A stretch of 64,000 nt of DNA from an uncultured archaeon (lineage in GTDB: Archaea; Asgardarchaeota; Lokiarchaeia; Sigyniarchaeales; SOKP01), in assembly GCA_964486045.1 (NCBI GenBank), contig CAZALK010000006.1, positions 64,001 to 128,000 on the forward strand. Direction: 5' to 3'. Positions 1 through 64,000 of the stretch are shown here, one piece after another; position 1 is the first letter of the stretch; each line of letters starts with the position of its first letter. The position numbers and the translations under genes are program-made. The notes below the pieces were generated by a model. It ran no database searches. It saw nothing but the letters and a program-made list of their open reading frames with translations, and was not told the origin of the DNA.

Positions 1-2128
1 AGAATTAGAAACTAGATTAGAAAATAAGGAAGACTATGAAAAGAAGAAGACACTAAACGAATTAAAGCAAAATAATGCCCGAACTAAACTTCACAAAACA
101 AACCTTGAAATTGCTGAGTTAAATGAACTAGTTAAAAAACAGAAGCATATACGTGATAATTTGAACAAGATTCAAAATTCTCTTGAAAATTTGGAATCCA
201 GACGTATCGACCTACATGAATCAAATAAAAAATTAAACACAAATTTAAAGAGCGCACAAACAGCAGAGATAGTTTGTATGGAGAATTTAACTGATTATAA
301 GCGTTTTAGAGAGTTGACTAAAGATGAACTCATATTTAGGAGGCTTAATGAAGAATTGAAAGGATTACAGGAAGAAATTATAGAATTAAATCAACACCTT
401 ACTAGAATAAATACTCTTAAAGAAAATATCGAACCCCAAATTGAAAATATACTTAAAGATAAAGCAAATTTACCTACATTAGAAAAAGAAAGCGAAGAAT
501 ATCATAATCTTCAAAACCTAATTCAAGTTCAAAGAGATAAGCTCAGTAAGATAGAGGTTGCTGAAGACCTTCAGAGTAGATTGAAAACTCAATATCTTGA
601 AAATTTAGCAAAAATTGAAAAACTTGAAACACTATTGAAAGAGCTCCCAGAATTAGAAAAACGGGATTTAAAGGTTGAAGTCCTTAGTGAAAAATCAAAT
701 GAAATCAAACTTAAAATTAATTCATTAGAAACAGAAATTACTACATATCTCACTGACAAGAAAATTTCAAAGGATGGATTATGCCCGATTCTAAACATAG
801 AATGCAATAAAGCAGATGGTAGCTCCTTTGAGGTGATTTTTCAAGAAAAGATTGAAAACCTAAAAAAAAATCTTATCCCGATTAAATTTGAATTTGAGGA
901 ACTAAATAAAACAACAATAAATTATGACAAATTCCAGAAGAAATTATCTGAGTTAAAGCTGAAAGAAAGAGATTTTCAAAACCTAAGAGAACGACAGCTT
1001 GTGTTTGGAAACGAGATACAGAAAAATAAAACTCAAATTGATTTAAAAAATGAAGAAAATGAAATTTTAAAAAAATTAAAAATCCAACAAGAAATACTAG
1101 AACCATCCGTGGAAAAATATAATGTTCTAAAGGAAAAGGTTGAAAAGCAACTACCAGAATTCCAAATAAAGCTAGAAGAATTACAAAAACAACTTGTACC
1201 ACTCAGAAAAAAATTGACACCTTTAGAAAAAGAAAGAGAAAAATTAATTCATGTACCCGAGAAATTAAAAGAGTTTAATGACGAGTTAGACAAACTTAGA
1301 GAAAATCATGATAAATATCAAATGAACAAGGGGATTGCAAGAAATCTGCAAAATATCAAATCTGACCTTGAAAAATGTAAAACAAAACTTTCAGAAGTCG
1401 ATTTATTGCTTAAAAACCAAACAAAAGAAAATAAATTATTAAGTGAGCAATTTAATGAGAAAGAATTTGCCGTTATTAAGAGTAAATTACTAAAGTTAGA
1501 AGAAGCAAAAGGAAATTTAAAGAATCAAGTTTTAGATGCAGTTGAGAATTTAGCAGATGCCGAGGAGAAATTAAAAGTACTTAAAGAAACAGAAGAAGAG
1601 TTAGCATTGGTATTGAGCAATATAGAAGCTTTAATATTTATGAAGAATTTCACTAAAATAATACGTAATTATTTTGATAATGCAGGGCCAAAAATCTCAG
1701 AGGTTCTGCTTGTCAATATCAATATAGAAGCAACAAGCCATTATAGAAATATCATGGACGATCCAAACGTGATTCTGGAGTGGGAGCAAGATTATCAAAT
1801 AAAAGTAAAAACCTCAGAAAACGAAAAAGTGTTTCATCAGCTCTCAGGAGGAGAACAAATGGCATCAGCATTAGCTATCCGATTAGCTATCTTAAAAGTG
1901 CTTTCAAATGCGGAATTTGCCTTTTTTGACGAGCCGACGATGAATCTAGATCCAAACAAGCGGGAAAATTTAGGTAAAATTATTCAAAGAATTAAGGGTT
2001 TTAAACAATTCTTTGTGATTTCACACGACGATACATTTGAAGAGTATGTGGAAAATGTTATTGAATTCTCCAAAGATGAGAAGGAAATAACTAAAGTTGA
2101 TTTTATTACTAAAAATAAAGACTTATGA
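1..2128 (+). CDS. rad50: Rad50/SbcC SMC-like ATPase, 5'-truncated by window edge
   Basis: Frame is open from position 2. Long coiled coil, hook-like CPILNIEC, ABC signature LSGGE, Walker B FAFFDEP, H-switch SHDD. Confidence 0.88.
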   Translation, partial: ELETRLENKEDYEKKKTLNELKQNNARTKLHKTNLEIAELNELVKKQKHIRDNLNKIQNSLENLESRRIDLHESNKKLNTNLKSAQTAEIVCMENLTDYKRFRELTKDELIFRRLNEELKGLQEEIIELNQHLTRINTLKENIEPQIENILKDKANLPTLEKESEEYHNLQNLIQVQRDKLSKIEVAEDLQSRLKTQYLENLAKIEKLETLLKELPELEKRDLKVEVLSEKSNEIKLKINSLETEITTYLTDKKISKDGLCPILNIECNKADGSSFEVIFQEKIENLKKNLIPIKFEFEELNKTTINYDKFQKKLSELKLKERDFQNLRERQLVFGNEIQKNKTQIDLKNEENEILKKLKIQQEILEPSVEKYNVLKEKVEKQLPEFQIKLEELQKQLVPLRKKLTPLEKEREKLIHVPEKLKEFNDELDKLRENHDKYQMNKGIARNLQNIKSDLEKCKTKLSEVDLLLKNQTKENKLLSEQFNEKEFAVIKSKLLKLEEAKGNLKNQVLDAVENLADAEEKLKVLKETEEELALVLSNIEALIFMKNFTKIIRNYFDNAGPKISEVLLVNINIEATSHYRNIMDDPNVILEWEQDYQIKVKTSENEKVFHQLSGGEQMASALAIRLAILKVLSNAEFAFFDEPTMNLDPNKRENLGKIIQRIKGFKQFFVISHDDTFEEYVENVIEFSKDEKEITKVDFITKNKDL

Positions 2129-2146
2129 TCAGTTTGGGATGAATAG

Positions 2147-2182
2147 AAAAAAAAAAAAAAATTCGGTTACATAACACCGAAT
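2147..2182 (-). terminator. Hairpin plus poly-U intrinsic terminator for the 2217-3188 gene
   Basis: Stem ATTCGGT (2161-2167)/ACCGAAT (2176-2182), followed on the minus strand by a ~14-nt T run; lies between convergent genes. Confidence 0.6.
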
Positions 2183-2216
2183 AATCATACTATTTATAAC
2201 TACAATTTTATCCTAT

Positions 2217-3188
2217 CTACCACCAAGACACTAAAAATTCCCATTGGGGTAACTGCATGATTTCTTGCCAAGCATTTGCTCCCACACCGTTGTACCAACT
2301 GAATTCATGATCCAGAGTATGAGGTCCCCATCCTAGAGTCCATGGGTCGTAAATTTGATAAAAGATTAGAACCATAGTGGGTTCACCGATTAAAACACCT
2401 CCCTTATCGTACCACCAGAAACTACTTAATTCATTTTCCCATCCATCTAGTAGAATTGTCATTGACCAAGGTAAATTAAAAATTTTATCCTTTTTTTCTT
2501 GGTCTGTTTGGATCATCCCCATAAGTACATAGTTTGTTTCAGCGACGTTATACTCCCTATTGGGGCGTATTATATTATCCCCATTAAACCATTCGTTTAA
2601 TACCGTCTCTTGTTCTTGTTTGATAAAATCAAATTGGTCAGCACCAATTTCTTCATAGGTTGAGATGACAGTTAAAGTACCCCATTCACCTAGTGGGTTG
2701 TTAGGTCCCAAATCTCCGGTATCACCGTCAGTATACCCAGCCCAAGCCCAGTTTCCCCCCAAGGTGAAAATTATGGTGATTTCTGCTTCGGGGTAAGTAG
2801 CGGTTTGGGTTTTAACAACACCTATACCGACCATAATCCAAACATACTGCCAGTATTGCTCTGAATTTGGGTCCCACCACCATTCTAGATAAAAAGCCTC
2901 TCCCTCTTTGAGCTTTCCATGAGATATCATAACTTCCTCGTTTGTAATAGGATCTAAATATATTTTTTTGAAATCTGCCTTTCCCAACCAACTGCTGCCA
3001 TAATCATGTTCAACATGTGCATTGATCAAGACTCTGGCTTGCGAATCCCAAAGGTCTGGTCCCTCTGCATTCATATGAACTTTTACAGCTTCACCAGATT
3101 TAACGGTATTTACTGAAGTAGCACTTGCAATAGTGCTTACCAAAAAAAGCAATAACATAGCCATTATAACTTTTGATTTCACTTTCAT
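2217..3188 (-). CDS. Secreted hypothetical protein, Trp/aromatic-rich
   Basis: Signal peptide (MKVKSK + hydrophobic core + ASA), GGAG upstream; no family recognised. Confidence 0.75.
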   Translation of the reverse strand: MKVKSKVIMAMLLLFLVSTIASATSVNTVKSGEAVKVHMNAEGPDLWDSQARVLINAHVEHDYGSSWLGKADFKKIYLDPITNEEVMISHGKLKEGEAFYLEWWWDPNSEQYWQYVWIMVGIGVVKTQTATYPEAEITIIFTLGGNWAWAGYTDGDTGDLGPNNPLGEWGTLTVISTYEEIGADQFDFIKQEQETVLNEWFNGDNIIRPNREYNVAETNYVLMGMIQTDQEKKDKIFNLPWSMTILLDGWENELSSFWWYDKGGVLIGEPTMVLIFYQIYDPWTLGWGPHTLDHEFSWYNGVGANAWQEIMQLPQWEFLVSWW

Positions 3189-3456
3189 TATTATTCTCTC
3201 CTTTGATTTTTTATTTGCTCTTATGTTTGTTTTTCCAAATTTTTTGATCGATAATGATCAAGAATTAAGTATATCACTTAGAAATATAAAGCTTATTTCA
3301 AGAATAACCAGTAAAAATTAAAAATTAGTGGTAAATCAAATATTTTAGTGAAAAAATTCACGCTTTATGGTTATCATTTTAAAAAACTATTGCAAAATAA
3401 AATGAGTTCAAATTTTAAGAATAGAAAAATAAAAAAAAAGTGGTTGAAAAATAAAC

Positions 3457-3657
3457 TTACAAATCGCGCGCTTTAACAGTTTTTCGATTATTACCTTTAG
3501 CACGTCCAACAGCTTTATCAAGTATATCCATGATGATTGCGTTGAATTCAGTTCCATCTAATACAGCGCTACTTGTATTACAAGCATTTCCTTTAATGTA
3601 TTCTCTTACTTTTGACTTTACGAAGAGTGGCTCAACCTTTCCTCCTTTTTTTGCCAT
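3457..3657 (-). CDS. Histone-fold protein, short-alpha3 (Bd0055/face-to-face-like) type
   Basis: LFVKSKVREYIK..NTS..AKGNNRKTVKARDL: histone L2 RKTV..D motif, ends just after it; GAGG upstream. Confidence 0.85.
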   Translation of the reverse strand: MAKKGGKVEPLFVKSKVREYIKGNACNTSSAVLDGTEFNAIIMDILDKAVGRAKGNNRKTVKARDL

Positions 3658-4019
3658 TTTACATCTTCCTCTTTTTTGAAATTTTTTAGATTTTTATTAA
3701 ACTAAGGTTTAAAATTGATTTGAATAAATTACAGTTTGTTAATTATTTATTTTTTATCTGTACTATTAAATCTTTGCTATTTTAACTAGATTTTTTCATA
3801 TTCTTTTTCTCTACTGGATTTTGGGAAGGATTTTTGAAATCTAATTGTTGAATAAAAGTTGTCAAAACAGAGAAAAAGTCTAAATTCGTATCCAAAAAAT
3901 AATGCACATACTTATTTAATTACTTCTATGATAGAGGATTAAGTGTTAAGGCTAAAATATAATAAAAAAAAAGTAGGTTTGTTGAATAAAGTTATTTCAC
4001 AGAGAAAATGTAAATCTAT

Positions 4020-4307
4020 TTACTTTGGCGGAGCTAGTACAATTTCAATACTTGAGACGTTGTTTGTTTGTCCATTTTCTCCCTCTAATTGTTCAGTGCT
4101 AAGTGCTATATCTTTATATTCAGTGCCCTTTAAGAATCTATTTCTTAAAATTTCACATACATCAACGGCATGGGAAATGGCTCTACCTCGGGCTTTCACA
4201 GTACAATCTTCACCCTTGTTAAGGATCATCATCGTAGCCATCACGTAGTTCATGGTAGGACGGCGACCGACAAAAACAGCATTTTCTTCTCTAGGTTTAT
4301 CGTTCAT
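4020..4307 (-). CDS. albA: DNA/RNA-binding protein Alba
   Basis: VFVGRRPTMNYV, VKARGRAISHAVDV, VSSIEIVL are Alba signature motifs. Confidence 0.95.
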   Translation of the reverse strand: MNDKPREENAVFVGRRPTMNYVMATMMILNKGEDCTVKARGRAISHAVDVCEILRNRFLKGTEYKDIALSTEQLEGENGQTNNVSSIEIVLAPPK

Positions 4308-4597
4308 TATTTTTTTCCTCTTTGTTTTTTTATTTTTTGTTGTATTTACTAACTTTTTAAGCTTTTATGCGCTTGAGTATAACGAATTGTAGCTTTATCG
4401 TAATTTCAAATTTAATTACGGTATTTATATTCTTTTGAAATTATAGGCATTTTTTAAATTTTATTGTCTAATAATAAATGTATTTGGATAGTTAAAGTAA
4501 TATTTTTTGTTCTCTTTTTTCTGGTTAATGCTCTATCTAATGAGAAAGAAATTGTTATCATTGGTTTAACAAAAAATAGAAATTTAATGTTGAAGTT

Positions 4598-4810
4598 TTA
4601 TATGCCTTTCAGTTTTACTCCAAGGAAGAAGAGAAACCAAGTGAGAAATATTAGAATCAATGCGATAATGAGCCATACATTGTACGGTCCCAAAGAAAAT
4701 GCAGGCAGTAGACTGACCCAAAATAACGCTGTAAAATCAAGAAGGATAAAAATCCCAAAGACCATTGTTAAGAATGTTAAAATTAAAATTTTTTTCTCGG
4801 AGGTGTCCAT
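4598..4810 (-). CDS. Small two-TM membrane protein
   Basis: Two hydrophobic helices, GGTGA upstream of ATG, co-oriented with neighbours. Confidence 0.55.
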   Translation of the reverse strand: MDTSEKKILILTFLTMVFGIFILLDFTALFWVSLLPAFSLGPYNVWLIIALILIFLTWFLFFLGVKLKGI

Positions 4811-4936
4811 CCCATTTTTTTCACCAGTTAACCAATCAATTTATACTTTTTTTTAGAGTTAGTATGATACTATTTGTTTTAGATTTATATAAACCTTTAA
4901 TGATCTTTTTATAGAAATGAGTTAAATCTTGAAATC

Positions 4937-5614
4937 TCAGTTTTTCTTAGTTTTGGTGAAATCGATTTCGATTTCCTGTTTAAACTCCTTCTCATTATAA
5001 ATTCTCTTTGAATCATTACTTTCAGGTTTATCCTTATCTTTTTTAACAATGTCCCATATTACACTGCCAACAAGTAATACTGACACAATCACTAACAAGG
5101 GTATTAATAGATTGGATTCAGTTAGAATAATTTTTACCCACCCGATATAAGGAATCCTGCCCGTTACTACTCCGAAAATTCGTGTTTCTGGAATCCATAC
5201 TATATCAGGGTTAGCGTTTGCATCCCCCTTGGTTAAAAAAAACCAACCGTTGTCATATTTCTTATCAATAACTCTATGAACTATTGGATCCGTAGGCGCA
5301 TGATACCAACCTAATCCACGTGCATCAAAAACAATAATATCTCCCTCTTTTCCTTCAATCGTACCATTTTGAATGTTTTCTGCATCGATCCCTCTTAGAA
5401 ATAACAAATCTCCTCTATATAAATTAGGTTCCATTGAACCTGAAACAACTACAACCATTGGTGTATTCGTGTTCAACGCTACTTGCATAATAAAATACAC
5501 TAAAAAGGCTCCAGAAAAGGCCATGACAAGTAGAATCGCGGTTACAATTATTTTTCTCTTGGTCGAGGGCCTTTTTTCCTTTTTAACCGGGGATTTAATT
5601 TTTCTTCGTTCCAT
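4937..5614 (-). CDS. sec11: Signal peptidase I, archaeal/ER type (S26B, Sec11-like)
   Basis: VVSGSMEP (catalytic Ser), GDLL, IVHRV (His), TKGDAN, IPYIGW. Confidence 0.93.
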   Translation of the reverse strand: MERRKIKSPVKKEKRPSTKRKIIVTAILLVMAFSGAFLVYFIMQVALNTNTPMVVVVSGSMEPNLYRGDLLFLRGIDAENIQNGTIEGKEGDIIVFDARGLGWYHAPTDPIVHRVIDKKYDNGWFFLTKGDANANPDIVWIPETRIFGVVTGRIPYIGWVKIILTESNLLIPLLVIVSVLLVGSVIWDIVKKDKDKPESNDSKRIYNEKEFKQEIEIDFTKTKKN

Positions 5615-5877
5615 TGTTTTATACTAATATCCTATGAACTATTAAATAAAATAATGAATTTAAGTTTTCTAATTAATCATTAAAACTGTAATAATAAGAT
5701 GAATGATAGATGAGATTTAGGATTTTTTTAATTTTCCTCTGAGTATTTTAATTGATTGTTGTATTAAACTAGATTTTTAGAAAAAAAAATTGCATTAATA
5801 TTTTAAAGCATAGATTCTTGATTTTAATCATTCAATACATCTTAGAAAAAAACTGGGATAGGGTTAAGATCTTCTAA

Positions 5878-6663
5878 ATGCTTGAGAGAACTCAATCATT
5901 TGACATGAATGGTAAGAAATGTAGTGGAATCCAAGTAAAAATAGAGAATATTTTATATAAAGAGATGAAATTCTCTACTAATACTATTAAATTAGGGGAA
6001 TCCTTACTTCGTATAACTTATTTTGATGAAAAAATAGATAAAAAGAAACAAAGAAATAACAGAATTACTATACTACAAGAACCAGAGAAGAGAATTTATA
6101 TTCAAGTTAAAGGACAACTAAATGATTCCCAAGTTGAGCAAATCTGGCAGGAATTAAATGATGATTTAAAAATTTCAAAGAACATTGAGGAGAAAAATGA
6201 AATTTTATTAACAAAAGATGTTATTATTGAAAAGATTATTGAATCTATTAAGCTTAAGGGTTATTCAATAAATGAAAATGATGCTCGAAACTTCTTAGGT
6301 AGTTTTCAAGAGAAATATAATAGACTACCTAAAAACCAAGAAATAAATTCAATAGCTAAGGGCTATATCATAATGATGAATGAAGATTATCTATTAGAAA
6401 AGACCGAAATATCAACCGAAACTGAACAAGCATTAGAAGTTAAAGAACCTTTTATGGAGAGCAGTGAAGTAAAAACACCATTAAACTCTTACAATAGTTC
6501 TGTTTTAGTCGTTGAGAATTCAGCTGGCCGTAGGAAATGTCCTAACTGTGGAGACCAAGCTTCAATTCATGAAGTAAATGATAAAAGTTTAGTTTTGTTA
6601 GACTACCCACGAATTTATGGGAAAAAAAAATATTGCGGCGCATGCGGGCTTGAGTGGCATTAG
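5878..6663 (+). CDS. Hypothetical protein with C-terminal Zn ribbon
   Basis: CPNCG...CGACG at the C-terminus; long ORF. Confidence 0.7.
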   Translation: MLERTQSFDMNGKKCSGIQVKIENILYKEMKFSTNTIKLGESLLRITYFDEKIDKKKQRNNRITILQEPEKRIYIQVKGQLNDSQVEQIWQELNDDLKISKNIEEKNEILLTKDVIIEKIIESIKLKGYSINENDARNFLGSFQEKYNRLPKNQEINSIAKGYIIMMNEDYLLEKTEISTETEQALEVKEPFMESSEVKTPLNSYNSSVLVVENSAGRRKCPNCGDQASIHEVNDKSLVLLDYPRIYGKKKYCGACGLEWH

Positions 6664-6806
6664 TCATTTTTTGTTAAATATCTCCCTAAATAACTAATAA
6701 CAATTTGACTGTTTTTCAAAATAGTTATAAATATTTCTTTAATCAAAGTGATATTAACTTATGTAGTAAATTCTGAACAAATTATTTAAAATTTGGAGTG
6801 ATAAAA

Positions 6807-7763
6807 ATGGAAGATTTTGCTATTATTCACAATCCTGCTGCTGGAACTAAAAAAAAAGGAAAGATCGGTATAGAAAATGCTTGTGGATATTTGGATGATT
6901 TAAAAGTTTCTTATAAGATTTTTAATACTGAATATGCAGAACATGGCATTGAGCTGGCTAGTCAATTATCTAAAGATGGATACAGAGTTATTGGAGCCGG
7001 TGGTGATGGAACATGCAATGAAGTACTCCATGGTGTCATTAGCTCTAATTCAGGCGGATTATGTGGTTTTATTCCCATGGGATCTGGTAATGATGTCCCA
7101 GCAGCAATTGGAATTCTACCAGATGTTAAAAGAGCTTGTGAAATTATTGCAGAGGGTTATACTAGTAAGTCTGATGTAGGATTGGCACTTAAAGATGACG
7201 GTGTTGAGAGATATTTTCTTGGTATAGGAAGTCAAGGATTTGATGCAGAAGTCGCAAAAAGAGCAAATGAAAATAAAGAGAAAAACTATAATACACTTGT
7301 CCTTAAAACCTTATTTGGGTGGAAAAACAAGAAAATTAAGGTAATTATGGATAATGATACGTATGAGGGAGACGCAAATCTGGTTGCAGTCGGGAATGGC
7401 GCTTGTTATGGGGGTGGAATGTACATTTGCCAAAAAGCTATGGTTGATGATGGTTTATTTGATATCAGCATTGCAAATATTAAAAAACTCAAATTACTGT
7501 TCCAATTTAAAAGAATGTATAGTGGTTCTTTATCACCGCATCCGGATATTTATGAATATCAGAGTAAAAAGGTTCGGATTGTTATGCAAAATCCTGATGG
7601 TGAGTCTTACCGATGTCAAGTTGATGGTGAATCAATAGGAAATTTACCGGTTACGTATGAAACTTTGAAAGATGGACAGGATTTCATTAGACCTCAAAAA
7701 AATGAAGTTGCAGAGGTTTTTAAAGAAAAATATGGTCATTATTTTTGGGAATCTGATCACTAA
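6807..7763 (+). CDS. Diacylglycerol/lipid kinase family (YegS/DagK-like)
   Basis: NPAAG, GGDGT..EV, PMGSGND, GFDA, QVDGE motifs. Confidence 0.92.
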   Translation: MEDFAIIHNPAAGTKKKGKIGIENACGYLDDLKVSYKIFNTEYAEHGIELASQLSKDGYRVIGAGGDGTCNEVLHGVISSNSGGLCGFIPMGSGNDVPAAIGILPDVKRACEIIAEGYTSKSDVGLALKDDGVERYFLGIGSQGFDAEVAKRANENKEKNYNTLVLKTLFGWKNKKIKVIMDNDTYEGDANLVAVGNGACYGGGMYICQKAMVDDGLFDISIANIKKLKLLFQFKRMYSGSLSPHPDIYEYQSKKVRIVMQNPDGESYRCQVDGESIGNLPVTYETLKDGQDFIRPQKNEVAEVFKEKYGHYFWESDH

Positions 7764-7806
7764 TTAATGAGTTTTTATTTAAGAAAAATAGATATATTTA
7801 ATTTCC

Positions 7807-8430
7807 ATGCCTGATTGGGACGAAATTTTCAAAAAACGGGGAAAAATCTTTCTTAAACCCCATCCTGATATGGAAAGAATTTCTGAACTATTTACCGAAA
7901 AGAAGGTAAGACGGGTTTTAGATCTTGGTTGTGGAACTGGTCGTCATCTTATTTTCTTCTCAAAAAAAGGATTTGATATATATGGACTTGATGGTTCTCC
8001 TAAGGGTATCGAGATTGCAAGAACATGGCTAGCGGAGGAAGGAGAAGAAATAGATATTGAACTTGGTAGAATTGAACAACGTTTCCCGTATGAAGATAAT
8101 TTTTTTGATGCGATTATTTCTATTCAAGTAATTCACCACAATTTTTTTAAGAAAATATTGAAAACGGTTAAGGAAATCGAAAGGGTTTTGAAAAAAGATG
8201 GTGTCATATTCATAACAGTTTCTTTTAGAAAAAAAAATTATAAGTTTGATAAATGGGGTTTAAAGGAAGTTGAAAAAGGAACATATATCCCCCAAAAAGG
8301 CCAAGAAAAAGGTCTACCCCATCATTTTTTTTCGAAGGAGGAAATTCAAAGAGTCTTTAAATGTTTTGAACTTTCAGAGATTTATATTGACGATACAAAT
8401 CACAGAGCTATTTTGGGAGTTAAAAAATAG
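7807..8430 (+). CDS. Class I SAM-dependent methyltransferase
   Basis: VLDLGCGTGRH motif I; FPYEDNFFDAII. Confidence 0.9.
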   Translation: MPDWDEIFKKRGKIFLKPHPDMERISELFTEKKVRRVLDLGCGTGRHLIFFSKKGFDIYGLDGSPKGIEIARTWLAEEGEEIDIELGRIEQRFPYEDNFFDAIISIQVIHHNFFKKILKTVKEIERVLKKDGVIFITVSFRKKNYKFDKWGLKEVEKGTYIPQKGQEKGLPHHFFSKEEIQRVFKCFELSEIYIDDTNHRAILGVKK

Positions 8431-8489
8431 GTAGAATAATTAAGATTTTTTTAACGTTTGAAATGTATTCAAGATTTCATGGAGTAAAT

Positions 8490-9653
8490 CTATTCTTCAA
8501 ATTCACTTTTTCGACTCTTTTTTTTAACTGATGATTGGTTTTTAACAATATTCAATGTTAATATAATTATTGACCCAATTGCAATAATAATTATAAGGAA
8601 CATAATGATTTCTAAAAACGTCCTATCTATATCTTCGAGCCAAGGATAATTACCTTTATAAATAAGTGTTGTCGTATTGAAGTAATTATTGTAAATAAAT
8701 TGCTCTACAGTTTTTCCCGTAATTTCCAGGCTAATATTAGCAATATTACTTATGTCATCTTGAGTAGTATGATGAAAAGGCCAATTTGGATTATTCCAGA
8801 AATTGATAATCAGATCTGCCGCGGGAATGCCAATGTTTATAAAAGCCCTATGATCATCGACAATTGAGTTTGATATAGGATTTGAAGGAAATTGTCTGGT
8901 AAACCCTAGACTTCTGCCAATAGCAAATATCTCATCTAATAAAGAGGAAGTAGAATATTGTTCGTCTATAAATTGTAAATTAGTTCCCCCTACCATATCA
9001 AACAAAATCATACCATCAATATTTTCTATTTCAGCATTATAATAATTATCAATTTCACTCACGAAAGCAGTAGAACCTTCGACCCAACTCCAACCATTTA
9101 TTCCACCTTGATCTTCTGCATCAAAAAATAAAAACCAAATTTGGTTAGATAAATTTTCTTTTACTTCATAGAAAACCCTAGCAAGTTCTATTAAAACAGC
9201 TGCTCCACTAGCACCATCATTAGCACCAGGGACTGGATCGGATGTTTTTAAAGGATCAGAATCTCGTGTTGCTTTTGCGCGTGAGTCATAATGGGCTGCT
9301 AAAATGATGATATTGCTATTTATTTCATTTAATTTAAATAATACATTCTGATTGTTAGTTGAATGAACTGTAAAGTTGTGTAAGAAGTAAGTGAAATTGG
9401 TATCAATTTCTTTGAATTCAGAGATAAAGTAATTAGCACAATCTGCTCTAGTTTGTGTTCCTGGGATTCGAAAACCAATTTTTACTTGATTCACAATGTG
9501 CGTATAAGCATTATCACCATCAAAATTTAATTCTACATCTTTATTTTGAACTTCTAGGTTACTTTTAGAAAAATAAGGTATATAAAAAGATCCTAACCCT
9601 AAAAATATAAAAATTAATGGGATTAAGAATTTGGCTTCTTTTTTAACGAAAAT
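8490..9653 (-). CDS. Membrane-anchored M28 peptidase / glutaminyl cyclase-like protein; true start uncertain
   Basis: AHYDSR, GANDGASG, FDAED, DMVG, DDH, HHT motifs; C-terminal TM. Frame is open 53 codons upstream of the tracked GTG at 9494 and encodes a signal anchor. Confidence 0.85.
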   Translation of the reverse strand: MFVKKEAKFLIPLIFIFLGLGSFYIPYFSKSNLEVQNKDVELNFDGDNAYTHIVNQVKIGFRIPGTQTRADCANYFISEFKEIDTNFTYFLHNFTVHSTNNQNVLFKLNEINSNIIILAAHYDSRAKATRDSDPLKTSDPVPGANDGASGAAVLIELARVFYEVKENLSNQIWFLFFDAEDQGGINGWSWVEGSTAFVSEIDNYYNAEIENIDGMILFDMVGGTNLQFIDEQYSTSSLLDEIFAIGRSLGFTRQFPSNPISNSIVDDHRAFINIGIPAADLIINFWNNPNWPFHHTTQDDISNIANISLEITGKTVEQFIYNNYFNTTTLIYKGNYPWLEDIDRTFLEIIMFLIIIIAIGSIIILTLNIVKNQSSVKKKSRKSEFEE

Positions 9654-9749
9654 TCACCATAATATAAAGAGCTCTACTTGATCATAGCTAATTTATTTTT
9701 TATCATAAGTCTTATTTTTTGTATAATATTTTATTTATAAAAAAAGGGG

Positions 9750-11789
9750 ATGTTTGTAATGAGTGAAGAAATACTTAAAACTGAATTATTGAAATTACCT
9801 TTTATGGATATTACTCTTGATTTAGAGAAAAGAGTAGCTGATTTACTAGAAAGATTGACTCTACATGAGAAGTTTAGTTTATGTTCCGGTATTCATTCTT
9901 GGTATACACAACCAATAAGTAGATTAGGGATTAAATCATTTGCAATGCATGATGGACCTCATGGGGTACGAGTGGATAATCAAGGTAAAATTAAAACTAC
10001 CTATTTTCCCTCAGCCATATGTAGAGCAGCCACTTGGGATCTTAATTTATCCAAGAAATTTGGAGAAGCAATAGCTCAAGAAATACGGGATGTTGGTGCA
10101 CATATGTTGCTTGCTCCAGGCATAAATATTCAAAGGACTCCAATGTGTGGTCGGACATTTGAATATCAATCAGAAGATCCGTATTTAAATAGAAAATTGG
10201 CTGTTGCTGTTGTAAAAGGAATTCAGAGTCAAAGAATAGCAGCATGTATAAAGCATTTCATCTGTAATAATCAAGAAACAAATCGATTCATAGTTGATTC
10301 AAAAGTGAGTCCAAGAGCTCTCCAAGAGATATATTTCCCTGCTTTTAAAACTGCTGTTCAAGAAGCAGATGCATGGTCAATTATGAGCTGTTACAATAAA
10401 GTAAACGGAATTTATGGCTCTGAACATAAATATCTTCTAAGAAAAATATTAATGAATGAATGGGGATTTAGAGGATTTGTAGTTTCAGATTGGGGTGCTA
10501 CTAGAAGTTCTACTAGCACAGAAAGTTGTGTAAATGCAGGATTATCTCTTGAAATGCCAGTACCAAATAAATATGACGTTTTAAAACTATTGAATGCTTA
10601 TAAAGAAGGGAAATTTACAGAAGAAATATTTAATGATAATGTAAAACGATTGCTAAGAGTAATGTTTCTGGTGGGTCTTTTTGACGATGAAAGCACTTTA
10701 CCAAAGGGAAGTCGAAATACTCCTGAACATCAAACCTTAGCTCGTGAAATCGCCGAAGGGGGGATAGTACTTTTGAAGAATAAGGAAAATATTCTTCCTT
10801 TAGATATGGAAAAAGTCAAAAACCTCGCAGTGATAGGACCAACTGCGAATAAAAGGACATATTTAGGTGGTGGAAGTTCTGCGAATTTTCCGCCCTATGA
10901 AGTTAAACCAATTGAGGGGATAAAAGAAAAGTGTAAAGAAAAATTAAATGTAACTAATTCACCTTCAGAAGCAGACATAACCATAATTTTTGCGGGGTTA
11001 AGGCATAAGAAAGGAATGGATAGGGAAGGTGAAGATAAAATTGATTTTAAATTACCAGAAGATCAAATAACACTTATCATTAACACTGTAAAAGAAAATC
11101 CAAATACTATAGTAGTTCTTACAGGTGGTAGTCCAGTTTCGATGATTGAATGGATTGATAAAGTCCCCGCTGTCGTTCAGGCATGGTATAGTGGAATGGA
11201 AGCCGGAAATGCAATTGCAAATGTTCTTTTTGGTGAGGTAAATCCATCAGGAAAACTTCCAGTAACATTTCCTAGAGTGCTTTCAGATTCACCCGCGCAT
11301 GCTTCTGAGCGCACCTACCCTGGCGATGAGAAGGTTTTTTATGAGGAGGGTATATTTGTAGGATACCGTCATTTTGATACAAAAAACATAGAACCTCTAT
11401 TTCCTTTTGGTTTTGGATTATCTTACACTAATTTCACTTTTGATAATCTTAAGATAAGTCACGATAAAGTGTCGGGCGATGAGGGATTTTATATAACATT
11501 AGATATTACGAATTCTGGTGAGCGGTTTGGATCAGAAGTTGTCCAATTATATATCCAAGATGCTGAGTGTAGTGTAGAAAGACCGCTCAAAGAACTTAAA
11601 GGATTTAAAAAGGTGAAATTAAAACCTAATGAGAAAAAAACTATTAAATTTGAATTAACAAAAGAAGATCTCTCCTTTTTTGATGAAAATAATAATTGCT
11701 GGAAAGCTGAGAAAGGTCAATTTAATATACTCATTGGAAGCTCATCACGAGATATTAGGTTACAAGAAGAGATAGAATACTTAGAGTAA
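9750..11789 (+). CDS. GH3 beta-glucosidase
   Basis: DGPHGVR, GRTFEYQSEDP, KHF, VVSDW nucleophile motif, C-terminal Fn3-like domain (EVVQLY, ELKGF). Confidence 0.93.
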   Translation: MFVMSEEILKTELLKLPFMDITLDLEKRVADLLERLTLHEKFSLCSGIHSWYTQPISRLGIKSFAMHDGPHGVRVDNQGKIKTTYFPSAICRAATWDLNLSKKFGEAIAQEIRDVGAHMLLAPGINIQRTPMCGRTFEYQSEDPYLNRKLAVAVVKGIQSQRIAACIKHFICNNQETNRFIVDSKVSPRALQEIYFPAFKTAVQEADAWSIMSCYNKVNGIYGSEHKYLLRKILMNEWGFRGFVVSDWGATRSSTSTESCVNAGLSLEMPVPNKYDVLKLLNAYKEGKFTEEIFNDNVKRLLRVMFLVGLFDDESTLPKGSRNTPEHQTLAREIAEGGIVLLKNKENILPLDMEKVKNLAVIGPTANKRTYLGGGSSANFPPYEVKPIEGIKEKCKEKLNVTNSPSEADITIIFAGLRHKKGMDREGEDKIDFKLPEDQITLIINTVKENPNTIVVLTGGSPVSMIEWIDKVPAVVQAWYSGMEAGNAIANVLFGEVNPSGKLPVTFPRVLSDSPAHASERTYPGDEKVFYEEGIFVGYRHFDTKNIEPLFPFGFGLSYTNFTFDNLKISHDKVSGDEGFYITLDITNSGERFGSEVVQLYIQDAECSVERPLKELKGFKKVKLKPNEKKTIKFELTKEDLSFFDENNNCWKAEKGQFNILIGSSSRDIRLQEEIEYLE

Positions 11790-11803
11790 ATGCTATTTTA
11801 AAA

Positions 11804-13081
11804 ATGATTGTAAAAGAAGATTTAGAAGAAGCAAAGGAAAGAATGAAAGCATGGTGGGACCATGAAACTACTGATAGACCTACAATTGCTTATAATATAC
11901 CAGAAGGCCCGAATTCTGCAAAAGCCCTCTTAGCATCGGGTGCATTAAATTATGATTTAGGTAAGAATTGGGACGGAATTGAGCCGATTCTAGATACACT
12001 CGAAAACAATAGTGATGGTCTAGTTTGGGGTGGTGAATGTATACCTCGATATTTTCCTAATTATGGTCCGTTAGCAATGGCAGCAGTATTAGGTGCAAAT
12101 CCTGAATATAAATCAGGTACTATATGGTTTCATAGAAAGACTGATGTGAAAGATATTGTTAATCTCCTTGAGAATGCTAAATTAAACAATGATAATGAGT
12201 GGTATGTTAGATTAAAGCGTACAACAGAAATTGCTGCTAAACGGGGTGCAAGATATAATTATTGTGTTGCTACAACAGATTTAGGAGGGATACTTGATAT
12301 ACTAGTGTCATTTCTAGGACCTCAAGAAATTATTATTCAAATGAAGAGGAATCCAGAACTAATCGATACTTGTAGAGCGATAATAATGGAAAAATATCTG
12401 AGACTTTATGATGAACTCCAAAATTTGATTAATAAATACGTGGATGGCTATGATACTTGGTTGAATCTTTGGTGCCCAAAGCGATATTATACCATGCAAA
12501 GTGATTTTTGTGTTATGCTTAACCAGAAATATTTCGAGAGATTTGTGCTACCAGACTTAAAAGAGCAGGCAGAGCATATGGAATATTCATTTTACCATTT
12601 AGATGGCCCAGAACAAATAAAATTCCTTGACGATATTTTAAAAGTAGTTGATGGAATTCAATGGGTACCAGGAGCAAAACCTAACATGCCCCAGGATGGT
12701 GCTGATGAATGGATGCCCCTTTATAGGAAAATTCAAAAGGCTGGAAAAAATCTTCACATGACAATTTTGGATTGCCCAGTGGTTCCAAAGGTATACAAAC
12801 AATTAGATCCCAAAGGATTATTTGTGTATTCTGTATTTTTTACAAAGGGATTAGCTGAGTGCTATTTACCGAAATTCATAGGAGGAGATGGTGGAGATCT
12901 TGTTAAAAAAATCTCAGATTGGACAAAAATTAATAATATAGAAAGGGTTACTCGAGCAAGAGTAAAAGAATATACAACTAAAAAGGGTATTCAAATTAGT
13001 AAGTCTCTTCAAGGTCAAATAGTTAGAGAGTTAAAACAGGATAGAGAGACTTTTAATTATATTCGCGGATTTGAGAATTAG
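11804..13081 (+). CDS. Uroporphyrinogen decarboxylase/MtaA-CmuA superfamily TIM-barrel protein
   Basis: MQSDF..M, FERFVLP, YHLDG, IQWVPG motifs; function uncertain. Confidence 0.7.
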   Translation: MIVKEDLEEAKERMKAWWDHETTDRPTIAYNIPEGPNSAKALLASGALNYDLGKNWDGIEPILDTLENNSDGLVWGGECIPRYFPNYGPLAMAAVLGANPEYKSGTIWFHRKTDVKDIVNLLENAKLNNDNEWYVRLKRTTEIAAKRGARYNYCVATTDLGGILDILVSFLGPQEIIIQMKRNPELIDTCRAIIMEKYLRLYDELQNLINKYVDGYDTWLNLWCPKRYYTMQSDFCVMLNQKYFERFVLPDLKEQAEHMEYSFYHLDGPEQIKFLDDILKVVDGIQWVPGAKPNMPQDGADEWMPLYRKIQKAGKNLHMTILDCPVVPKVYKQLDPKGLFVYSVFFTKGLAECYLPKFIGGDGGDLVKKISDWTKINNIERVTRARVKEYTTKKGIQISKSLQGQIVRELKQDRETFNYIRGFEN

Positions 13082-13247
13082 TAGATATACTAAAATTAAG
13101 AATAAAAGGATGCATAAATCTCTATAATTATAAATTTTTTATATTAAAGACACTTCTTTTATTTCAATAGAATTATTGATGTTTCAATAAATTTGATATA
13201 GTTGTAATATAAAGTTCCAAATAAAATACATAAATTGATGTATTAAA

Positions 13248-14048
13248 ATGGTAGACCGTTTAAAGGGAAAAATAGCTATTGTAGTTGGGGCAGGACAACA
13301 ACCAGGAGATACTATCGGGAACGGTAGAGCAATGGCAATATCTTTTGCCCGTGAAGGAGCTAAAGTAATGCTTGTTGATAAACATCTTGATTCTGCAAAG
13401 GAAACAAAATCTATGATAGATAAGGAAGGTGGAGAATCTTTTGCTTTTATGGCAGATGTTACTAATGAGGAGGAATGCCAAAGATTAGCAGAAAAATGTG
13501 TTGAAGTCTACGGTAAAATTGATATACTTGTAAATAATGTTGGTATAGGTACAGGAGATAGGAAACTGGTGGATTTGAGTGAAGAAGTATGGGACAAAAT
13601 ATTCGATGTAAACCTTAAGGGAATGTTTTTTGTGTGTAAATATGTATTACCCGTAATGGAAAAACAAGAATGCGGTTCAATAATAAACATTTCTTCTGTT
13701 GCTGCTGTTGCTGCTACCCGTTATGTAGCCTATAAAATTTCAAAATCAGGGGTTAATTCTTTAACTCATCAACTTGCCATGAAGTATGCCAAGAATGGTA
13801 TCCGAGTTAATGCTATCATGCCAGGCTTAATGAATACTCCAATGGCGATTGAAGGAATTTCAAGAGCGGCTGGGATACCAAAGGATGAGCTAATAAAGTT
13901 AAGAAATAACATGGTTCCACTAAAGGGTGGAATGGGAAGTGGATGGGATATAGCGAATGCTGCGCTATTCTTAGCCTCAAATGAAGCGAAATTTATAACG
14001 TCTGTAATACTCCCCGTAGATGGTGGCCAAAGTTCAAAGATCGGCTGA
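13248..14048 (+). CDS. Short-chain dehydrogenase/reductase (FabG-like)
   Basis: NNVG, YKISK (YxxxK), IRVNAIMPG, VDGG. Confidence 0.92.
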   Translation: MVDRLKGKIAIVVGAGQQPGDTIGNGRAMAISFAREGAKVMLVDKHLDSAKETKSMIDKEGGESFAFMADVTNEEECQRLAEKCVEVYGKIDILVNNVGIGTGDRKLVDLSEEVWDKIFDVNLKGMFFVCKYVLPVMEKQECGSIINISSVAAVAATRYVAYKISKSGVNSLTHQLAMKYAKNGIRVNAIMPGLMNTPMAIEGISRAAGIPKDELIKLRNNMVPLKGGMGSGWDIANAALFLASNEAKFITSVILPVDGGQSSKIG

Positions 14049-14122
14049 ACTTTTAAAGCTATTGCTAAAATATTCATTCAATAATTTATCAATGTTTAAA
14101 AGATAAAAAAAGGATTTTGAGA

Positions 14123-14542
14123 CTACACGGGTTCAAATCCTAAGTCTACTCGGGTTTCACCCGTTAGTTCTGTTTCTATGAAGGTCAATTTTACAGGAGT
14201 ACCAATTGAAATTGATTCTGGTTTACTTTCATCAACACCTATTAACTGCCCTGAAATCATTGGCCCTTCCTCGAGTTCTATGACAGAAAAACAGTATGGT
14301 CTTTTCATAGAATAACCCTTACTTACCATGAAAGTTGTTCCTACCCCAATACACGAAAATGCAGCAAGTTTACCCTTACCAGACATTTCTACCCATTCTA
14401 AATCGGTTGAGTTGCATTTAATACATAATTTCCTTGGAGGTACATAGGTTGCGTTACATTTTTTGCATTTAGAACCCATTAATTTCTTACTATTTACAAA
14501 TTCTAGATAATTTTGAACTGTAATTTCCTTTTCTTCTGACAT
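14123..14542 (-). CDS. DUF35 Zn-ribbon/OB-fold thiolase partner
   Basis: CKKC..PPR..CIKC followed by an OB fold; directly downstream of the thiolase. Confidence 0.9.
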   Translation of the reverse strand: MSEEKEITVQNYLEFVNSKKLMGSKCKKCNATYVPPRKLCIKCNSTDLEWVEMSGKGKLAAFSCIGVGTTFMVSKGYSMKRPYCFSVIELEEGPMISGQLIGVDESKPESISIGTPVKLTFIETELTGETRVDLGFEPV

Positions 14543-14564
14543 TTTTACATTTCACCTAATGAAT

Positions 14565-15824
14565 TCATTTTTCATAAATCGTTACAACACAAGTAGCTCC
14601 TGATCCTCCTAAGTTATGAGAAAGAGCTCTTTCTACATCAAATTTCACTTGTCGATTTCTTTCTGCAATACCACGCATCTGTTTAAAGATTTCTACCGCC
14701 ATCGCTGCGCCTGTCGCACCTACGGGGTGACCCTTTGATTTAAGACCACCGGATGTGTTTATTGGTAACGAACCATCTCTTTTTGTTTCCCCATTTTTTA
14801 TAGCTTCAGCAGCTTTTCCCTTTTCATAAAAGCCCATATCTTCTAATGCTATCAATTCAGCTATCGTAAAGCAATCATGAACTTCAGCAATTTGCATATC
14901 CTTTGGTCCTAAACCAGCCATTTTATATGCTTGTCGGGCTGCTTCTTTTGCTGCTACAAAACTCATTAAATCATCTCTATCGTGCAGAGACAGAGCTGCA
15001 CTCCCTTGACCTGTTCCAGATATCCAAATTGGTGTATCTGTAAAGTTTTTTGCCACATCTTCAGCAGCCAAAAACACACATGACGCACCATCTGTGACGA
15101 GCGAGCAATCAAAAAGCCTTAACGGGGAGGCAATCATAGGATTAGATGAGCTATTTAAATAGTCCATCTCATCTTTCCAGTCAGGAATATCTTTTCCTTC
15201 AGATTCGAGCTTACTAACTTTCTTAGTCATTAAATCATGAATAGAACTTTGCATCTGAGCATATGGATTTTCCTTACCATTTTCATGATTTTTGATAGAT
15301 ATTCTTTTCAAATCATCATGAGAAGTACCGTATTTATTGAAGTGAGCAGAAGCAATAGCAGCATACAAACCTGGAAATGTTGCTCCAGCAGGATATTCAA
15401 ACAAGTTATCAGACGCAGTAGCTAGAGCATCAGTTACGAGAGTTGTCGAAACTTCATTCATACATTCAACCCCACTTACGACGATTACATCATGTATACC
15501 CGAGGCTATCGCTATAATAGCTTGACGAAATGCTACACCACTACTTGCACATGCTCCCTCCATACGCGGCGCAGGTTTTGGAGATAAGCCAACTAAGTTT
15601 GCCATTTGTGGACCTAGGTGTCCTTGATGATTGAATAGGTCTGAAGAATAATTCCCTACATAACAGGCATCAACATCTTTAGGTTCGATACCATTGTCTA
15701 CTCTATTAACGGCATCTAACCACGCATCAACCCATAAATCTGGATTTCTTTTGACAGGAAATAGTCTACCAAATTTAGACATTCCCGCACCGATAATTCC
15801 GACTTTTCTTGCTAATTTGCCCAT
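14565..15824 (-). CDS. Thiolase (SCP2/archaeal type acetyl-CoA acyltransferase)
   Basis: EGACASS, EVHDCF, KGHPVGATG, HNLGG; start placed at ATG 15824 after GGTGA. Confidence 0.93.
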   Translation of the reverse strand: MGKLARKVGIIGAGMSKFGRLFPVKRNPDLWVDAWLDAVNRVDNGIEPKDVDACYVGNYSSDLFNHQGHLGPQMANLVGLSPKPAPRMEGACASSGVAFRQAIIAIASGIHDVIVVSGVECMNEVSTTLVTDALATASDNLFEYPAGATFPGLYAAIASAHFNKYGTSHDDLKRISIKNHENGKENPYAQMQSSIHDLMTKKVSKLESEGKDIPDWKDEMDYLNSSSNPMIASPLRLFDCSLVTDGASCVFLAAEDVAKNFTDTPIWISGTGQGSAALSLHDRDDLMSFVAAKEAARQAYKMAGLGPKDMQIAEVHDCFTIAELIALEDMGFYEKGKAAEAIKNGETKRDGSLPINTSGGLKSKGHPVGATGAAMAVEIFKQMRGIAERNRQVKFDVERALSHNLGGSGATCVVTIYEK

Positions 15825-16030
15825 AATTTCACCATTCTTTGTTTTAAATTTTAATAATTTTGAAATCAAAAAATTGAATAATCTAAGAATTAAATTTGTT
15901 ATTATTTAATTTGACAATTTTATTTCCAATCTTTATAATAGTTTCAGAAGGTTCAGACATTATATCCTATATTTCATGAGATTATTCAAATCATAATCGA
16001 CAAGTAGAGAAGTAAAAAAAAAGTAGAAAA

Positions 16031-17068
16031 CTACAATTGAAAAATACCCTCATTTTTATTGCTATTATAGTATATGTCGATCAGCATTAAATGTGACCCT
16101 AGGATGACTCCAAACACTGTATCTGTGCCAGATGTACTACCCAAATCCAAGATATTTCTAACAGAATTCTCTAACTCTCTTTGTCTTGAAGTCAACAAGT
16201 TCTCCATAAGAGAGGCGACAGCTTCATTTACTTTTCCAACTGAAGCTTCTCTTAAGAATTCTTCGCTTATAATTGTAGTTCTCCCTGAAATGATTGATAT
16301 AATATCCTTATTGATTTTCTTGACATCAATACTCGTTTTATTAAAGTTTTCTGAAATATACAACATACTAATCATTAACCCGAGAAGCATATCATCAGCA
16401 GCAGGAGTTAGTCCTGGACCCAATCCTACAAGATGTTTGGTAATTCGTATTATGTCGTGGGAATAACCAGATTTAATTGCCTTGAGCATTGATGAAATAT
16501 GAGGTAACGCCAAATGAGAAACAGAACCTAATTTTTCAGTTTTTGAATCTTTAAGACCGTTAATGTGGGTGAAAGGAATTAGTTCACCTAAACCACTGAG
16601 GTGATCAGAAGTAAGGGCAATATCTCTCATAATCTCTATGTTTGCCATAATTGTCTTAAGGGGTTGCAGACTAGCTTGAAATTTTCTCTTTGGCTCCCAT
16701 AATTCAGTCCACTGGGTTGATATCACAATAACATTCTCACCTATAACTATCGACTCACCGACTCGTGCTACGCTGTCACCCCTCTTTATCCCGATTTTTG
16801 ACAGATTGATATGATTAGGAATGTCCACAAGTATATTCAATGACCCTTGTCCTATCTCTTTTCCAACCAAAATGATCAATCGGTTCTCCATCACGGTGAT
16901 GTTGATTACACGTTGGAATATACTATGTATCAGACCAATTTTGCCTTGTCTTTGAATCCTGTCATTTGCAGATAGGCCTATTGATTGAGCATTCAAGTAC
17001 AATGATTTAGCATGACGACCTGAACGATAATAGGGCGCCTCCGAATCAGTCATGTTGGATTTCCTCAT
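16031..17068 (-). CDS. DUF2877 protein (YlbF/AllH-like oxamate carbamoyltransferase subunit)
   Basis: LVGLGPGLTPAADD, TTIIS, GSTSGTD motifs; gene context. Confidence 0.85.
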   Translation of the reverse strand: MRKSNMTDSEAPYYRSGRHAKSLYLNAQSIGLSANDRIQRQGKIGLIHSIFQRVINITVMENRLIILVGKEIGQGSLNILVDIPNHINLSKIGIKRGDSVARVGESIVIGENVIVISTQWTELWEPKRKFQASLQPLKTIMANIEIMRDIALTSDHLSGLGELIPFTHINGLKDSKTEKLGSVSHLALPHISSMLKAIKSGYSHDIIRITKHLVGLGPGLTPAADDMLLGLMISMLYISENFNKTSIDVKKINKDIISIISGRTTIISEEFLREASVGKVNEAVASLMENLLTSRQRELENSVRNILDLGSTSGTDTVFGVILGSHLMLIDIYYNSNKNEGIFQL

Positions 17069-17138
17069 CTAATCTCAGTCCTTAAAAATATTAACAAGGT
17101 TCCCCCCATACCATGATCAAGATTTTCATCAGTGGACC

Positions 17139-18743
17139 CTATACAACACCAGTCATCATCCGACCAATTTCACTGATCTTTGCATCAGCAGCAGGAACTA
17201 TCCCTACAATTTTACCCTCATATATGACTGCGATGCGATCACTCAGGGTCATAATTCTTTCTAAGTCCTCAGAGATGAGTAAAATGGCCACTTGTCTTTC
17301 TCTCTCCTCCAAAATTTTTTTAGATATGAATTCTGTTGCTCCAACGTCTAATCCAGCTGTAGGCTGAGCGATAATAAGCAATTTTGGATTTCTAGAGAGA
17401 ATTTTTGCTAAGAGAACTTTCTGGAGGTTACCACCTGACAGGTTTCTTACTGGAACATTAGGACTTGGTGTGTCAATATCATATTCTTGGATAATTTTTT
17501 CTGCATACTTTCGGATTTCGTCTTCATTCAAGAACCATCGATGTGAGAATGGAGTCTTAGTATGGGACTCTAGAATCAAGTTTTTCGCGATGGAAAAGTT
17601 TATCAGAAGACCAGTACCTGCCCGATCCTCAGGGATGTCCCCTATACCTAATTCTATTAATTTCTTTGGGGTGTAATTGGTTACATCTTGCTCCAAAAAG
17701 CGAATCGTGCCATCTGTAGATGGTCTCATACCAGAGAGTACATCTGCGAGCTCCTTTTGACCATTTCCTGAGACTCCTGCAAATCCCAATATCTCACCCT
17801 CGTGAATTGAAAAAGAAATACCCTTGAGGGCTTCTTGACCTTTGTCATTCATGGTTTTAAGACCCTGAACATCAAGAACAACCTTACCAGGCTTGACATC
17901 AATCCTCTCCTGTCCTAAATGGATCTCTCTTCCGACCATTTTTAGCGAAAGATCCTGAGGGTTAGTTAGTTTGGTCTCAACAGTCTCAACAAAACGCCCA
18001 TGTCTAAGAACTGTGACACGGTCACTTATAGCAAACACTTCGGGTAATTTATGAGTTATAATAACAACAGTCAACCCTTCTTTCACCATGGATTTCAGAG
18101 CGTCAAAAAAATCGTCAATTTCCAAAGGAGTGAGAACTGAGGTCGGTTCATCGAGAATAAGTATCCGTGCACCACGGTACAGAGCTTTTATTATCTCAAC
18201 TCGTTGACGAATACCCATTGGGAGTTGTTCTACCTTTGCTTTGGGGTCAACCTCTAGATTGTAGGTCTTTGAGAGCTCGATTATTTGCTTCTCGGCTTCA
18301 GAGAGATTCAAAAGAGGTCCTTTGGAGGATTTAACCCCCAGAATAATATTCTCAGCAACGGTCATTACCGGTATTAGTGTGAAGTGCTGGTGAACCATTC
18401 CAATTCCAATTGCAATGGCGTCCTTTGGCGATCTTAAGTGAACCGGGACTCCTTGAATTTTAATTTCACCTGAATCTAATCGATAGAGTCCGTATAAGAT
18501 ATTCATCAAGGTTGTTTTGCCTGCACCGTTTTCTCCAAGCAAAGCATGGATTTCACACGCTTTCAGCTCAAAATTAATAGTATCATTAGCTAATACACCC
18601 GGGAATCGCTTTGTGATCCCCTGCATCTCTACTACTAATTCACCCGGTTCAAGTTGCTTAATTTTAGATGTTTTGATGTAATCGCTTCTTTTCCTTATCT
18701 TTTTTTTCTTAACTTTCCCTAACTCTATTTCCTTAACCTTCAT
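17139..18743 (-). CDS. Nucleoside/simple-sugar ABC transporter ATP-binding protein (two NBDs)
   Basis: GENGAGKT, LILDEPT, GVSGNGQ, LSGGNLQK, QPTAGLD. Confidence 0.93.
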   Translation of the reverse strand: MKVKEIELGKVKKKKIRKRSDYIKTSKIKQLEPGELVVEMQGITKRFPGVLANDTINFELKACEIHALLGENGAGKTTLMNILYGLYRLDSGEIKIQGVPVHLRSPKDAIAIGIGMVHQHFTLIPVMTVAENIILGVKSSKGPLLNLSEAEKQIIELSKTYNLEVDPKAKVEQLPMGIRQRVEIIKALYRGARILILDEPTSVLTPLEIDDFFDALKSMVKEGLTVVIITHKLPEVFAISDRVTVLRHGRFVETVETKLTNPQDLSLKMVGREIHLGQERIDVKPGKVVLDVQGLKTMNDKGQEALKGISFSIHEGEILGFAGVSGNGQKELADVLSGMRPSTDGTIRFLEQDVTNYTPKKLIELGIGDIPEDRAGTGLLINFSIAKNLILESHTKTPFSHRWFLNEDEIRKYAEKIIQEYDIDTPSPNVPVRNLSGGNLQKVLLAKILSRNPKLLIIAQPTAGLDVGATEFISKKILEERERQVAILLISEDLERIMTLSDRIAVIYEGKIVGIVPAADAKISEIGRMMTGVV

Positions 18744-18851
18744 TTTTCTTAATTGTTTATGCTTATTTTATTTAAAATTTTGAGAAAAAATCTCGAAACA
18801 ACAGTTTTTATTCGAGTCATTTTTTGTGTCATGAATATTCACTTTAATTTT

Positions 18852-19766
18852 TTAGACCAACGATTTTTTAAAATGTGTGCCGGTCTTTCCAAGGAGGGCA
18901 TCTTGAATATGATCAATCGAGGTAATGATCGCTTGAGCGCCGCCTTGTTCAATAAAATTGATACATGCTTGGACTTTCGGCCCCATACTTCCTTTCGGAA
19001 ATTGACCTTCGGCCAAAAATTTTGTTGCTTCGGCGATAGTCAATGAATCAACAAATTTCTCATCCGGTTGCATGAAATTGAGGGAAACTTTTTCTACATC
19101 TGTAGCTATCAAGAGGATATCGGCTCCGATCTGTTCCCCGAGTTTGGCGGTAGCTAGATCTTTATCAATGACAGCTTCAACTCCGTGAAGACGTTCATCT
19201 TTTTTATAAACAGGGATTCCTCCCCCGCCACATGCGATGATAATAAACCCTTCTTCCATTAAATGCTTGATTTCTCGCCATTGGTAGATTTTATAGGGTT
19301 TCGGTGATGGTACCACTCGGCGCCACCCCCTTGATGTGTTGACAAATCCTGGACGGGGATCTGGATAAGCAGGTCCAACGGGTTTTGTGGGGTTCTCAAA
19401 TGCTGGATCATCTTTTTTTACCGAGGTATAAGTAAGCACCGTGAGAAAGAATTTGTCATCAGATATACCTAGGCGCATTAGCTCTTCGTCCAGGGTTGAT
19501 TCAATCATGTACCCAATTTGACCTTGTGTCTGCGCTCCGATGATGAATAACGGCATTTTTGGGACCTCATCACATGCTTCTTGTTGTATTAGTAAAGCCC
19601 CCGATTGAGGGCCATTTCCGTGAGTTATCACAATTCTGAATAATTTCGAGAGTTCGGCAATGGAAGCAATAGGTTTTCGAATGTTGGCAAATTGCTGTTC
19701 TACTGTGCCTGCTTGGCCTTTTTGGATGAATGCGTTCCCACCCAATGCGATGATTAATTTTTGCAT
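18852..19766 (-). CDS. arcC: Carbamate kinase
   Basis: ALGGNA, THGNGPQ, PTKPVG, RRVVPSP, EAVIDKD, GSMGPKV. Confidence 0.95.
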   Translation of the reverse strand: MQKLIIALGGNAFIQKGQAGTVEQQFANIRKPIASIAELSKLFRIVITHGNGPQSGALLIQQEACDEVPKMPLFIIGAQTQGQIGYMIESTLDEELMRLGISDDKFFLTVLTYTSVKKDDPAFENPTKPVGPAYPDPRPGFVNTSRGWRRVVPSPKPYKIYQWREIKHLMEEGFIIIACGGGGIPVYKKDERLHGVEAVIDKDLATAKLGEQIGADILLIATDVEKVSLNFMQPDEKFVDSLTIAEATKFLAEGQFPKGSMGPKVQACINFIEQGGAQAIITSIDHIQDALLGKTGTHFKKSLV

Positions 19767-19774
19767 TGTTTTAT

Positions 19775-19951
19775 TCAGCTTCCTTCCAATTTTTCTAAGA
19801 ATTTGAGGATATCAATGTCGCCTCCAGCAGGAGGTCGCCAATCTACATGGATTACATCCACATTCTGTTTCTCCAAATCATCAGCAAACATTTCGATTCC
19901 AATATTGATAACCTTGAGTTCCTTGTTAAATAGTTTTTCTTTCTCAGTCAT
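19775..19951 (-). CDS. Stand-alone FdrA C-terminal-domain protein (58 aa, absent from ORF track)
   Basis: Own translation: MTEKEKLFNKELKVINIGIEMFADDLEKQNVDVIHVDWRPPAGGDIDILKFLEKLEGS. ATG overlaps the fdrA stop (TAATG) with GGAGGTG upstream; VINIG..F..L..W.P.AGG motif. Confidence 0.85.
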   Translation of the reverse strand: MTEKEKLFNKELKVINIGIEMFADDLEKQNVDVIHVDWRPPAGGDIDILKFLEKLEGS

Positions 19952-21534
19952 TAGAACACCTCCTCAAAAAGTTTATCTTGAATAACACCTCTAGTCGCAA
20001 TTAATGCAGCCATTCTGGCTGCTTGTGCGTTACTAGGCATAATTATCACACCTACATCCTCCAGAAGCTTATACTGTTTATGAAATTCTTGAGGATCAAG
20101 GGATGTACCCACGATGGAAGCCACAACAGACAAATACGTCCCGTTACGTTCAGCATTGGCTTTTACTTCTTGTATGGGTGATATGAGTTCAGCTGCGGGG
20201 TTATCGTGGGACCCATATCCTAGAACAACATCCAGAAGAATAACAGCTGTACCAGGATCATTTCCTTCTTTGATTATTCTTTGATTCCGGAGTGTGTAAT
20301 CAATCATTGGGTGTGGTCTCCCTATTACGAATTCTTCCGCACCCATGTCCACACAAGTATGGTTCTTGCTTAAAGTTGAATCTTCTAGCTTCAGATGAGG
20401 TTTCAGGGGCGAATTGGAGAAAATCTCTTCGAGTAGAGGTGTCATAAGAATCAGCGCTTCATAAGAGAGAGTTCCACCAGTATAAAGACCCCGGACGAAG
20501 TTCTGATTAGAAGCCAATCTATCCCATTCTGATTGGGCGATAGAAAGAATTTTATCTTTTGACGCAGTAAATATATTTTTTATAGCTTGTTTTCCTTGAA
20601 CAAGAGCACAAGCTGTGGTGGCTGCATCTTCTAATGTTTTGGCAGCAGTTAAACCTTGACTTTCAATATTTTCAATATCACCACCAAGAAAATTCACTAT
20701 TACTGGCTTACTAGATTGATGTGCGATTTTTAGTACTGTTTCACTTACCTCTTGATTGGGTGGTTTAGAAATGAGAACTATAACTTTGGTTTCATCATCT
20801 TGTTCTAGACGTTTAATACCTTCAATCATCATGATGCCTCCTACAGTTTTGGAGAGGTCATTTCCACCAGTTCCAATTGCTTGAGATATACCAAAACCTT
20901 CATTATGTATCAGAGTGGAAACTTGTTGCAATCCTGTTCCAGCTGCTGCTACTAGTCCAATATTACCTTGATTAACAACATTCCCAAAACCCAAGACTAT
21001 ATTATTAATAATTGCAGTTCCACAGTCAGGACCCATGACCAAGAGACCTTTTTCCAAAGCTAATTGTTTGAGCTCTAATTCATCTTCAAGAGATACGTTG
21101 CTGCTGAAGATAAAGACATTGAGTCCTTTTCTAAGGACTTTCGACGCTTCTCTCTTGGCATATGTCCCCGGTACAGAAATAATAACTAGATTTGCGTCAG
21201 GCATCCCTCTAAGTGCAGAATCAAGTGTCTTGGGGACGATTTTGGTCTCATCTTTTGAAACTCGAGTTATAAGGAGTCTTTCAACTTCAGAGAGTGCATG
21301 AGCCATGCTCTTTTCATCTTGAGTGTCTAGAGCTATCACTAGATCGTTTGGACTTGCCTTCCTGGCATCTTCGGTTAGAAGATTCAAGGCTTTCAGAAAT
21401 TCCTTGTTGGTAGGTGTGCCCATGACAACACCAGCTTGTAACACCCCATCGAGCTCAGCAATTTTGTTAGATAATCTCATTAGAATCACAGAGTCTCGAT
21501 ACGTGTCTTTCCGAATAATTACAGTTACAGTCAT
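19951..21534 (-). CDS. fdrA: FdrA (AllF-like) acyl-CoA synthetase-family protein
   Basis: YRDSVILM, MGTPTNK, MGPDCGT, GLYTGGTL, GRPHPMID, LDVVLGYG; start ATG 21534 after GAGGT. Confidence 0.92.
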   Translation of the reverse strand: MTVTVIIRKDTYRDSVILMRLSNKIAELDGVLQAGVVMGTPTNKEFLKALNLLTEDARKASPNDLVIALDTQDEKSMAHALSEVERLLITRVSKDETKIVPKTLDSALRGMPDANLVIISVPGTYAKREASKVLRKGLNVFIFSSNVSLEDELELKQLALEKGLLVMGPDCGTAIINNIVLGFGNVVNQGNIGLVAAAGTGLQQVSTLIHNEGFGISQAIGTGGNDLSKTVGGIMMIEGIKRLEQDDETKVIVLISKPPNQEVSETVLKIAHQSSKPVIVNFLGGDIENIESQGLTAAKTLEDAATTACALVQGKQAIKNIFTASKDKILSIAQSEWDRLASNQNFVRGLYTGGTLSYEALILMTPLLEEIFSNSPLKPHLKLEDSTLSKNHTCVDMGAEEFVIGRPHPMIDYTLRNQRIIKEGNDPGTAVILLDVVLGYGSHDNPAAELISPIQEVKANAERNGTYLSVVASIVGTSLDPQEFHKQYKLLEDVGVIIMPSNAQAARMAALIATRGVIQDKLFEEVF

Positions 21535-21548
21535 ATTATAATACCTCT

Positions 21549-22469
21549 TCATTTTCTCCAATACGGGACAGTTAGTGCAGATGGAGCTCTTGTTGTCCCT
21601 CTAAATAGTACAATTACTACTAAGGCCACAATATAGGGCATCGCATTGATTAAGTAGATCCAATAGCTTGCGATAAGTCCCGCACCTATTAGATTAGACG
21701 CTATAGAGAATCCTATGCCAAATATCAAACTACCCAAAATGGCTCTGAATGGACTCCAGCGTGAAAAAATTACAACAATGATGGCAATCCAACCACGGTT
21801 TCCTGCCATAGCGCTATCATAGAGCCCTAGGTATCCCAATGATAAAAATGCACCAGCCAATCCTGCCATTGCCCCGCTAAAAATGTCACAAAGATGTCTA
21901 ATCAGGTTAACATTAATACCAGCTGCATCACATGCTTCAGGATTCTCTCCAACCGCTCTAATTTTTAGACCCCAAGTGGTTTTGTATAGGATCAACCCGA
22001 AAACAATCGCTAGGAAGTAGGCGAGATAGACAAATAAATTATGTTGAAATAAAATCTCCCCAAGCACAGGAATATCGCTCAGAAAAGGGATATAGATATC
22101 GGGTAGGATAGTGACAATTGGAACTGTTTCTTGATTTGCAGTAAAATTAAGAAAGTTAGCTAAACCGTTAGCTAAAGACAGGATTAGTAATCCAGCTATC
22201 AATTGATTGACTCTCATTTTGACACAGGTAAAGCTATGAATCAATCCAACACCTGCACCCGCAACAATAGCTGCAAGTGTGCCTAAGAAGAAATTCCCAG
22301 TTTTAAATGTTACCCATAAACCGACGAAAGCAGCGAGTGTGATTATTGCCTCGAGCCCTAAGTTGATTACCCCTGCTTTCTCATTATAAACTTCGCCAAT
22401 GGAAACAAAGAGAATCGTCACTGAGAGTAAAACTCCCCCTGCAATGATCGATGTAATAATATCTGTCAT
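21549..22469 (-). CDS. Nucleoside ABC transporter permease 2
   Basis: GEVYNEKAGVINLGLE, RAVGENP, GWIAI..FSRW; ATGA overlap with the upstream permease. Confidence 0.92.
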   Translation of the reverse strand: MTDIITSIIAGGVLLSVTILFVSIGEVYNEKAGVINLGLEAIITLAAFVGLWVTFKTGNFFLGTLAAIVAGAGVGLIHSFTCVKMRVNQLIAGLLILSLANGLANFLNFTANQETVPIVTILPDIYIPFLSDIPVLGEILFQHNLFVYLAYFLAIVFGLILYKTTWGLKIRAVGENPEACDAAGINVNLIRHLCDIFSGAMAGLAGAFLSLGYLGLYDSAMAGNRGWIAIIVVIFSRWSPFRAILGSLIFGIGFSIASNLIGAGLIASYWIYLINAMPYIVALVVIVLFRGTTRAPSALTVPYWRK

Positions 22470-23683
22470 GATGAATTCCTCGTAGTCATCCATTTTTGAA
22501 CTATCAAGACAGTGAGCACTAGCACTGCCTGCATAATGAAAATGATATCAACAGGGATTCCTGCTCCCCGCTGCATAGATTCTCCTCCGATTTGTAGAAC
22601 TGCAAAGAAGAAAGCAGTAAAAATTACACCAATGGGATGAAAGATTCCCAAAGCTGCTACTGCTATTCCTATATAACCAAAACCAGGAGAAAATCCACTA
22701 ATCAAGTAATGATGTACACCAAATACTTCCATAAACCCTGCTAGTCCAGCTACTCCCCCACTTAGCAGTCCTGCAGTAATCACAACCCTAGTTACGTTAA
22801 CTCCTCCATGTTCGGAAGCTCTTGGATTTTGTCCAACAGCTCTAATTTTATATCCAATTGTTGTTTTATATAGAATCATATAGATAATCAAAGCTATAAT
22901 GACCACTAGAAAGACACCTACATGAAGCCTGTATATGCTATATTCTCCGATGGTTATTGCTTCTATTGCTTCTAATAATCCCATACTTAAAGTAATAATT
23001 GTAAGAGTAAGAAATGTAAAAACTAATGCTAAATATAGCATAGGATGCACTTTTCTTTCTTTCCATTTTAGATACATCTTAATTGTAACTGCTAATCCAA
23101 ATATAGATATGAAAACATAAGTGACAAATATTAGATCTATCAAAGGCAACCAAGTTGACTCTGGAAGGAAATATGTTCTTGGATTGAACGAAGCTGGATC
23201 CTTGAGCGGTCCAATAGTGAGCCAAGCGATTAAAAACATCGCAATGAAGTTCATAACGACAGTTGGAAATATTTCGTTAATTCCCAGCTTGGTCTTCATG
23301 ATAAGGGGGATTGCTAACCATAACACTCCTCCCATGAAACCTGCAATAAATATCAATGGTATTGCGATAAAGCTAGATACTAATTCCATCCTAGCACCAA
23401 CCAAATACGCTAGAAGCGCACCAATGTAGAGTTGCCCCTCGATACCTAAATTCATAAATCGAGCTTTGAGAGCAATCAGGAAAGCCATTGCGGTCAGTAG
23501 TAGTGGAATAAAGCGGATTAGCGTTTCACTAAAACTATTGGGATTACCAAAAGCACCGGTAGGTATTGATACTAAAGCGCTGATAGGATCGTAACCCAAC
23601 AATAGTAGGGTGACAGAGAAGACAATTATGGCCAAGAACAATCCAATTGGATAAGATAAGTAATTTAAATATTTCTTTGCCAT
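22466..23683 (-). CDS. Nucleoside ABC transporter permease 1, with an internal two-TM insertion
   Basis: NLGIEGQ, INEI, RAVGQNP, GFGYIGIAVA motifs. Confidence 0.9.
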   Translation of the reverse strand: MAKKYLNYLSYPIGLFLAIIVFSVTLLLLGYDPISALVSIPTGAFGNPNSFSETLIRFIPLLLTAMAFLIALKARFMNLGIEGQLYIGALLAYLVGARMELVSSFIAIPLIFIAGFMGGVLWLAIPLIMKTKLGINEIFPTVVMNFIAMFLIAWLTIGPLKDPASFNPRTYFLPESTWLPLIDLIFVTYVFISIFGLAVTIKMYLKWKERKVHPMLYLALVFTFLTLTIITLSMGLLEAIEAITIGEYSIYRLHVGVFLVVIIALIIYMILYKTTIGYKIRAVGQNPRASEHGGVNVTRVVITAGLLSGGVAGLAGFMEVFGVHHYLISGFSPGFGYIGIAVAALGIFHPIGVIFTAFFFAVLQIGGESMQRGAGIPVDIIFIMQAVLVLTVLIVQKWMTTRNSS

Positions 23684-23723
23684 ATAAAATCAATCATTCT
23701 GTGTTCGCAATATCGTTGTTTTA

Positions 23724-24974
23724 CTATGTATACTTCTTAGCAAAGGCGACAAAAGCTCCTTTAAAACATTCCATTGGAGGGTCAGCCCTACCTCCTCCGA
23801 TCATAGGATGTCCACCGTCTTTGTGAGCCATACCGGTATTTATAACAGGTAAAATTCCTGTTTCAACAACTTTTCTTATATCAATCCCCACAGGAACACC
23901 AATGAAGTCAAGGTAAGGGATCTGAAAAAGAGTGTCCTCTGTTTGGGTGATTTCATACATCTGTTTAGTGCGCTCAATAGCATCTTTGAAATCTCTTCCT
24001 ATGAATCTTGCATGACCAGGTGCTGCTGGTGCTGCCATCCCTCCAAAACCTCTCGTTTCTGAGATGGCACTATCTCCAAGATCTAATGTAGAGTCTTCCT
24101 GTCGATATCCAGGGAAGGTGTATCCTATTATCGTCCCTGCAGGTCCAGTAAACCATTCATTCCCAAGTCCGCTGACTTGAATACCAAAATCCACTCCATT
24201 TCTAGCCATTGCAGTTACTATTGTACTGTACTCGATGTTCTTGGCTGGATCCATCATTGCCTTGCAAGATGCCATCATCAAGTTTCCTCCGTACCAGCGT
24301 CCTGGGTTGGTGTTGAAGTACTCCCCAACCTGAGCAAGGGTATCTTTATCGAAATCTGTCTTCACAATATGTGGTAGAAGACGACTCACAAAAACACTCC
24401 TAGTACCATCTAACTTGCCATGAAGCTCATCACCCATCTGTATGCCGGTTGCAAGTATTTCTTTAAGGTTAATCCCACCCGCCTCCTTGATAGTTGCTTT
24501 CAATACTGGTGCAAGTATATTTCGTACAAAATCAAGCTCGGTAATTGACTCATACTTATTACCGAAAGCTGTCAAACTTGTTTGTTGAAGGCAATAGGAA
24601 GTGTTACCATGTACCGGATTCTTAACCACAAGAACTGGAAGGGATGCTGATGTAGCTCCGCACATTCCACTAACTGCATCGTAGTTGTGGTTGGGTTCGA
24701 TTATAACTTCTCCGGTCTCAGCTAGTCTTGCAGCTTTTTCAGGTGTGTCAGCTAATCCTTCATATCTTATCAGATTTGTAATTGCATATTTCTGTGTATG
24801 ACACATCCTCTCCCACTCAATTGGAGGTCCTGCATGTGTAAACAAATTGCTCTTAAAACCGGGTATAATTTTACCCGCCGATTCAATATCAACGAGGTTA
24901 CATTCAGCTGACAGTACCCTCTTGACTGCCTCTTCATTTGCTTTTTCAATTTTGGAACTTATCGAATTTGCCAT
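23724..24974 (-). CDS. DUF1116 protein (YlbE/YahG, AllG-like)
   Basis: HAGPPIEWERM, MGDELH, RNGVDFGI, DLGDSAISE, PVINTGMAH. Confidence 0.9.
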   Translation of the reverse strand: MANSISSKIEKANEEAVKRVLSAECNLVDIESAGKIIPGFKSNLFTHAGPPIEWERMCHTQKYAITNLIRYEGLADTPEKAARLAETGEVIIEPNHNYDAVSGMCGATSASLPVLVVKNPVHGNTSYCLQQTSLTAFGNKYESITELDFVRNILAPVLKATIKEAGGINLKEILATGIQMGDELHGKLDGTRSVFVSRLLPHIVKTDFDKDTLAQVGEYFNTNPGRWYGGNLMMASCKAMMDPAKNIEYSTIVTAMARNGVDFGIQVSGLGNEWFTGPAGTIIGYTFPGYRQEDSTLDLGDSAISETRGFGGMAAPAAPGHARFIGRDFKDAIERTKQMYEITQTEDTLFQIPYLDFIGVPVGIDIRKVVETGILPVINTGMAHKDGGHPMIGGGRADPPMECFKGAFVAFAKKYT

Positions 24975-25086
24975 TTCAAATCATTAATCCTATAATTTTG
25001 ATTTTATCAACTATTATATAATATTCATCTAAAATGATCAATGATTAATAAATGATGAAGGACTATAGAAATAATCTTACTAAAAA

Positions 25087-26328
25087 ATGAAATTAAAAAT
25101 GGATAGATTAAAAATGAAAATGAATATGAAGTGGAGATTCTCCATAATCGTCCTGACGGCTATATTTCTGGTTTCAATGGTTCCAAATACAACCGTGATG
25201 ATCTCGAATGACGCAGTACAAACTGAGGCACCTACTCTGAGTACAAGTCATAAAAAGGCTGCTCTTATGATTGGTGGAGATGAAACCGACTTGGGATTCT
25301 CTTGGGTGGCAATACAAGGCATGTACGAACTGAGGGACAAATATAATTGGAGTATAAGCATATCACGACAAGTAGCGTTTCCCGATCAGTATAATGTAGC
25401 TAGTGCTTACGGTGCTGCCGGATATGATGTAGTTTTCATGGTCGGAGGCCAATTTATAGAAACTTCCTACTTCTCGGGACTTCCAGATTTATACAATCAA
25501 ACCGTATGGGTTCAGATACCCGGTCTTAATTTCTCACTCGCACAAAATCTTGTGGGTCTTCATCCAAATTTCCAGACAGAAGGTCACTACCTAGCTGGAG
25601 TACTCTCAGGATTGATGACAGAAACCAATAGTGTGGGTGTAGTTTTTGGACAATGGTTTGAATACTTGTCAATGGAGTTCTATGCTTTTAAAGCTGGCTT
25701 TGAGAGTGTTAACAGTGATGGTTGTGTGCATGGCATAGTCGCTGGTACTTGGGGTGATGCTGCGCTTGGTAAACAGATCACGAAAGCGTTAATAGAAACA
25801 AAAAATGTTGATATTGTTGTCCAGGTAGCTGATACAACTGGAAGAGGAGTTATCGCTGCTGCCGTAGAGGCTGGTATTGCGGTAATCGGAACGGTTGGTG
25901 ATCAATACAGCTTAGCACCTTTAAACACAATGACTAGCATTGGGATGAATACATCAATCGTGATGGATTATGTCATATCGAACCTCGAAAATGCAACACC
26001 ATGGAATCTGTATTATGCATCTTTGAATATGACAGAGGTTGGTGGCTTCCTATTTCCTTACCATCATTATAATGATACAATCCCTCAGTCAGTGAAAGAT
26101 CAAGTTGATAATGCCGCAGCCGCTATTGCTAACGGTACAATCGTAGTCCCTGAAATATGGTATGATGACGCCGGCCCAGTAGCTCCTACAGACTGCCCCA
26201 TAGATGCGGCCCCAGCGATACCTGGATACCCCCTTTTCTATATAGGGATAGCAACAACAACAATGCTTGGTGTGATGTTTGTATTGATAAACAGAAAACA
26301 GAGAATCGTTAATAAACACAAATCTTAA
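25087..26328 (+). CDS. BMP-family ABC substrate-binding protein with C-terminal Loki-CTERM-type anchor
   Basis: N-terminal signal, DLGFS, YLAGVLSG, TWGDAALGK; C-terminal IPGYP + TM + basic tail. Exact start among several ATGs is uncertain. Confidence 0.88.
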   Translation: MKLKMDRLKMKMNMKWRFSIIVLTAIFLVSMVPNTTVMISNDAVQTEAPTLSTSHKKAALMIGGDETDLGFSWVAIQGMYELRDKYNWSISISRQVAFPDQYNVASAYGAAGYDVVFMVGGQFIETSYFSGLPDLYNQTVWVQIPGLNFSLAQNLVGLHPNFQTEGHYLAGVLSGLMTETNSVGVVFGQWFEYLSMEFYAFKAGFESVNSDGCVHGIVAGTWGDAALGKQITKALIETKNVDIVVQVADTTGRGVIAAAVEAGIAVIGTVGDQYSLAPLNTMTSIGMNTSIVMDYVISNLENATPWNLYYASLNMTEVGGFLFPYHHYNDTIPQSVKDQVDNAAAAIANGTIVVPEIWYDDAGPVAPTDCPIDAAPAIPGYPLFYIGIATTTMLGVMFVLINRKQRIVNKHKS

Positions 26329-26359
26329 TTAGGCTCCTACGGAGCAAAATAATTAATTT

Positions 26360-26386
26360 GACTGAGTAAATCGGTCTTTTTTTTTT
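26360..26386 (+). terminator. Hairpin plus T10 terminator after BMP gene
   Basis: GACTGA-gtaaa-TCGGTC stem (one G-U pair) followed by 10 T. Confidence 0.55.
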
Positions 26387-26713
26387 ATTACTTTTTAGTT
26401 AATATACTATTTGATTTCCAACTATCCTGGAGCAATGAACTTGTAAATTAATCGGGGGTGATGATAATTTTTTTAGGATTATTCAATTATAACTGAAAAA
26501 TTATATTTGTGATTAGTTTATTAAAAATTAGTTTTGAGTTATTCCCAATCTTTAATAAAAATAGTCATAGTCATCTTAATAAGAAAATAAAAAAACATTT
26601 GTGTAAATCTTTACCTTTTGTCTTAATAAAATCAAAAAGAATAAAAGTATCAATTAGTTTATTATATAAGAAATATCACACTAATAAAAATTTGGTTTCA
26701 TAAGAGTGATCCA

Positions 26714-27805
26714 ATGCGCTTAATAGAACAGAAAAGAAAAAACAGTATATATCTTTATTTTTTAGCTAAAGGGCAAAGAAAATATTTAGGAAAACCTGAT
26801 AAGATAAATCAAGAAAAAGCAAATGAAGCATTAAATCTTCTTGATACTCAAATTACGGAGTATAAATCTTTTCGAGACAAAATTGAAAAATATCTCTATG
26901 GAAAACGTGAAATTGAAATCAAAGATTCTGAATATAAAATGATCTTTTTTGACATGGATGGAGTTTTGTTTGAGAAACCATGGCAAGAAAGTAAAAGTAA
27001 AAAGGTTGCTATTAGTACATGGGATCTCCTCTTCAGAAAATTAGGACAAGACGATATATTTGAGGCGCTTAAGAAAAATTTTGAAAATGGTCTTTATGGT
27101 GACGATGTTGACAGCTATATAAAATGGAAAGAAGCTACGTGTAAAACCTTGAAAATCATACCGTTGGATGAGAAAACTTTCCAAGATGTGATTGACAGTC
27201 GAATTTTATCTCGAGGTGCCAAAGAATTATTTCAAATATTGAAAAAAAGTAAGATTAAAACAGCTATAATTACAGGTAGTTTCTATAGGCTTGCACAAAG
27301 GGCAAAAAAAGAATTAAATGATGTCAATCATGTCAGGGCTCATTGTCGATTGTTTTTTGATGACAATAGTTTATTAGAAAGATGGGAGCTAAATAAAACT
27401 GATTATAAACATAAGATAGAAATTATGGAAGAACTTGCTTTGAAAGAGGGAATTATTGATAAAAATGGGCATCCTGACCTTAATCAATGTGTATATGTTG
27501 GGGATGATGTTAACGATCTAGAAGCTTTTGGAGCAGTTGGGCTGGCAATTGCGTTTAATTCACATAAAAATATCGTTAAGAAGGCCGCTGATATTATAAT
27601 AATAGGTGGAGACTTAACTGAGATTCTTTCTCCTCTTTTCGATTTTGAAATGGATAAGGAAAAAATATCATTTTATGTATCAAAAGATGTAAAAGATGAA
27701 TGGCTAAATTTTGCTAAAACCAAAGATTATTCTACGTTACCTGATTTTATTATGAAAAGTATTGAATTCTACATTAAAGAAGAAAGAGCTTCCTCAAAGA
27801 CATAG
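26714..27805 (+). CDS. HAD phosphatase (SerB-like) with extra N-terminal domain and C-terminal ribbon-helix-helix-like domain
   Basis: FFDMDGVL, ITGS, YVGDDVND; C-terminal KISFYVSKDVKDEW..TLPDFI..SIEFY. Confidence 0.8.
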   Translation: MRLIEQKRKNSIYLYFLAKGQRKYLGKPDKINQEKANEALNLLDTQITEYKSFRDKIEKYLYGKREIEIKDSEYKMIFFDMDGVLFEKPWQESKSKKVAISTWDLLFRKLGQDDIFEALKKNFENGLYGDDVDSYIKWKEATCKTLKIIPLDEKTFQDVIDSRILSRGAKELFQILKKSKIKTAIITGSFYRLAQRAKKELNDVNHVRAHCRLFFDDNSLLERWELNKTDYKHKIEIMEELALKEGIIDKNGHPDLNQCVYVGDDVNDLEAFGAVGLAIAFNSHKNIVKKAADIIIIGGDLTEILSPLFDFEMDKEKISFYVSKDVKDEWLNFAKTKDYSTLPDFIMKSIEFYIKEERASSKT

Positions 27806-28338
27806 AATAAGATCCCTCTCTTTGAGGAGGAGTAGCTTTATCCATGGAAAAAGCAGAAATCTTCATTAACCTCCTCCCCTAGTCTCTTATCTCTGGGGAA
27901 ATTAGCCAACATTTTGTTTATCCACAAGAGGAACATTGGGAAATGATGCTAAATTTATTTATTGTAATGAAGCATTCAATGAATTATTGAAAAATTAAAT
28001 TAGTTATTGTTTTATTGAAAAGTCATAAATAAATTCTTCAAATCTATTATCATTAAAAAATATAACAAACAGAAATTTCTAATTCTTAATTTAGGTTTAT
28101 GCTAATTTTCTATAAATTTTTCATAATTAAATGACAATGCTTTAATCTAGAGGATATTTCAATAAACCCTAAAATTCTATGGGAATGAAAGAGGGGTAAA
28201 AAAGATATGTATGCTATTCTGCATATAATAACCAATCAAATTCTTTTTTGACGTTGAAAATATAATTTTCAAAAAATTATGATATTAAGATATAATAATG
28301 TTTAAATAATTATGTTTTTATATTTAATTCAAGCAAAA

Positions 28339-28671
28339 ATGAATGTATCCGAAGATTTGATCAATTTTTTCAAAACACTGGGAGAATCTACTAGATTAAA
28401 TATTATAAATTTTATTGGGGAGGGAGAAAAATCAGCCCAAGAGATCCAGAGTGGCTTGAATAAAAGCCAGTCTATAATCTCTCAGAGATTAAAGAATCTT
28501 ACTGATTCTGATATTATAACTGTCCGGAGAGAAAGACATCAAAAATATTACAAAATCAAATATCCAAATGTATTAGAAATCATCTCTGGAGCAGAAAATT
28601 TAATCTCACAAAAAAAGAAAGCAGAAATGGATAGATTAACTAGTGATGATATCTTGGACACATTATTTTAA
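28339..28671 (+). CDS. ArsR/SmtB-family transcriptional regulator
   Basis: FKTLGESTRLNII, SQSIISQRLKNL, KYYKI winged-HTH pattern. Confidence 0.9.
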   Translation: MNVSEDLINFFKTLGESTRLNIINFIGEGEKSAQEIQSGLNKSQSIISQRLKNLTDSDIITVRRERHQKYYKIKYPNVLEIISGAENLISQKKKAEMDRLTSDDILDTLF

Positions 28672-28700
28672 GAAAATCAAGCACTTAAATTTGATGGAAA

Positions 28701-29222
28701 TTGTCAGAAGGAAAGCAAAAGATAAAAATCTTAATTTTAGGATTGAAAAGTAGTGGAAAAACATCAATAGTTATTAGTTTACAAAAAAAAATCAATTTAT
28801 TAAATTTCATTAATTTGAAGCCCACACGAGGAATCAATAAAATCGAATTCGAAGAAGGTAATTCTAAATTTTATATTTGGGATTTTGGTGGTCAAGAAAG
28901 TTACCGGAAAGAATATATTGAACGAATGGATCGTTATTTCAACGAAACTAAGAAATTTATTTATGTTATAGATATACAGGAACAAGAACTTTACGACAGC
29001 TCATTAGGATTTCTTGAAGATATCATCTTAATCCTCAAGAATAAAGAACTCGTTACGAATATTTCAATCTTTTTACATAAATTTGATCCAGACTTAGAGA
29101 TAGAAGAGGAGATTCCAATAAACCTGGTGAAAAAAATAGAAGCTTTAATCCCGAAAGAATTTAAATATAAAATCTTTAAAACAAGCATTTACACAGTTTT
29201 TCGAAAAATGCCTTTTTCTTAA
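28701..29222 (+). CDS. Rag/Gtr-like small GTPase, G domain only
   Basis: G1 GLKSSGKTS, G3 IWDFGGQ, IYVIDIQ, G4 FLHKFD, G5 KTSIY. HKxD and TSIY are Rag-type rather than NKxD/SA. Confidence 0.88.
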   Translation: MSEGKQKIKILILGLKSSGKTSIVISLQKKINLLNFINLKPTRGINKIEFEEGNSKFYIWDFGGQESYRKEYIERMDRYFNETKKFIYVIDIQEQELYDSSLGFLEDIILILKNKELVTNISIFLHKFDPDLEIEEEIPINLVKKIEALIPKEFKYKIFKTSIYTVFRKMPFS

Positions 29223-29429
29223 AATAATAAATCTCTCCCAATTCCCTTTCTTAAAGATTAAAAAGCTTGTTTGTATAATTTTTGTCTACTTTTTATATAC
29301 AATTTGTGATTTACAAAACTTTAAAATTTCATAGGTTACTATGAATCTGAATTTTATATAGTGAACTGATTGTTTACTGTACTGGTGTTTAAGAAAAATT
29401 TTTAAATTGAAACAGCAAGGGATGAGGAT

Positions 29430-32400
29430 TTGAAATATTTAATTCTTTCTTATTTTGATGACTGGGAAGGCCCAAAAATATTTTTGCAACACCCAAAAAC
29501 AAAATCTCATGAAGAATTAGAACAGATTCCTCAATTAATGAATCTTTATGATAAAGGATTTTTTACTCATTCGATAAAAGGATTTACTAGCGCAAACTTA
29601 ATTTTTGATGTAGCGAGTAATTATATCAGAGGTGGATCTGAATTACTCCAAATAACAATTCTTTGTAAAGATGAATACTTGAATACAGATCTTTCAAAAA
29701 CACTTCTTGAATGGTTTGTGCATCAAGTAAATGAAATTTCTGAGGTATTTAAAGCGTTTTATCCTGAATTAGAGGAAAAACCAGCGAGTAACAATAAATA
29801 TGTTATTCCCCTTTCCACTGATTCTTCAACAGGAAAAAGGGGTAGTAGAGGTAAATTAGCACAAGTTCGAGATTTATTTTTTAATGTTTTCAATAATTTA
29901 CCTAAAGAAAGCATTACAATAAGGCGTTCAGACTCAAAAATTTTTATATTTGGATTATCTAAAGTAGGAAAATCAACGATTATAAAGGTTATTCAAGGTT
30001 ACCAAAATACAAGTACAATTCCCACTTTCAATGTGGATATTTCACAAATACTATTTAATAATATTTCTTTAATAACGTATGATGCTCCTGGGCAGACAAA
30101 ATTCCAAAATTTTTGGAAACCTTATCTAAAAAATTTGGATGGATTAGTTTTTATACTTGATATTACAGACTATTCTACTTTTCCTTAAGCTCGTGAAATT
30201 TTACACAGTATTGCTAATAAACCAAACCTTAGAAACATACCTTTATTGATACTTTATAATAAGATCGATTTAATGACCCCTGACGTAGAGAAAATCAATG
30301 ATGCACTTAGTATTGATAAATTTGGGAAAAGAGTCTGTAGACATTTTTTAACTAGTGGTTTAACAAATGAAGGAATAGTAAACGCATTCACTTGGTTGAC
30401 TAATAATATTTTGAGTCGAAGAATTTTACCTGGAGAGGAAGAGTTAGGAATAATTTTTTCACGTTGGGATGAAATTATCGGTCTTAAAATTCTTACAACA
30501 TATCCGGAAAATGTTGTTGATGATCCTGAAAGTGTCGCTCTAAAGTGTTCTTCAATATCACAATTTGTTTATGAAGGGGAACAAGTAAAAAAATCTGCGT
30601 TTATCTTGCCCTTACCACAATTGAGGGCAAAGGCAGCAATTTATTATGATTATATTCAAGATAGTTCAATCCGAGGTAATCGGTTACCTCTCTCTATAAT
30701 CTTAATTTATCAAGAAAAGATTCCAAATTCAATTATAGATAAATTTAATAGTTTAGTACTAGATAAATTTGAGCTTATTAAAAAATGTTATATGAACGAA
30801 GAGAACTTCGATAAAAATTTTTATGAGCTCCATGGAACAATTCGGGAGAGATTAAAATCTTTTAAATCTACTGTAAAAGAATTGAGAGTAGCAGAATTAC
30901 AATATAAAGCTTTGTTTAAAGCCGCTCGAGATGCAATCTTAATTATTGAGCAGAAATCAGAAATAATTATTGATGCAAATGAGCAAGCTGAGAACTTCTT
31001 TTTATTACCTTTGGAAAAAATCATTGGTTCTCACATGACTAACCTAAAATTTGATATTGAGTATGAATTGTTTAGAGAAAAAATGGCAAATCAAGTTAGT
31101 GTAGAAGGTACTCCCCCATTTGGAGCCATAATTTTGAATTCTGAGGAATCTTTCATTCCTGTGGAAATAAATGCAAGTAGAATTCAAATGGGGGGTAGAA
31201 ATTACATACAATTTATAATTCGAGATGTTACTGAGCGTAGTAAAGCCGAACAAAGATTAAGAGAATCTGAGGAAAATTATCGACTCATTTCAGAAAATGC
31301 GAATGATCTAATTATCGTTATTAATAATAAATTTGAAGGGGAGTACATAAATGAAGATGCATATCAGAATATAATGGGATATTCAAAGAAAGATGTTATA
31401 GGCAAGTCTGTTTTAGAATTTATTCATCCAGAAGATCTTCAGAAATGCACTCAAGCAATAATGAAGGGTTTCAAAAAGGGTGGAGGACGTGTTGATGCCA
31501 GATTTAGACATAATGATGGTCATTATGTATGGTTAGATATAAAAGGAAGACCTTATTACCCTAAGGAAGGTTTAGGAAAAGCGCTTTTAATTGCTCGAGA
31601 TATTTCTGAGCGAAAAAAGGCCGAATCTACTATTAAAAAGAATTTAAAGTTTGAAAAAACTGTTGGGGTCATTTCCTCTCGGTTTATTGATGCAAACGAT
31701 TTTGATAAAGCAATTAATGATACTTTACGAGATATTGGGATACTTTGTGATGCGAATCGAGCTTTTCTTTTTAGTTATAATAAAAATGATAAAACTATTG
31801 ACAACACTCATATGTGGATTGAAGAGGGAATAAAAGCCAAAATTCAGGATTTACAAAAAATCCCTAAAATGATACTTCTCTACTGGGAGCAATTAATAAT
31901 TGAAAATGGGTATGTGCATATTACGGATGTTTCAAATCTCAAATCAAGAAATTATTTTCTTAAAGAACACTTTGAAAGCCTAAAGATTACATCTTTTTTA
32001 ATTCTTCCTGTTTATGTCAGAGATAGACTCGATATAATGATGGGTTTTGACAATTTCTCAAAACCAAAAGATTTAAAAACTGATGATATTACATTATTGC
32101 GTGTAACATCAAATATCATTGGTAGTGCTATGGAACGAAGACTTTCTGAGGATATAATAAAAGAATCTGAGGAAAAATATCGATTAATAACTGAAAATGC
32201 AAATGATATGATTGGTATATTGAACGATAGGTTTGAGTGGGAATACATTAATGAAGAAACGTTTCTAAAAGTTTTAGGATACTCAAATGAAGATCTGATT
32301 GGAAAGTCATCACTACTTTTTGTTCATCCAGAAGACATACGAAGAACAGCGAGAAAGTTAAGAATAGGTTTTAAAACAGGAATAGGGAGTGATGAGCTAA

Positions 32401-34373
32401 GATTTCGAGGGAGAAATGGAGATTACGTATGGTTAGAGACAAAAGGAAGCACATTTACTAATAGAAACGGAGAGTTAAAAGCTCTTCTCATTTCAAGGGA
32501 TATTTCTGAACGTAAAAAGGCAGAGGAACGGATACGAAATTCAGAACGCAAATATCGCCATTTATACGAAAACTCTCCTAATGCAATTGTCATTAGTAAT
32601 AAGGATGGAATCATCTTGGAAAGCAATTCGATAACAACAGAGATTTTTGGATATGGAAAATCGGAATTTATAGGTAAAAATTATGCTGATTTAAGAATAT
32701 TTACCAAAGAGCAAATAATTTTACTTCAAACTAGATTTGAAGATATGATGAAGGGAAAGAAGGTACCACCCCAAGAATTTCAAATACAAAAAGAAAATGG
32801 AAAGTCAGCTTGGGTCTATTATCAAAGCTCACTTATAAAATTGCATGACGATTTTATGGTCGAAGCCTTAATTCAAGATATTTCCCAACAAAAAATAGCT
32901 GAAAAGTTATTAAGAGAATCAGAAGAAAAATATCGAGTAATCTCTGAAACGGCATATGACTTGATTGGCATCTTAAATAGCAAATTTAAGTATGAATATA
33001 TTAACGAACAAGCTTTCAAACAAATTCTCGGTTATTTTAGCAAAGATCTTATTGGAAAGTCAGCTCTGAAATTTACTCATCCCGACGACATGATAGAAAC
33101 AGCTCAAGCATTAAGGGATGGATTTAAAGAGGGAAGTGGGGGTAAAGAACTAAGATTTAAACATGCTGATGGACACTGGGTTTGGATTGAAGCAAAAGGT
33201 AAGACATATCATGACATCAATGGAGATTTAAAAGCAATTGTTATTTCAAGAGATATATCCGAAAGGAAAAAAGCTGAGCAAAAATTGCAAGCCACTGAAA
33301 GGAATCTTAGAGAAAGAGTTAAAGAACTCAGTGTTTTATTTGGGATTTCTCAAATCTTAGAAAAAGGAAATATTTCAATAGAAGAAATACTATTTGGAGT
33401 TCTTCACTTAATTCCTTCAGCTTGGCAATATCCAGAGGTGACTTGTGCAAGAATCGCATTAGATAATAAATCATATAAAACAGAAAATTTTAGAGAAACT
33501 GAATGGAAATTAATTACTCAAGTTGATATTAATGAGAAACCAATGAAAATTGAAGTTTTCTACCTTGAAGATAATCCATTTCTTGAAGAAGAAAAAGCGC
33601 TAATAAGAGAGATTGGTAATCGTTTAAAAATAACTATTGAAAAAATAGATACAGAGCAAAATTTAAGAGCGTCTGAGATAAAATATAGGAAATTGGTTAA
33701 CAGCATTTCAGATCTTTTGTTAGAGGTAGATTTAAAAGGAAAAATCACCTACGCTAGTCCTCAAATTTATGATATGTTTGGATTTACTCCTTCTGAAATT
33801 CAAAATACACGAATCCATAAGTTTATTCATCCCGATGATATGCAATACGTAATGGAAACAATGAAAAAGGGATTTGAAACGAAAAAAGAAACAACACTCG
33901 AATATCGAACTCGACATAAAGACGGTCACTATATTCATGCTTCAGTAAAAGGAATAGTATTGAGTAATGGAAGATTCTATGGTGTTGTTCGAGATATAAC
34001 TAGCATAAAAATAGCCGAACATAAGTTTAGAAGCCTGCTTGACACTTCTCCAGTTGGAATTATAGAGCTTAATTTGATAACAATGAAAATAGATTATATT
34101 AATCCGAAATTAAGGGAAGCTATTGGCTTAGATTTAGTTGAATTAAATCGAAAACACGTCTACGTAGATAATTTTGACTTATCTAACAATACAGCCATAG
34201 AATTTAAGATTTATAACAAGGGTGGATTAATTTGGTTAACTGGAAAAAAGATACTGCAACATAACAAACCAGATGAGCTAAAAAGTGCGATAATATGGAT
34301 AACTGAGATTTCTGACAATAAGAAATTAGAATCGACATACGTAGCAGCTGCTAGCAGTATACGGTTGAGATGA
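29430..34373 (+). CDS. Longin/uDENN-like - Arf-like GTPase - longin/uDENN-like - multi-PAS/GAF fusion, interrupted by one in-frame TAA at 30186-30188
   Basis: ORFs 29430-30188 and 30246-34373 are in the same frame; the gap reads AREILHSIANKPNLRNIPL. G1 GLSKVGKST, G2 PT and G3 DAPGQ lie before the stop, G4 NKID and G5 TSG after. Seven PAS repeats and two GAF-like segments follow; no HisKA/HATPase. Confidence 0.85.
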
Positions 34374-34435
34374 AGAAAAAATAAAACACCGAATATAAAT
34401 ATTAGATTTTAAAAAAGAAAATACAAAAAAAAATT

Positions 34436-34768
34436 TTAAATTACAGCTACTAAATCTTGTGATTTTACTTGCTTATTTACATATTTGTGAAATTGAAGTA
34501 CATTAAATTCGTATGGGTGTGTTTTTTTTAAGGTTTTAAAAAAATCACATTTTACACAATCTTTAGCTTTGTCAATAAATGATCCATTCACAGTACCAGT
34601 ACAAATAGTACCAGTAATATATGCACAAGCTCTACCTCCATTGTTTCCTTCGCAAAAACCATCTGCAGAAACATATGTTGCAGCGGGACATACACCCAAA
34701 GATTTAACATTCACTCCACCAACTTCTCTTCCACATTTTTTAAATTCCCAACAATTTAATTTATCCAT
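34436..34768 (-). CDS. Small Cys-rich 'two-CW'-type protein
   Basis: NCWEFKKCGRE..CPAA..GGRAC..GTIC..CVKCDFF; GGAAGGT upstream. Confidence 0.8.
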   Translation of the reverse strand: MDKLNCWEFKKCGREVGGVNVKSLGVCPAATYVSADGFCEGNNGGRACAYITGTICTGTVNGSFIDKAKDCVKCDFFKTLKKTHPYEFNVLQFHKYVNKQVKSQDLVAVI

Positions 34769-35059
34769 TTTTTTTACCTTCCATTTTTTATTATGATATT
34801 ATTATGATATTATATTATTATGTTATCTTAATTATTTAATATATAATAATTTTGATATTTAAATGTTTGCATATTTAATGAAAAATTTAGAAGAAATTCA
34901 TATTAACTGTTTTAAAACGCTCTTTTAGGAGAATCTAAAATAAATATAAATTAATCAGTAGTACAATAGAGACCTTTTTTTGAGGATTAATAAATTAAAA
35001 ACGAAATTTTAAAAAAAAATGAAAACCATATGTGGATATAGAAGTTAAAAGGTGTAATA

Positions 35060-36418
35060 ATGGAAATAAATAACACAACAAAAATAATAACAATAATGGA
35101 CAATTACCCTCAAGTCTACGATGAGATTTATAAACTTAATCCTAAAGTAAAGCGTTTTAAAAACCCAATAGCTCGTAAAACAATGGGTAAGAAGGCAACT
35201 ATAGAAATGGTATCAAAGATGTTGAAAATCCCAATTGAAAAACTAATTTCGACAATTACAGAAGCAATTGAATTGAGTAGTGGAGAACTGACAGATGAGG
35301 AACGTAAAGATATTTTAAAAAATATCCTATTAAAAATACATGAGGGAGGGGAATTTGGTGAGCTTAAAGAAATGTTCAGAAAAGCTGTGGGAGATATAAC
35401 TGCTCCTGAAATTGGCCAATTAGAGCAGGAATTAATTAGCGAGGGTACTTTAGAAATAAAAGATATCGCTAAATTAAGTGACTTACATGTAGCACTATTT
35501 AAAGAATCCTTGGATGAAAAACCAGATTATGATACCATACCTGGCCATCCCGTTCACACTTATCTTCAAGAGAACCTCGAAATTGCCAATTTGATTAGAC
35601 GAATCAGGACTGCGCAGGGGGATGAAAAATTAAGCTTATTCAAACAACTGGCACAAGTAGAACTTCATTATACCCGAAAAGAAAACCAAGTGTTTCCGAT
35701 ACTAGAAAAAATTGGGATATCGGGACCTCCTCAAGTGATGTGGGCGGTTCACGACAAGATCAGAACGGGTTTAAAAACTGAAAATATAGAAGACATTGAA
35801 CCGGTATTAGTACAAGTCGAAGATATGATTTATAAAGAAGAACATATCCTAATTCCAATGATAATGGAAGGATTCGAGGAGTCTCATTGGGTGAGTGTTC
35901 GTGATGGTGAAGAAGAGATTGGGTTTGCATTCGGTGTTACCCCCGGAACCAAGTGGAAACCAATTTCTGCAAGTGATGTTCACATACCCGTAGAAGCTAA
36001 ATCTTTAGGAGATAAGATTAACTTAGATGTTGGAAGCTTATCCCAGAAACAAATTAATATTATGCTTAAAACACTTCCTGTAGATATTACATTTGTCGAC
36101 GATAAAGACGAAGTTGCCTATTATTCTGACACTGAAGATAGGATCTTCCCTCGAAGTAAAGGTATAATTGGAAGAAAAGTTCAAAACTGCCATCCACCTG
36201 ATAGTGTCCATGTTGTAGAAGATATTTTAAATAAATTCAAATCTGGTGAAAAAGACGTGGCAGAGTTTTGGATACAAATGGAAGATAATTTCATAATGAT
36301 TCGTTATTTTGCTATGCGAGATGAAGAAGGGAAATATGTTGGCACGCTAGAAGTTTCTCAAGAACTTTCACGCTTAAGAACACTAGAAGGGGAGCGTCGA
36401 TTGGTTCAATGGTCCTAA
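35060..36418 (+). CDS. DUF438 protein (DUF1858 + hemerythrin-like + C-terminal PAS)
   Basis: GHPVHTY..EN, HYTRKEN, VMWAVHD, KEEHIL, LPVDITFVD, VQNCHPP. Confidence 0.9.
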   Translation: MEINNTTKIITIMDNYPQVYDEIYKLNPKVKRFKNPIARKTMGKKATIEMVSKMLKIPIEKLISTITEAIELSSGELTDEERKDILKNILLKIHEGGEFGELKEMFRKAVGDITAPEIGQLEQELISEGTLEIKDIAKLSDLHVALFKESLDEKPDYDTIPGHPVHTYLQENLEIANLIRRIRTAQGDEKLSLFKQLAQVELHYTRKENQVFPILEKIGISGPPQVMWAVHDKIRTGLKTENIEDIEPVLVQVEDMIYKEEHILIPMIMEGFEESHWVSVRDGEEEIGFAFGVTPGTKWKPISASDVHIPVEAKSLGDKINLDVGSLSQKQINIMLKTLPVDITFVDDKDEVAYYSDTEDRIFPRSKGIIGRKVQNCHPPDSVHVVEDILNKFKSGEKDVAEFWIQMEDNFIMIRYFAMRDEEGKYVGTLEVSQELSRLRTLEGERRLVQWS

Positions 36419-36516
36419 TTTACGTCTAAAAAAATGCAATTTTTACATTAATTCAATAATTTTATATCATATTGATATAGTCAAAATTTTTATCTATTTT
36501 TTCATTAATTTAATTC

Positions 36517-36951
36517 ATGTCAGATTTAGAACCAGTAAAGTATGAGGACTATAAAGTTGGTGATTCGGCAGAATTTACTAAAACGATAACCGAAAAAGAC
36601 GTTATGGCATTTGCAGAAGTGACTGGGGATTTCAACCCTATCCATGTTAATCCTGAATTTGCAAAAACCCAGATGTTTGGGAAACAAGTTGCACATGGAG
36701 CTTTGAGTTCTGGTTTAATTTCAGCGGTTTTAGGTACTAAATTATTTGGACCAGGCATACTATATGGAGGTCAAACAGTCAAATTTGTTAAACCTGTGTT
36801 TTTTGGTGATACATTAACCGCAATTGCCACTGTAAAAGATATGTTTACGAAAAAAGAAGGTAAATTGAAATTTATCATCTGTGATACCACTGTAAAAAAC
36901 CAGAATGATGAAGTAGTAACTACGGGAGAAGGTACAATAATATTTATGTGA
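36517..36951 (+). CDS. MaoC-family (R)-specific enoyl-CoA hydratase
   Basis: FAEVTGDFNPIH..AHG hydratase motif. Confidence 0.92.
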   Translation: MSDLEPVKYEDYKVGDSAEFTKTITEKDVMAFAEVTGDFNPIHVNPEFAKTQMFGKQVAHGALSSGLISAVLGTKLFGPGILYGGQTVKFVKPVFFGDTLTAIATVKDMFTKKEGKLKFIICDTTVKNQNDEVVTTGEGTIIFM

Positions 36952-37140
36952 CTTTTTCACTCTTTTTTTTCATTTTATTTATGTTACTATGAACCTTCTT
37001 ATATCCTAAATTTTACTTTAGTTGATATTAGTACATCTTAAATTAGTAAATGGTTTAAATTCATCATTTTCGGAAAGATTACACTTATTTTTCTTTGTTC
37101 AAAAATATACCCGAGTATATTCCTAATTATCTCAAATTAT

Positions 37141-38301
37141 TTATAGTCCTAACTGTTCTTTCATCTTATCCGCTCCTGGCCAGTTTTGTAGAGTAATATA
37201 CCGTCGGTCACGAATGATCAAGCCATCTTTGTCTAGCAGAAGAAATGAAATAAAGGGTGTCTCCTTGAAGATTCCCTTTACGTTCCAGGAAATGATACCT
37301 TCTACCACTACTTGGTTTCCTTTGGCATAAATCATAGCGAGACGCATTTTCCTGTCTGGTGCTTTTTCTTTAATGATTGCCTCGATTTTTTTTGCTATAC
37401 CCAGATTATAGGAGCATCTCTGTGTTGGTAGCTGCATTCTGAACCTTTTTGTGTGGAAAATCTTAGCATTGAGGTTGGTGTTGTAGGTATCTAGCCATTC
37501 ATTTTCGATAATTAACAGATTTCTCTTTTCCAAATCGCTGAGGTTGAGTGTTGATTGCTGGGATTTCTGGTAATCGTATAACTGATCCGTTACGCCCTTT
37601 TTCTGTGATTGATTTCCTGTTCCCGATGTACTCTGTTCTCGTCTACCGCGCGAAGATGGCCAATTATCTAAATCAATGTAGCTTCGATCCATCAGGACTG
37701 TGCCGTCCACATCATAAAGTAGCACTACGCCAAAAGCAGTTTCTCTCAAGATATTATCTTTGCTCCAGGTGACGATGACCTCAGTCAAAATCTGGTTGTT
37801 GACTGGGATGATGGAACCGATCCGTATGATACGATCTGGATTGCCAAGGAAAGATCGCCATGATGCTCTTGGAGTTATCTTTCGGGAGTTTTCCATGATT
37901 TTCCATCCTGTTCTTTCCATCCATGCATCGAAATTAGCTTGCACTCCTTCAGCAGTTGTGTAAACTCGATTTCTATCCTCCACTGCTGGCACAAAATATT
38001 TAATACCCATAAGATAAGTCTGTAGCGCCATCTGTAGTACTGCTCCCCGGTACAGGAAGGGATAGGCTGCATTACCTACGATATAAATATTATATGCATC
38101 TCGCCACAGGATTTCTGTAACTTCTTTATTGCGCTTTTCCAGTTCTGTCAGCTCACCGGGATTTACTTTATCTCGGTAGATAAAATGTAGGGGTACATTA
38201 TCAAAAACGAAGAAATAGTCCAATGGTCGGTTCTTGGTGATTTTCTGATAAAACGCATCTCTTTCCTGATCTGTTAATGTTAATTTTTCTATAATCGTCA
38301 C
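37141..38301 (-). CDS. Hypothetical protein with two internally repeated SnoaL/NTF2-like domains
   Basis: Internal repeat ELEKRN..NNQILTE..ET.F..DRSYI..NWP versus DLEKRN..GNQVVVE..ETPF..DRRYI..NWP; GTG start abuts the upstream stop. Confidence 0.7.
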   Translation of the reverse strand: MTIIEKLTLTDQERDAFYQKITKNRPLDYFFVFDNVPLHFIYRDKVNPGELTELEKRNKEVTEILWRDAYNIYIVGNAAYPFLYRGAVLQMALQTYLMGIKYFVPAVEDRNRVYTTAEGVQANFDAWMERTGWKIMENSRKITPRASWRSFLGNPDRIIRIGSIIPVNNQILTEVIVTWSKDNILRETAFGVVLLYDVDGTVLMDRSYIDLDNWPSSRGRREQSTSGTGNQSQKKGVTDQLYDYQKSQQSTLNLSDLEKRNLLIIENEWLDTYNTNLNAKIFHTKRFRMQLPTQRCSYNLGIAKKIEAIIKEKAPDRKMRLAMIYAKGNQVVVEGIISWNVKGIFKETPFISFLLLDKDGLIIRDRRYITLQNWPGADKMKEQLGL

Positions 38302-41055
38302 CTACTCGGAAACTAACCGTACCTCGCCGTTGTCGCCGTTCATTGTAATTATAGATCCATCTTTGATGAGTTTTAAGGCTTTTGGAAGTGATACCGCCGG
38401 TAAACCGTATTCTCGCGACAGGCACGAGAAGTGCGCAAGCATACCCCCAGTCTGGGCGATCACGCCACTAACGATGCTGAACGCCGATGTCCAGCCTGGA
38501 TCCGTGCCGTGACAGATAAGGATGTCACCTTTCTCCAGTCGGCCAATGTCCTTCAATGTGGGAATGATCTTAGCTCGCCCTGTTGCTATCCCACGACTGG
38601 TCCCGATTCCTTTCAAAATATCATCGCTATCATCACCTGCTGCCTCAACCTCGTCCATTGGTATATTACCCTTAAGAAAAAGTGGAGGATCTTCTTCATG
38701 CGTAAGGAAACGGTTGAAAGACTTCTTACGAGCAGCAATTTTTGCCCTAGCAAGTGTTTGTGATTCACTTCCTTCAAGCAGCCTACCAAGTTCGTCTAGT
38801 GAAAGGAAATAGAAATCATTTTCTCCCTCTAACAGACCTCGGGACACTGTTCTCCTTCCAAGCTCCCCGAGTATTTTCTTCTTCCAGAAGGTCATAGCAT
38901 CCCCTGCGGAGCGACCTTCATCGCGTGATTCCAACATAAGCAAACAATAATGAACTAGAAACTTGAAAATTGGTACTTTTACTTCGCCCAATGGCTGCTT
39001 GGAGAGATTCTCGATCACTTCTATAGTTGCGGCTTCTCGTCGTCCCCTCAATTTCTCTTCTCTTTCTTCTGGAGATTCAACATCATCAGTAGTCGCAAGA
39101 AGCCGTAGAGCCTTGTAATCAAGCGTTGGATCCTCAATACGGCGTTGATAATAAATATCTCGGTCGGCATGGCCCCGGTAGAAGTTCATCTCCAAGAATT
39201 CCTCATATTGAGAGAGAAAAGCGCGTCCTTCCTCGTGATTCTTGAGTTCCTCAAAGAATGTATCCCCTCTGAACTCCATGAGTAGTGTACGTAGCTTTTC
39301 AGATTTCCTGATCTTCTCCCCAAGTTTCCAGAAATCATAATCGTCGTTAAACTGATTTGTACGCTCAGGAAGGCCGGTAATCACATCTGTAAATGCGTTT
39401 AGATTATCACCTTTATACCAGTAACGCAGTACACCCTCCAGAAGGGCTTGGATCACGGGACCATAGAGAAAAGAAGAAGCCCAACCTCCTCTTCCAGCTG
39501 CTTTGCCAAAGGCCTTAAGAAAATTTTCCAAGATAAGCTTAATTTCGTTGTCTCCTTTTTTATAAAACTCCTTCAAGGATGAAAACTGTGCTTTTACTTG
39601 GTTACGTCTCTGGTCATAACGTTTCCCCCCCTTACGACTCGCGCGTAATATCGGTCTTCTATTAGCGAAACCATTTACTCCCATCTCGGGATGATTTATC
39701 TCAACGCTGCTATAGATTTTCAATGATCGCCAAAGATCAAATGGTGCATTCAATGCACTTTTCAGCTGTGATGGATGAAGTCGTCGGAGCATGGGTTCCC
39801 TCAAACTTGGCGGAAGACTGTACTCAGCCATGAGCATATCGACTTTAGTGTTGTAATACATTGTACCTCGTGAATATTTCATCCATCGAATCTCAGCCAG
39901 ATCTCCCATGTTGAAAGGTTGGTAGCTACCTCTAGCACCATCACGGATCCAGCGACCACGGACTGACCAGAATAAGGGTGTAATCGCACCAGTCCACCAC
40001 TCATCTGCTGCTGCCCTTGTCCAGATAACGTCTTCCTCTTCCGGGAGTGACGGCCACAAGTCAAGATCCTCTTCCCAAGTGAACTCCACCCCGGTCACCG
40101 GACGGGACTGGAGAAGGAAGAAGGAACCACCCTCCAATGCCCATTCTATGTCTTGTGGCAAACCATCGTAATATTCAGCAGTTTTCCTACCCATTTCCGC
40201 AAGGATGCAAATTTGATCATCCATAAGAGTATATTGGTTCTGAAGAGTAACAGGTATTGGTTTTTGGATCGTACCACTTCCGGATTCCAGATCTCGGATT
40301 ATCTGTAGCTCTTTGCTGCCAAGGCTGCGGCGTTTTACCGTGAGAGAATCCCGATCGACAATGTATTCATCCGGTGTAACACTACCCGATACTACTGTCT
40401 CACCGAGTCCCCAGCTTGAATTGATTACAATCTCATCAGCCCTAGCATTCATTGGATTTCCGACAAACATCACCCCAGCAACATCAGGTTTGACCATTTT
40501 CTGGATTACAACTGCAATACCAATAGATTCATGCTTGAATCCCTTATTATGACGATATTCTGTGACTCGCGTGGTCCATATAGACGCCCAGCACCGTTGA
40601 ACAGCATCTACTAGCATATTCTCTCCTCTCACATCAAGATATGTCTCGTATTGCCCAGCAAATGATGCTCCTGCTAAATCCTCAGCAGTTGCTGATGAAC
40701 GAACCGCCACATATGCCATTTCATCCCCAAACTTCTTGTATTCCAGCATGATCTCTTGGATCAAGCCATCAGGGAGATTGGAACCTGTGATTGCATCTCT
40801 GATCTTCTCTGTCTTTTTCTCCAACTCATCGAGGTTCTCATAATCAAGCCCACCCAAGATCTTTTCTATCTTGAGCTCAAGTTCATTTGCCCGAAGAAAC
40901 TCCGTGTAGGCACCTGTTGTAACTACAAACCCGGATGGAACAGGGAATCCAGCTTTAACCAACTTACCCAAACTCGCACCTTTACCACCCACCGCGGCAA
41001 TCTGGGTTGAGTCATCTGTACCAAGACTAACTAGAAAACTTTCTGTTTTTGACAT
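38302..41055 (-). CDS. PEP-utilising phosphotransferase with rifampin-phosphotransferase-like architecture
   Basis: N-terminal ATP-grasp (VGGKG, AVRSSATAED..SFAGQ, QDIEW, LQSRP), central helical domain, C-terminal His swivel (TDPGWT, GGMLAH..SREYGLP). Confidence 0.88.
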   Translation of the reverse strand: MSKTESFLVSLGTDDSTQIAAVGGKGASLGKLVKAGFPVPSGFVVTTGAYTEFLRANELELKIEKILGGLDYENLDELEKKTEKIRDAITGSNLPDGLIQEIMLEYKKFGDEMAYVAVRSSATAEDLAGASFAGQYETYLDVRGENMLVDAVQRCWASIWTTRVTEYRHNKGFKHESIGIAVVIQKMVKPDVAGVMFVGNPMNARADEIVINSSWGLGETVVSGSVTPDEYIVDRDSLTVKRRSLGSKELQIIRDLESGSGTIQKPIPVTLQNQYTLMDDQICILAEMGRKTAEYYDGLPQDIEWALEGGSFFLLQSRPVTGVEFTWEEDLDLWPSLPEEEDVIWTRAAADEWWTGAITPLFWSVRGRWIRDGARGSYQPFNMGDLAEIRWMKYSRGTMYYNTKVDMLMAEYSLPPSLREPMLRRLHPSQLKSALNAPFDLWRSLKIYSSVEINHPEMGVNGFANRRPILRASRKGGKRYDQRRNQVKAQFSSLKEFYKKGDNEIKLILENFLKAFGKAAGRGGWASSFLYGPVIQALLEGVLRYWYKGDNLNAFTDVITGLPERTNQFNDDYDFWKLGEKIRKSEKLRTLLMEFRGDTFFEELKNHEEGRAFLSQYEEFLEMNFYRGHADRDIYYQRRIEDPTLDYKALRLLATTDDVESPEEREEKLRGRREAATIEVIENLSKQPLGEVKVPIFKFLVHYCLLMLESRDEGRSAGDAMTFWKKKILGELGRRTVSRGLLEGENDFYFLSLDELGRLLEGSESQTLARAKIAARKKSFNRFLTHEEDPPLFLKGNIPMDEVEAAGDDSDDILKGIGTSRGIATGRAKIIPTLKDIGRLEKGDILICHGTDPGWTSAFSIVSGVIAQTGGMLAHFSCLSREYGLPAVSLPKALKLIKDGSIITMNGDNGEVRLVSE

Positions 41056-41297
41056 TATAATCTTCTTATTTATAATAATGAGTAAGGAAAAAATTATTTC
41101 TATAACTCTTTATTTTAAACAATTATTTTTTAAAAACTAAATAATTATTTTTTTATTATCGATATTAATAAATCTTACCAATTACAACAAAATAAATCAA
41201 AATGACTTTGTAATATAGTTTGCTTTAAAATAATATCTTATTTATGGATCAATGGAGTAGATTTTAAAAATATATAAAATCGAACAAAAAGTGTTTA

Positions 41298-41840
41298 TTA
41301 ATATTCAATTCCATATCGAGCTGTTATCCCCTTTGAAGAATAGTAATGTTTTATCATCTTCATTTCGGTCACTAAATCTGCCATCTCTTTTATTTTAGGA
41401 TGCATTTTTGGGCCTCCTGTTAGAACCAACTCTACTTTTTCTGGTTTATTTTTTATTAGCTTTAATACTGGTTCAACGGAGATTACATTCATTGATATAG
41501 CAACACCAACCTCATCAAGAATCACGATATCATATTCATCACTCATGATAATCTCTTCTGCAAAATCGAGTGCTTTGTTTCCTTCATTTATATCGAATTC
41601 CCCTGGCTCTGAAATTAGTTCAGGGCTCCCAAACTGTTTTAACTCAAAATTAGAAACAGCTTTAATGGCTTTGATTTCCCCATATTTATAATTACCTTTC
41701 ATAAATTGTATCATAAATACTTTAAAACCATGCCCGGTTGCACGTATACCTTGTCCTATCGCTGCTGTAGTTTTCCCCTTACCACGTCCAAAATAAACTT
41801 GTACTAATCCTTCTTTTAATCTTTTTCTTGAAATACTCAT
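41298..41840 (-). CDS. cobO: Cob(I)alamin adenosyltransferase (CobO/BtuR)
   Basis: GRGKGKTTAAIG, IQFMKG, ILDE, ADLVTEM, GIEY. Confidence 0.93.
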   Translation of the reverse strand: MSISRKRLKEGLVQVYFGRGKGKTTAAIGQGIRATGHGFKVFMIQFMKGNYKYGEIKAIKAVSNFELKQFGSPELISEPGEFDINEGNKALDFAEEIIMSDEYDIVILDEVGVAISMNVISVEPVLKLIKNKPEKVELVLTGGPKMHPKIKEMADLVTEMKMIKHYYSSKGITARYGIEY

Positions 41841-41888
41841 TTTTAAAAAATCCTTTTTATACTTATTGAAGTGGTTGAAAAAATCATG

Positions 41889-43616
41889 CTATGCCTCTTT
41901 CATATCTTTAGCTTTCTCTAAAAATATGTCAAGAGTCCTCCTTATCTCCCTCTTATTAAATTTCCCAACACTCGTTCTAGGGATGTCATCAACAATTGCT
42001 ATTAATTTAGGTAACATCCATTTTGTTATCTTTCCTTTTTCTACTCCCTCAGTAATAAGGAAATTTATCAAGTCTTCTTCATTTTTGTCAGAATTAGGGA
42101 CAAGTTTCACAACGGCCATAGCTTTTTCTCCCCATACTTCATCGGGGACTCCTACTACAGTTGCTTCAAGGACAAAGTCGGCCATAGCAACTAAGTTTTC
42201 TAGTAACACTGTGGGTACCATCTCGGCTCCACTTCTGATGATATCTGATATCCTATCTGCGATTACTATAAAATCTTCTTCATCAACTTTTGCCAAATCC
42301 CCGGTGTGAAACCAACCATCGTACCATACCTCAGCCGTTTTTTCAGGATTTTTATAATATTTTTCCATAACCCAGGGACCCCGAATAACTATCTGACCCA
42401 GAGATTCATTATCATGGGGGATTGGTTTTCCATTCTCATCAATAACTTCGACTTCAAGTCCTGGTAGAGGTAACCCCGTCTTTACTCTGACTTCATCCAA
42501 TTTTTCTTTAGACCAGTTTCTCATATACTTCTTTATAAAAGCCGTAACTGTTGTTGGTGCTGTTTCAGTCATACCATACCCCGAACTTGCTGTAAATCCA
42601 GGAATCTTCTTTTCGATCTTGGTTTTTAGCCCTAATGGTAGAGCACCCCCACCAACACCAACCTGTACAAGACTACTCAAATCGTATTTATCCAGATCTT
42701 TATACTCAAGGAGTAGTGCTAAAATCGTTGGAACTACACCAACACTTGTTACTTTCTCTGTTTGTACCAACTCGCAGAATCCCTCAACAGTAAACGTGCC
42801 AGGAAGTACTATTTTTGCTGCTATAAAAACTTGGCTGAAAGGTGTACCCCACCCATGGATGTGAAATAGAGGTGTTATCATCAAAGGGATTCTATTCTCT
42901 CCAAGATGTATATATGAGGGATCATTACTAAAACCACCATAAGCAATTACGTGTAATGTAAAAATGTAAAGAGCTCTATGGGTGAACATAGCACCTTTTG
43001 GAGTACCGGTGGTTCCAGTAGTATAACAGAGAGTAGCATAATTATCCTCACTTAAATAAGGCCAATTGTATTCATCAGATTCATTTTTAAGCAATTCTTC
43101 ATACTCGTAAAGGTTCTCTATCTTCGTGTCAGGCAATCCTGGTTTATCCGACATGTAAACGAAAAATTTTACAGTGTCTTTTATTTTATCGTAAATTTCT
43201 TCAAGCAAAGGAAGGAGTAAGTCGTCAAAAAATATGATTTTATCTTCAGCATGATTTACTGTAAAAATTATATGATCTGAAGCAAGCCTTATATTTATAG
43301 GATGAAGCATTGCACCACTACAAGGAGCAGCATAATAAAGCTCTAAATGCCTATGCGTGTTAAATGCCATTGTGGCAATCCTATCACCAGGTGATTCTGG
43401 ATTACCAGGTTTTACACCTAAAGTTTTTAAAGCATTTGCCAGACGACATGTACGTTTATACCATTCAACCCAAGTAAACCGATAATATTTGCCAGTTATA
43501 TGGTTTCTGTAGACCACACCTATTTCATTTGGATAAACTTTTACTGGTCTTTTCATAAACGTTGTAAGAAGTAACGGATAATGTGAACTATATTCGGGAT
43601 ATGTTTTATTTTCCAT
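41889..43616 (-). CDS. Fatty acyl-CoA synthetase (AMP-forming)
   Basis: YTTGTTGTPKG, YGMTET, WFHTGD, PRTSVGKF. Confidence 0.92.
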   Translation of the reverse strand: MENKTYPEYSSHYPLLLTTFMKRPVKVYPNEIGVVYRNHITGKYYRFTWVEWYKRTCRLANALKTLGVKPGNPESPGDRIATMAFNTHRHLELYYAAPCSGAMLHPINIRLASDHIIFTVNHAEDKIIFFDDLLLPLLEEIYDKIKDTVKFFVYMSDKPGLPDTKIENLYEYEELLKNESDEYNWPYLSEDNYATLCYTTGTTGTPKGAMFTHRALYIFTLHVIAYGGFSNDPSYIHLGENRIPLMITPLFHIHGWGTPFSQVFIAAKIVLPGTFTVEGFCELVQTEKVTSVGVVPTILALLLEYKDLDKYDLSSLVQVGVGGGALPLGLKTKIEKKIPGFTASSGYGMTETAPTTVTAFIKKYMRNWSKEKLDEVRVKTGLPLPGLEVEVIDENGKPIPHDNESLGQIVIRGPWVMEKYYKNPEKTAEVWYDGWFHTGDLAKVDEEDFIVIADRISDIIRSGAEMVPTVLLENLVAMADFVLEATVVGVPDEVWGEKAMAVVKLVPNSDKNEEDLINFLITEGVEKGKITKWMLPKLIAIVDDIPRTSVGKFNKREIRRTLDIFLEKAKDMKEA

Positions 43617-43780
43617 ATTTGATCTACATCTTTCTATTTTTTATTTCTTTTTACCTAGTTTCATAATTTATGATTTAGATCATAAAATTATTATTATTTT
43701 TATTTTAATCGATATTCTTTAACCAATATGATACATTGATTTGTTAAAAAAAAAGAAATAGTAATAAAAAACTTATAATA

Positions 43781-45502
43781 TTAGTGGATTTGTGTTTTTA
43801 ATTCCATATTTCTTAGCTCTTTTCTATCTATTTTGCGAACTGGAGTTCTTGGAAGTTCGTCAATAAATTCAACAATTCGAGGATATTTATATCCAGCCAT
43901 ACGTTCTTTACACCATTCAATAATGTCTTGTTCTGAGACATTATTATCCCTGTAATTTTCCTTTAAGACTACAAATGCTTTTATAGTTTCGCCTATATTC
44001 GGATCTGGGGCTGCTACTACCCCTGCTTCCAGAATTGCAGGATGTTCAACTAGTTTATATTCAACTTCAACAGGTAAGATTTTATATCCCTTGTATTTAA
44101 TCATGTCTTTTGAACGACCCTCTATATAAAAAAAGCCATCTTCATCAATTTTTCCAAGATCTCCAGTACGGAACCATATATTGCCGTCTTCTCGTTTTAC
44201 TAGTACATTAGAGGTAGCTTCTGGTCTCTTCCAATATCCTTTCATAATTTGTGGTCCTCTAATCCAGATCTCCCCAACCTCTCCTATTTTCACCTCCTTG
44301 TTCGTTACCGTATTTACTATAATAGAATCAGTGTCAATTGCTGGGGCTCCGATACTCCTTCGTTTGACTTTTGGCATCCAGGCCGCATTTCCATGTGTAA
44401 ATGGACTTGTTTCAGTGAGTCCATACCCTTGACCAACTTTAAGACCAGTAACTTGTTCCCATTTCTTATTAATTTCAGGAGATAACGCAGCAGAACCAGA
44501 ACTTGCACCAAGTAGACTTGAAATATCTCGCTTGGTAAAATCGGGGCTATTTACTAACATCTGATACATTGCAGGAACAGCACCAAAAAATCTAATTTTG
44601 TAAGATTCTATTGCTTCTAAAACTTTTGAAGGTTCAAACCGCAACATTACCATATGAATAGCCAAACAAAGCGAACGAATAAAGCCTGCAAACCCCATAG
44701 CATGGCATAAGGGTAATATTTGGAGTACTGTTAGCTTTCCGTAAATCAATGGCTCAAAAGCTTCACCCCCATTATATAAACCTTGAAGAATATTCATTAC
44801 TAAATTATTATGGGTTAACATTACGCCTTTTGGTAAACCCGTTGTTCCCCCAGTGAATAACATAGCAGCTAAGTCATTTTCCGGGTCAATATCCACATCA
44901 GGAGGTTTGGGAACTTTATTTTCTATAAATTCATCAAAAGAAGGGTAACCCTCTTTTCCTTCTTTTGTTCCGAGTAAAATGATATTATCTAATTTTGCAC
45001 CCTCTTTTATTGTTTTCTTAACCACTTTTAACAGATCTATATGGACAAAAATAGTGTTTATGTTTCCAGCTTCTCGAATTATGTGAGAAACATCTGATTC
45101 TTTAAGAAGTTTATTTATTGGAGAAACAGATGCCCCCGTTTCTAAAATACCCAGACTACAAAAAATAAATTCAGGATTATTCGGTGTGAATATCCCAACT
45201 GAATCACCCTTTTTAATCCCTAACTCCCATAAGGCATTTGCAACCCTATCTGAATAATTTAGCAACTCACGATATGTATATGTTATATCATTTTTTTTAA
45301 ATTCCACGCACACCTTGTCTAAATGATCTTTAATTCTTAATTTGATAAATTCATGCAAGGGAATCGGTTCTATCTTTATTGTCTTCGGTAACTTTTGAGA
45401 TTTAGCAGCGTATCTATGTTTTAACCATGGTCTGTTAGGATTAACCCAGGGAGAATCATTTTCATAATCTAAAAATGGTTTCCAATTTGAATAATCTTTC
45501 AT
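43781..45502 (-). CDS. Long-chain fatty acid-CoA ligase
   Basis: FTGGTTGLPKG, GYGLTET, FRTGDLG, GRSKDMIK. Confidence 0.92.
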   Translation of the reverse strand: MKDYSNWKPFLDYENDSPWVNPNRPWLKHRYAAKSQKLPKTIKIEPIPLHEFIKLRIKDHLDKVCVEFKKNDITYTYRELLNYSDRVANALWELGIKKGDSVGIFTPNNPEFIFCSLGILETGASVSPINKLLKESDVSHIIREAGNINTIFVHIDLLKVVKKTIKEGAKLDNIILLGTKEGKEGYPSFDEFIENKVPKPPDVDIDPENDLAAMLFTGGTTGLPKGVMLTHNNLVMNILQGLYNGGEAFEPLIYGKLTVLQILPLCHAMGFAGFIRSLCLAIHMVMLRFEPSKVLEAIESYKIRFFGAVPAMYQMLVNSPDFTKRDISSLLGASSGSAALSPEINKKWEQVTGLKVGQGYGLTETSPFTHGNAAWMPKVKRRSIGAPAIDTDSIIVNTVTNKEVKIGEVGEIWIRGPQIMKGYWKRPEATSNVLVKREDGNIWFRTGDLGKIDEDGFFYIEGRSKDMIKYKGYKILPVEVEYKLVEHPAILEAGVVAAPDPNIGETIKAFVVLKENYRDNNVSEQDIIEWCKERMAGYKYPRIVEFIDELPRTPVRKIDRKELRNMELKTQIH

Positions 45503-45765
45503 TTAAACCATTAAATTTTTTTTTATTTAGTTTTCATGATTTTTTAGTTTGTTATAAATCAATGATTATATTAAATTTAAACCTTATTGCTTAAAAAATT
45601 AGAATTTTTCTACATCTTCCGATTATTAACCTCACTACTAAGATGAAAAGAAGCAATTTGAACCAAAATTGTTTAGTTAGATTGTAAATTTAAACTTGAT
45701 TTTCAGAGAAAGCTTAAAATAGCTATTTAATCTCGAAAAATTTAATAAAAAAAAAGTAATGATAT

Positions 45766-46653
45766 TTATCTTTTTTCTTGAAACACTATTTCTACTTTTT
45801 TAGATATTCCAAATTTCTCTGCCCATTTTCTCACATAATTAATTCTGTGTTTTTTTGTGATATCTAGAAGTATAAATGCGGGAATTGCTGCGATTGATAA
45901 AAAAAACATAATGGGTAATAAAAGAATTAGGTTTATTATGAGAGCAATTAAATCACTACCTCCTGTAAATTCGGTAATGTATGTTGATATCAATTGATAA
46001 TATGAAAAAATTACCGCAATCCCTGCGTAACCTTTTAAAAGATACATATACCACCCACCTACAGATCTCCCTATGATAGGATTGTCAAGTTGTTTTGTCT
46101 CTACTCTTTCTTGATTACTATAGACGATTCCCGCATCTGAAAGAAACCAAACAGGAGAAAATAATGCCCATGCGATAATATTAGTAATTGTTAATATTAC
46201 GGTAAAAGCGATTATTAAGATAACGCTTGGCATTTCGCTGACATCTCCAATATCATGTACAACCGCATTAGCTATAGTAGTGTTTAATGCAAACATCAAA
46301 GAGAAATTAATTGCCATTAAAGCTGGAAAAATTCCTTTAAATATACTTTTAAATTTCGGCGATTCACGATTATCTTGAATTCCATAACTCATCTTTATTC
46401 CAATTGTTTTCTTATGAAAAAACAGAAATAATGGTGATAAAATGTATCCAGCAAATAGACCACCTACTATAATCCCAAGAGGCCAGAAAACAAGGAATAG
46501 AAGAATAATTTCAACAAACCTTACTCCTGGCAAAAGAAGTGAAAAGTCTTGAGAGCTTCGAGAAGGATTGATTATTATAAATATTATTACGACAAAAATA
46601 GCAAAAATAGCCAATACGATAAGTGATTTTTTATATTTAGAAATTCCCACCAT
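45766..46653 (-). CDS. Polytopic membrane protein of unknown function
   Basis: About 6 hydrophobic segments; WFLSDAGIVY motif. Confidence 0.75.
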   Translation of the reverse strand: MVGISKYKKSLIVLAIFAIFVVIIFIIINPSRSSQDFSLLLPGVRFVEIILLFLVFWPLGIIVGGLFAGYILSPLFLFFHKKTIGIKMSYGIQDNRESPKFKSIFKGIFPALMAINFSLMFALNTTIANAVVHDIGDVSEMPSVILIIAFTVILTITNIIAWALFSPVWFLSDAGIVYSNQERVETKQLDNPIIGRSVGGWYMYLLKGYAGIAVIFSYYQLISTYITEFTGGSDLIALIINLILLLPIMFFLSIAAIPAFILLDITKKHRINYVRKWAEKFGISKKVEIVFQEKR

Positions 46654-46754
46654 TTAATTTCAACCAAAATGTTAGGTATTTATTATTATGTCTATGAAAA
46701 ATTTAAAGATTGTTTAATAAAATGAAAATTTTATAATACAGAAAAAAAGTAGAA

Positions 46755-49022
46755 TTATTGTTTTGACATTTCTGCACGAAATTTATCTTCAGCATCTATA
46801 TGTGTATCTGCTGGTTTTTTATAGCGAGGTAGCTTAATATTTATTTTTTTTATAATACCAGTAAAATCAAAAGGTGATTTATAGTCATCTGTGATGGGCG
46901 ATAGACTATTTCTCCCAATATCAAATCCTGTTGATGATATCATACGCATTATATATGAAACATTAATCGACCCGCAATCTTTATCATTTATAGTAAGTCT
47001 AATTGTGCCTCTCCTTCCTTTTCGTTCAAAATTTACTCCAAGTCTGCATTCTCCAGTTGGAACTATAGTATCAGAACGCACAATGTGATGATCTGTGAAG
47101 ATATTATAGTCAAATACAGAATAATTGTCTTTAATATACCAAACATATCCACAATTCTGAGTTCCCATCGCAACAATTACTCCTGCATCTATTTCACTAG
47201 ATCTCTCAATATTTGCTGTCATTATCCAGCTTCGATTTCCAACAGCAGGAGAGACTTCGGCGGGTAAATGAGCAATTGGAGGAAAATAGGTATATTCTCG
47301 GTGTGCATGAGGGGATCCAAGTTCAAATCTAACCCCAAATAGTTCACCTCTCCTATCATCTAAGGGTAGCACCCCGTGTTTACCAGCTTCAACCCACCAG
47401 AGGTCAATTAGCTTCCTCAACTTTTTAGGATGCTTCTCAGCTAGATTATTGCATTCTGAAAAATCCTCGCGTAGGTTATAAAGCTCCCACTCTTCATCAT
47501 CATATGGTTGTCCCTGTCTATGGACTGTTACAGCCTTCCAACCATCAACCCAGATACCACGATTGCCAAACATCTCAAAATATTGAATGTTCTTTTGAGA
47601 CTTTTCATTAGGATTATTGAAAGTATAAACCATTGATGTACCTGATATTGGTATTTGATTATATCCTCTATATATTGAAGGTGGTTCAATTTTGAGGATA
47701 TCAAGGATTGTCGGTGCGATATCTGTTATATAATGGAATTGGTTGCGCATCCCACCCTGACTTTTAATCTGCTTTGGCCAATGGATAATTAATGGATCAC
47801 GAACACCACCCCCAAAAATATGTGATTTATACCATTTAAGAGGTGTATTACCTACTTGTGCCCATCCCCAAGGAATGTTGGTGTGACTTCGAGGTCCACC
47901 AATATCATCCAATCTATCTTGTATGGCATCTACGTCCTCCGATACGGCATTAAAGTATTTAAACTCATCCATTACTCCAGTAGGTCCCCCTTCCATGCTT
48001 GCACCATTGTCAGCCAATAATATAATAAGAGTGTTATCTAATTCGTCTATCTCCTCAAGAAAAGAGATAAGCCTTCCAATTTGATGATCGGTGTGATCAA
48101 GAAATGCTGCGAAAACTTCTTGAAGTCTTAAAGCAAATTTTTTCATATTCTCTGACAATTCATCCCAAGGTTGTACTCCAGGATTACGAGGGGCAAGTTC
48201 GGTTTCAGGTGGGATAATACCCTGTCGGATTTGCCTTTCATACCATTCTTTTCGAAGAATATCCCACCCTGCATCAAATCGACCTTGATATTTTTCAATA
48301 AACTCTTTTGGTGCTTGATGTGGTGCATGCGTTGCACCAGTTGCTAGATAGAGAAAGAATGGCTGATCAGGTCTTATTGATTTTTGGTCCCGTATGAATT
48401 GAATAGATTTGTCAATGAAATCCTCAGTAACATGATATCCTTCTTCAGGACTGTAAGGTGGATCGATAGGATGATTATCATAGGTTAACTCAGGATAAAA
48501 TTGATCAGTTTCACCTTGCATAAATCCATAAAATCGATTAAATCCACGTTGAAGAGGCCAATGGTCAAATGGTCCTGCAACTGATGCATGTTCCATAGGA
48601 GCTAGATGCCATTTACCAACAGCCATGGTAGCATAACCTTCGTCACGTAAGATTTCTGCCAAGGTAGCTGTATGTGGAGTGATATATCCTCGCATATTAG
48701 GAAAACCAGGATTAAAATTGGAAATAGCTCGCATGCCTACAGTGTGATGATTACGTCCGGTTAATAAACAAGCGCGTGTAGGAGAACATAAAGCTGTAGT
48801 ATGAAAATTAGTGTATTGTAAACCACCTTCAGCTAGACGATCAAAAGTGGGAGTTTCAATGCTAGAACCATAACAACCAAAATGGGCAAAACCAGTATCA
48901 TCAAGCAGGATTATAATCACATTTGGGCTACTGTCCCCTATTCGCTTCGGAGTAGGCCACCAAGGAGTTGAATCATTATGGGTACGACCAATTTTACCCT
49001 CAAATTTTTCATATTTATTCAC
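46755..49022 (-). CDS. Arylsulfatase (Cys-type, formylglycine-dependent)
   Basis: LLDD, CSPTRACLLTGR, GKWH, HAPH, DNG. Confidence 0.93.
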   Translation of the reverse strand: MNKYEKFEGKIGRTHNDSTPWWPTPKRIGDSSPNVIIILLDDTGFAHFGCYGSSIETPTFDRLAEGGLQYTNFHTTALCSPTRACLLTGRNHHTVGMRAISNFNPGFPNMRGYITPHTATLAEILRDEGYATMAVGKWHLAPMEHASVAGPFDHWPLQRGFNRFYGFMQGETDQFYPELTYDNHPIDPPYSPEEGYHVTEDFIDKSIQFIRDQKSIRPDQPFFLYLATGATHAPHQAPKEFIEKYQGRFDAGWDILRKEWYERQIRQGIIPPETELAPRNPGVQPWDELSENMKKFALRLQEVFAAFLDHTDHQIGRLISFLEEIDELDNTLIILLADNGASMEGGPTGVMDEFKYFNAVSEDVDAIQDRLDDIGGPRSHTNIPWGWAQVGNTPLKWYKSHIFGGGVRDPLIIHWPKQIKSQGGMRNQFHYITDIAPTILDILKIEPPSIYRGYNQIPISGTSMVYTFNNPNEKSQKNIQYFEMFGNRGIWVDGWKAVTVHRQGQPYDDEEWELYNLREDFSECNNLAEKHPKKLRKLIDLWWVEAGKHGVLPLDDRRGELFGVRFELGSPHAHREYTYFPPIAHLPAEVSPAVGNRSWIMTANIERSSEIDAGVIVAMGTQNCGYVWYIKDNYSVFDYNIFTDHHIVRSDTIVPTGECRLGVNFERKGRRGTIRLTINDKDCGSINVSYIMRMISSTGFDIGRNSLSPITDDYKSPFDFTGIIKKINIKLPRYKKPADTHIDAEDKFRAEMSKQ

Positions 49023-49403
49023 AATAATTTACCCTTTTTGTATCATATCAATATACTCAAAACATATGAAATTTTATAAAACTATTACTATTTTTTACTG
49101 AATTTTTTATTAAACTTTTATTTCTTAAAAACTTTAAAATGTGTGTATTCATCCTAAATTCTTTAATTAGATAGATGATTATCTTGCGTATATATTAAGT
49201 TTAAAAAATTGATTTAAATCATGTTCGCGAAACCAAAGAAAATTGGGAACTTACAAATTAAAAATAGGTTTGTAAGATCTGCAACTTATGAAGGTTTAGC
49301 TGCTGAGAACTGAACTTCTCCTAAATATTCCTTCAGAAAAATTAGATCAAATTTTAATTTTAAATTTAAACCAAATAAAAAATGGGTGTCTCCGACTGGA
49401 AAA

Positions 49404-49431
49404 TTTTTTAGGGCTTTTATGCCCTAAAAAA
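49404..49431. repeat. Perfect 11-bp inverted repeat (terminator or operator candidate)
   Basis: TTTTTTAGGGC-ttttat-GCCCTAAAAAA. Confidence 0.6.
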
Positions 49432-49578
49432 GCAGAATCATAAAGATAAAAGTCTGATATTAAAGATATTTCGACCTAATTGTATTATTATTTGAGTTTT
49501 CTGATTTTCTAAAAGTAAGTTTTGGAAATGAATTTATCATTTAATAATTTAGAATATACCCTAAAATTTGCTAAAATT

Positions 49579-51027
49579 TTATTGAATTTTGTTAATAGAA
49601 AGATTAAATTTGGTTTTTATTACTACTGGTAATGTAAAATTAAAAGTAGATCCTTTATTTCTTCCCTTAGATTCAACCCAAATTACGCCACTATGCAATT
49701 CAAGAATTTTTTTTGAAATATATAATCCTAAACCAGAACCTTCGGAGATTACATCTAATCCCTGTCCATAACGTTCAATCTTCCCAAATTGTTTAAATAT
49801 CTTTTCCATTTCTCCTTTAGTTATGCCAATTCCAGTATCCACAATTGAAATTTTAATAAAATCATCTTGAAATTCAGAATTAATTTCAATAACTCCCTCT
49901 GGGGGGGTATATTTTATGGCATTATTTAATAAATTATTTATAACCTGATGAATAAGTTCTTTTTCAATACTTACCTTTAAGTTATTGTGAATTTTTAAAT
50001 TAATTGTAATGTTCCTCAGTTTTGCTAACCCTTGGGACTCTCTTACACTCAATTTTATAAGAAAGGATAGATCTTCCTCTGTTTTTTTCAGTTGAATTGC
50101 GCCAGATTCTAATTCGGATGTTTTTAGAATATCGTGTATAAGACTTTCAAGTCGTTCGCATCCAAGTTTGATTTCATTAATTGTTTCTAAAACGTAATCG
50201 TCTAATTTTTCCTTATGTGCATATAATAAGAGATCGGAAAAACCTTTTATCGATACTAATGGAGTTTTTAATTCATGGGAAATTCTTCTGAGAATTTCTG
50301 ATTTTAAATTGTTAAGTTTTATTAATTCTTGTTCAGCTTCTTTTTTTTCCGTAATATCCATAATGGTTACTAATTCTGAGGGTTTTTCTTTAAAAATTAT
50401 AGATCTCGAGAATTGGTCAATCCACTTTAATTTTTTTGATTTTGTGAATATTCTATAGGTATAATATGGTTGGATGTTAGGATCATCGATTCTTAATTTT
50501 TGGTAATAATCTTGTAATATTGGTAAATCATCAGGATGAATTATTTGAAGTAATTCTTTTTTTGACCACCTAATAACATCTTCATATGAGTATTCAAATA
50601 TTTGTAGTAATGTATTATTTGCATACTTAACATTTTCATCTTGAATAACAAAAATCCCCATAAATGATTGTTCCGCTATTGTTCTAAAATTTTCTACTGA
50701 TTCTCTAATTTCTTTTTCAGTGAGTTTCATCATTTTTATATTTCTTGAGAGCTTTTCTTGCTTTTTTTTATAATTTTTTATTTTTCGTTCTAATTTAATT
50801 TTTTCCATGATACTAAAATAAGAAGTATTTGACATTTCTAATAAATAAATCAAGGGAATTATTATAAAAAAGGCCATGCTAAAAGCTCGAAAAATATTGT
50901 ATAACTCGATTTCATAATTAAATCCCTCAAAAAAGGCATAAAAAGTCAGCATTATAATCGACAATGCTGTGACCCGAGAAATTCTTGGATCGATAGAAAT
51001 TAACTCTTTTTTTGCATGCCATTTCAA
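49579..51027 (-). CDS. PAS-domain sensor histidine kinase; probable 3' part of a frameshifted membrane kinase
   Basis: PAS (IHPDD..DITEKK), H-box SHELKTPL, N-box NLLNNAIKY, DTGIG, GSGLGL. Confidence 0.9.
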   Translation of the reverse strand: MKWHAKKELISIDPRISRVTALSIIMLTFYAFFEGFNYEIELYNIFRAFSMAFFIIIPLIYLLEMSNTSYFSIMEKIKLERKIKNYKKKQEKLSRNIKMMKLTEKEIRESVENFRTIAEQSFMGIFVIQDENVKYANNTLLQIFEYSYEDVIRWSKKELLQIIHPDDLPILQDYYQKLRIDDPNIQPYYTYRIFTKSKKLKWIDQFSRSIIFKEKPSELVTIMDITEKKEAEQELIKLNNLKSEILRRISHELKTPLVSIKGFSDLLLYAHKEKLDDYVLETINEIKLGCERLESLIHDILKTSELESGAIQLKKTEEDLSFLIKLSVRESQGLAKLRNITINLKIHNNLKVSIEKELIHQVINNLLNNAIKYTPPEGVIEINSEFQDDFIKISIVDTGIGITKGEMEKIFKQFGKIERYGQGLDVISEGSGLGLYISKKILELHSGVIWVESKGRNKGSTFNFTLPVVIKTKFNLSINKIQ

Positions 51028-51509
51028 ATAAATAAAGTAAGGAAAGTAGCAATGATTGCTATGAATGATAGAAAAAATCCTTGAAAAAATCTAAAAGAGG
51101 TTGATTGAAACAAACCAAAATTTAGAACCATGTTACTTAAAGACTCAATTGCCTCATCAGGAACAACAAAAATGAAATAACTTACTGTTGTCACTCCGAT
51201 TATAGAGGTTAATTTCCCAAATGGTTTAGCAATGGCTCCATTAAATTCAATTACAGCTGCTAGTAATGAAAAAGCACCTAGAACAGCAGTAAATGTTTCA
51301 ATACGTTCTAATAGAATAGATTCTTGAATTTGATGGAAAAATTCCATAAATTCATGTAACCCATGAAATATAGGAAAAAGCCCAAATAAAATTGTATTAG
51401 GTACTTCTCTTTTATTACCTAGATAAATTACGGTAATCCCACAAATAACCATAACTGTACCAATTATAATTAGGAGAAAACTCATGAGTTTAGTATATAA
51501 ATCAACCAC
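51024..51509 (-). CDS. Multi-TM membrane sensor fragment; probable 5' part of the kinase
   Basis: About 5 TM segments, HGLHEF motif; stop overlaps the TTG start of the kinase ORF. Confidence 0.7.
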   Translation of the reverse strand: MVDLYTKLMSFLLIIIGTVMVICGITVIYLGNKREVPNTILFGLFPIFHGLHEFMEFFHQIQESILLERIETFTAVLGAFSLLAAVIEFNGAIAKPFGKLTSIIGVTTVSYFIFVVPDEAIESLSNMVLNFGLFQSTSFRFFQGFFLSFIAIIATFLTLFI

Positions 51510-51810
51510 ATTTTTGCATAAGTGGTCTTTTGATTTTTTGACTTTTTTATGAAAAAATTATATCATTTTTCATATTTAAAACTTGCCCTCTCCCAATTAA
51601 ATTCTACCTTACAAGTAAAAAATAGGATGGAAGCCTACGTTTATACTATAAAGTCGAATGTCGGTTAGAAAGTCGTGAGTTAATTTAATAATCTCAACTA
51701 TTTTATCTAAGTTTGACGAAAGAACTACTTAATGACCAATAATTATAATTTGTTAAGATTATATTTTACTAATTTTAAACTATACAAAATTAAGCGAGCT
51801 TCATTATATT

Positions 51811-51933
51811 ATGAAGAGCAAATTGATGTCTTTAGGAGATGCAATTTCTGCTTTTGTTCAAGATGGAGATTTAGTAGGATTGATGACTTTAGCTAAGACA
51901 AGTCTTTTATACCCAAAAAAAGAAGAATCCTAG
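51811..51933 (+). pseudogene. Remnant of a CoA-transferase alpha-subunit paralogue
   Basis: Own translation MKSKLMSLGDAISAFVQDGDLVGLMTLAKT... matches the N-terminus of 54408-55268 (MVKSKLMNLKEAISTYVQDGDLIG). Confidence 0.8.
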
Positions 51934-51975
51934 AAATTCTAAGGAACAACAAGTAAATCCTTAACTGTTCGAATA

Positions 51976-53472
51976 TTAATTAAAAAGCTTAAGGAAATCT
52001 GGATTGTCTTTTAAAGGTTTAAAAGATTTTGATTCCTTAATTGTCTTAAACCCGGGATGCGATTTCTTTTTAGCTTCCTTCAAATAATGAATCGCTTCAT
52101 TTATTTTTTCTTTCTTAAGGAAATACCAAGCGATATTTTCGTATATAGCGGGATGCATCTTGTCTAGCTTATTCAATATCTCATCTACAATTTCTTCTAA
52201 AGTTTCATTTATAATATCAGCCACCATGAAAGTATCAGTCATATTAACCCATAGGGAAGGAATCATCGCATTTTTTTCTACTTGCTTTGCAACTATCCTT
52301 GGAATCCCTATATTTATTAAGGTTTTTTTTAATCTTTTTGAACTAGTAATTGGGGATTTATGGTTGGTCCAATAATTTTTTGTTATTGTTAGGGCTTTCT
52401 CACTCGCTTCTTTTGTTTCTTTTCGATTCAAGGCATAAATCACATTCGAAATCGAATACGGATCATCCAAAACTTCTGGGTTCTTAATTGATTGTTCGAG
52501 ATATTTATCTATAATATCTTGACGTCCTGTATAAAATGCAGCTAAGAAAATTCCTGTAATATATAAAGGTTTTATACCGTTATATTCAATTCCTTTCTCA
52601 TAGATAGTTATAGCTTTATCCCATGTATTTTTTGTTCCATATAGATTTGGTAAAAGCTCAAACACCTTATCAGGGCAATTAGGATAGTCCGCTGCTAATT
52701 CAAATATTTTAATTGCTAATTCTATGTTTGAATCTTTTGATTTCTGAACTTGAACTTGAGTGTCAAAGTTTATCGGTTTTAATTTTACATTCGCTATGCT
52801 TTCTCCAATTAAGCTTAAGAGTTTAGCACTCCTTTCTGATGGAATACCATCTACCACTTCTTTAATGTATTGAAAAGGTTTTTTTGTTGTAAAGGAGTTA
52901 ATTATCATTATTGTATATTGCGGTGCAACCTCCAAGAGCATCTCGGGATTCTCTTTATAAGCCTCAAATAATGTTTTCAGTTCTTCTTCATTCAGATAAC
53001 TTAGATATCCTTTGACTGCCAAATATTTCATGACTGTGCTATGACCGCTTGAGAACCTTTCAGCGATCTCATCCTTAAAAACTTTTTTAGCAATTAAATC
53101 TCCCGCTTTCGTCAATTTCTTTAGTAGGGGAAAAGAGAGATTCGAATGAAGAAGCCTTGTGTCATAATTATTCTCAGACCATACTTGCAGGTTGCTACAA
53201 TGCCCCCAAAATTCAGTAGTTGGAGGAACATCAACTGTTTTATTCCCGCGCTCCATCGATTTATCTAATCTTTCAGCGGCTTCATCTATTGATTCGAAGT
53301 TATCAAAGGTTTCAATCTCATCAATTGGGATTTTTAATAATAAATATTTACAATGGTTGAATTTTTGACCGTTTACATAAATAACAGTACTATTTCCTTC
53401 CAATTTTAAGGTAATAAATTCATTGACTTTAAACTCTTGCAAAGGCAATTGTTTTTCAATATATGGGTTCAT
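51976..53472 (-). CDS. Loki-type N-terminal domain protein with C-terminal TPR-like repeats
   Basis: EFKVNEFITLKLE..EFWGHCSNLQVW..DTRLLHSNLSFPLLKKL, then helical repeats ending YENIAWYF..AIHYLKEA; start placed at ATG 53472 after AGGAG. Confidence 0.75.
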   Translation of the reverse strand: MNPYIEKQLPLQEFKVNEFITLKLEGNSTVIYVNGQKFNHCKYLLLKIPIDEIETFDNFESIDEAAERLDKSMERGNKTVDVPPTTEFWGHCSNLQVWSENNYDTRLLHSNLSFPLLKKLTKAGDLIAKKVFKDEIAERFSSGHSTVMKYLAVKGYLSYLNEEELKTLFEAYKENPEMLLEVAPQYTIMIINSFTTKKPFQYIKEVVDGIPSERSAKLLSLIGESIANVKLKPINFDTQVQVQKSKDSNIELAIKIFELAADYPNCPDKVFELLPNLYGTKNTWDKAITIYEKGIEYNGIKPLYITGIFLAAFYTGRQDIIDKYLEQSIKNPEVLDDPYSISNVIYALNRKETKEASEKALTITKNYWTNHKSPITSSKRLKKTLINIGIPRIVAKQVEKNAMIPSLWVNMTDTFMVADIINETLEEIVDEILNKLDKMHPAIYENIAWYFLKKEKINEAIHYLKEAKKKSHPGFKTIKESKSFKPLKDNPDFLKLFN

Positions 53473-54196
53473 TTTTTTGACATTTCTCCTTTTTATCAAT
53501 TTTTTTTATAATTTCATTTAACACTCTACTAGCACTCTCATTGAATCTTAAATTTGCTAATCGATCTAAGGCTGTTTCCCCTCGATTCACGAAAATTAGC
53601 TTAGCATCGTTCTTTTTAGCAGTTTTTGGTAAAGCTCCAGCTGGTTGTGTTATTAAAGAAGAGCCTACCATCAAGAAGACATCGGCTAGTTTTGTATGCT
53701 TAAACGACCTATCTAATTCCTCTTTGGGAAGATCATCCCCAAATTTAATGATAAACGACTTAATGGCACCTCCACAAAAACATTGATTTGGGCGATCCCA
53801 TGTTTTAGTATATTTTTTACCACATTGCTGGCATCTGGCTAAAGTTACATTTCCATGAAGTTCTGCTATTTTTTCATCGTGAATTCCAGAAGTCAAGTGG
53901 AGATTATCGATATTTTGAGAAATAAGAAATTTCAATAGGTTTAGTTCTTGAAGTTTAACTAATGCCATATGAGCAACATTGGGTTTTATATTTTTCCAAT
54001 TGACTGATAATGCATTATAGAGAGTGTCTTTATTAGTTTTTGAGCTCCATATTCCTCTGTAATCAGGAAGCCCAGATTCAGTGCTAATCCCCGCCCCTGT
54101 AAAAGCAACGAGATATTTCGAATTTTTAATCCACTTCGCTGCAAGATCGATGCGTTTTCTATATGAAGTTACTTCTTCACCATCTTTTAGGACCAT
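53456..54196 (-). CDS. Sirtuin NAD-dependent deacylase
   Basis: GAGISTESGLPDYRG, QNIDNLH, HGN, CQQC..CFC, GSSL. Confidence 0.93.
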   Translation of the reverse strand: MVLKDGEEVTSYRKRIDLAAKWIKNSKYLVAFTGAGISTESGLPDYRGIWSSKTNKDTLYNALSVNWKNIKPNVAHMALVKLQELNLLKFLISQNIDNLHLTSGIHDEKIAELHGNVTLARCQQCGKKYTKTWDRPNQCFCGGAIKSFIIKFGDDLPKEELDRSFKHTKLADVFLMVGSSLITQPAGALPKTAKKNDAKLIFVNRGETALDRLANLRFNESASRVLNEIIKKIDKKEKCQKNEPIY

Positions 54197-54407
54197 CGTT
54201 AATCATTAAGTTTATTTTTCATAAAACCTTCAGAACTAAATAATCCTTGGTTGTAATTTAAGTAAGAAAGTTATACATTTAAATTAAAACCCTTATGAGA
54301 AATCATATGAAAAATATTATAATATTACTTTTAATTCGAAAAACATTTATAATTCCTAAATGAAACTCTAAAAGATCCTAAAGTAGCTTAAAAATTGGGG
54401 AGACTTA

Positions 54408-55268
54408 ATGGTTAAGAGTAAATTAATGAATTTAAAGGAAGCAATTTCAACTTACGTCCAAGATGGAGATCTTATAGGAATTGGGGGGCTTTCTTTTTGG
54501 AGAAAGCCTATTAATGCTTGTAGAGAGATTATAAGACAAAACAAAAAGGATTTAACGATATGTACTTTTGTCGGAGGAATCGATGTCGATATGCTTATAG
54601 CTGGAGAATGTGTTTCAGAAGTAAGGAGTTGCTTTGTCGGACTAGAGATTTTTGGTATGGCTCCAAATTATCGAAGAGCAGTTGAGTCGAGGAAAATTAA
54701 GATTACTGAAGAAAGTGAAGCTACAATTGCTTTAGGATTAAGAGCTTCTTACTTGAAAGTTCCATTCATGCCATTAAAAGGTATTATTGGCACAGATTTA
54801 GAAAAGGTTAGAAACGATATTAAGCAAATTGAAGATCCTCTTGGCTCAGGAACTCAGATTATGGCTGTCCCGAAGATTGATCTGGATGTGGCTATCTTGC
54901 ATGTGCCATATGCAGATGAATTTGGGAATGGAAATATTGCTGGTGCTGTGTGGTTGGATGATGACATGGCTAAAACGGCAAAAAACACTATTATAACATG
55001 TGAAAAATTAGTGGAAATAGAAGACATTAGAAATTTACCCGGTAAAGCGCAATTACCAATGCAAACCACGAATGCGGTTGTTAAAATACCCTTTGGTGCT
55101 CATCCTACTAGTTGTTATCCAACATATACTTATGACTCACATCACATTCAAAAATATCTTAAGGCTAATTTTAATGATTATAAAGAGAAATTTATAGAGC
55201 TCAAAACTCACGCTCAGTATTTAGAAAATACTGGAGGAGCTCAAACTATTTTAGATATACTATTATAA
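54408..55268 (+). CDS. Family I CoA-transferase alpha subunit (GctA-like)
   Basis: AIS..VQDGD.IGIGG, VPFMP..GTD, AD.FGN, PFGAHPTSC. Confidence 0.88.
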   Translation: MVKSKLMNLKEAISTYVQDGDLIGIGGLSFWRKPINACREIIRQNKKDLTICTFVGGIDVDMLIAGECVSEVRSCFVGLEIFGMAPNYRRAVESRKIKITEESEATIALGLRASYLKVPFMPLKGIIGTDLEKVRNDIKQIEDPLGSGTQIMAVPKIDLDVAILHVPYADEFGNGNIAGAVWLDDDMAKTAKNTIITCEKLVEIEDIRNLPGKAQLPMQTTNAVVKIPFGAHPTSCYPTYTYDSHHIQKYLKANFNDYKEKFIELKTHAQYLENTGGAQTILDILL

Positions 55269-55288
55269 TCCAATTTAAAGGTAGAACT

Positions 55289-56098
55289 ATGTCTGAGGAA
55301 TTAAAAACAAATAAAACTTTAAATCTGATAGAAAATCGAAGAACCATTCGGGCATATAATAAAAAAGATTTAACCGAGGTTGAAATAAATACTATCTTAC
55401 GAGGTGCAATGAGAGCACCTACAGCTGGAAACATGATGCTTTATACAATTCTCCAAATCACTGACCAAAATCTTAAAAATAAACTTGTAAAAACATGTGA
55501 TAATCAGCCACACATTGCTAAAGCTCCTTTAGTTTTGATTTTTTTAGCAGATATGCAACGTTGGTGGGATTATTTTTCTAATTGTAAAGTTCCTGAATTA
55601 TGTGCAGAACTTAGAATGCAATTTCAAACTCCACAAGAATCTGATTTATTACTTGCTTGTTGTGACGCTTTAATAGCAGCACAAAATGCTGTTATTTCAG
55701 CTGAAGCTTTAGGCATTGGTTCTTGTTATATTGGGGATATTATGGAAAATTATGAGATTCATCGAGAAATGTTCAATCTTCCTAAATGGGTGTTTCCTAT
55801 AGCGATGGTTTGCTTTGGATATCCAAAAGGTAGTAAGGATAAAATTCCTCTAACATCTCGCTATCCTAAGAAATTTATCCATTTTCAGAATAAATATAAG
55901 AGATTAAATGAGCAAGAATTATCAGATATGTTTCAACATGATAATAAAAAAGTAGTTGAAAAAAGAGCTAAGAATTTGGGTCAAGATGTTTATCTTCGCA
56001 AGACTGGTGCTGATTTTTCAATTGAAATGAGACGGTCAGTAAAAGCAGCCCTTAATGTATGGTTATCTGAAAATAATAAATCGGGAAAGAGGGATTAA
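55289..56098 (+). CDS. Nitroreductase / flavin reductase (NfsA/Frp-like)
   Basis: RRTIRAY, APTAGN, DALIAAQN..AEALGIGSCYIG, FGYP. Confidence 0.9.
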   Translation: MSEELKTNKTLNLIENRRTIRAYNKKDLTEVEINTILRGAMRAPTAGNMMLYTILQITDQNLKNKLVKTCDNQPHIAKAPLVLIFLADMQRWWDYFSNCKVPELCAELRMQFQTPQESDLLLACCDALIAAQNAVISAEALGIGSCYIGDIMENYEIHREMFNLPKWVFPIAMVCFGYPKGSKDKIPLTSRYPKKFIHFQNKYKRLNEQELSDMFQHDNKKVVEKRAKNLGQDVYLRKTGADFSIEMRRSVKAALNVWLSENNKSGKRD

Positions 56099-56100
56099 TT

Positions 56101-56988
56101 ATGACCGAAAATTCAAAGGATTATACTATAGATGAATTAATGACTGTTTTAATGGCACGTGAAGTCAATAATGATGATGTCATGATCGTTGGAGTTGCAA
56201 CTCCTATGGTTTGGGCAGCTTTTACTTTAGCAAAGGTAACACATGCTCCTGATGCGGTCTATCATTATATTATGGGAAATACATTCGTATTTGAGCCTCG
56301 GCAAGTTAGTTTGTTATATCTTGAAATGAATACCGCTAGAGCATATAGACTCCAGAATAGTGCTGAATGTACGTTGGAATCGCTACCATCTGATAAATTA
56401 ACCACGATAGAATTTTTTAGACCTGCTCAAATCGACCAGTTCGGCAATACAAACAATATTTGTATTGGAGAATGGGATAAGCCAAAAATAAGACTCCCTG
56501 GAGCCGCGGGCATTTTTGATTTTAGCATGTTTTATAAACGGGGATCTTTCCTTTATACTCCTAGACATGATACAAGAACTTTCGTTCCTACTGAAAAATT
56601 GGACTTTGTCTCTGGAGTAGGGTTCCCAAATGGAAAACCTTCGATATGTGGTGGTTCGGGACCTCAGTGTGTTATCACTAATCTCGCATATTTAACTTTT
56701 GATGACGATAATAATAATAAAAAAAGGATGAAATTAGGATCGATGCATCCTGGCGTTAGCCTTGAAACTCTTAAAAATTCAACTGGATTTGAGCTATTGA
56801 TTCCAGATTCTGTGAAGAAAACTAAACCGCCAACTGTTACTGAAATCTCCCTATTGAGGAATAAAGTGGATCCTTTAAATATTAGAAAATTAGAAGTTTC
56901 ATCTGGTAAAGAACGTGAAGAACTCTTAAACAAGGTTATTGATATTGAAATTGGAATGGAAAATAAATACCCTAAATTATTAATTTAA
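56101..56988 (+). CDS. Family I CoA-transferase beta subunit (GctB-like)
   Basis: AQIDQFGNTN, RLPGAAG, GPQCVITNL, HPGV..TGFEL. Confidence 0.88.
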   Translation: MTENSKDYTIDELMTVLMAREVNNDDVMIVGVATPMVWAAFTLAKVTHAPDAVYHYIMGNTFVFEPRQVSLLYLEMNTARAYRLQNSAECTLESLPSDKLTTIEFFRPAQIDQFGNTNNICIGEWDKPKIRLPGAAGIFDFSMFYKRGSFLYTPRHDTRTFVPTEKLDFVSGVGFPNGKPSICGGSGPQCVITNLAYLTFDDDNNNKKRMKLGSMHPGVSLETLKNSTGFELLIPDSVKKTKPPTVTEISLLRNKVDPLNIRKLEVSSGKEREELLNKVIDIEIGMENKYPKLLI

Positions 56989-57282
56989 TCGATATTAGAA
57001 AAAATCTCCTCGACAGCCGTTTTTAAACCTTTTTTTGTATCAGAAATAAAAACTTTAGTCACTTTCTTTCCATCTCAAACTTAGACTTAATTAATTTCAA
57101 ACTACTTTAATCTTAAAAGGATTATAAACTTTTCATTCAAGATAGAGAGTTAAAGACCTCAGACAAATTGCTCTTAGAGCCCCAAGATATATTTAAAATA
57201 TATAAAATATAATTATAAATCAAATATAAAAAATAAAGTGATAAATATTTCAAAAAATGAAAAAAAACACACCGGAACTCTT

Positions 57283-58224
57283 ATGAAAGCAATGGTATAT
57301 ACAGAATACGGAAGCCCAGAGGTTTTTCATCTCAAGGAAGTAGAAAAACCTACTCCTAAGGACAATGAGATACTCGTTAAAATATACGCATCTACAGTCT
57401 CATTCGGGGTAAGGATAGCTCGAAGTGGTAAGCACCCAGATTCCAAACTATTTACTTTTGCGTCGCGATTCATGTTTGGTCTCAGAAAACCAAAAAAGAA
57501 ATTCCATATATTAGGGTGGGAGTTAGCAGGGGAAATTGAATCAGTAGGCAAAGATGTAAAGTTATTTAAGATAGGTGACCAAGTTTTTGGAACTACCACA
57601 GGATTGAGTACTGGTGCTTATGCGGAATATGTATGTCTGCCTGAAGAATGGCAGAAGGGAGTGGTTGCAGTAAAACCAGTCAATATGACTCATGAGGAAG
57701 CCGCTGCCGTTCCAATTGGGGGAATGGCATCACTATATTTACTTAAAAAAGCAAATATCCAGAAGGGTCAAAAAATTCTTATCTATGGGGCTTCAGGCAC
57801 TTTAGGTACTTTTGCGGTGCAACTGGCTAAATACTTTGGGGCAGAAGTTACCGGAGTATGTAGTACCACAAATTTAGAAATGGTGAAATCTCTGGGAGCC
57901 GATAATCTAGTTGATTACACTAAAGAGGATTTTACTAAAAGTGGTCCGATTTATGATGTAGTTTTTGAGGCAGTAGGCAAGATTTCTTCCTCACGTTGTA
58001 AAAAAACATTGAAGAAAAATGGAACTTATCTTTCTTCTAAATCAATAACAAAGGAAATAACTGAAAACTTAATTTTTCTCAAAGAACTTATTGAAGCGGG
58101 AAAACTTAAATCGGTTATAGACAGGAGCTATCCATTGGAACAGATGGTCGAAGCTCACACTTACGTTGATAAAGGGCATAAAAAGGGAAATGTATCTATT
58201 ACAATTAATGCGGAAGGAACTTAA
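57283..58224 (+). CDS. Zn-free MDR NAD(P)H oxidoreductase, paralogue 1
   Basis: [30 protein letters not shown]. Confidence 0.9.
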
Positions 58225-58335
58225 ATTTTTTAATTAGAAAATAAGTATTATCAGTAATTTTTAATTATATTAGCGATCTTTAAAAATGAATTATATTGAA
58301 AATAACCGAATCAAAGTAATCTTGGAGAGCTGCTT

Positions 58336-59313
58336 ATGAAAGGGATTGTGTGGACAAAATACGGGGGTCCTGAGGTTCTTCAGTTCAGGGAGTTGGATAA
58401 ACCTACTCCCCAAGATAATGAAGTATTGATAAAGATACATGCAACAACAGTAATAGCAGGGGACTGTGAGATGCGAAGTTCTAAATTTTCCTCACGTTTT
58501 ATGTGGTTTGTCATGCGAATGTGGCTTGGTCTCAGAAAACCCAAAAGAAATTTACTTGGACAAGAGTTTGCCGGGGAAATTGAAGCAGTAGGTAAAGATA
58601 TAACACTTTTTAGTAAAGGTAACCAAATTTTTGCTAATATTGGTATAGAATTGGGTTGCTATGCAGAATACATTTGTTTACCTGAAGATGGATTGCTGAC
58701 AATAAAACCAGACAATATGACCTATGAAGAAGCAGCTAGCGTTCCTTTTGGGGCTCTTGAAGCATTGGCTTATCTCAGAAAAGCAAATATCCAGAACGGT
58801 CATAAAGTTCTTCTATGTGGTGCTTCGGGAACAGTGGGTACATTTGCCATACAGCTTGCTAAGTATTATGGAGCAGAAATTACTGCAATTGGTAATCCCA
58901 CGAGTTTAGAAGTGATGAAATCTCTGGGTGCAGATAAAATAATTGATTATACTAAAGAGGATTTTACCGCTAAAAGCAGAGAAACCTTCGATGTTATTTT
59001 TGATATAGTAGGCAAAAGTTCTTATTCAAATATTAAAAGATTGCTAAAGAAAGGTGGTGTTTATCTTTTATCCAACCTTAGGATTTCACATCTTCTTCGA
59101 CGTAAACGGTCTTCAATGAAACGAATATTTGGGGCTCAAAACGAAGGGATTGAAGACTTAATTTTTCTAAAAAACCTTATTGAAGCGGGAAAGTTAAAAT
59201 CGGTAATAGATAAAAGATATCCATTCGAACAAATTGTTGAGGCTCACAGTTATGTTGATACAGGGCAAAAGACGGGAAATGTAGTAATAACTTTGGAGCA
59301 TAATAACAAATAA
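58336..59313 (+). CDS. Zn-free MDR NAD(P)H oxidoreductase, paralogue 2
   Basis: Same motifs as paralogue 1; GASGTVG. Confidence 0.9.
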   Translation: MKGIVWTKYGGPEVLQFRELDKPTPQDNEVLIKIHATTVIAGDCEMRSSKFSSRFMWFVMRMWLGLRKPKRNLLGQEFAGEIEAVGKDITLFSKGNQIFANIGIELGCYAEYICLPEDGLLTIKPDNMTYEEAASVPFGALEALAYLRKANIQNGHKVLLCGASGTVGTFAIQLAKYYGAEITAIGNPTSLEVMKSLGADKIIDYTKEDFTAKSRETFDVIFDIVGKSSYSNIKRLLKKGGVYLLSNLRISHLLRRKRSSMKRIFGAQNEGIEDLIFLKNLIEAGKLKSVIDKRYPFEQIVEAHSYVDTGQKTGNVVITLEHNNK

Positions 59314-59334
59314 TAATAATAATAATAATAATAA
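59311..59334 (+). repeat. (TAA)8 microsatellite beginning at the stop codon
   Basis: TAATAATAATAATAATAATAATAA. Confidence 0.9.
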
Positions 59335-59349
59335 ATTTTCAAACTATAA

Positions 59350-59444
59350 AGGAAAATGACTGAATCAAAATATCTTGAGGGAAAACTCATGAAAGCAATT
59401 GTATATACAAAATACGGACCACCGGATGTCCTTCAGCTTAAAGA
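59350..59444 (+). repeat. 95-bp exact inverted repeat, copy 1 (copy 2 at 63906-64000)
   Basis: Base-by-base identity with the reverse complement of the window end. Confidence 0.9.
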
Positions 59445-60384
59445 TGTAGATAAGCCTATTCCCCAGGATAATGAAATACTCATAAAAATACATGCAACAT
59501 CAGTAACCATGGGGGATTGTGAGATGCGAGGTCTCAAATTCTCTGGGATGTTAAAGTACCTCATGCGACTCGGACTTGGTCTCAGAGGACCAAAAAAAAA
59601 ATACTCTATACCAGGACAGGAGTTAGCCGGGGAAATTGAGGCAGTTGGTGGTGAAGTAAATCTGTTTAAGGAAGGTGACTCAGTTTATGCTTCGACCGGT
59701 TTTCATTTTGGTGCTTATGCTGAATATGTAAGTCTACCTGAAGATGCAGAGATAGCAATAAAACCGACCAATATGACCTATGAAGACGCTGCCGTTATTC
59801 CTGTTGGGGGAATGGAGGCATTACATTATATTAGAAAAGCAAATATTCAGAAAGGGCAAACAATACTTATCAGTGGAGCTTCTGGAAGTATAGGTACTGC
59901 TGCGATACAGCTTGCTAAGTATTATGGAGCTGATGTTACCGCAGTTGGTAATCCCACCAGTTTAGAGGTTATGAAATCTTTAGGAGCTGATTATGTAGTT
60001 GATTACACTAAAGAGGATTTTACCCAAAGCGGGGAGACCTATGATGTTATTTTTGATGTGATTGGTAAGTGCTCGTTTACAAATTGTTTAAGTTCGTTAA
60101 ATGAAGGAGGAGTTTTTCTTAATGCTAATCCTCAGCTGACATTGATTAATCATCAAAAAAGGGCTTCAAAGGGAAGCGGAATAAAATTGATAAGTAGGAA
60201 CATGGACAAACCAATGGAAAGGATTGAACAATTGTATAAGCTCAAAGAGCTTATTGAAGCGGAAAAGATAAAATCAGTAGTGGATAAGCGCTATCCACTG
60301 AAACAAATTGTCGAGGCTCATAGCTATGTCGAAAAGGGGCAGAAAACAGGAAATGTGTCTATCTCTTTGGAGGAATATTTATGA
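59356..60384 (+). CDS. Zn-free MDR NAD(P)H oxidoreductase, paralogue 3
   Basis: Same motifs; GASGSIG. Start could be the second ATG at 59389. Confidence 0.9.
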   Translation: MTESKYLEGKLMKAIVYTKYGPPDVLQLKDVDKPIPQDNEILIKIHATSVTMGDCEMRGLKFSGMLKYLMRLGLGLRGPKKKYSIPGQELAGEIEAVGGEVNLFKEGDSVYASTGFHFGAYAEYVSLPEDAEIAIKPTNMTYEDAAVIPVGGMEALHYIRKANIQKGQTILISGASGSIGTAAIQLAKYYGADVTAVGNPTSLEVMKSLGADYVVDYTKEDFTQSGETYDVIFDVIGKCSFTNCLSSLNEGGVFLNANPQLTLINHQKRASKGSGIKLISRNMDKPMERIEQLYKLKELIEAEKIKSVVDKRYPLKQIVEAHSYVEKGQKTGNVSISLEEYL

Positions 60385-61346
60385 AAGCGATTGTGTATAC
60401 AGAATACGGGGGGCCGGAGGTTCTCCATCTCAAGGAGATAGATAAACCTACACCTAATGATAATGAAGTTCTGATAAAAATTCATGCGTCAACCTTAAAT
60501 GCTGCTGATTTGGATTTTCTGAGAGGTAAGATTCAATTCTCTCGAAAACCAAGATATGAGATACTCGGATCTGACATAGCAGGGGTTATTGAAGAGATTG
60601 GCGGAAATGTAAAGGAGTTTCAGCTTGGTGATGAGATATTCTTAGACTCATCCCGGTGCGGTTTTAGCGCTTTTGCTGAGTATGTATGTATTCCTGAAAA
60701 TGCATTAAGACTGAAACCATCCAGCATAACATTCGAAGAAGCAGCAACCTTACCTCAAGCGGGAATCCTCGCCTTGCAGGGTCTTCGCGATAAAAGACAG
60801 ATTCAACCAGGAAAAAAGGTTTTGATAAATGGTGCAGGTGGTGGTGTGGGTACCTTTGCAGTGCAGATTGCCAAATTATTTGGGGCTGAAGTGACTGGTG
60901 TAGACAGCCCGGAAAAATTAGAAATAGTGCGCTCGATTGGTGCTGACCACGTTATTGATTACACGAAGGAGGACTTTACTAAAAATGAGCAGCGTTATGA
61001 CATGATACTTGATGTTGTGGTATCTCATTCTATTTCAGATTATAAGAGCGTTCTGAATCCCAGCGGGATTCTTCGCATGGTTGGAGGTTCTATGAGTAAA
61101 GTTTTCAAAGCTGCATTACTCGGACCATTGATTTCAAGGAATAAAAAAATGACTATTGTAGTGTGGAGACCAAATAAAAAAGAAGATATGCTTTTTTTGA
61201 CAGAACTTCTTGAATCCGGCAAAATAGTTCCTGTTATAGATAAACGTTATCCATTAAGTGAAGTAGCTGAAGCTTTCCGGTATCTTGAAGAAGGACACCA
61301 CAAAGGAAAAATTGTAATTACAATGGAACAAAATAGCAAAACCTAG
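60381..61346 (+). CDS. Zn-free MDR NAD(P)H oxidoreductase, paralogue 4
   Basis: GAGGGVG; ATGA overlap with paralogue 3. Confidence 0.9.
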   Translation: MKAIVYTEYGGPEVLHLKEIDKPTPNDNEVLIKIHASTLNAADLDFLRGKIQFSRKPRYEILGSDIAGVIEEIGGNVKEFQLGDEIFLDSSRCGFSAFAEYVCIPENALRLKPSSITFEEAATLPQAGILALQGLRDKRQIQPGKKVLINGAGGGVGTFAVQIAKLFGAEVTGVDSPEKLEIVRSIGADHVIDYTKEDFTKNEQRYDMILDVVVSHSISDYKSVLNPSGILRMVGGSMSKVFKAALLGPLISRNKKMTIVVWRPNKKEDMLFLTELLESGKIVPVIDKRYPLSEVAEAFRYLEEGHHKGKIVITMEQNSKT

Positions 61347-61449
61347 CAAAACTCTATGCTCGCTATTCCTGTTGAAGTGTTATAGATTCTGTAATTTAGA
61401 TACTTCAAAATTGATGTATTTCATAGGTACTATATAACTATAAAAATAA

Positions 61450-61854
61450 TTATTGTAGGTTAATGTTTACCTTAAAATTTACGTCAGTTATCCATGAAAT
61501 GGCTGGAATACTCTCTGTACCTGCTGTAAACTCAAACGATCCTAGATTTTGAGACTTCATCACATCAATGATACGGTCTTTTGCTTTCTCTAATAACTTT
61601 TTCAAGAATTTTTCAAGTTTAGACGATTCTTCTTCCACGTTTTCTTCACTTAGAAGATCTTCCCTTTGGTATTCAAAAGTAGCTACTGTACCTACCCCTG
61701 CGATTTTACACGTTATTTCGAGATTTACAACGAAATTTCTTGTTATTGAGTCTAAGATATCCTTGATAGCTCTTAAAAGAGCGCTTTTTATCTCATCAAA
61801 TCCCTTTTTAGACTTTGCTTTCTCTTTAATCATTTCTTTTATTTTTTTTGACAT
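61450..61854 (-). CDS. Hypothetical protein
   Basis: 134-aa ORF with GAGGT upstream; no family recognised. Confidence 0.6.
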   Translation of the reverse strand: MSKKIKEMIKEKAKSKKGFDEIKSALLRAIKDILDSITRNFVVNLEITCKIAGVGTVATFEYQREDLLSEENVEEESSKLEKFLKKLLEKAKDRIIDVMKSQNLGSFEFTAGTESIPAISWITDVNFKVNINLQ

Positions 61855-61976
61855 AAAAACTCTATACCTCTTAACTTTTATAATTATTTGGATTTAAACT
61901 TGCTATTGAATAATGTTCTTAGCTTTTGATGCATAAAAAATAAATTAGATTAAGATTATTATCTAAAAATATTAAT

Positions 61977-62996
61977 TTAAATTTTATAGAGATGGTCTAA
62001 AGTTATTACTACATGTCCCTTTTTTTCTCCTGTTTCAACATATCTGTGAGCTTCGGCAGTCTGTTCCAGTGGATAGCGTCTATCTATAACCGATTTTATC
62101 TTTCCTCCCTCAATAAGCCCCTTGAGGAAGAGTAAATCTTCAGTTTTTGGGTATGTTGCCCCGAATATCACTTTCTTGCTGCTCTTCTTTGAAATTTTTC
62201 TTCCTCGTAACTTCTGTGATGTCCCAGGGTTAGCTATAAGATAATGTCCGTTTTGTCTTAGCGAATTTATACTACCTGAAAATGAACTCTTGCTTATGAT
62301 GTCAAGAATAAAATCATAGGTTTCACCGCTCTTAGTGAAATCTTCTTGTGTGTAATCAATGACATGGTCAGCACCAATCGAGCGCAACATGTCCAATTTC
62401 TCTGTGCTTTCTACACCAGTCACTTCCGTCCCAAAGTACTTGGCAAGCTGCACCGCAAATGTACCTATAGTTCCACCCGCACCATTAATCAGAACCTTTT
62501 GTCCGCTCTGAATATTTCCTTTTCTAAGAAAATTCAATGCTTCAAGTCCCCCAACAGGAACGGTGGCTGCTTCCTCATGGGTCATATTGGTCGGTTTTAT
62601 TGCCATCTGACTATTGTTCGACTTATCTCCTTGTTCAGGTTCTTCAGGTAGACATATGTACTCAGCACAAGTACCCATACCAACAAAACCAGTAGCAGCA
62701 AAAACTTGGTCACCTTCTTTAAATAGTTTTATATCTTTGCCCACTGATTCTATTTCCCCGGATAACTCCATACCTAGTATTGTGATTCTCTTTGGTTTTC
62801 TGAGTCCGATATATAGTCGCATAAGCAGACGAAACTTCAGTGGCAATTTGAGATTTCGTTGTTCACAGTCCCCTGAAGTTACTGTTGTCGCATATATCCT
62901 TATCAATACTTCATTGTCTTTGGGAGTAGGTTTAACCACCTCTGCGAGCTGAAGAACTTCCGGATCCCCGTATTTTGTCCACACAATCGCTTTCAT
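61977..62996 (-). CDS. Zn-free MDR NAD(P)H oxidoreductase, paralogue 5
   Basis: MKAIVWTKYG, GAGGTIG. Confidence 0.9.
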   Translation of the reverse strand: MKAIVWTKYGDPEVLQLAEVVKPTPKDNEVLIRIYATTVTSGDCEQRNLKLPLKFRLLMRLYIGLRKPKRITILGMELSGEIESVGKDIKLFKEGDQVFAATGFVGMGTCAEYICLPEEPEQGDKSNNSQMAIKPTNMTHEEAATVPVGGLEALNFLRKGNIQSGQKVLINGAGGTIGTFAVQLAKYFGTEVTGVESTEKLDMLRSIGADHVIDYTQEDFTKSGETYDFILDIISKSSFSGSINSLRQNGHYLIANPGTSQKLRGRKISKKSSKKVIFGATYPKTEDLLFLKGLIEGGKIKSVIDRRYPLEQTAEAHRYVETGEKKGHVVITLDHLYKI

Positions 62997-63037
62997 GAAT
63001 ATTCCTATAAGGGTTGTCTTATTTCGAGGAAAATCAT

Positions 63038-63994
63038 CTAATTCTGGGCCACAGTTATAGCTACATTTCCCTTTTTGTGTCCTTTGTCTACGTATGCATG
63101 AGCTTCGACAATCTGCTCAAAAGTATAGGTTCTATCTATGACCGATTTTAACTTCCCAGCTTCAAGGAGCTCTTTGAGGAAAAGTAGATCATCAACCGTT
63201 TCCTTTCCTATTGATTTAAACACGGAAAGAAAGACTCCATTCTCCTTTAATGCACCCTTAATTCTTGAAGACGAAATTTTCCCTGCAGCATTAAAAATGA
63301 TATCATAGAGCTCTCCACTTTCTGTAAAATCCTCTTTAGTGTAGTCAATTACTTTATCGGCTCCTAGAGATTTCACCAATTCTAAGTTCGTGGTACTGCA
63401 GACCCCGGTAACTTCTGCTCCATAGTACTTAGCAAGTTGTACAGCAAATGTACCTACGCTACCAGAAGCTCCATGGATAAGAACTTTTTGTCCTTTCTGG
63501 ATATTTTCCTTTCTAAGATGACGCAATGCTGTAATTCCTCCATTAACAACAGCAGCAGCCTCCCCATATGTTATATTGGCTGGTTTTATTACAATCAATC
63601 CGTCTTCAGGTAAGCATTTGTACTCGGCATAAGCACCGAATTTCGTCGAGAAAGTAGATGCAAGAACCTGATCGCCTTTCTTAAATAATGTTACATCTTT
63701 ACCCACTGCTTCAATTTCCCCAGCTAACTCCATTCCAAGTATCGTTCTCTTTGGTTTTCTAAAACCTACAACAAAATGCATCATTATAGAATAAAATTTG
63801 GAATCTGGGTGTTTGCCTCTCCGAAGTATTGTGTCACCTACGTGTACTGTTGTTGCATATATTTTTACCAGTACTTCATTTTCCTTGGGAGTTGGTTTTT
63901 CTACCTCTTTAAGCTGAAGGACATCCGGTGGTCCGTATTTTGTATATACAATTGCTTTCATGAGTTTTCCCTCAAGATATTTTGATTCAGTCAT
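63038..63994 (-). CDS. Zn-free MDR NAD(P)H oxidoreductase, paralogue 6
   Basis: [24 protein letters not shown]. Confidence 0.9.
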
Positions 63995-64000
63995 TTTCCT

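Follow-up and report, generated by a model that had tools for sequence, protein, structure and literature searches.

A short Rag-family GTPase of Lokiarchaeia that ends soon after its G5 motif is conserved beside a cysteine-free ArsR-type regulator, its candidate partner

The stretch of DNA considered here, hereafter the window, comprises 64,000 nucleotides of contig CAZALK010000006.1 (positions 64,001 to 128,000, assembly GCA_964486045.1) from an uncultured archaeon of the Lokiarchaeia. It carries a gene for an ArsR/SmtB-family regulator, a gene for a short Rag-family GTPase and a gene for a giant protein with longin-like, Arf-type and PAS domains (Table 1). A preliminary description of the same DNA had placed the GTPase 29 nt after the ArsR stop codon on the same (+) strand and had quoted five of its motifs (LGLKSSGKTSI, IWDFGGQ, IYVIDIQ, FLHKFD and KTSIY), and all of this was confirmed. 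A HAD hydrolase gene, which in G059 is also found upstream of the ArsR-Rag pair with an inserted gene between, precedes the locus, and a small Cys-rich gene lies beyond the giant. In L132, L136 and L137 a 118-aa gene takes the position equivalent to the latter and is matched to it by position alone. Contigs C40 and C45 of assembly G000 have a GC content of 58-59%, against about 31% elsewhere in that assembly, and are probably contamination.

Table 1. Genes and sequence elements of the ArsR-Rag locus and its surroundings, in window coordinates
Feature	Position	Strand	Details
HAD hydrolase	26714..27805	+	extra N- and C-terminal segments
Imperfect 10-4-10 inverted repeat	28276..28299	.	abuts TATA box; candidate ArsR operator (autoregulation)
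Archaeal TATA-like box, ArsR-Rag transcript	28301..28308	+	read from sequence; retained in most close orthologues; putative function
ArsR/SmtB-family winged-helix regulator	28339..28671	+	110 aa, cysteine-free; Pfam HTH_5, NCBIfam NF033788
Acidic C-terminal tail D-[IV]-x-D-T-L of ArsR	28648..28668	+	candidate Rag-docking element
Short Asgard RagGtr GTPase	28701..29222	+	173 aa, TTG start; G1-G5 intact, catalytic Gln65 invariant; without helix alpha5, roadblock domain or lipid-anchor signal
C-terminal segment after G5	29193..29219	+	invariant Phe167 and Lys169; predicted extra beta-strand replacing alpha5
TATA-like box before giant gene	29320..29327	+	in 207-nt gap; invariant columns in five orthologous intergenic regions; putative function
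Longin-like/Arf-type GTPase/longin-like/multi-PAS + GAF giant	29430..34373	+	no kinase output domain; TAA at 30186-30188 in this assembly
Small Cys-rich protein	34436..34768	-	no Pfam match; convergent on giant

The ArsR reading frame was called at 28312-28671 on the + strand. Its true start is probably the ATG at 28339, because the closest orthologues are 110-111 aa long and because the conserved TATA box would set the start of the transcript downstream of 28312. The protein matches Pfam HTH_5 (PF01022, E=3.4e-8) and clears the ArsR/SmtB family cut-off of NF033788 (59.3 bits versus 55), so that it has the winged-helix core, and a dN/dS of 0.10-0.15 against three orthologues indicates purifying selection. 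When solved ArsRs are aligned to a profile of this family they reach only about position 85-103 of 111, and the C-terminal extension is left unmatched. Cysteine is absent from 95 of 105 family members and there is no invariant His or Cys column; the conserved Cys/His ligand sites of metal- and thiol-sensing ArsRs are thus lacking in the Rag-linked family, and another input is therefore needed. The Rag-linked ArsRs have in common with HlyU, SmtB, CzrA and BigR the winged-helix core and an inverted repeat beside their own promoter; unlike these, they mostly have no cysteine, they carry a C-terminal extension of 15-20 residues with a conserved acidic tail, and they are linked or fused to a Ras-superfamily GTPase.

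The GTPase is an Asgard RagGtr protein by profile, fold, motifs and phylogenetic placement. Pfam alone gives a near-tie between Gtr1_RagA (E=3e-20) and Arf (E=1.9e-19). A profile of 54 relatives puts PDB entries 8YL2 (E=3.9e-41) and 8ZLA at the top, then RagC/D through G5 (E=1.5e-19), and its match to Arf6 (E=1e-18) reaches position 148 only. The nearest fold to the model of the GTPase is LokiRagO (PDB 8YL2; Z 21.9, rmsd 2.1, 163 aligned), which is thus its best match in both sequence and structure, and the next are Gtr1/RagA (Z 20.7), Arf/Arl (Z at most 18.4) and RagD (Z 17.7). His126, Lys127, Asp129, Thr161 and Gln65 are invariant in 54 sequences, which gives the H-K-x-D form of G4, the T-S-I-aromatic form of G5 and the switch-II glutamine. 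In a tree (all trees reported are quick trees, this one without eukaryotic rows) the short proteins, 67 after dereplication, group as a single clade (SH-aLRT 98) that sits within the long Asgard Rags and apart from Ras-like and Arf-like proteins, and close short homologues from Helarchaeales are labelled RagGtr by tree in the supplementary table of Vargova et al. (10.1101/2024.02.28.582541). An Arf, ArfR or ArfL identity was rejected, since G4 is H-K-x-D and not N-K-x-D, the model has no N-terminal helix and the protein groups with Rags. Assignment to the Rag family is therefore as the preliminary description had it, and the narrower label of RagC/D-like found no support: the profile leans slightly towards RagC/D, but the model is nearer to RagA/Gtr1 than to RagD, and the TSIY-type G5 is common to Asgard Rags generally, long ones included.

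Homologues of the GTPase were found in Promethearchaeota/Lokiarchaeia and Helarchaeales. A match to the short Rag at E<=1e-30 is present in 112 of 151 genomes of the class, most of the matches listed being in short frames of about 165-235 aa, and a search of 160 genomes from other Asgard classes (E<=1e-45, 17 candidates scored in each) did not recover the short clade. A closed 4.4-Mb genome of family f2 has long Rags only. Loci titled Thor-, Hod- or Hermodarchaeota have the same operon as the Loki loci, and these labels were not counted as a wider range. As judged from these searches, the short Rags are a Lokiarchaeia-specific Rag clade. The GTPase of the window is under purifying selection (dN/dS 0.12-0.15 versus three orthologues). 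A sister group of the short Rags (L004, L098, L102, L104 and L108:6951-8168) is extended at the N terminus and carries helices at the C terminus in place of the typical roadblock, with a short linker between G5 and the helix; these proteins may be an intermediate in the loss of alpha5.

The absence of the roadblock domain, through which canonical Rags heterodimerise, was borne out, and helix alpha5 of the G domain, which follows G5 in canonical small GTPases, is missing too. The early stop had been put at about 10 residues past G5; measured from the start of G5 it comes after 13 residues, and it is conserved in 262 sequences, 205 of about 260 homologues ending at 12-13 residues from G5. In the host genome each of the three short Rags has 13 residues here, versus at least 22 in the other GTPases with an identifiable G5. 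No alpha5 helix is seen in two AlphaFold models, which are predictions only. In the model of an ArsR-Rag fusion from L108 (overall pLDDT 91.7) a strand, E265-273, follows beta6 with a local pLDDT of about 87, and in the own model of the window GTPase the tail is poorly resolved, with a beta-bridge only and a pLDDT of 62. A beta-strand in place of alpha5 is thus predicted. Within the short C-terminal segment Phe167 is kept in 99% and Lys169 in 93% of the 262 sequences. Positions 85 and 122, which by analogy with Ras would face alpha5, are hydrophobic in long Rags and Lys85/Ser122 in short Rags, and every row linked to an ArsR (100%) has Lys85. Following alpha1, the short-Rag clade has in addition a short hydrophobic helix of its own. 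Covariation within the protein (effective depth 142, underpowered and suggestive) couples the C-terminal strand weakly to beta5, beta6 and this clade-specific helix. Because the truncation is family-wide, the alpha5-facing positions are polar and the helix after alpha1 is particular to the clade, the remodelling of the fold is, on the sequences compared, old and selected. An assembly artefact or a pseudogene was rejected as the source of the truncation, given that 262 homologues stop at the same place and given the low dN/dS.

The ArsR-Rag pair, an apparent operon, is conserved across Lokiarchaeia and is spread over families f1-f7. Among 159 distinct short-Rag loci an ArsR gene is directly upstream in 107, the two are fused in 2, a stand-alone longin gene is the neighbour in 21, neither is present in 20 and 9 are at contig edges; the figure of 107 overstates the linkage, as the queries used to gather the loci were themselves linked to an ArsR and related loci do not count independently. 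Fusions of ArsR to Rag form at least 16 clusters, recovered by a genome search and a fusion query; a search with the ArsR profile for longer homologues had missed them. The quick tree needs three origins of fusion, and its starred branches force two. Three of the fusions (P0135, P0218 and P0239) are tandem ArsR-ArsR-Rag proteins, which, read as single-chain dimers, hint at one Rag per ArsR dimer (2:1). A free tandem ArsR-ArsR protein is encoded beside a Rag at L112:3724-4377. In family f4 an ArsR-Rag fusion (L108:3942-8788, L306) lies within a cluster of at least four Rag-family genes, near a GAF/HisKA kinase.

The acidic tail is a mark of Rag-linked ArsRs. In 120 ArsR-Rag pairs D104 is conserved in 105, D107 in 101, T108 in 96 and L109 in 117, and the motif D-[IV]-x-D-T-L ends only two of the 5074 ORFs of the host genome, both of them ArsRs beside a short Rag. 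At 40 follow-up loci an acidic-hydrophobic tail was present in 20/20 ArsRs near a Rag, and it was missing or truncated in 11 ArsR paralogues without an adjacent Rag; tailed ArsRs without an adjacent Rag are few (L119, L256, L258 and L259). Genomes without a short-Rag match mostly have no tailed ArsR either, and in the fusions examined the tail is gone in all but P0239. Covariation between the two proteins gave noise only (120 pairs, effective depth 71). Gene order, fusion and tail all mark the ArsR, and not the longin giant, as the partner conserved with the short Rag. The preliminary description had seen the ArsR as a transcriptional controller of the operon; because the fusions and the tail point that way, the ArsR would also be the physical partner of the Rag instead of a controller only.

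The inverted repeat beside the TATA box is kept in orthologous loci while its flanks diverge. A palindrome with a spacer of 4 (at most 3 mismatches) is found upstream of ArsR in 30 of 59 dereplicated loci, against a mean of 8.5 and a maximum of 15 in shuffled sequences, and other spacers are found in 5-18 of the 59; it is also present at loci without an Lrp gene. In the host genome 10 of 11 near-matches to the palindrome fall between genes, and a single duplicated region accounts for six of them. We infer from this pattern that the repeat is a candidate ArsR operator. Three operator-like palindromes also occur upstream of a gene for a 5217-aa protein in G000 (C4:298351-298482 and C6:783-914), in a region that is present twice, at the end of C4 and in reverse complement at the start of C6, which is either a repeat or a contig overlap. 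At L003 and some 70 loci related to it, which have the canonical operon, a second palindrome, TTAAT-N5-ATTAA, is conserved upstream of ArsR and before the TATA box; it has the 5-5-5 geometry characteristic of Lrp/AsnC sites, and the adjoining gene is a divergent Lrp gene. A sigma-70 promoter scan is uninformative for archaeal DNA.

The giant, when read through, consists of a longin-like domain, an Arf-type GTPase domain (Arf E=2.4e-33 versus Gtr1_RagA E=1.2e-7), a second longin-like domain, and 7-8 PAS domains plus GAF, with no kinase domain. An in-frame TAA interrupts it inside its own G (Arf) domain; two further assemblies of this species (L129 and L130) read CAA at the codon, as do all orthologues, and intact orthologues measure 1772-1897 aa. 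Read-through of the TAA was considered and set aside as unnecessary in view of the CAA in the other assemblies. Over its first 500 codons dN/dS is about 0.3, a weaker constraint than on ArsR or Rag, and the TATA-like box in the gap before it suggests that the gene has a separate promoter. The giant family is present in 62 of 151 Lokiarchaeia genomes, some of them without a short-Rag match, and with the query used it was not found in many genomes that have the ArsR-Rag pair. Liu et al. (10.1101/2020.10.19.343400) described NPRL2-like longin proteins fused to two-component domains in Asgard archaea, and the giant is of the same general kind; unlike those fusions it holds its own Arf-type domain, has no terminal kinase domain in the window clade and is not a conserved partner of the short Rag.

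We lean, on balance, towards the view that the short Rag is a soluble GTP switch which binds ArsR and modulates how ArsR binds DNA, with an exchangeable sensor alongside. Its clade, specific to Lokiarchaeia in the searches made, has lost the roadblock as well as alpha5. The switch would cycle between GTP and GDP, and its dedicated partner would be the upstream ArsR, with which it would be co-transcribed from the TATA box at 28301. The Rag would bind the ArsR dimer, probably as one Rag per dimer because ArsR-ArsR-Rag fusions exist, and the acidic tail may serve as a tether, possibly against Lys85 and Lys169 of the remodelled alpha5 face. The nucleotide state would then alter the grip of ArsR on the inverted repeat beside the TATA box, the Rag taking the place of the metal or thiol input that is missing from the Cys-free ArsR. 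The adjacent sensor, which is most often a MASE3-PAS histidine kinase accompanied by a response regulator and here the longin/Arf/PAS giant, would be the regulated output or would feed the switch. Complex prediction with two ArsR chains, one Rag, GTP and Mg scored 0.60, versus 0.01 for the best control, with at least 96% contact agreement between runs and a partner pLDDT of at least 85. Among solved complexes 58 of 80 attained the mark, as did 2 of 110 mismatched pairs, and scores reaching it at 0.60 or lower came from only 7 of the 80 solved complexes but from both mismatches; the predicted complex thus weakly supports ArsR-Rag binding and adds a little to an already fair prior from synteny and fusion. 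Several observations run counter to this reading. The complex prediction returned no interface, roughly one short Rag in four adjoins a longin gene or has no partner gene at all, Lys85 is retained in fusions that have no tail, the pTM of 0.69 of the fusion model does not fix the domain orientation, and adjacency alone can yield a fusion of neighbouring genes.

The preliminary description favoured a different partner: the Rag as partner or substrate of the longin-GTPase-PAS protein, with ArsR-Rag-longin/PAS synteny expected across Lokiarchaeia. On such a view the ArsR would only control the operon, and the longin domains, of the giant or standing alone, would act on the short Rag as a GAP like FLCN or GATOR1 or would replace the roadblock in trans. 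Genes of the longin-Arf type do turn up repeatedly near short Rags, in three arrangements. The ArsR-Rag-giant order is retained in the clade of 84-97% identity, the next relative has a giant upstream, and L309 has a divergent 334-aa longin-Arf homologue and a stand-alone longin downstream. Moreover, 21 short Rags adjoin genes for stand-alone longins (about 145 aa), long Rags are neighbours of the giant at 6 of its 34 loci elsewhere, and both longin-like domains of the giant have an Arg-Gly loop, with a weak Folliculin Pfam match (E=0.097). Against this, the ArsR-Rag part of the order is what is conserved: the giant follows in 6 of 107 ArsR-Rag loci only, none of the 34 other giant loci has a short Rag or ArsR neighbour, and the phyletic patterns are uncoupled. 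The giant has a nearer substrate in its own Arf-type domain, it has its own TATA-like box, it is broken in the window and truncated after G2 in G059 while ArsR and Rag are intact in both, and the fusions and the tail would be left unexplained. We therefore consider a longin partnership unlikely, and the FLCN-like module that had been proposed is kept as a minority rival. An 850-990 aa subfamily of longin-Arf-longin-PAS-kinase proteins repeatedly adjoins a long roadblock-type Rag of 315-330 aa (L275, L277, L279, L282, L290 and L299) and is more promising as an FLCN-like Rag module than the window locus is. The second group of short Rags has as neighbours the stand-alone longins, which end in an extra amphipathic helix (L027, L041, L045, L046, L049, L124, L126, L141, L163, L168, L185 and L189; L046 is a tandem Rag-longin-Rag-longin array) and which may possibly supply a roadblock/longin to short Rags in trans.

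The extra helix of these longins has an alpha5-like spacing, and it, or the ArsR tail, could be thought to supply alpha5 in trans to form an obligate heterodimer that is not gated by nucleotide. The uniform end of the three short Rags of the host genome, when set against its other GTPases, would fit such a complementation of the fold, which is nevertheless very unlikely: the alpha5-facing positions are now polar, the confident fusion model puts a cis beta-strand in the alpha5 space, the weak covariation ties that strand to beta5 and beta6, and most fusions are tail-less and yet have gained no alpha5. Another possibility starts from the commonest locus, in which a divergent Lrp/AsnC gene is followed by ArsR, Rag, a MASE3-PAS histidine kinase and a response regulator, and of which the host genome has one copy of the canonical type on contig C5. 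Here the Rag would modulate the two-component system of the operon, ArsR would be merely an autorepressor, and the window copy would be a duplicate that lost its kinase. A kinase or PAS sensor comes after the ArsR-Rag pair in 72 of 107 loci, with a response regulator directly in 2, and one cluster (P0219, 565 aa) is a Rag-PAS-HATPase fusion; the proposal of Liu et al. (10.1101/2020.10.19.343400) that Asgard growth control is centred on two-component systems with eukaryote-like regulators also counts in its favour. The pair persists, however, without a kinase in the window clade, in Helarchaeales-type loci and in the fusions, it is under purifying selection at the window locus, and P0219 stands alone as an unverified cluster, set against the 16 or more clusters of ArsR fusions, which makes control of the kinase quite unlikely.

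A switch acting on ArsR would differ from the closest known systems. The short Rag has in common with eukaryotic RagA/B-RagC/D (Gtr1-Gtr2) the fold of the G domain, the H-K-x-D G4, the T-S-I G5 and the catalytic Gln; unlike these, it has no roadblock and hence no roadblock-mediated heterodimer or Ragulator anchor, it has no alpha5, it is not assignable to RagA/B or RagC/D, and its partner would be a prokaryotic winged-helix protein. A functional parallel would be offered by TFEB, a transcription factor to which eukaryotic Rags bind directly. The small prokaryotic GTPase MglA is encoded with a dedicated partner, MglB, as a pair of GTPase and roadblock genes; the short Rag is likewise encoded with a dedicated partner, but it belongs to a different GTPase clade, and where MglA has a roadblock protein its partner is a longin or a DNA-binding protein. 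Tran et al. (PMC10933270) describe Rag-like proteins fused to roadblock or longin and not, as a general rule, encoded in operons with regulators, unlike the short clade, which has no roadblock, longin or alpha5 and is tied to ArsR; they also state that the roles of Asgard Rags and Rabs are unknown and that the matching of partners from gene order is difficult. In the analysis of Vargova et al. (10.1101/2024.02.28.582541), both eukaryotic Rag paralogues fall inside the Asgard RagGtr clade. The alpha5-less, ArsR-tied clade is not discussed in the portions of the main text of these two papers that were consulted. No link between ArsR and an Asgard small GTPase was found in the literature searched, from which subscription papers were mostly outside scope, and the same literature held nothing relevant on a MASE3 kinase with a GTPase in Lokiarchaeia or on LokiRagO/8YL2. 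An Atlas shape search returned no ArsR-Rag cluster, which says nothing on novelty. A class-wide module of alpha5-less Rag and tailed ArsR is thus apparently undescribed.

Synteny and repeated fusion give a whole Rag clade a partner, together with a candidate DNA site, and the system is small, two soluble proteins and a 24-bp repeat, so that the question can be tested in vitro. In its fullest form the proposal is that in Lokiarchaeia a Rag of remodelled fold, with a beta-strand for alpha5 and no roadblock, directly switches a prokaryotic winged-helix transcription factor in a nucleotide-dependent manner beside two-component sensors, and this we put at slightly less than an even chance. Were it true, the prokaryotes most closely related to eukaryotes would have a Ras-superfamily switch that acts on transcription and not on membranes, a small-GTPase fold would be able to work without helix alpha5, and the module would combine signalling of eukaryotic and of bacterial type and would parallel, in a prokaryote, the binding of transcription factors by eukaryotic Rags. 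As a side branch within Lokiarchaeia, the short-Rag clade informs on the capacities of Rags before eukaryotes and not on a direct ancestor of the mTORC1 system.

Follow-up and report, generated by a model that had tools for sequence, protein, structure and literature searches.

Small G domains are coupled to kinases or to roadblock-type regulators in several systems, such as the ROCO proteins (Roc-COR-kinase, for example LRRK2), MglA/MglB, and the actinobacterial conservon. In ROCO proteins, Roc-COR controls the kinase carried by the same chain. The family considered here shares with these systems the coupling of a small G domain, in cis or through an operon, to a kinase and roadblock-type regulators. 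Unlike ROCO proteins and MglA, however, it has no COR domain, its G domain is of the Arf type, longins take the place of roadblocks, and its kinase, a histidine-type one, is missing from the protein encoded at the present locus.

In eukaryotes, longin domains build GAP complexes, namely C9orf72-SMCR8 for Arf, FLCN-FNIP2 or Lst7-Lst4 for RagC/Gtr2, and NPRL2-NPRL3 of GATOR1 for RagA/Gtr1. The GP motif of C9orf72 reads W33-D34...G38-P39, that is WD-x3-GP, and the client GTPases of the Asgard longins having a GP motif are a question left by the same work (PMC12290439).

Asgard archaea harbor Rag-like longin/roadblock fusions, including L-G-R of MK-D1 (PMC10933270), LokiRagM (8ZLA/9M28), LokiRagO (8YL2), and the Loki Roadblock-Longin protein (8YQG). 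These proteins have 300-400 aa, most of them are Rag-like, and a sensor array is absent. Longin-GTPase-roadblock architectures have been published and 26 of the 74 small GTPases of MK-D1 have a roadblock or a longin domain (PMC10933270), while longin N-termini occur on Asgard Arfs (PMC11914678). Hence, Asgard small GTPases are often not stand-alone; a preliminary description of our locus took the Arf/Rag GTPases to be usually so. An NPRL2-like longin fused to two-component domains was also reported in Asgard archaea (Liu et al., bioRxiv 10.1101/2020.10.19.343400, Fig. 5c), and the likeness to the present family lies in the joining of a eukaryote-type longin to prokaryotic signalling domains. 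The text of that preprint, as far as it is compared here, mentions no embedded Arf-like GTPase, no kinase-less form, and no ArsR and Rag-like GTPase neighbours. With these three sources, the fusion class, which the preliminary description did not recognise as a described architecture, is already in print in outline.

The closest relatives are Asgard (pseudo)histidine kinases with a longin-Arf-longin-PAS-PAS-GAF organization. They form classes of about 950 aa and 1123 aa and giants of 2300-2470 aa, and are named in databases only “PAS domain S-box protein,” “ADP-ribosylation factor-like protein,” or “putative histidine kinase.” Here, we analyze a giant gene found in a stretch of 64,000 nucleotides (hereafter the window) from a Lokiarchaeia-type Asgard archaeon of marine sediment. 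Its longin-Arf-longin PAS architecture is not unique; the encoded protein is a rare kinase-less member of this sensor-kinase family.

Architecture of the giant protein

The gene forms a single frame from a TTG at 29430, preceded by a Shine-Dalgarno-like GAGG, to a stop at 34371-34373, with one in-frame TAA, as first described (Table 1). The N-terminus of the protein aligns with the methionine of homologues. Its C-terminus is complete and is kept in three intact relatives (P0002-P0004), with which the intact form of the protein (P0001, Gln at codon 253) aligns end to end. Intact Asgard proteins of the same architecture, to be looked for according to the preliminary description, are thus available. 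From the N-terminus, the layout is longin, Arf-like GTPase, longin (together, the head), PAS-PAS-GAF, three PAS, an unknown domain, and two PAS. The protein is assumed to be soluble and cytoplasmic.

Table 1. Features of the locus, in coordinates of the window.
Feature	Position	Strand	Remarks
Candidate element TTATGATATTA	28277..28287	+	25 nt upstream of ArsR start
ArsR-type wHTH regulator, 119 aa	28312..28671	+	Pfam HTH_5, E 3.4e-08
Rag/Arf-like small GTPase, roadblock-less, 173 aa	28701..29222	+	Pfam Gtr1_RagA E 3e-20, Arf E 1.9e-19
Whole giant gene	29430..34373	+	1647 codons, one internal TAA included
Longin domain A, residues 1-114	29430..29771	+	AF2 secondary structure, weak profile likeness to domain B
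Linker, low confidence	29772..29924	+	pLDDT <50 at residues 115-132 and 160-166
Arf-family G domain, residues 166-332	29925..30425	+	Pfam Arf, Foldseek, profile vs. PDB
In-frame TAA, codon 253	30186..30188	+	Between G3 and G4 of the G domain
Longin domain B, residues 336-460, and next helix	30435..30869	+	AF2, Foldseek, VIA-align, conservation
PAS1 (485-605), PAS2 (613-732), GAF (739-905)	30882..32144	+	Pfam, BLAST colinearity
Subclade-specific tail: PAS3-5 (913-1283), unknown alpha/beta domain (1294-1408), PAS6 (1415-1529), degenerate PAS7 (1531-1640)	32166..34349	+	Occupies kinase position of relatives
110-aa Cys-rich protein	34436..34768	-	Convergent on giant gene
Tandem pair of TTATGATATTA	34791..34812	+	Upstream of convergent 110-aa gene

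The head is shown to contain two longins of the FLCN/NPRL2 structural type, with an Arf-family G domain between them. The two domains that flank the GTPase had already been delimited under the letters A and B; their assignment as longins is a correction. Longin B, modelled alone with AF2, gives a pLDDT of 84.9 and a pTM of 0.81. Its best Foldseek matches are NPRL2/Npr2 of GATOR1, the Loki longin (8yqg), FLCN, and Lst4 (E 1e-4). In VIA-align, the best structural matches range from Z 12.9, for 8YQG, to Z 9.5, it being understood that plain roadblock folds (Z about 9) score close to GAP-type longins (Z about 10-11). Longin B carries a WD-x3-G motif (W346, D347, G351) with the spacing of the C9orf72 motif. 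W346 and G351 are invariant, and a proline follows the glycine only in some members. An R415-G pair in the beta4-beta5 loop is conserved in at least 90% of the sequences.

Longin A shows a bb-a-bbb-aa succession in the AF2 model of the 480-aa head, with a pLDDT around 80, and its profile is colinear with that of longin B, the likeness being weak (hhalign, E 0.0085). Its GP motif, G14-P15, lies in the beta1-beta2 hairpin, and P15 is invariant among 54 homologues. Arg67 (YIRGG), in the beta4-beta5 loop, is kept only in some classes and not in the largest one. Sequence models place neither longin in Pfam Folliculin or NPR2 (for longin A and Folliculin PF11704, best E 0.18, 12 bits, below the cut-off of 23.3), and a longin profile search against PDB sequences gave no matches. 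The arrangement of the domains within the head is predicted with low confidence (AF2 pTM 0.42).

The head is thus close to the eukaryotic longin GAPs in the fold of longin B, in the presence of two longins per unit, in the GP or WD-x3-G hairpin accompanied by a conserved arginine in a neighbouring loop, and in putative clients of the Arf/Rag type. R415 is at most a candidate counterpart of the catalytic arginine fingers of FLCN, NPRL2, and SMCR8. In contrast, both longins and the putative Arf-like client are in one chain fused to a PAS/GAF array, and there is no DENN domain.

The linker following longin A contains a 19-residue insert specific to the subclade P0001-P0004, aligned with a gap in other classes. 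The G domain has all the motifs of a complete small-GTPase fold, as originally proposed: G1 (GLSKVGKST), the switch-I T199, G3 (DAPGQ, with the catalytic Gln222 intact), G4 (NKID), and G5 (TSG). G1-G5 are invariant or nearly so across the 54 homologues; G3 is DIPGK in the 1123-aa class vs. DAPGQ here. The TAA divides the Pfam Arf (PF00025) match into an upstream part (profile 11-95, E 3.4e-17, 62.9 bits) and a downstream part (profile 101-174, E 7.9e-07, 29.2 bits), each above the cut-off of 22.3 bits. For the G domain of P0003, Arf scores 115.5 bits vs. 62 for Ras and 32 for Gtr1_RagA. Foldseek aligns the domain with Arf6, Arl1, and Arf1 (TM 0.88) and also with the Asgard GerdArfR1 (8oum), and Arf1 comes first in a profile comparison with the PDB (E 3.6e-38). 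The N-terminal amphipathic helix of Arf proteins is absent. The G domain follows longin A and the disordered linker, and being internal, it has no free N-terminus. As in the Asgard Rag-like fusions, a small GTPase is combined in a single chain with domains of the longin or roadblock kind. Unlike in those proteins, the G domain is Arf-like by sequence, is placed between two longins, and belongs to a 1647-aa sensor.

In the array, Pfam recognizes six solid PAS units, and the profiles PAS_3, PAS_9, and PAS match four to six stretches (E 1e-59 to 1e-70). The order PAS-PAS-GAF-PAS-PAS-PAS-GAF-like-PAS-PAS, as first drawn, therefore holds for these six units. The last PAS is weak (PAS_8, E 2.9e-05), as is the GAF domain, which stays below the Pfam cut-off in the window protein (E 0.0045) and passes it in P0004 (24.6 bits). 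The supposed GAF-like part (residues 1294-1408) has no Pfam match.

A sensor-kinase family and its kinase-less subclade

The 480-aa head was found in 87 Asgard homologues, with 40-85% identity. Of the 68 genomes examined from the same GTDB family, 30 have a full head, as does one genome of another family; the full head is absent from the 28 other families sampled. With respect to the (pseudo)histidine kinases, the window protein has a head 40-50% identical (residues 1-480) and the same PAS-PAS-GAF, BLAST colinearity extending to residue 738 for P0007 and 918 for P0041. Head and PAS1-PAS2-GAF thus make up the core common to the whole family. Beyond it, the kinases end in an H-box and HATPase_c, whereas the window protein has five PAS and the unknown domain at this position.

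Pfam, NCBIfam, and an HMM of the family kinase core detect no HisKA, HATPase_c, GGDEF, receiver, or HTH domain in the giant protein, in agreement with the preliminary description. The kinase HMM matches only the linker that precedes the H-box (residues 865-918, 18 bits, vs. 270-430 bits in relatives). HATPase_c is matched in 77 of 83 homologue C-termini, so that nearly all homologues end in a kinase domain, as they would if the window protein were simply cut short. The kinase is, however, not truncated but replaced: the PAS array stands in its place directly after GAF. The intact giant protein is shown to have no detected enzymatic output domain besides its GTPase.

All complete homologues outside P0029 and the subclade P0001-P0004, which represents four populations, have the family kinase core, as a histidine kinase or a pseudokinase. 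The motifs of this core, an H-box with its His followed by N, G1, and G2 boxes, are intact in the giants; among the relatives, P0005, P0009, P0013, and P0019 have them. In the 950-aa and 1123-aa classes, the core is degenerate, all these motifs having been lost, and head and PAS-PAS-GAF are conserved. In the tree, the loss of the kinase in P0001-P0004 is derived. From this degeneration in two classes and the complete disappearance in the subclade, it is deduced that the kinase is dispensable in the family. The subclade itself is under purifying selection, as indicated by dN/dS values of 0.12-0.35 in every region.

Neighbouring genes and a possible signalling chain

Upstream of the giant gene, an ArsR-type regulator is followed after 29 nt by a roadblock-less Rag-like GTPase. 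Genes for both adjoin the giant gene in eight out of eight related loci, in three arrangements. In the window, L012, L013, L014, and L015, the pair immediately precedes the giant gene, and in L016 and L019, it immediately follows the giant-kinase sister. In L020, beside the family member P0029, ArsR and Rag-like GTPase form one fused protein of 369 aa (P0092), which shares 43% identity with the Rag-like GTPase of the window and 34-37% with the ArsR; the same two parts are separate genes in the window. What is new, judged from gene order, is this constant adjacency of the clade to an ArsR and a roadblock-less Rag-like GTPase, fused in one relative. A literature search found no paper describing an ArsR-Rag-like GTPase fusion. 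The 950-aa and 1123-aa classes are devoid of these neighbours, and the link is therefore limited to one clade. The giant-kinase sisters also adjoin a Che cluster, and P0029 adjoins PAS-MCP genes.

The genome to which the window belongs has only one other cassette of ArsR and Rag-like GTPase (C5). It is also followed by a protein with a B-type longin, a receiver-longin having WDDITGP. The B-type longin model matches only about five ORFs in this 5.2-Mb genome.

The element TTATGATATTA near the ArsR start belongs to a block of about 40 nt conserved in four loci, and its tandem pair is found at the same position in L012 and L015, where the 110-aa Cys-rich protein, which has no Pfam family, is also conserved. 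The element shares its AT-richness with the genome as a whole, a single tandem repeat accounts for two of the three copies, and none is evident at the giant-kinase loci.

The reading that we favour, tentatively, is that PAS/GAF sensing controls a longin-GTPase switch acting via the Rag-like GTPase and ArsR. The array would bind a small ligand or sense redox state and pass the signal to the head. There, the two longins would form a pseudo-dimeric platform, with its GP and WD-x3-G hairpin motifs and conserved arginine, on the model of C9orf72-SMCR8, FLCN-FNIP, and GATOR1. This platform would determine whether the embedded Arf-like domain, the free Rag-like GTPase, or both are in the GTP or the GDP state; the role of the longins could be that of a GEF, a GAP, or a mere platform. 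The Rag-like GTPase would then gate the ArsR-type repressor encoded just before it, and ArsR would probably bind the candidate TTATGATATTA elements of two promoters, its own and that of the 110-aa gene. The signal would thus pass from the longin/GTPase switch to the Rag-like GTPase, to ArsR, and to transcription.

More speculatively, and with clearly less confidence, the clade could represent, in archaea and in compact form, the eukaryotic switches in which longin GAPs and Rag/Arf GTPases serve nutrient sensing (GATOR1, FLCN, C9orf72-SMCR8). By this analogy, a longin pair controlled by PAS/GAF would target both the Arf-like domain of its own chain and the free Rag-like GTPase, which would directly gate ArsR. 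If so, natural fusions would name the client GTPases of Asgard longins with a GP motif, and the kinase-less form would show that output requires nothing beyond the GTPase branch.

The preliminary description had proposed a one-component system. In a self-contained version of it, PAS/GAF would control the embedded Arf-like GTPase, the GTP form would recruit effectors, and the neighbours would play no part. The giant protein has indeed no other output domain; the head with PAS-PAS-GAF is the invariant core of a family in which the kinase degenerated or was lost several times; and since the 950-aa and 1123-aa classes have no ArsR and Rag-like GTPase neighbours, the head cannot depend on such neighbours for its function. 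However, such a system ignores a pair whose adjacency is conserved through all three arrangements, including a fusion, and whose second copy in the genome is also found with a B-type longin protein. We thus consider it unlikely, and the pair appears to be a more likely route to output than the GTPase alone. From the earlier interpretation, the absence of a kinase and the genuine junction of GTPase and PAS regions are retained; its one-component character, with the GTPase as sole output, and its undescribed status are not supported in the form first given.

In sensor kinases, N-terminal domains are inputs. The head occupies this N-terminal position and could likewise be an input or a regulatory switch instead of an output, gating the C-terminal kinase as Roc-COR does in ROCO proteins, the kinase-less protein being a PAS-mediated partner or a decoy that modulates PAS kinases or chemoreceptors. 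The presence of the kinase core in the complete members apart from P0029 and the subclade, with intact motifs in the giant class, would fit, as would the Che cluster beside the giant-kinase sisters, the PAS-MCP genes beside P0029, and the lack of a second full-head paralogue in the genome. Yet, the head is still highly conserved in the two largest classes, where the kinase is catalytically degenerate, and purifying selection acts on it even in the subclade from which the kinase has gone entirely. A role of the head as kinase input is decidedly improbable on these grounds, and a switch working through the Rag-like GTPase and ArsR remains our preferred reading.

The in-frame stop

In a strain from the sister sample, 99.5% identical, codon 253 is CAA (Gln), and the relative P0003 also has Gln at this position. 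TAA is the commonest stop in the window, where it ends 23 of 47 long ORFs. Because of the CAA in the sister strain and this usage of TAA, the break is regarded as a recent nonsense allele (C-to-T, CAA to TAA) or a consensus error and not as recoding. The full-length protein is probably not made in the window strain.

One may then ask whether the gene is a pseudogene in decay, the remains of a sensor kinase whose kinase went first and which is now disappearing altogether. The stop falls inside the G domain, the truncated 252-aa ORF is recorded on three contigs in the NCBI, ENA, and Logan assemblies, and a genome-wide search found no other full-head copy. Against this, the TAA is the only lesion in 4.9 kb, the two strains differ by 10 synonymous and 8 non-synonymous changes in the giant gene, and three more distant populations have intact genes with the low dN/dS values given above. 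With a lone lesion, a CAA in the sister strain, and intact relatives, the subclade is therefore functional and at most one allele is dead; decay of the locus as a whole seems very unlikely.

Finally, an artefact or a TAA read as an amino acid, suggested by a frame open on both sides of the TAA, has a practically negligible chance: a chimera near 30870 is ruled out by the same junction in the 87 homologues and in an independent scaffold of the sister sample, which makes the GTPase-PAS junction genuine, and recoding is ruled out by the use of TAA as a stop in other genes of the window, all of them intact.

A sensor protein family with and without a histidine kinase

The giant gene forms one frame of 1647 codons, whose single interruption is a TAA at codon 253. 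It begins with a TTG that lies a few bases 3' of a GAGG-type ribosome-binding site and lines up with the initiator Met of the homologues. The head of the protein (residues 1-480) is made up of a first longin (A), an Arf-like G domain, and a second longin (B). After it, Pfam places two PAS domains, a weak GAF domain, three PAS domains, a stretch of no family, one more PAS domain, and a degenerate last PAS domain. HisKA, HATPase_c, GGDEF, receiver, and HTH domains are found in the giant protein neither by Pfam or NCBIfam nor by an HMM built from the kinase core of the family. The domain layout put forward in the preliminary description is therefore correct. The stretch of no family (residues 1294-1408, about 115 residues) comes after a coiled-coil linker. 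It shares 51% identity with residues 1021-1179 of the giant kinase P0005 and may represent a sensor domain resembling GAF.

When the head was used as query, 88 proteins were returned, one of which (P0012) is the downstream ORF of the window. Wherever a source is named for the remaining 87, the label is Asgard or generically archaeal, and nearly all of them span the head, with 40-85% identity. In a sample of 301 genomes from the phylum, the complete head is present in 30 of the 68 belonging to the window's own GTDB family, in one genome of another family, and in none of those sampled from 28 other families. The genome carrying the window has a single full-head copy, the giant gene.

Homologues usually end in a kinase. 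It had been envisaged that all of them might do so and that the kinase might merely be truncated here. The first part nearly holds, HATPase_c being matched in 77 of 83 homologue C-termini; the second does not, since a PAS array is present instead. Indeed, the kinase-core HMM scores 270-430 bits at the extreme C-terminus of every complete member except the giant protein in its read-through form (P0001), its three intact relatives P0002, P0003, and P0004, and another kinase-less member, P0029. In the giant protein it meets only the linker preceding the H-box (residues 865-918), so that right behind the GAF domain the PAS array takes the place of the kinase. The three relatives, found in other metagenomes, are intact proteins whose alignment runs through the last residue; in two loci, a convergent gene stands 62-65 nt beyond the giant gene. 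Together with the kinase HMM, these observations reject a kinase lost to a contig end or hidden downstream.

In a quick maximum-likelihood tree of the head, which is midpoint-rooted and contains a long branch that calls for caution, P0001-P0004 form one clade with a long stem. This clade groups with the giants P0005, P0006, and P0009 and with P0029, and is nested among kinase-bearing lineages. As judged from these sequences, the kinase-less form is a maintained protein, because every region of the giant gene has a dN/dS of 0.12-0.35 relative to P0002-P0004, and the loss of the kinase appears derived and under purifying selection. The kinase itself is unevenly preserved in the family. In the C-terminal alignment, the giant class, P0013, and P0019 retain the His of the H-box along with the N, DNGxGI, and GxGxG boxes; in the classes of about 950 aa and 1123 aa, that His is replaced by Asn or Gln, and the N, G1, and G2 boxes are gone. 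What stays invariant across the family is therefore the head together with PAS-PAS-GAF.

Coordinates of features in the window, in related loci, and in other contigs of the same genome
Feature	Position	Strand	Remark
TTATGATATTA, single copy	28277-28287		25 nt before ArsR start; part of a 40-nt block that four loci conserve
ArsR-type regulator	28312-28671		directly upstream of the Rag-like GTPase gene
Rag-like GTPase	28701-29222		173 aa, no roadblock tail; 29 nt after ArsR; best Pfam scores Gtr1_RagA and Arf
Giant gene	29430-34373	+	1647 codons
Head	29430-30869	+	dS region
In-frame TAA	30186-30188	+	between G3 and G4
PAS array	30882-34370	+	dS region
Residues 1294-1408	33309-33653	+	no Pfam family
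110-aa Cys-rich protein	34436-34768	-	convergent
TTATGATATTA, tandem pair	34791-34812		upstream of 110-aa gene
DUF1858, DUF438, hemerythrin, PAS_10 protein	35060-36418	+	divergent from 110-aa gene
P0092 (fused ArsR-GTPase)	L020:8189-9298	-	convergent on P0029
P0005 locus	L016:1-4660		chemotaxis cluster
P0009 locus	L019:1-3627		chemotaxis cluster
Second ArsR-GTPase cassette	C5:131956-136552	-	own genome
A-type longin ORFs	C12:141149-142810		own genome
	C1:690466-691683
	C5:59571-60080
	C16:33841-34593
	C1:168593-169702
	C17:37984-39021

An Arf-type G domain between two longins

The AlphaFold2 model of the head, built from a 54-sequence alignment (pLDDT 77.6, pTM 0.42), is good for the domains and poor for the packing between them. 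Its Foldseek list is crowded with Arf structures. The G domain matches Arf6, Arl1, and Arf1 (TM 0.88) as well as the Asgard GerdArfR1, and its profile ranks Arf1 first among PDB sequences (E 3.6e-38). The catalytic motifs of this Arf-type domain are intact. Elsewhere in the family, G3 of the 1123-aa class reads DIPGK vs. DAPGQ here (column of residue 222 in the head alignment); the embedded GTPase of that class has Lys instead of the catalytic Gln, and its kinase is degenerate.

Longin B, folded alone (pLDDT 84.9, pTM 0.81), is predicted to adopt the longin topology bb-a-bbb-aa. Its best Foldseek matches are GATOR1 subunits, the Lokiarchaeal longin 8YQG, FLCN, and Lst4, with VIA-align Z scores of 12.9 for 8YQG, 10-11 for Lst4, FLCN-FNIP2 complexes, and GATOR1, 9.5 for C9orf72-SMCR8, and about 9 for roadblock proteins. 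Longin A has the same secondary-structure pattern in the head model, and the two longin profiles give a colinear but weak alignment (hhalign, E 0.0085). Sequence models place neither longin in Pfam Folliculin or NPR2: a Pfam search at E up to 10 gave Folliculin at E 0.18 and otherwise noise, and nothing useful was found by comparing the longin profiles with PDB sequences.

Both longins carry motifs of the kind that mark GAP-type longins (PMC12290439). In longin A, the GP motif is G14-P15 in the beta1-beta2 hairpin, with P15 invariant. In longin B, W346-D347-x3-G351, whose W346 and G351 are invariant, has the same spacing as W33-D34...G38-P39 of C9orf72. The beta4-beta5 loop of longin B holds a nearly invariant R415-G; the matching Arg67 of longin A is kept in some classes only. 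Given how the strands are ordered in a longin fold, the hairpin and the loop would sit at the same edge of the sheet. A predicted complex of longin A, longin B, GTP, and the G domain of P0003 (ipSAE 0.01) is evidence neither way.

The genome has about 35 small-GTPase loci. A-type longins also stand at the N-terminus of six more of its ORFs (169-553 aa), which have other architectures.

A Rag-like GTPase, an ArsR regulator, and a candidate operator

In the window and in four related loci (L012-L015), the outer flanks of which differ, the giant gene is preceded by a gene pair encoding an ArsR-type regulator and a Rag-like GTPase. At the loci of the giant-kinase sisters P0005 and P0009, which have a Che cluster alongside, the same pair directly follows the kinase gene, and at the locus of P0029 it is fused into one 369-aa protein, P0092. 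This fusion consists of two ArsR wHTH repeats and a GTPase, with 34-37% (ArsR) and 43% (GTPase) identity to the window's two proteins. The pair was absent from one 950-aa locus and from one 1123-aa locus examined. Behind the only other such cassette in the genome, on contig C5, come an 853-aa ORF of kinase size and then a 313-aa receiver-longin protein matching the longin-B model (E 5e-6) with motifs WDDITGP and ERERFG; about five ORFs in the whole 5.2-Mb genome match this model at E below 1e-3. Judging by gene order, the link of ArsR and the Rag-like GTPase to this clade is conserved.

Other neighbors can be described. P0005 and P0009 divergently adjoin a chemotaxis cluster (MCP, an unknown gene, CheW, CheY, and CheA), and a TFIIB gene comes after their ArsR-GTPase pair. 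P0092 adjoins two PAS-MCP genes. The 110-aa Cys-rich protein belongs to no family and is conserved beside the giant gene.

The exact, AT-rich 11-mer TTATGATATTA occurs three times only within the 64-kb window, vs. about 0.3 copies expected by chance according to our own estimate from base composition. It is kept at the ArsR promoter in L012-L015, and at both the ArsR and the 110-aa promoter positions in L012 and L015; the giant-kinase and P0029 loci give no confident trace of it. This element is a candidate ArsR operator bracketing the cluster.

We propose that PAS/GAF sensing would control a platform formed by the longin pair. This platform would determine which nucleotide is bound by the embedded Arf-like domain, by the neighboring Rag-like GTPase, or by both, and the Rag-like GTPase would gate ArsR at two promoters, that of ArsR itself and that of the 110-aa gene. 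The full chain is a serious possibility, slightly short of probable. The preliminary description had instead seen a self-contained one-component system with the GTPase as output. The idea of the GTPase module as the business end gains from the invariance of the head with PAS-PAS-GAF and from the degenerate kinases, but not the idea that it works alone, and that model is on the whole unlikely. Less likely still, the head would be an input and the protein a PAS-mediated modulator.

The closest known systems are the kinase-bearing members of the same head family, which are unnamed in databases, and the eukaryotic longin GAP complexes. Fusions of Asgard Rag-like GTPases with longin or roadblock domains have been described (PMC10933270; PDB 8YQG, 8ZLA, 8YL2), as have longin N-termini on Asgard Arfs (PMC11914678), and a preprint mentions an "NPRL2-like longin fused to two-component domains" (bioRxiv 10.1101/2020.10.19.343400). 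The novelty first attributed to the protein was too high, the family being widespread in one Lokiarchaeia-type family and the fusion class being in print in outline. Our literature searches found no published description of a longin-Arf-longin head on a PAS sensor, of the kinase-less form, or of the link to the ArsR-GTPase pair, and no paper on ArsR with a small GTPase or NPRL2 with a histidine kinase in Asgard archaea, or joining Lokiarchaeota, histidine kinase, GTPase, and PAS domain.

Asgard archaea have many eukaryote-like small GTPases and longin/roadblock proteins, and which regulator pairs with which GTPase is largely unknown. Operons seldom reveal it (PMC10933270), and the question of GTPase partners for GP-motif longins has been posed (PMC12290439). 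The head family joins one Arf-like G domain with two GP-type longins in a single chain, and the clade adds a fixed Rag-like GTPase and ArsR neighbor, fused in one relative; the C5 cassette uses the same longin type. What results is a compact pairing, open to testing, between Asgard longins and the GTPases that are likely their clients. The parts are small, presumed soluble, and testable (the head, the 173-aa Rag-like GTPase, the 119-aa ArsR, and the 11-nt candidate operator), and the kinase-less form is useful because no phosphotransfer confounds the results. They allow asking whether longin-based GTPase control is older than eukaryotes and how it is wired to prokaryotic sensing and transcription.

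The in-frame stop codon

The TAA splits the Pfam Arf domain, profile positions 11-95 being matched 5' and 101-174 3' of it. The truncated 252-aa product is on record in NCBI, ENA, and Logan assemblies, on three contigs. The scaffold comes from a marine-sediment metagenome, and the window stretch is present in three sequencing runs (X1-X3), of which X1 is the probable source; no RNA run is among those listed. The L012 scaffold, which the same study obtained from a sister sample, matches the window at 99.5% identity across 12 kb; its giant gene is split solely by a 10-N scaffolding gap and has CAA (Gln) at the TAA site. The 83%-identical relative P0003 has Gln at this codon as well. Comparison of the two giant genes gives 10 synonymous, 8 non-synonymous, and 1 nonsense difference; thus, the TAA corresponds to a single C-to-T change, and GAA is rejected as its ancestor by the CAA of the sister strain. 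This leaves a nonsense allele of very recent origin or an error in the consensus as the source of the stop.

That the gene is a plain pseudogene is improbable: at most the window allele would be dead, the subclade being functional. The probability of an artefact or of recoding is negligible, as the GTPase-PAS junction recurs in homologues and in the L012 scaffold, which rejects an assembly chimera, and recoding is excluded because TAA is the commonest stop in the window (23 of 47 long ORFs), where coding is otherwise dense and normal.

Finally, against L013 and L014, dS of the head is 0.25-0.31 vs. 0.87-0.99 for the PAS array of the same gene pairs, about one third. Misaligned PAS repeats, repeat shuffling, or recombination are possible causes of this gap.
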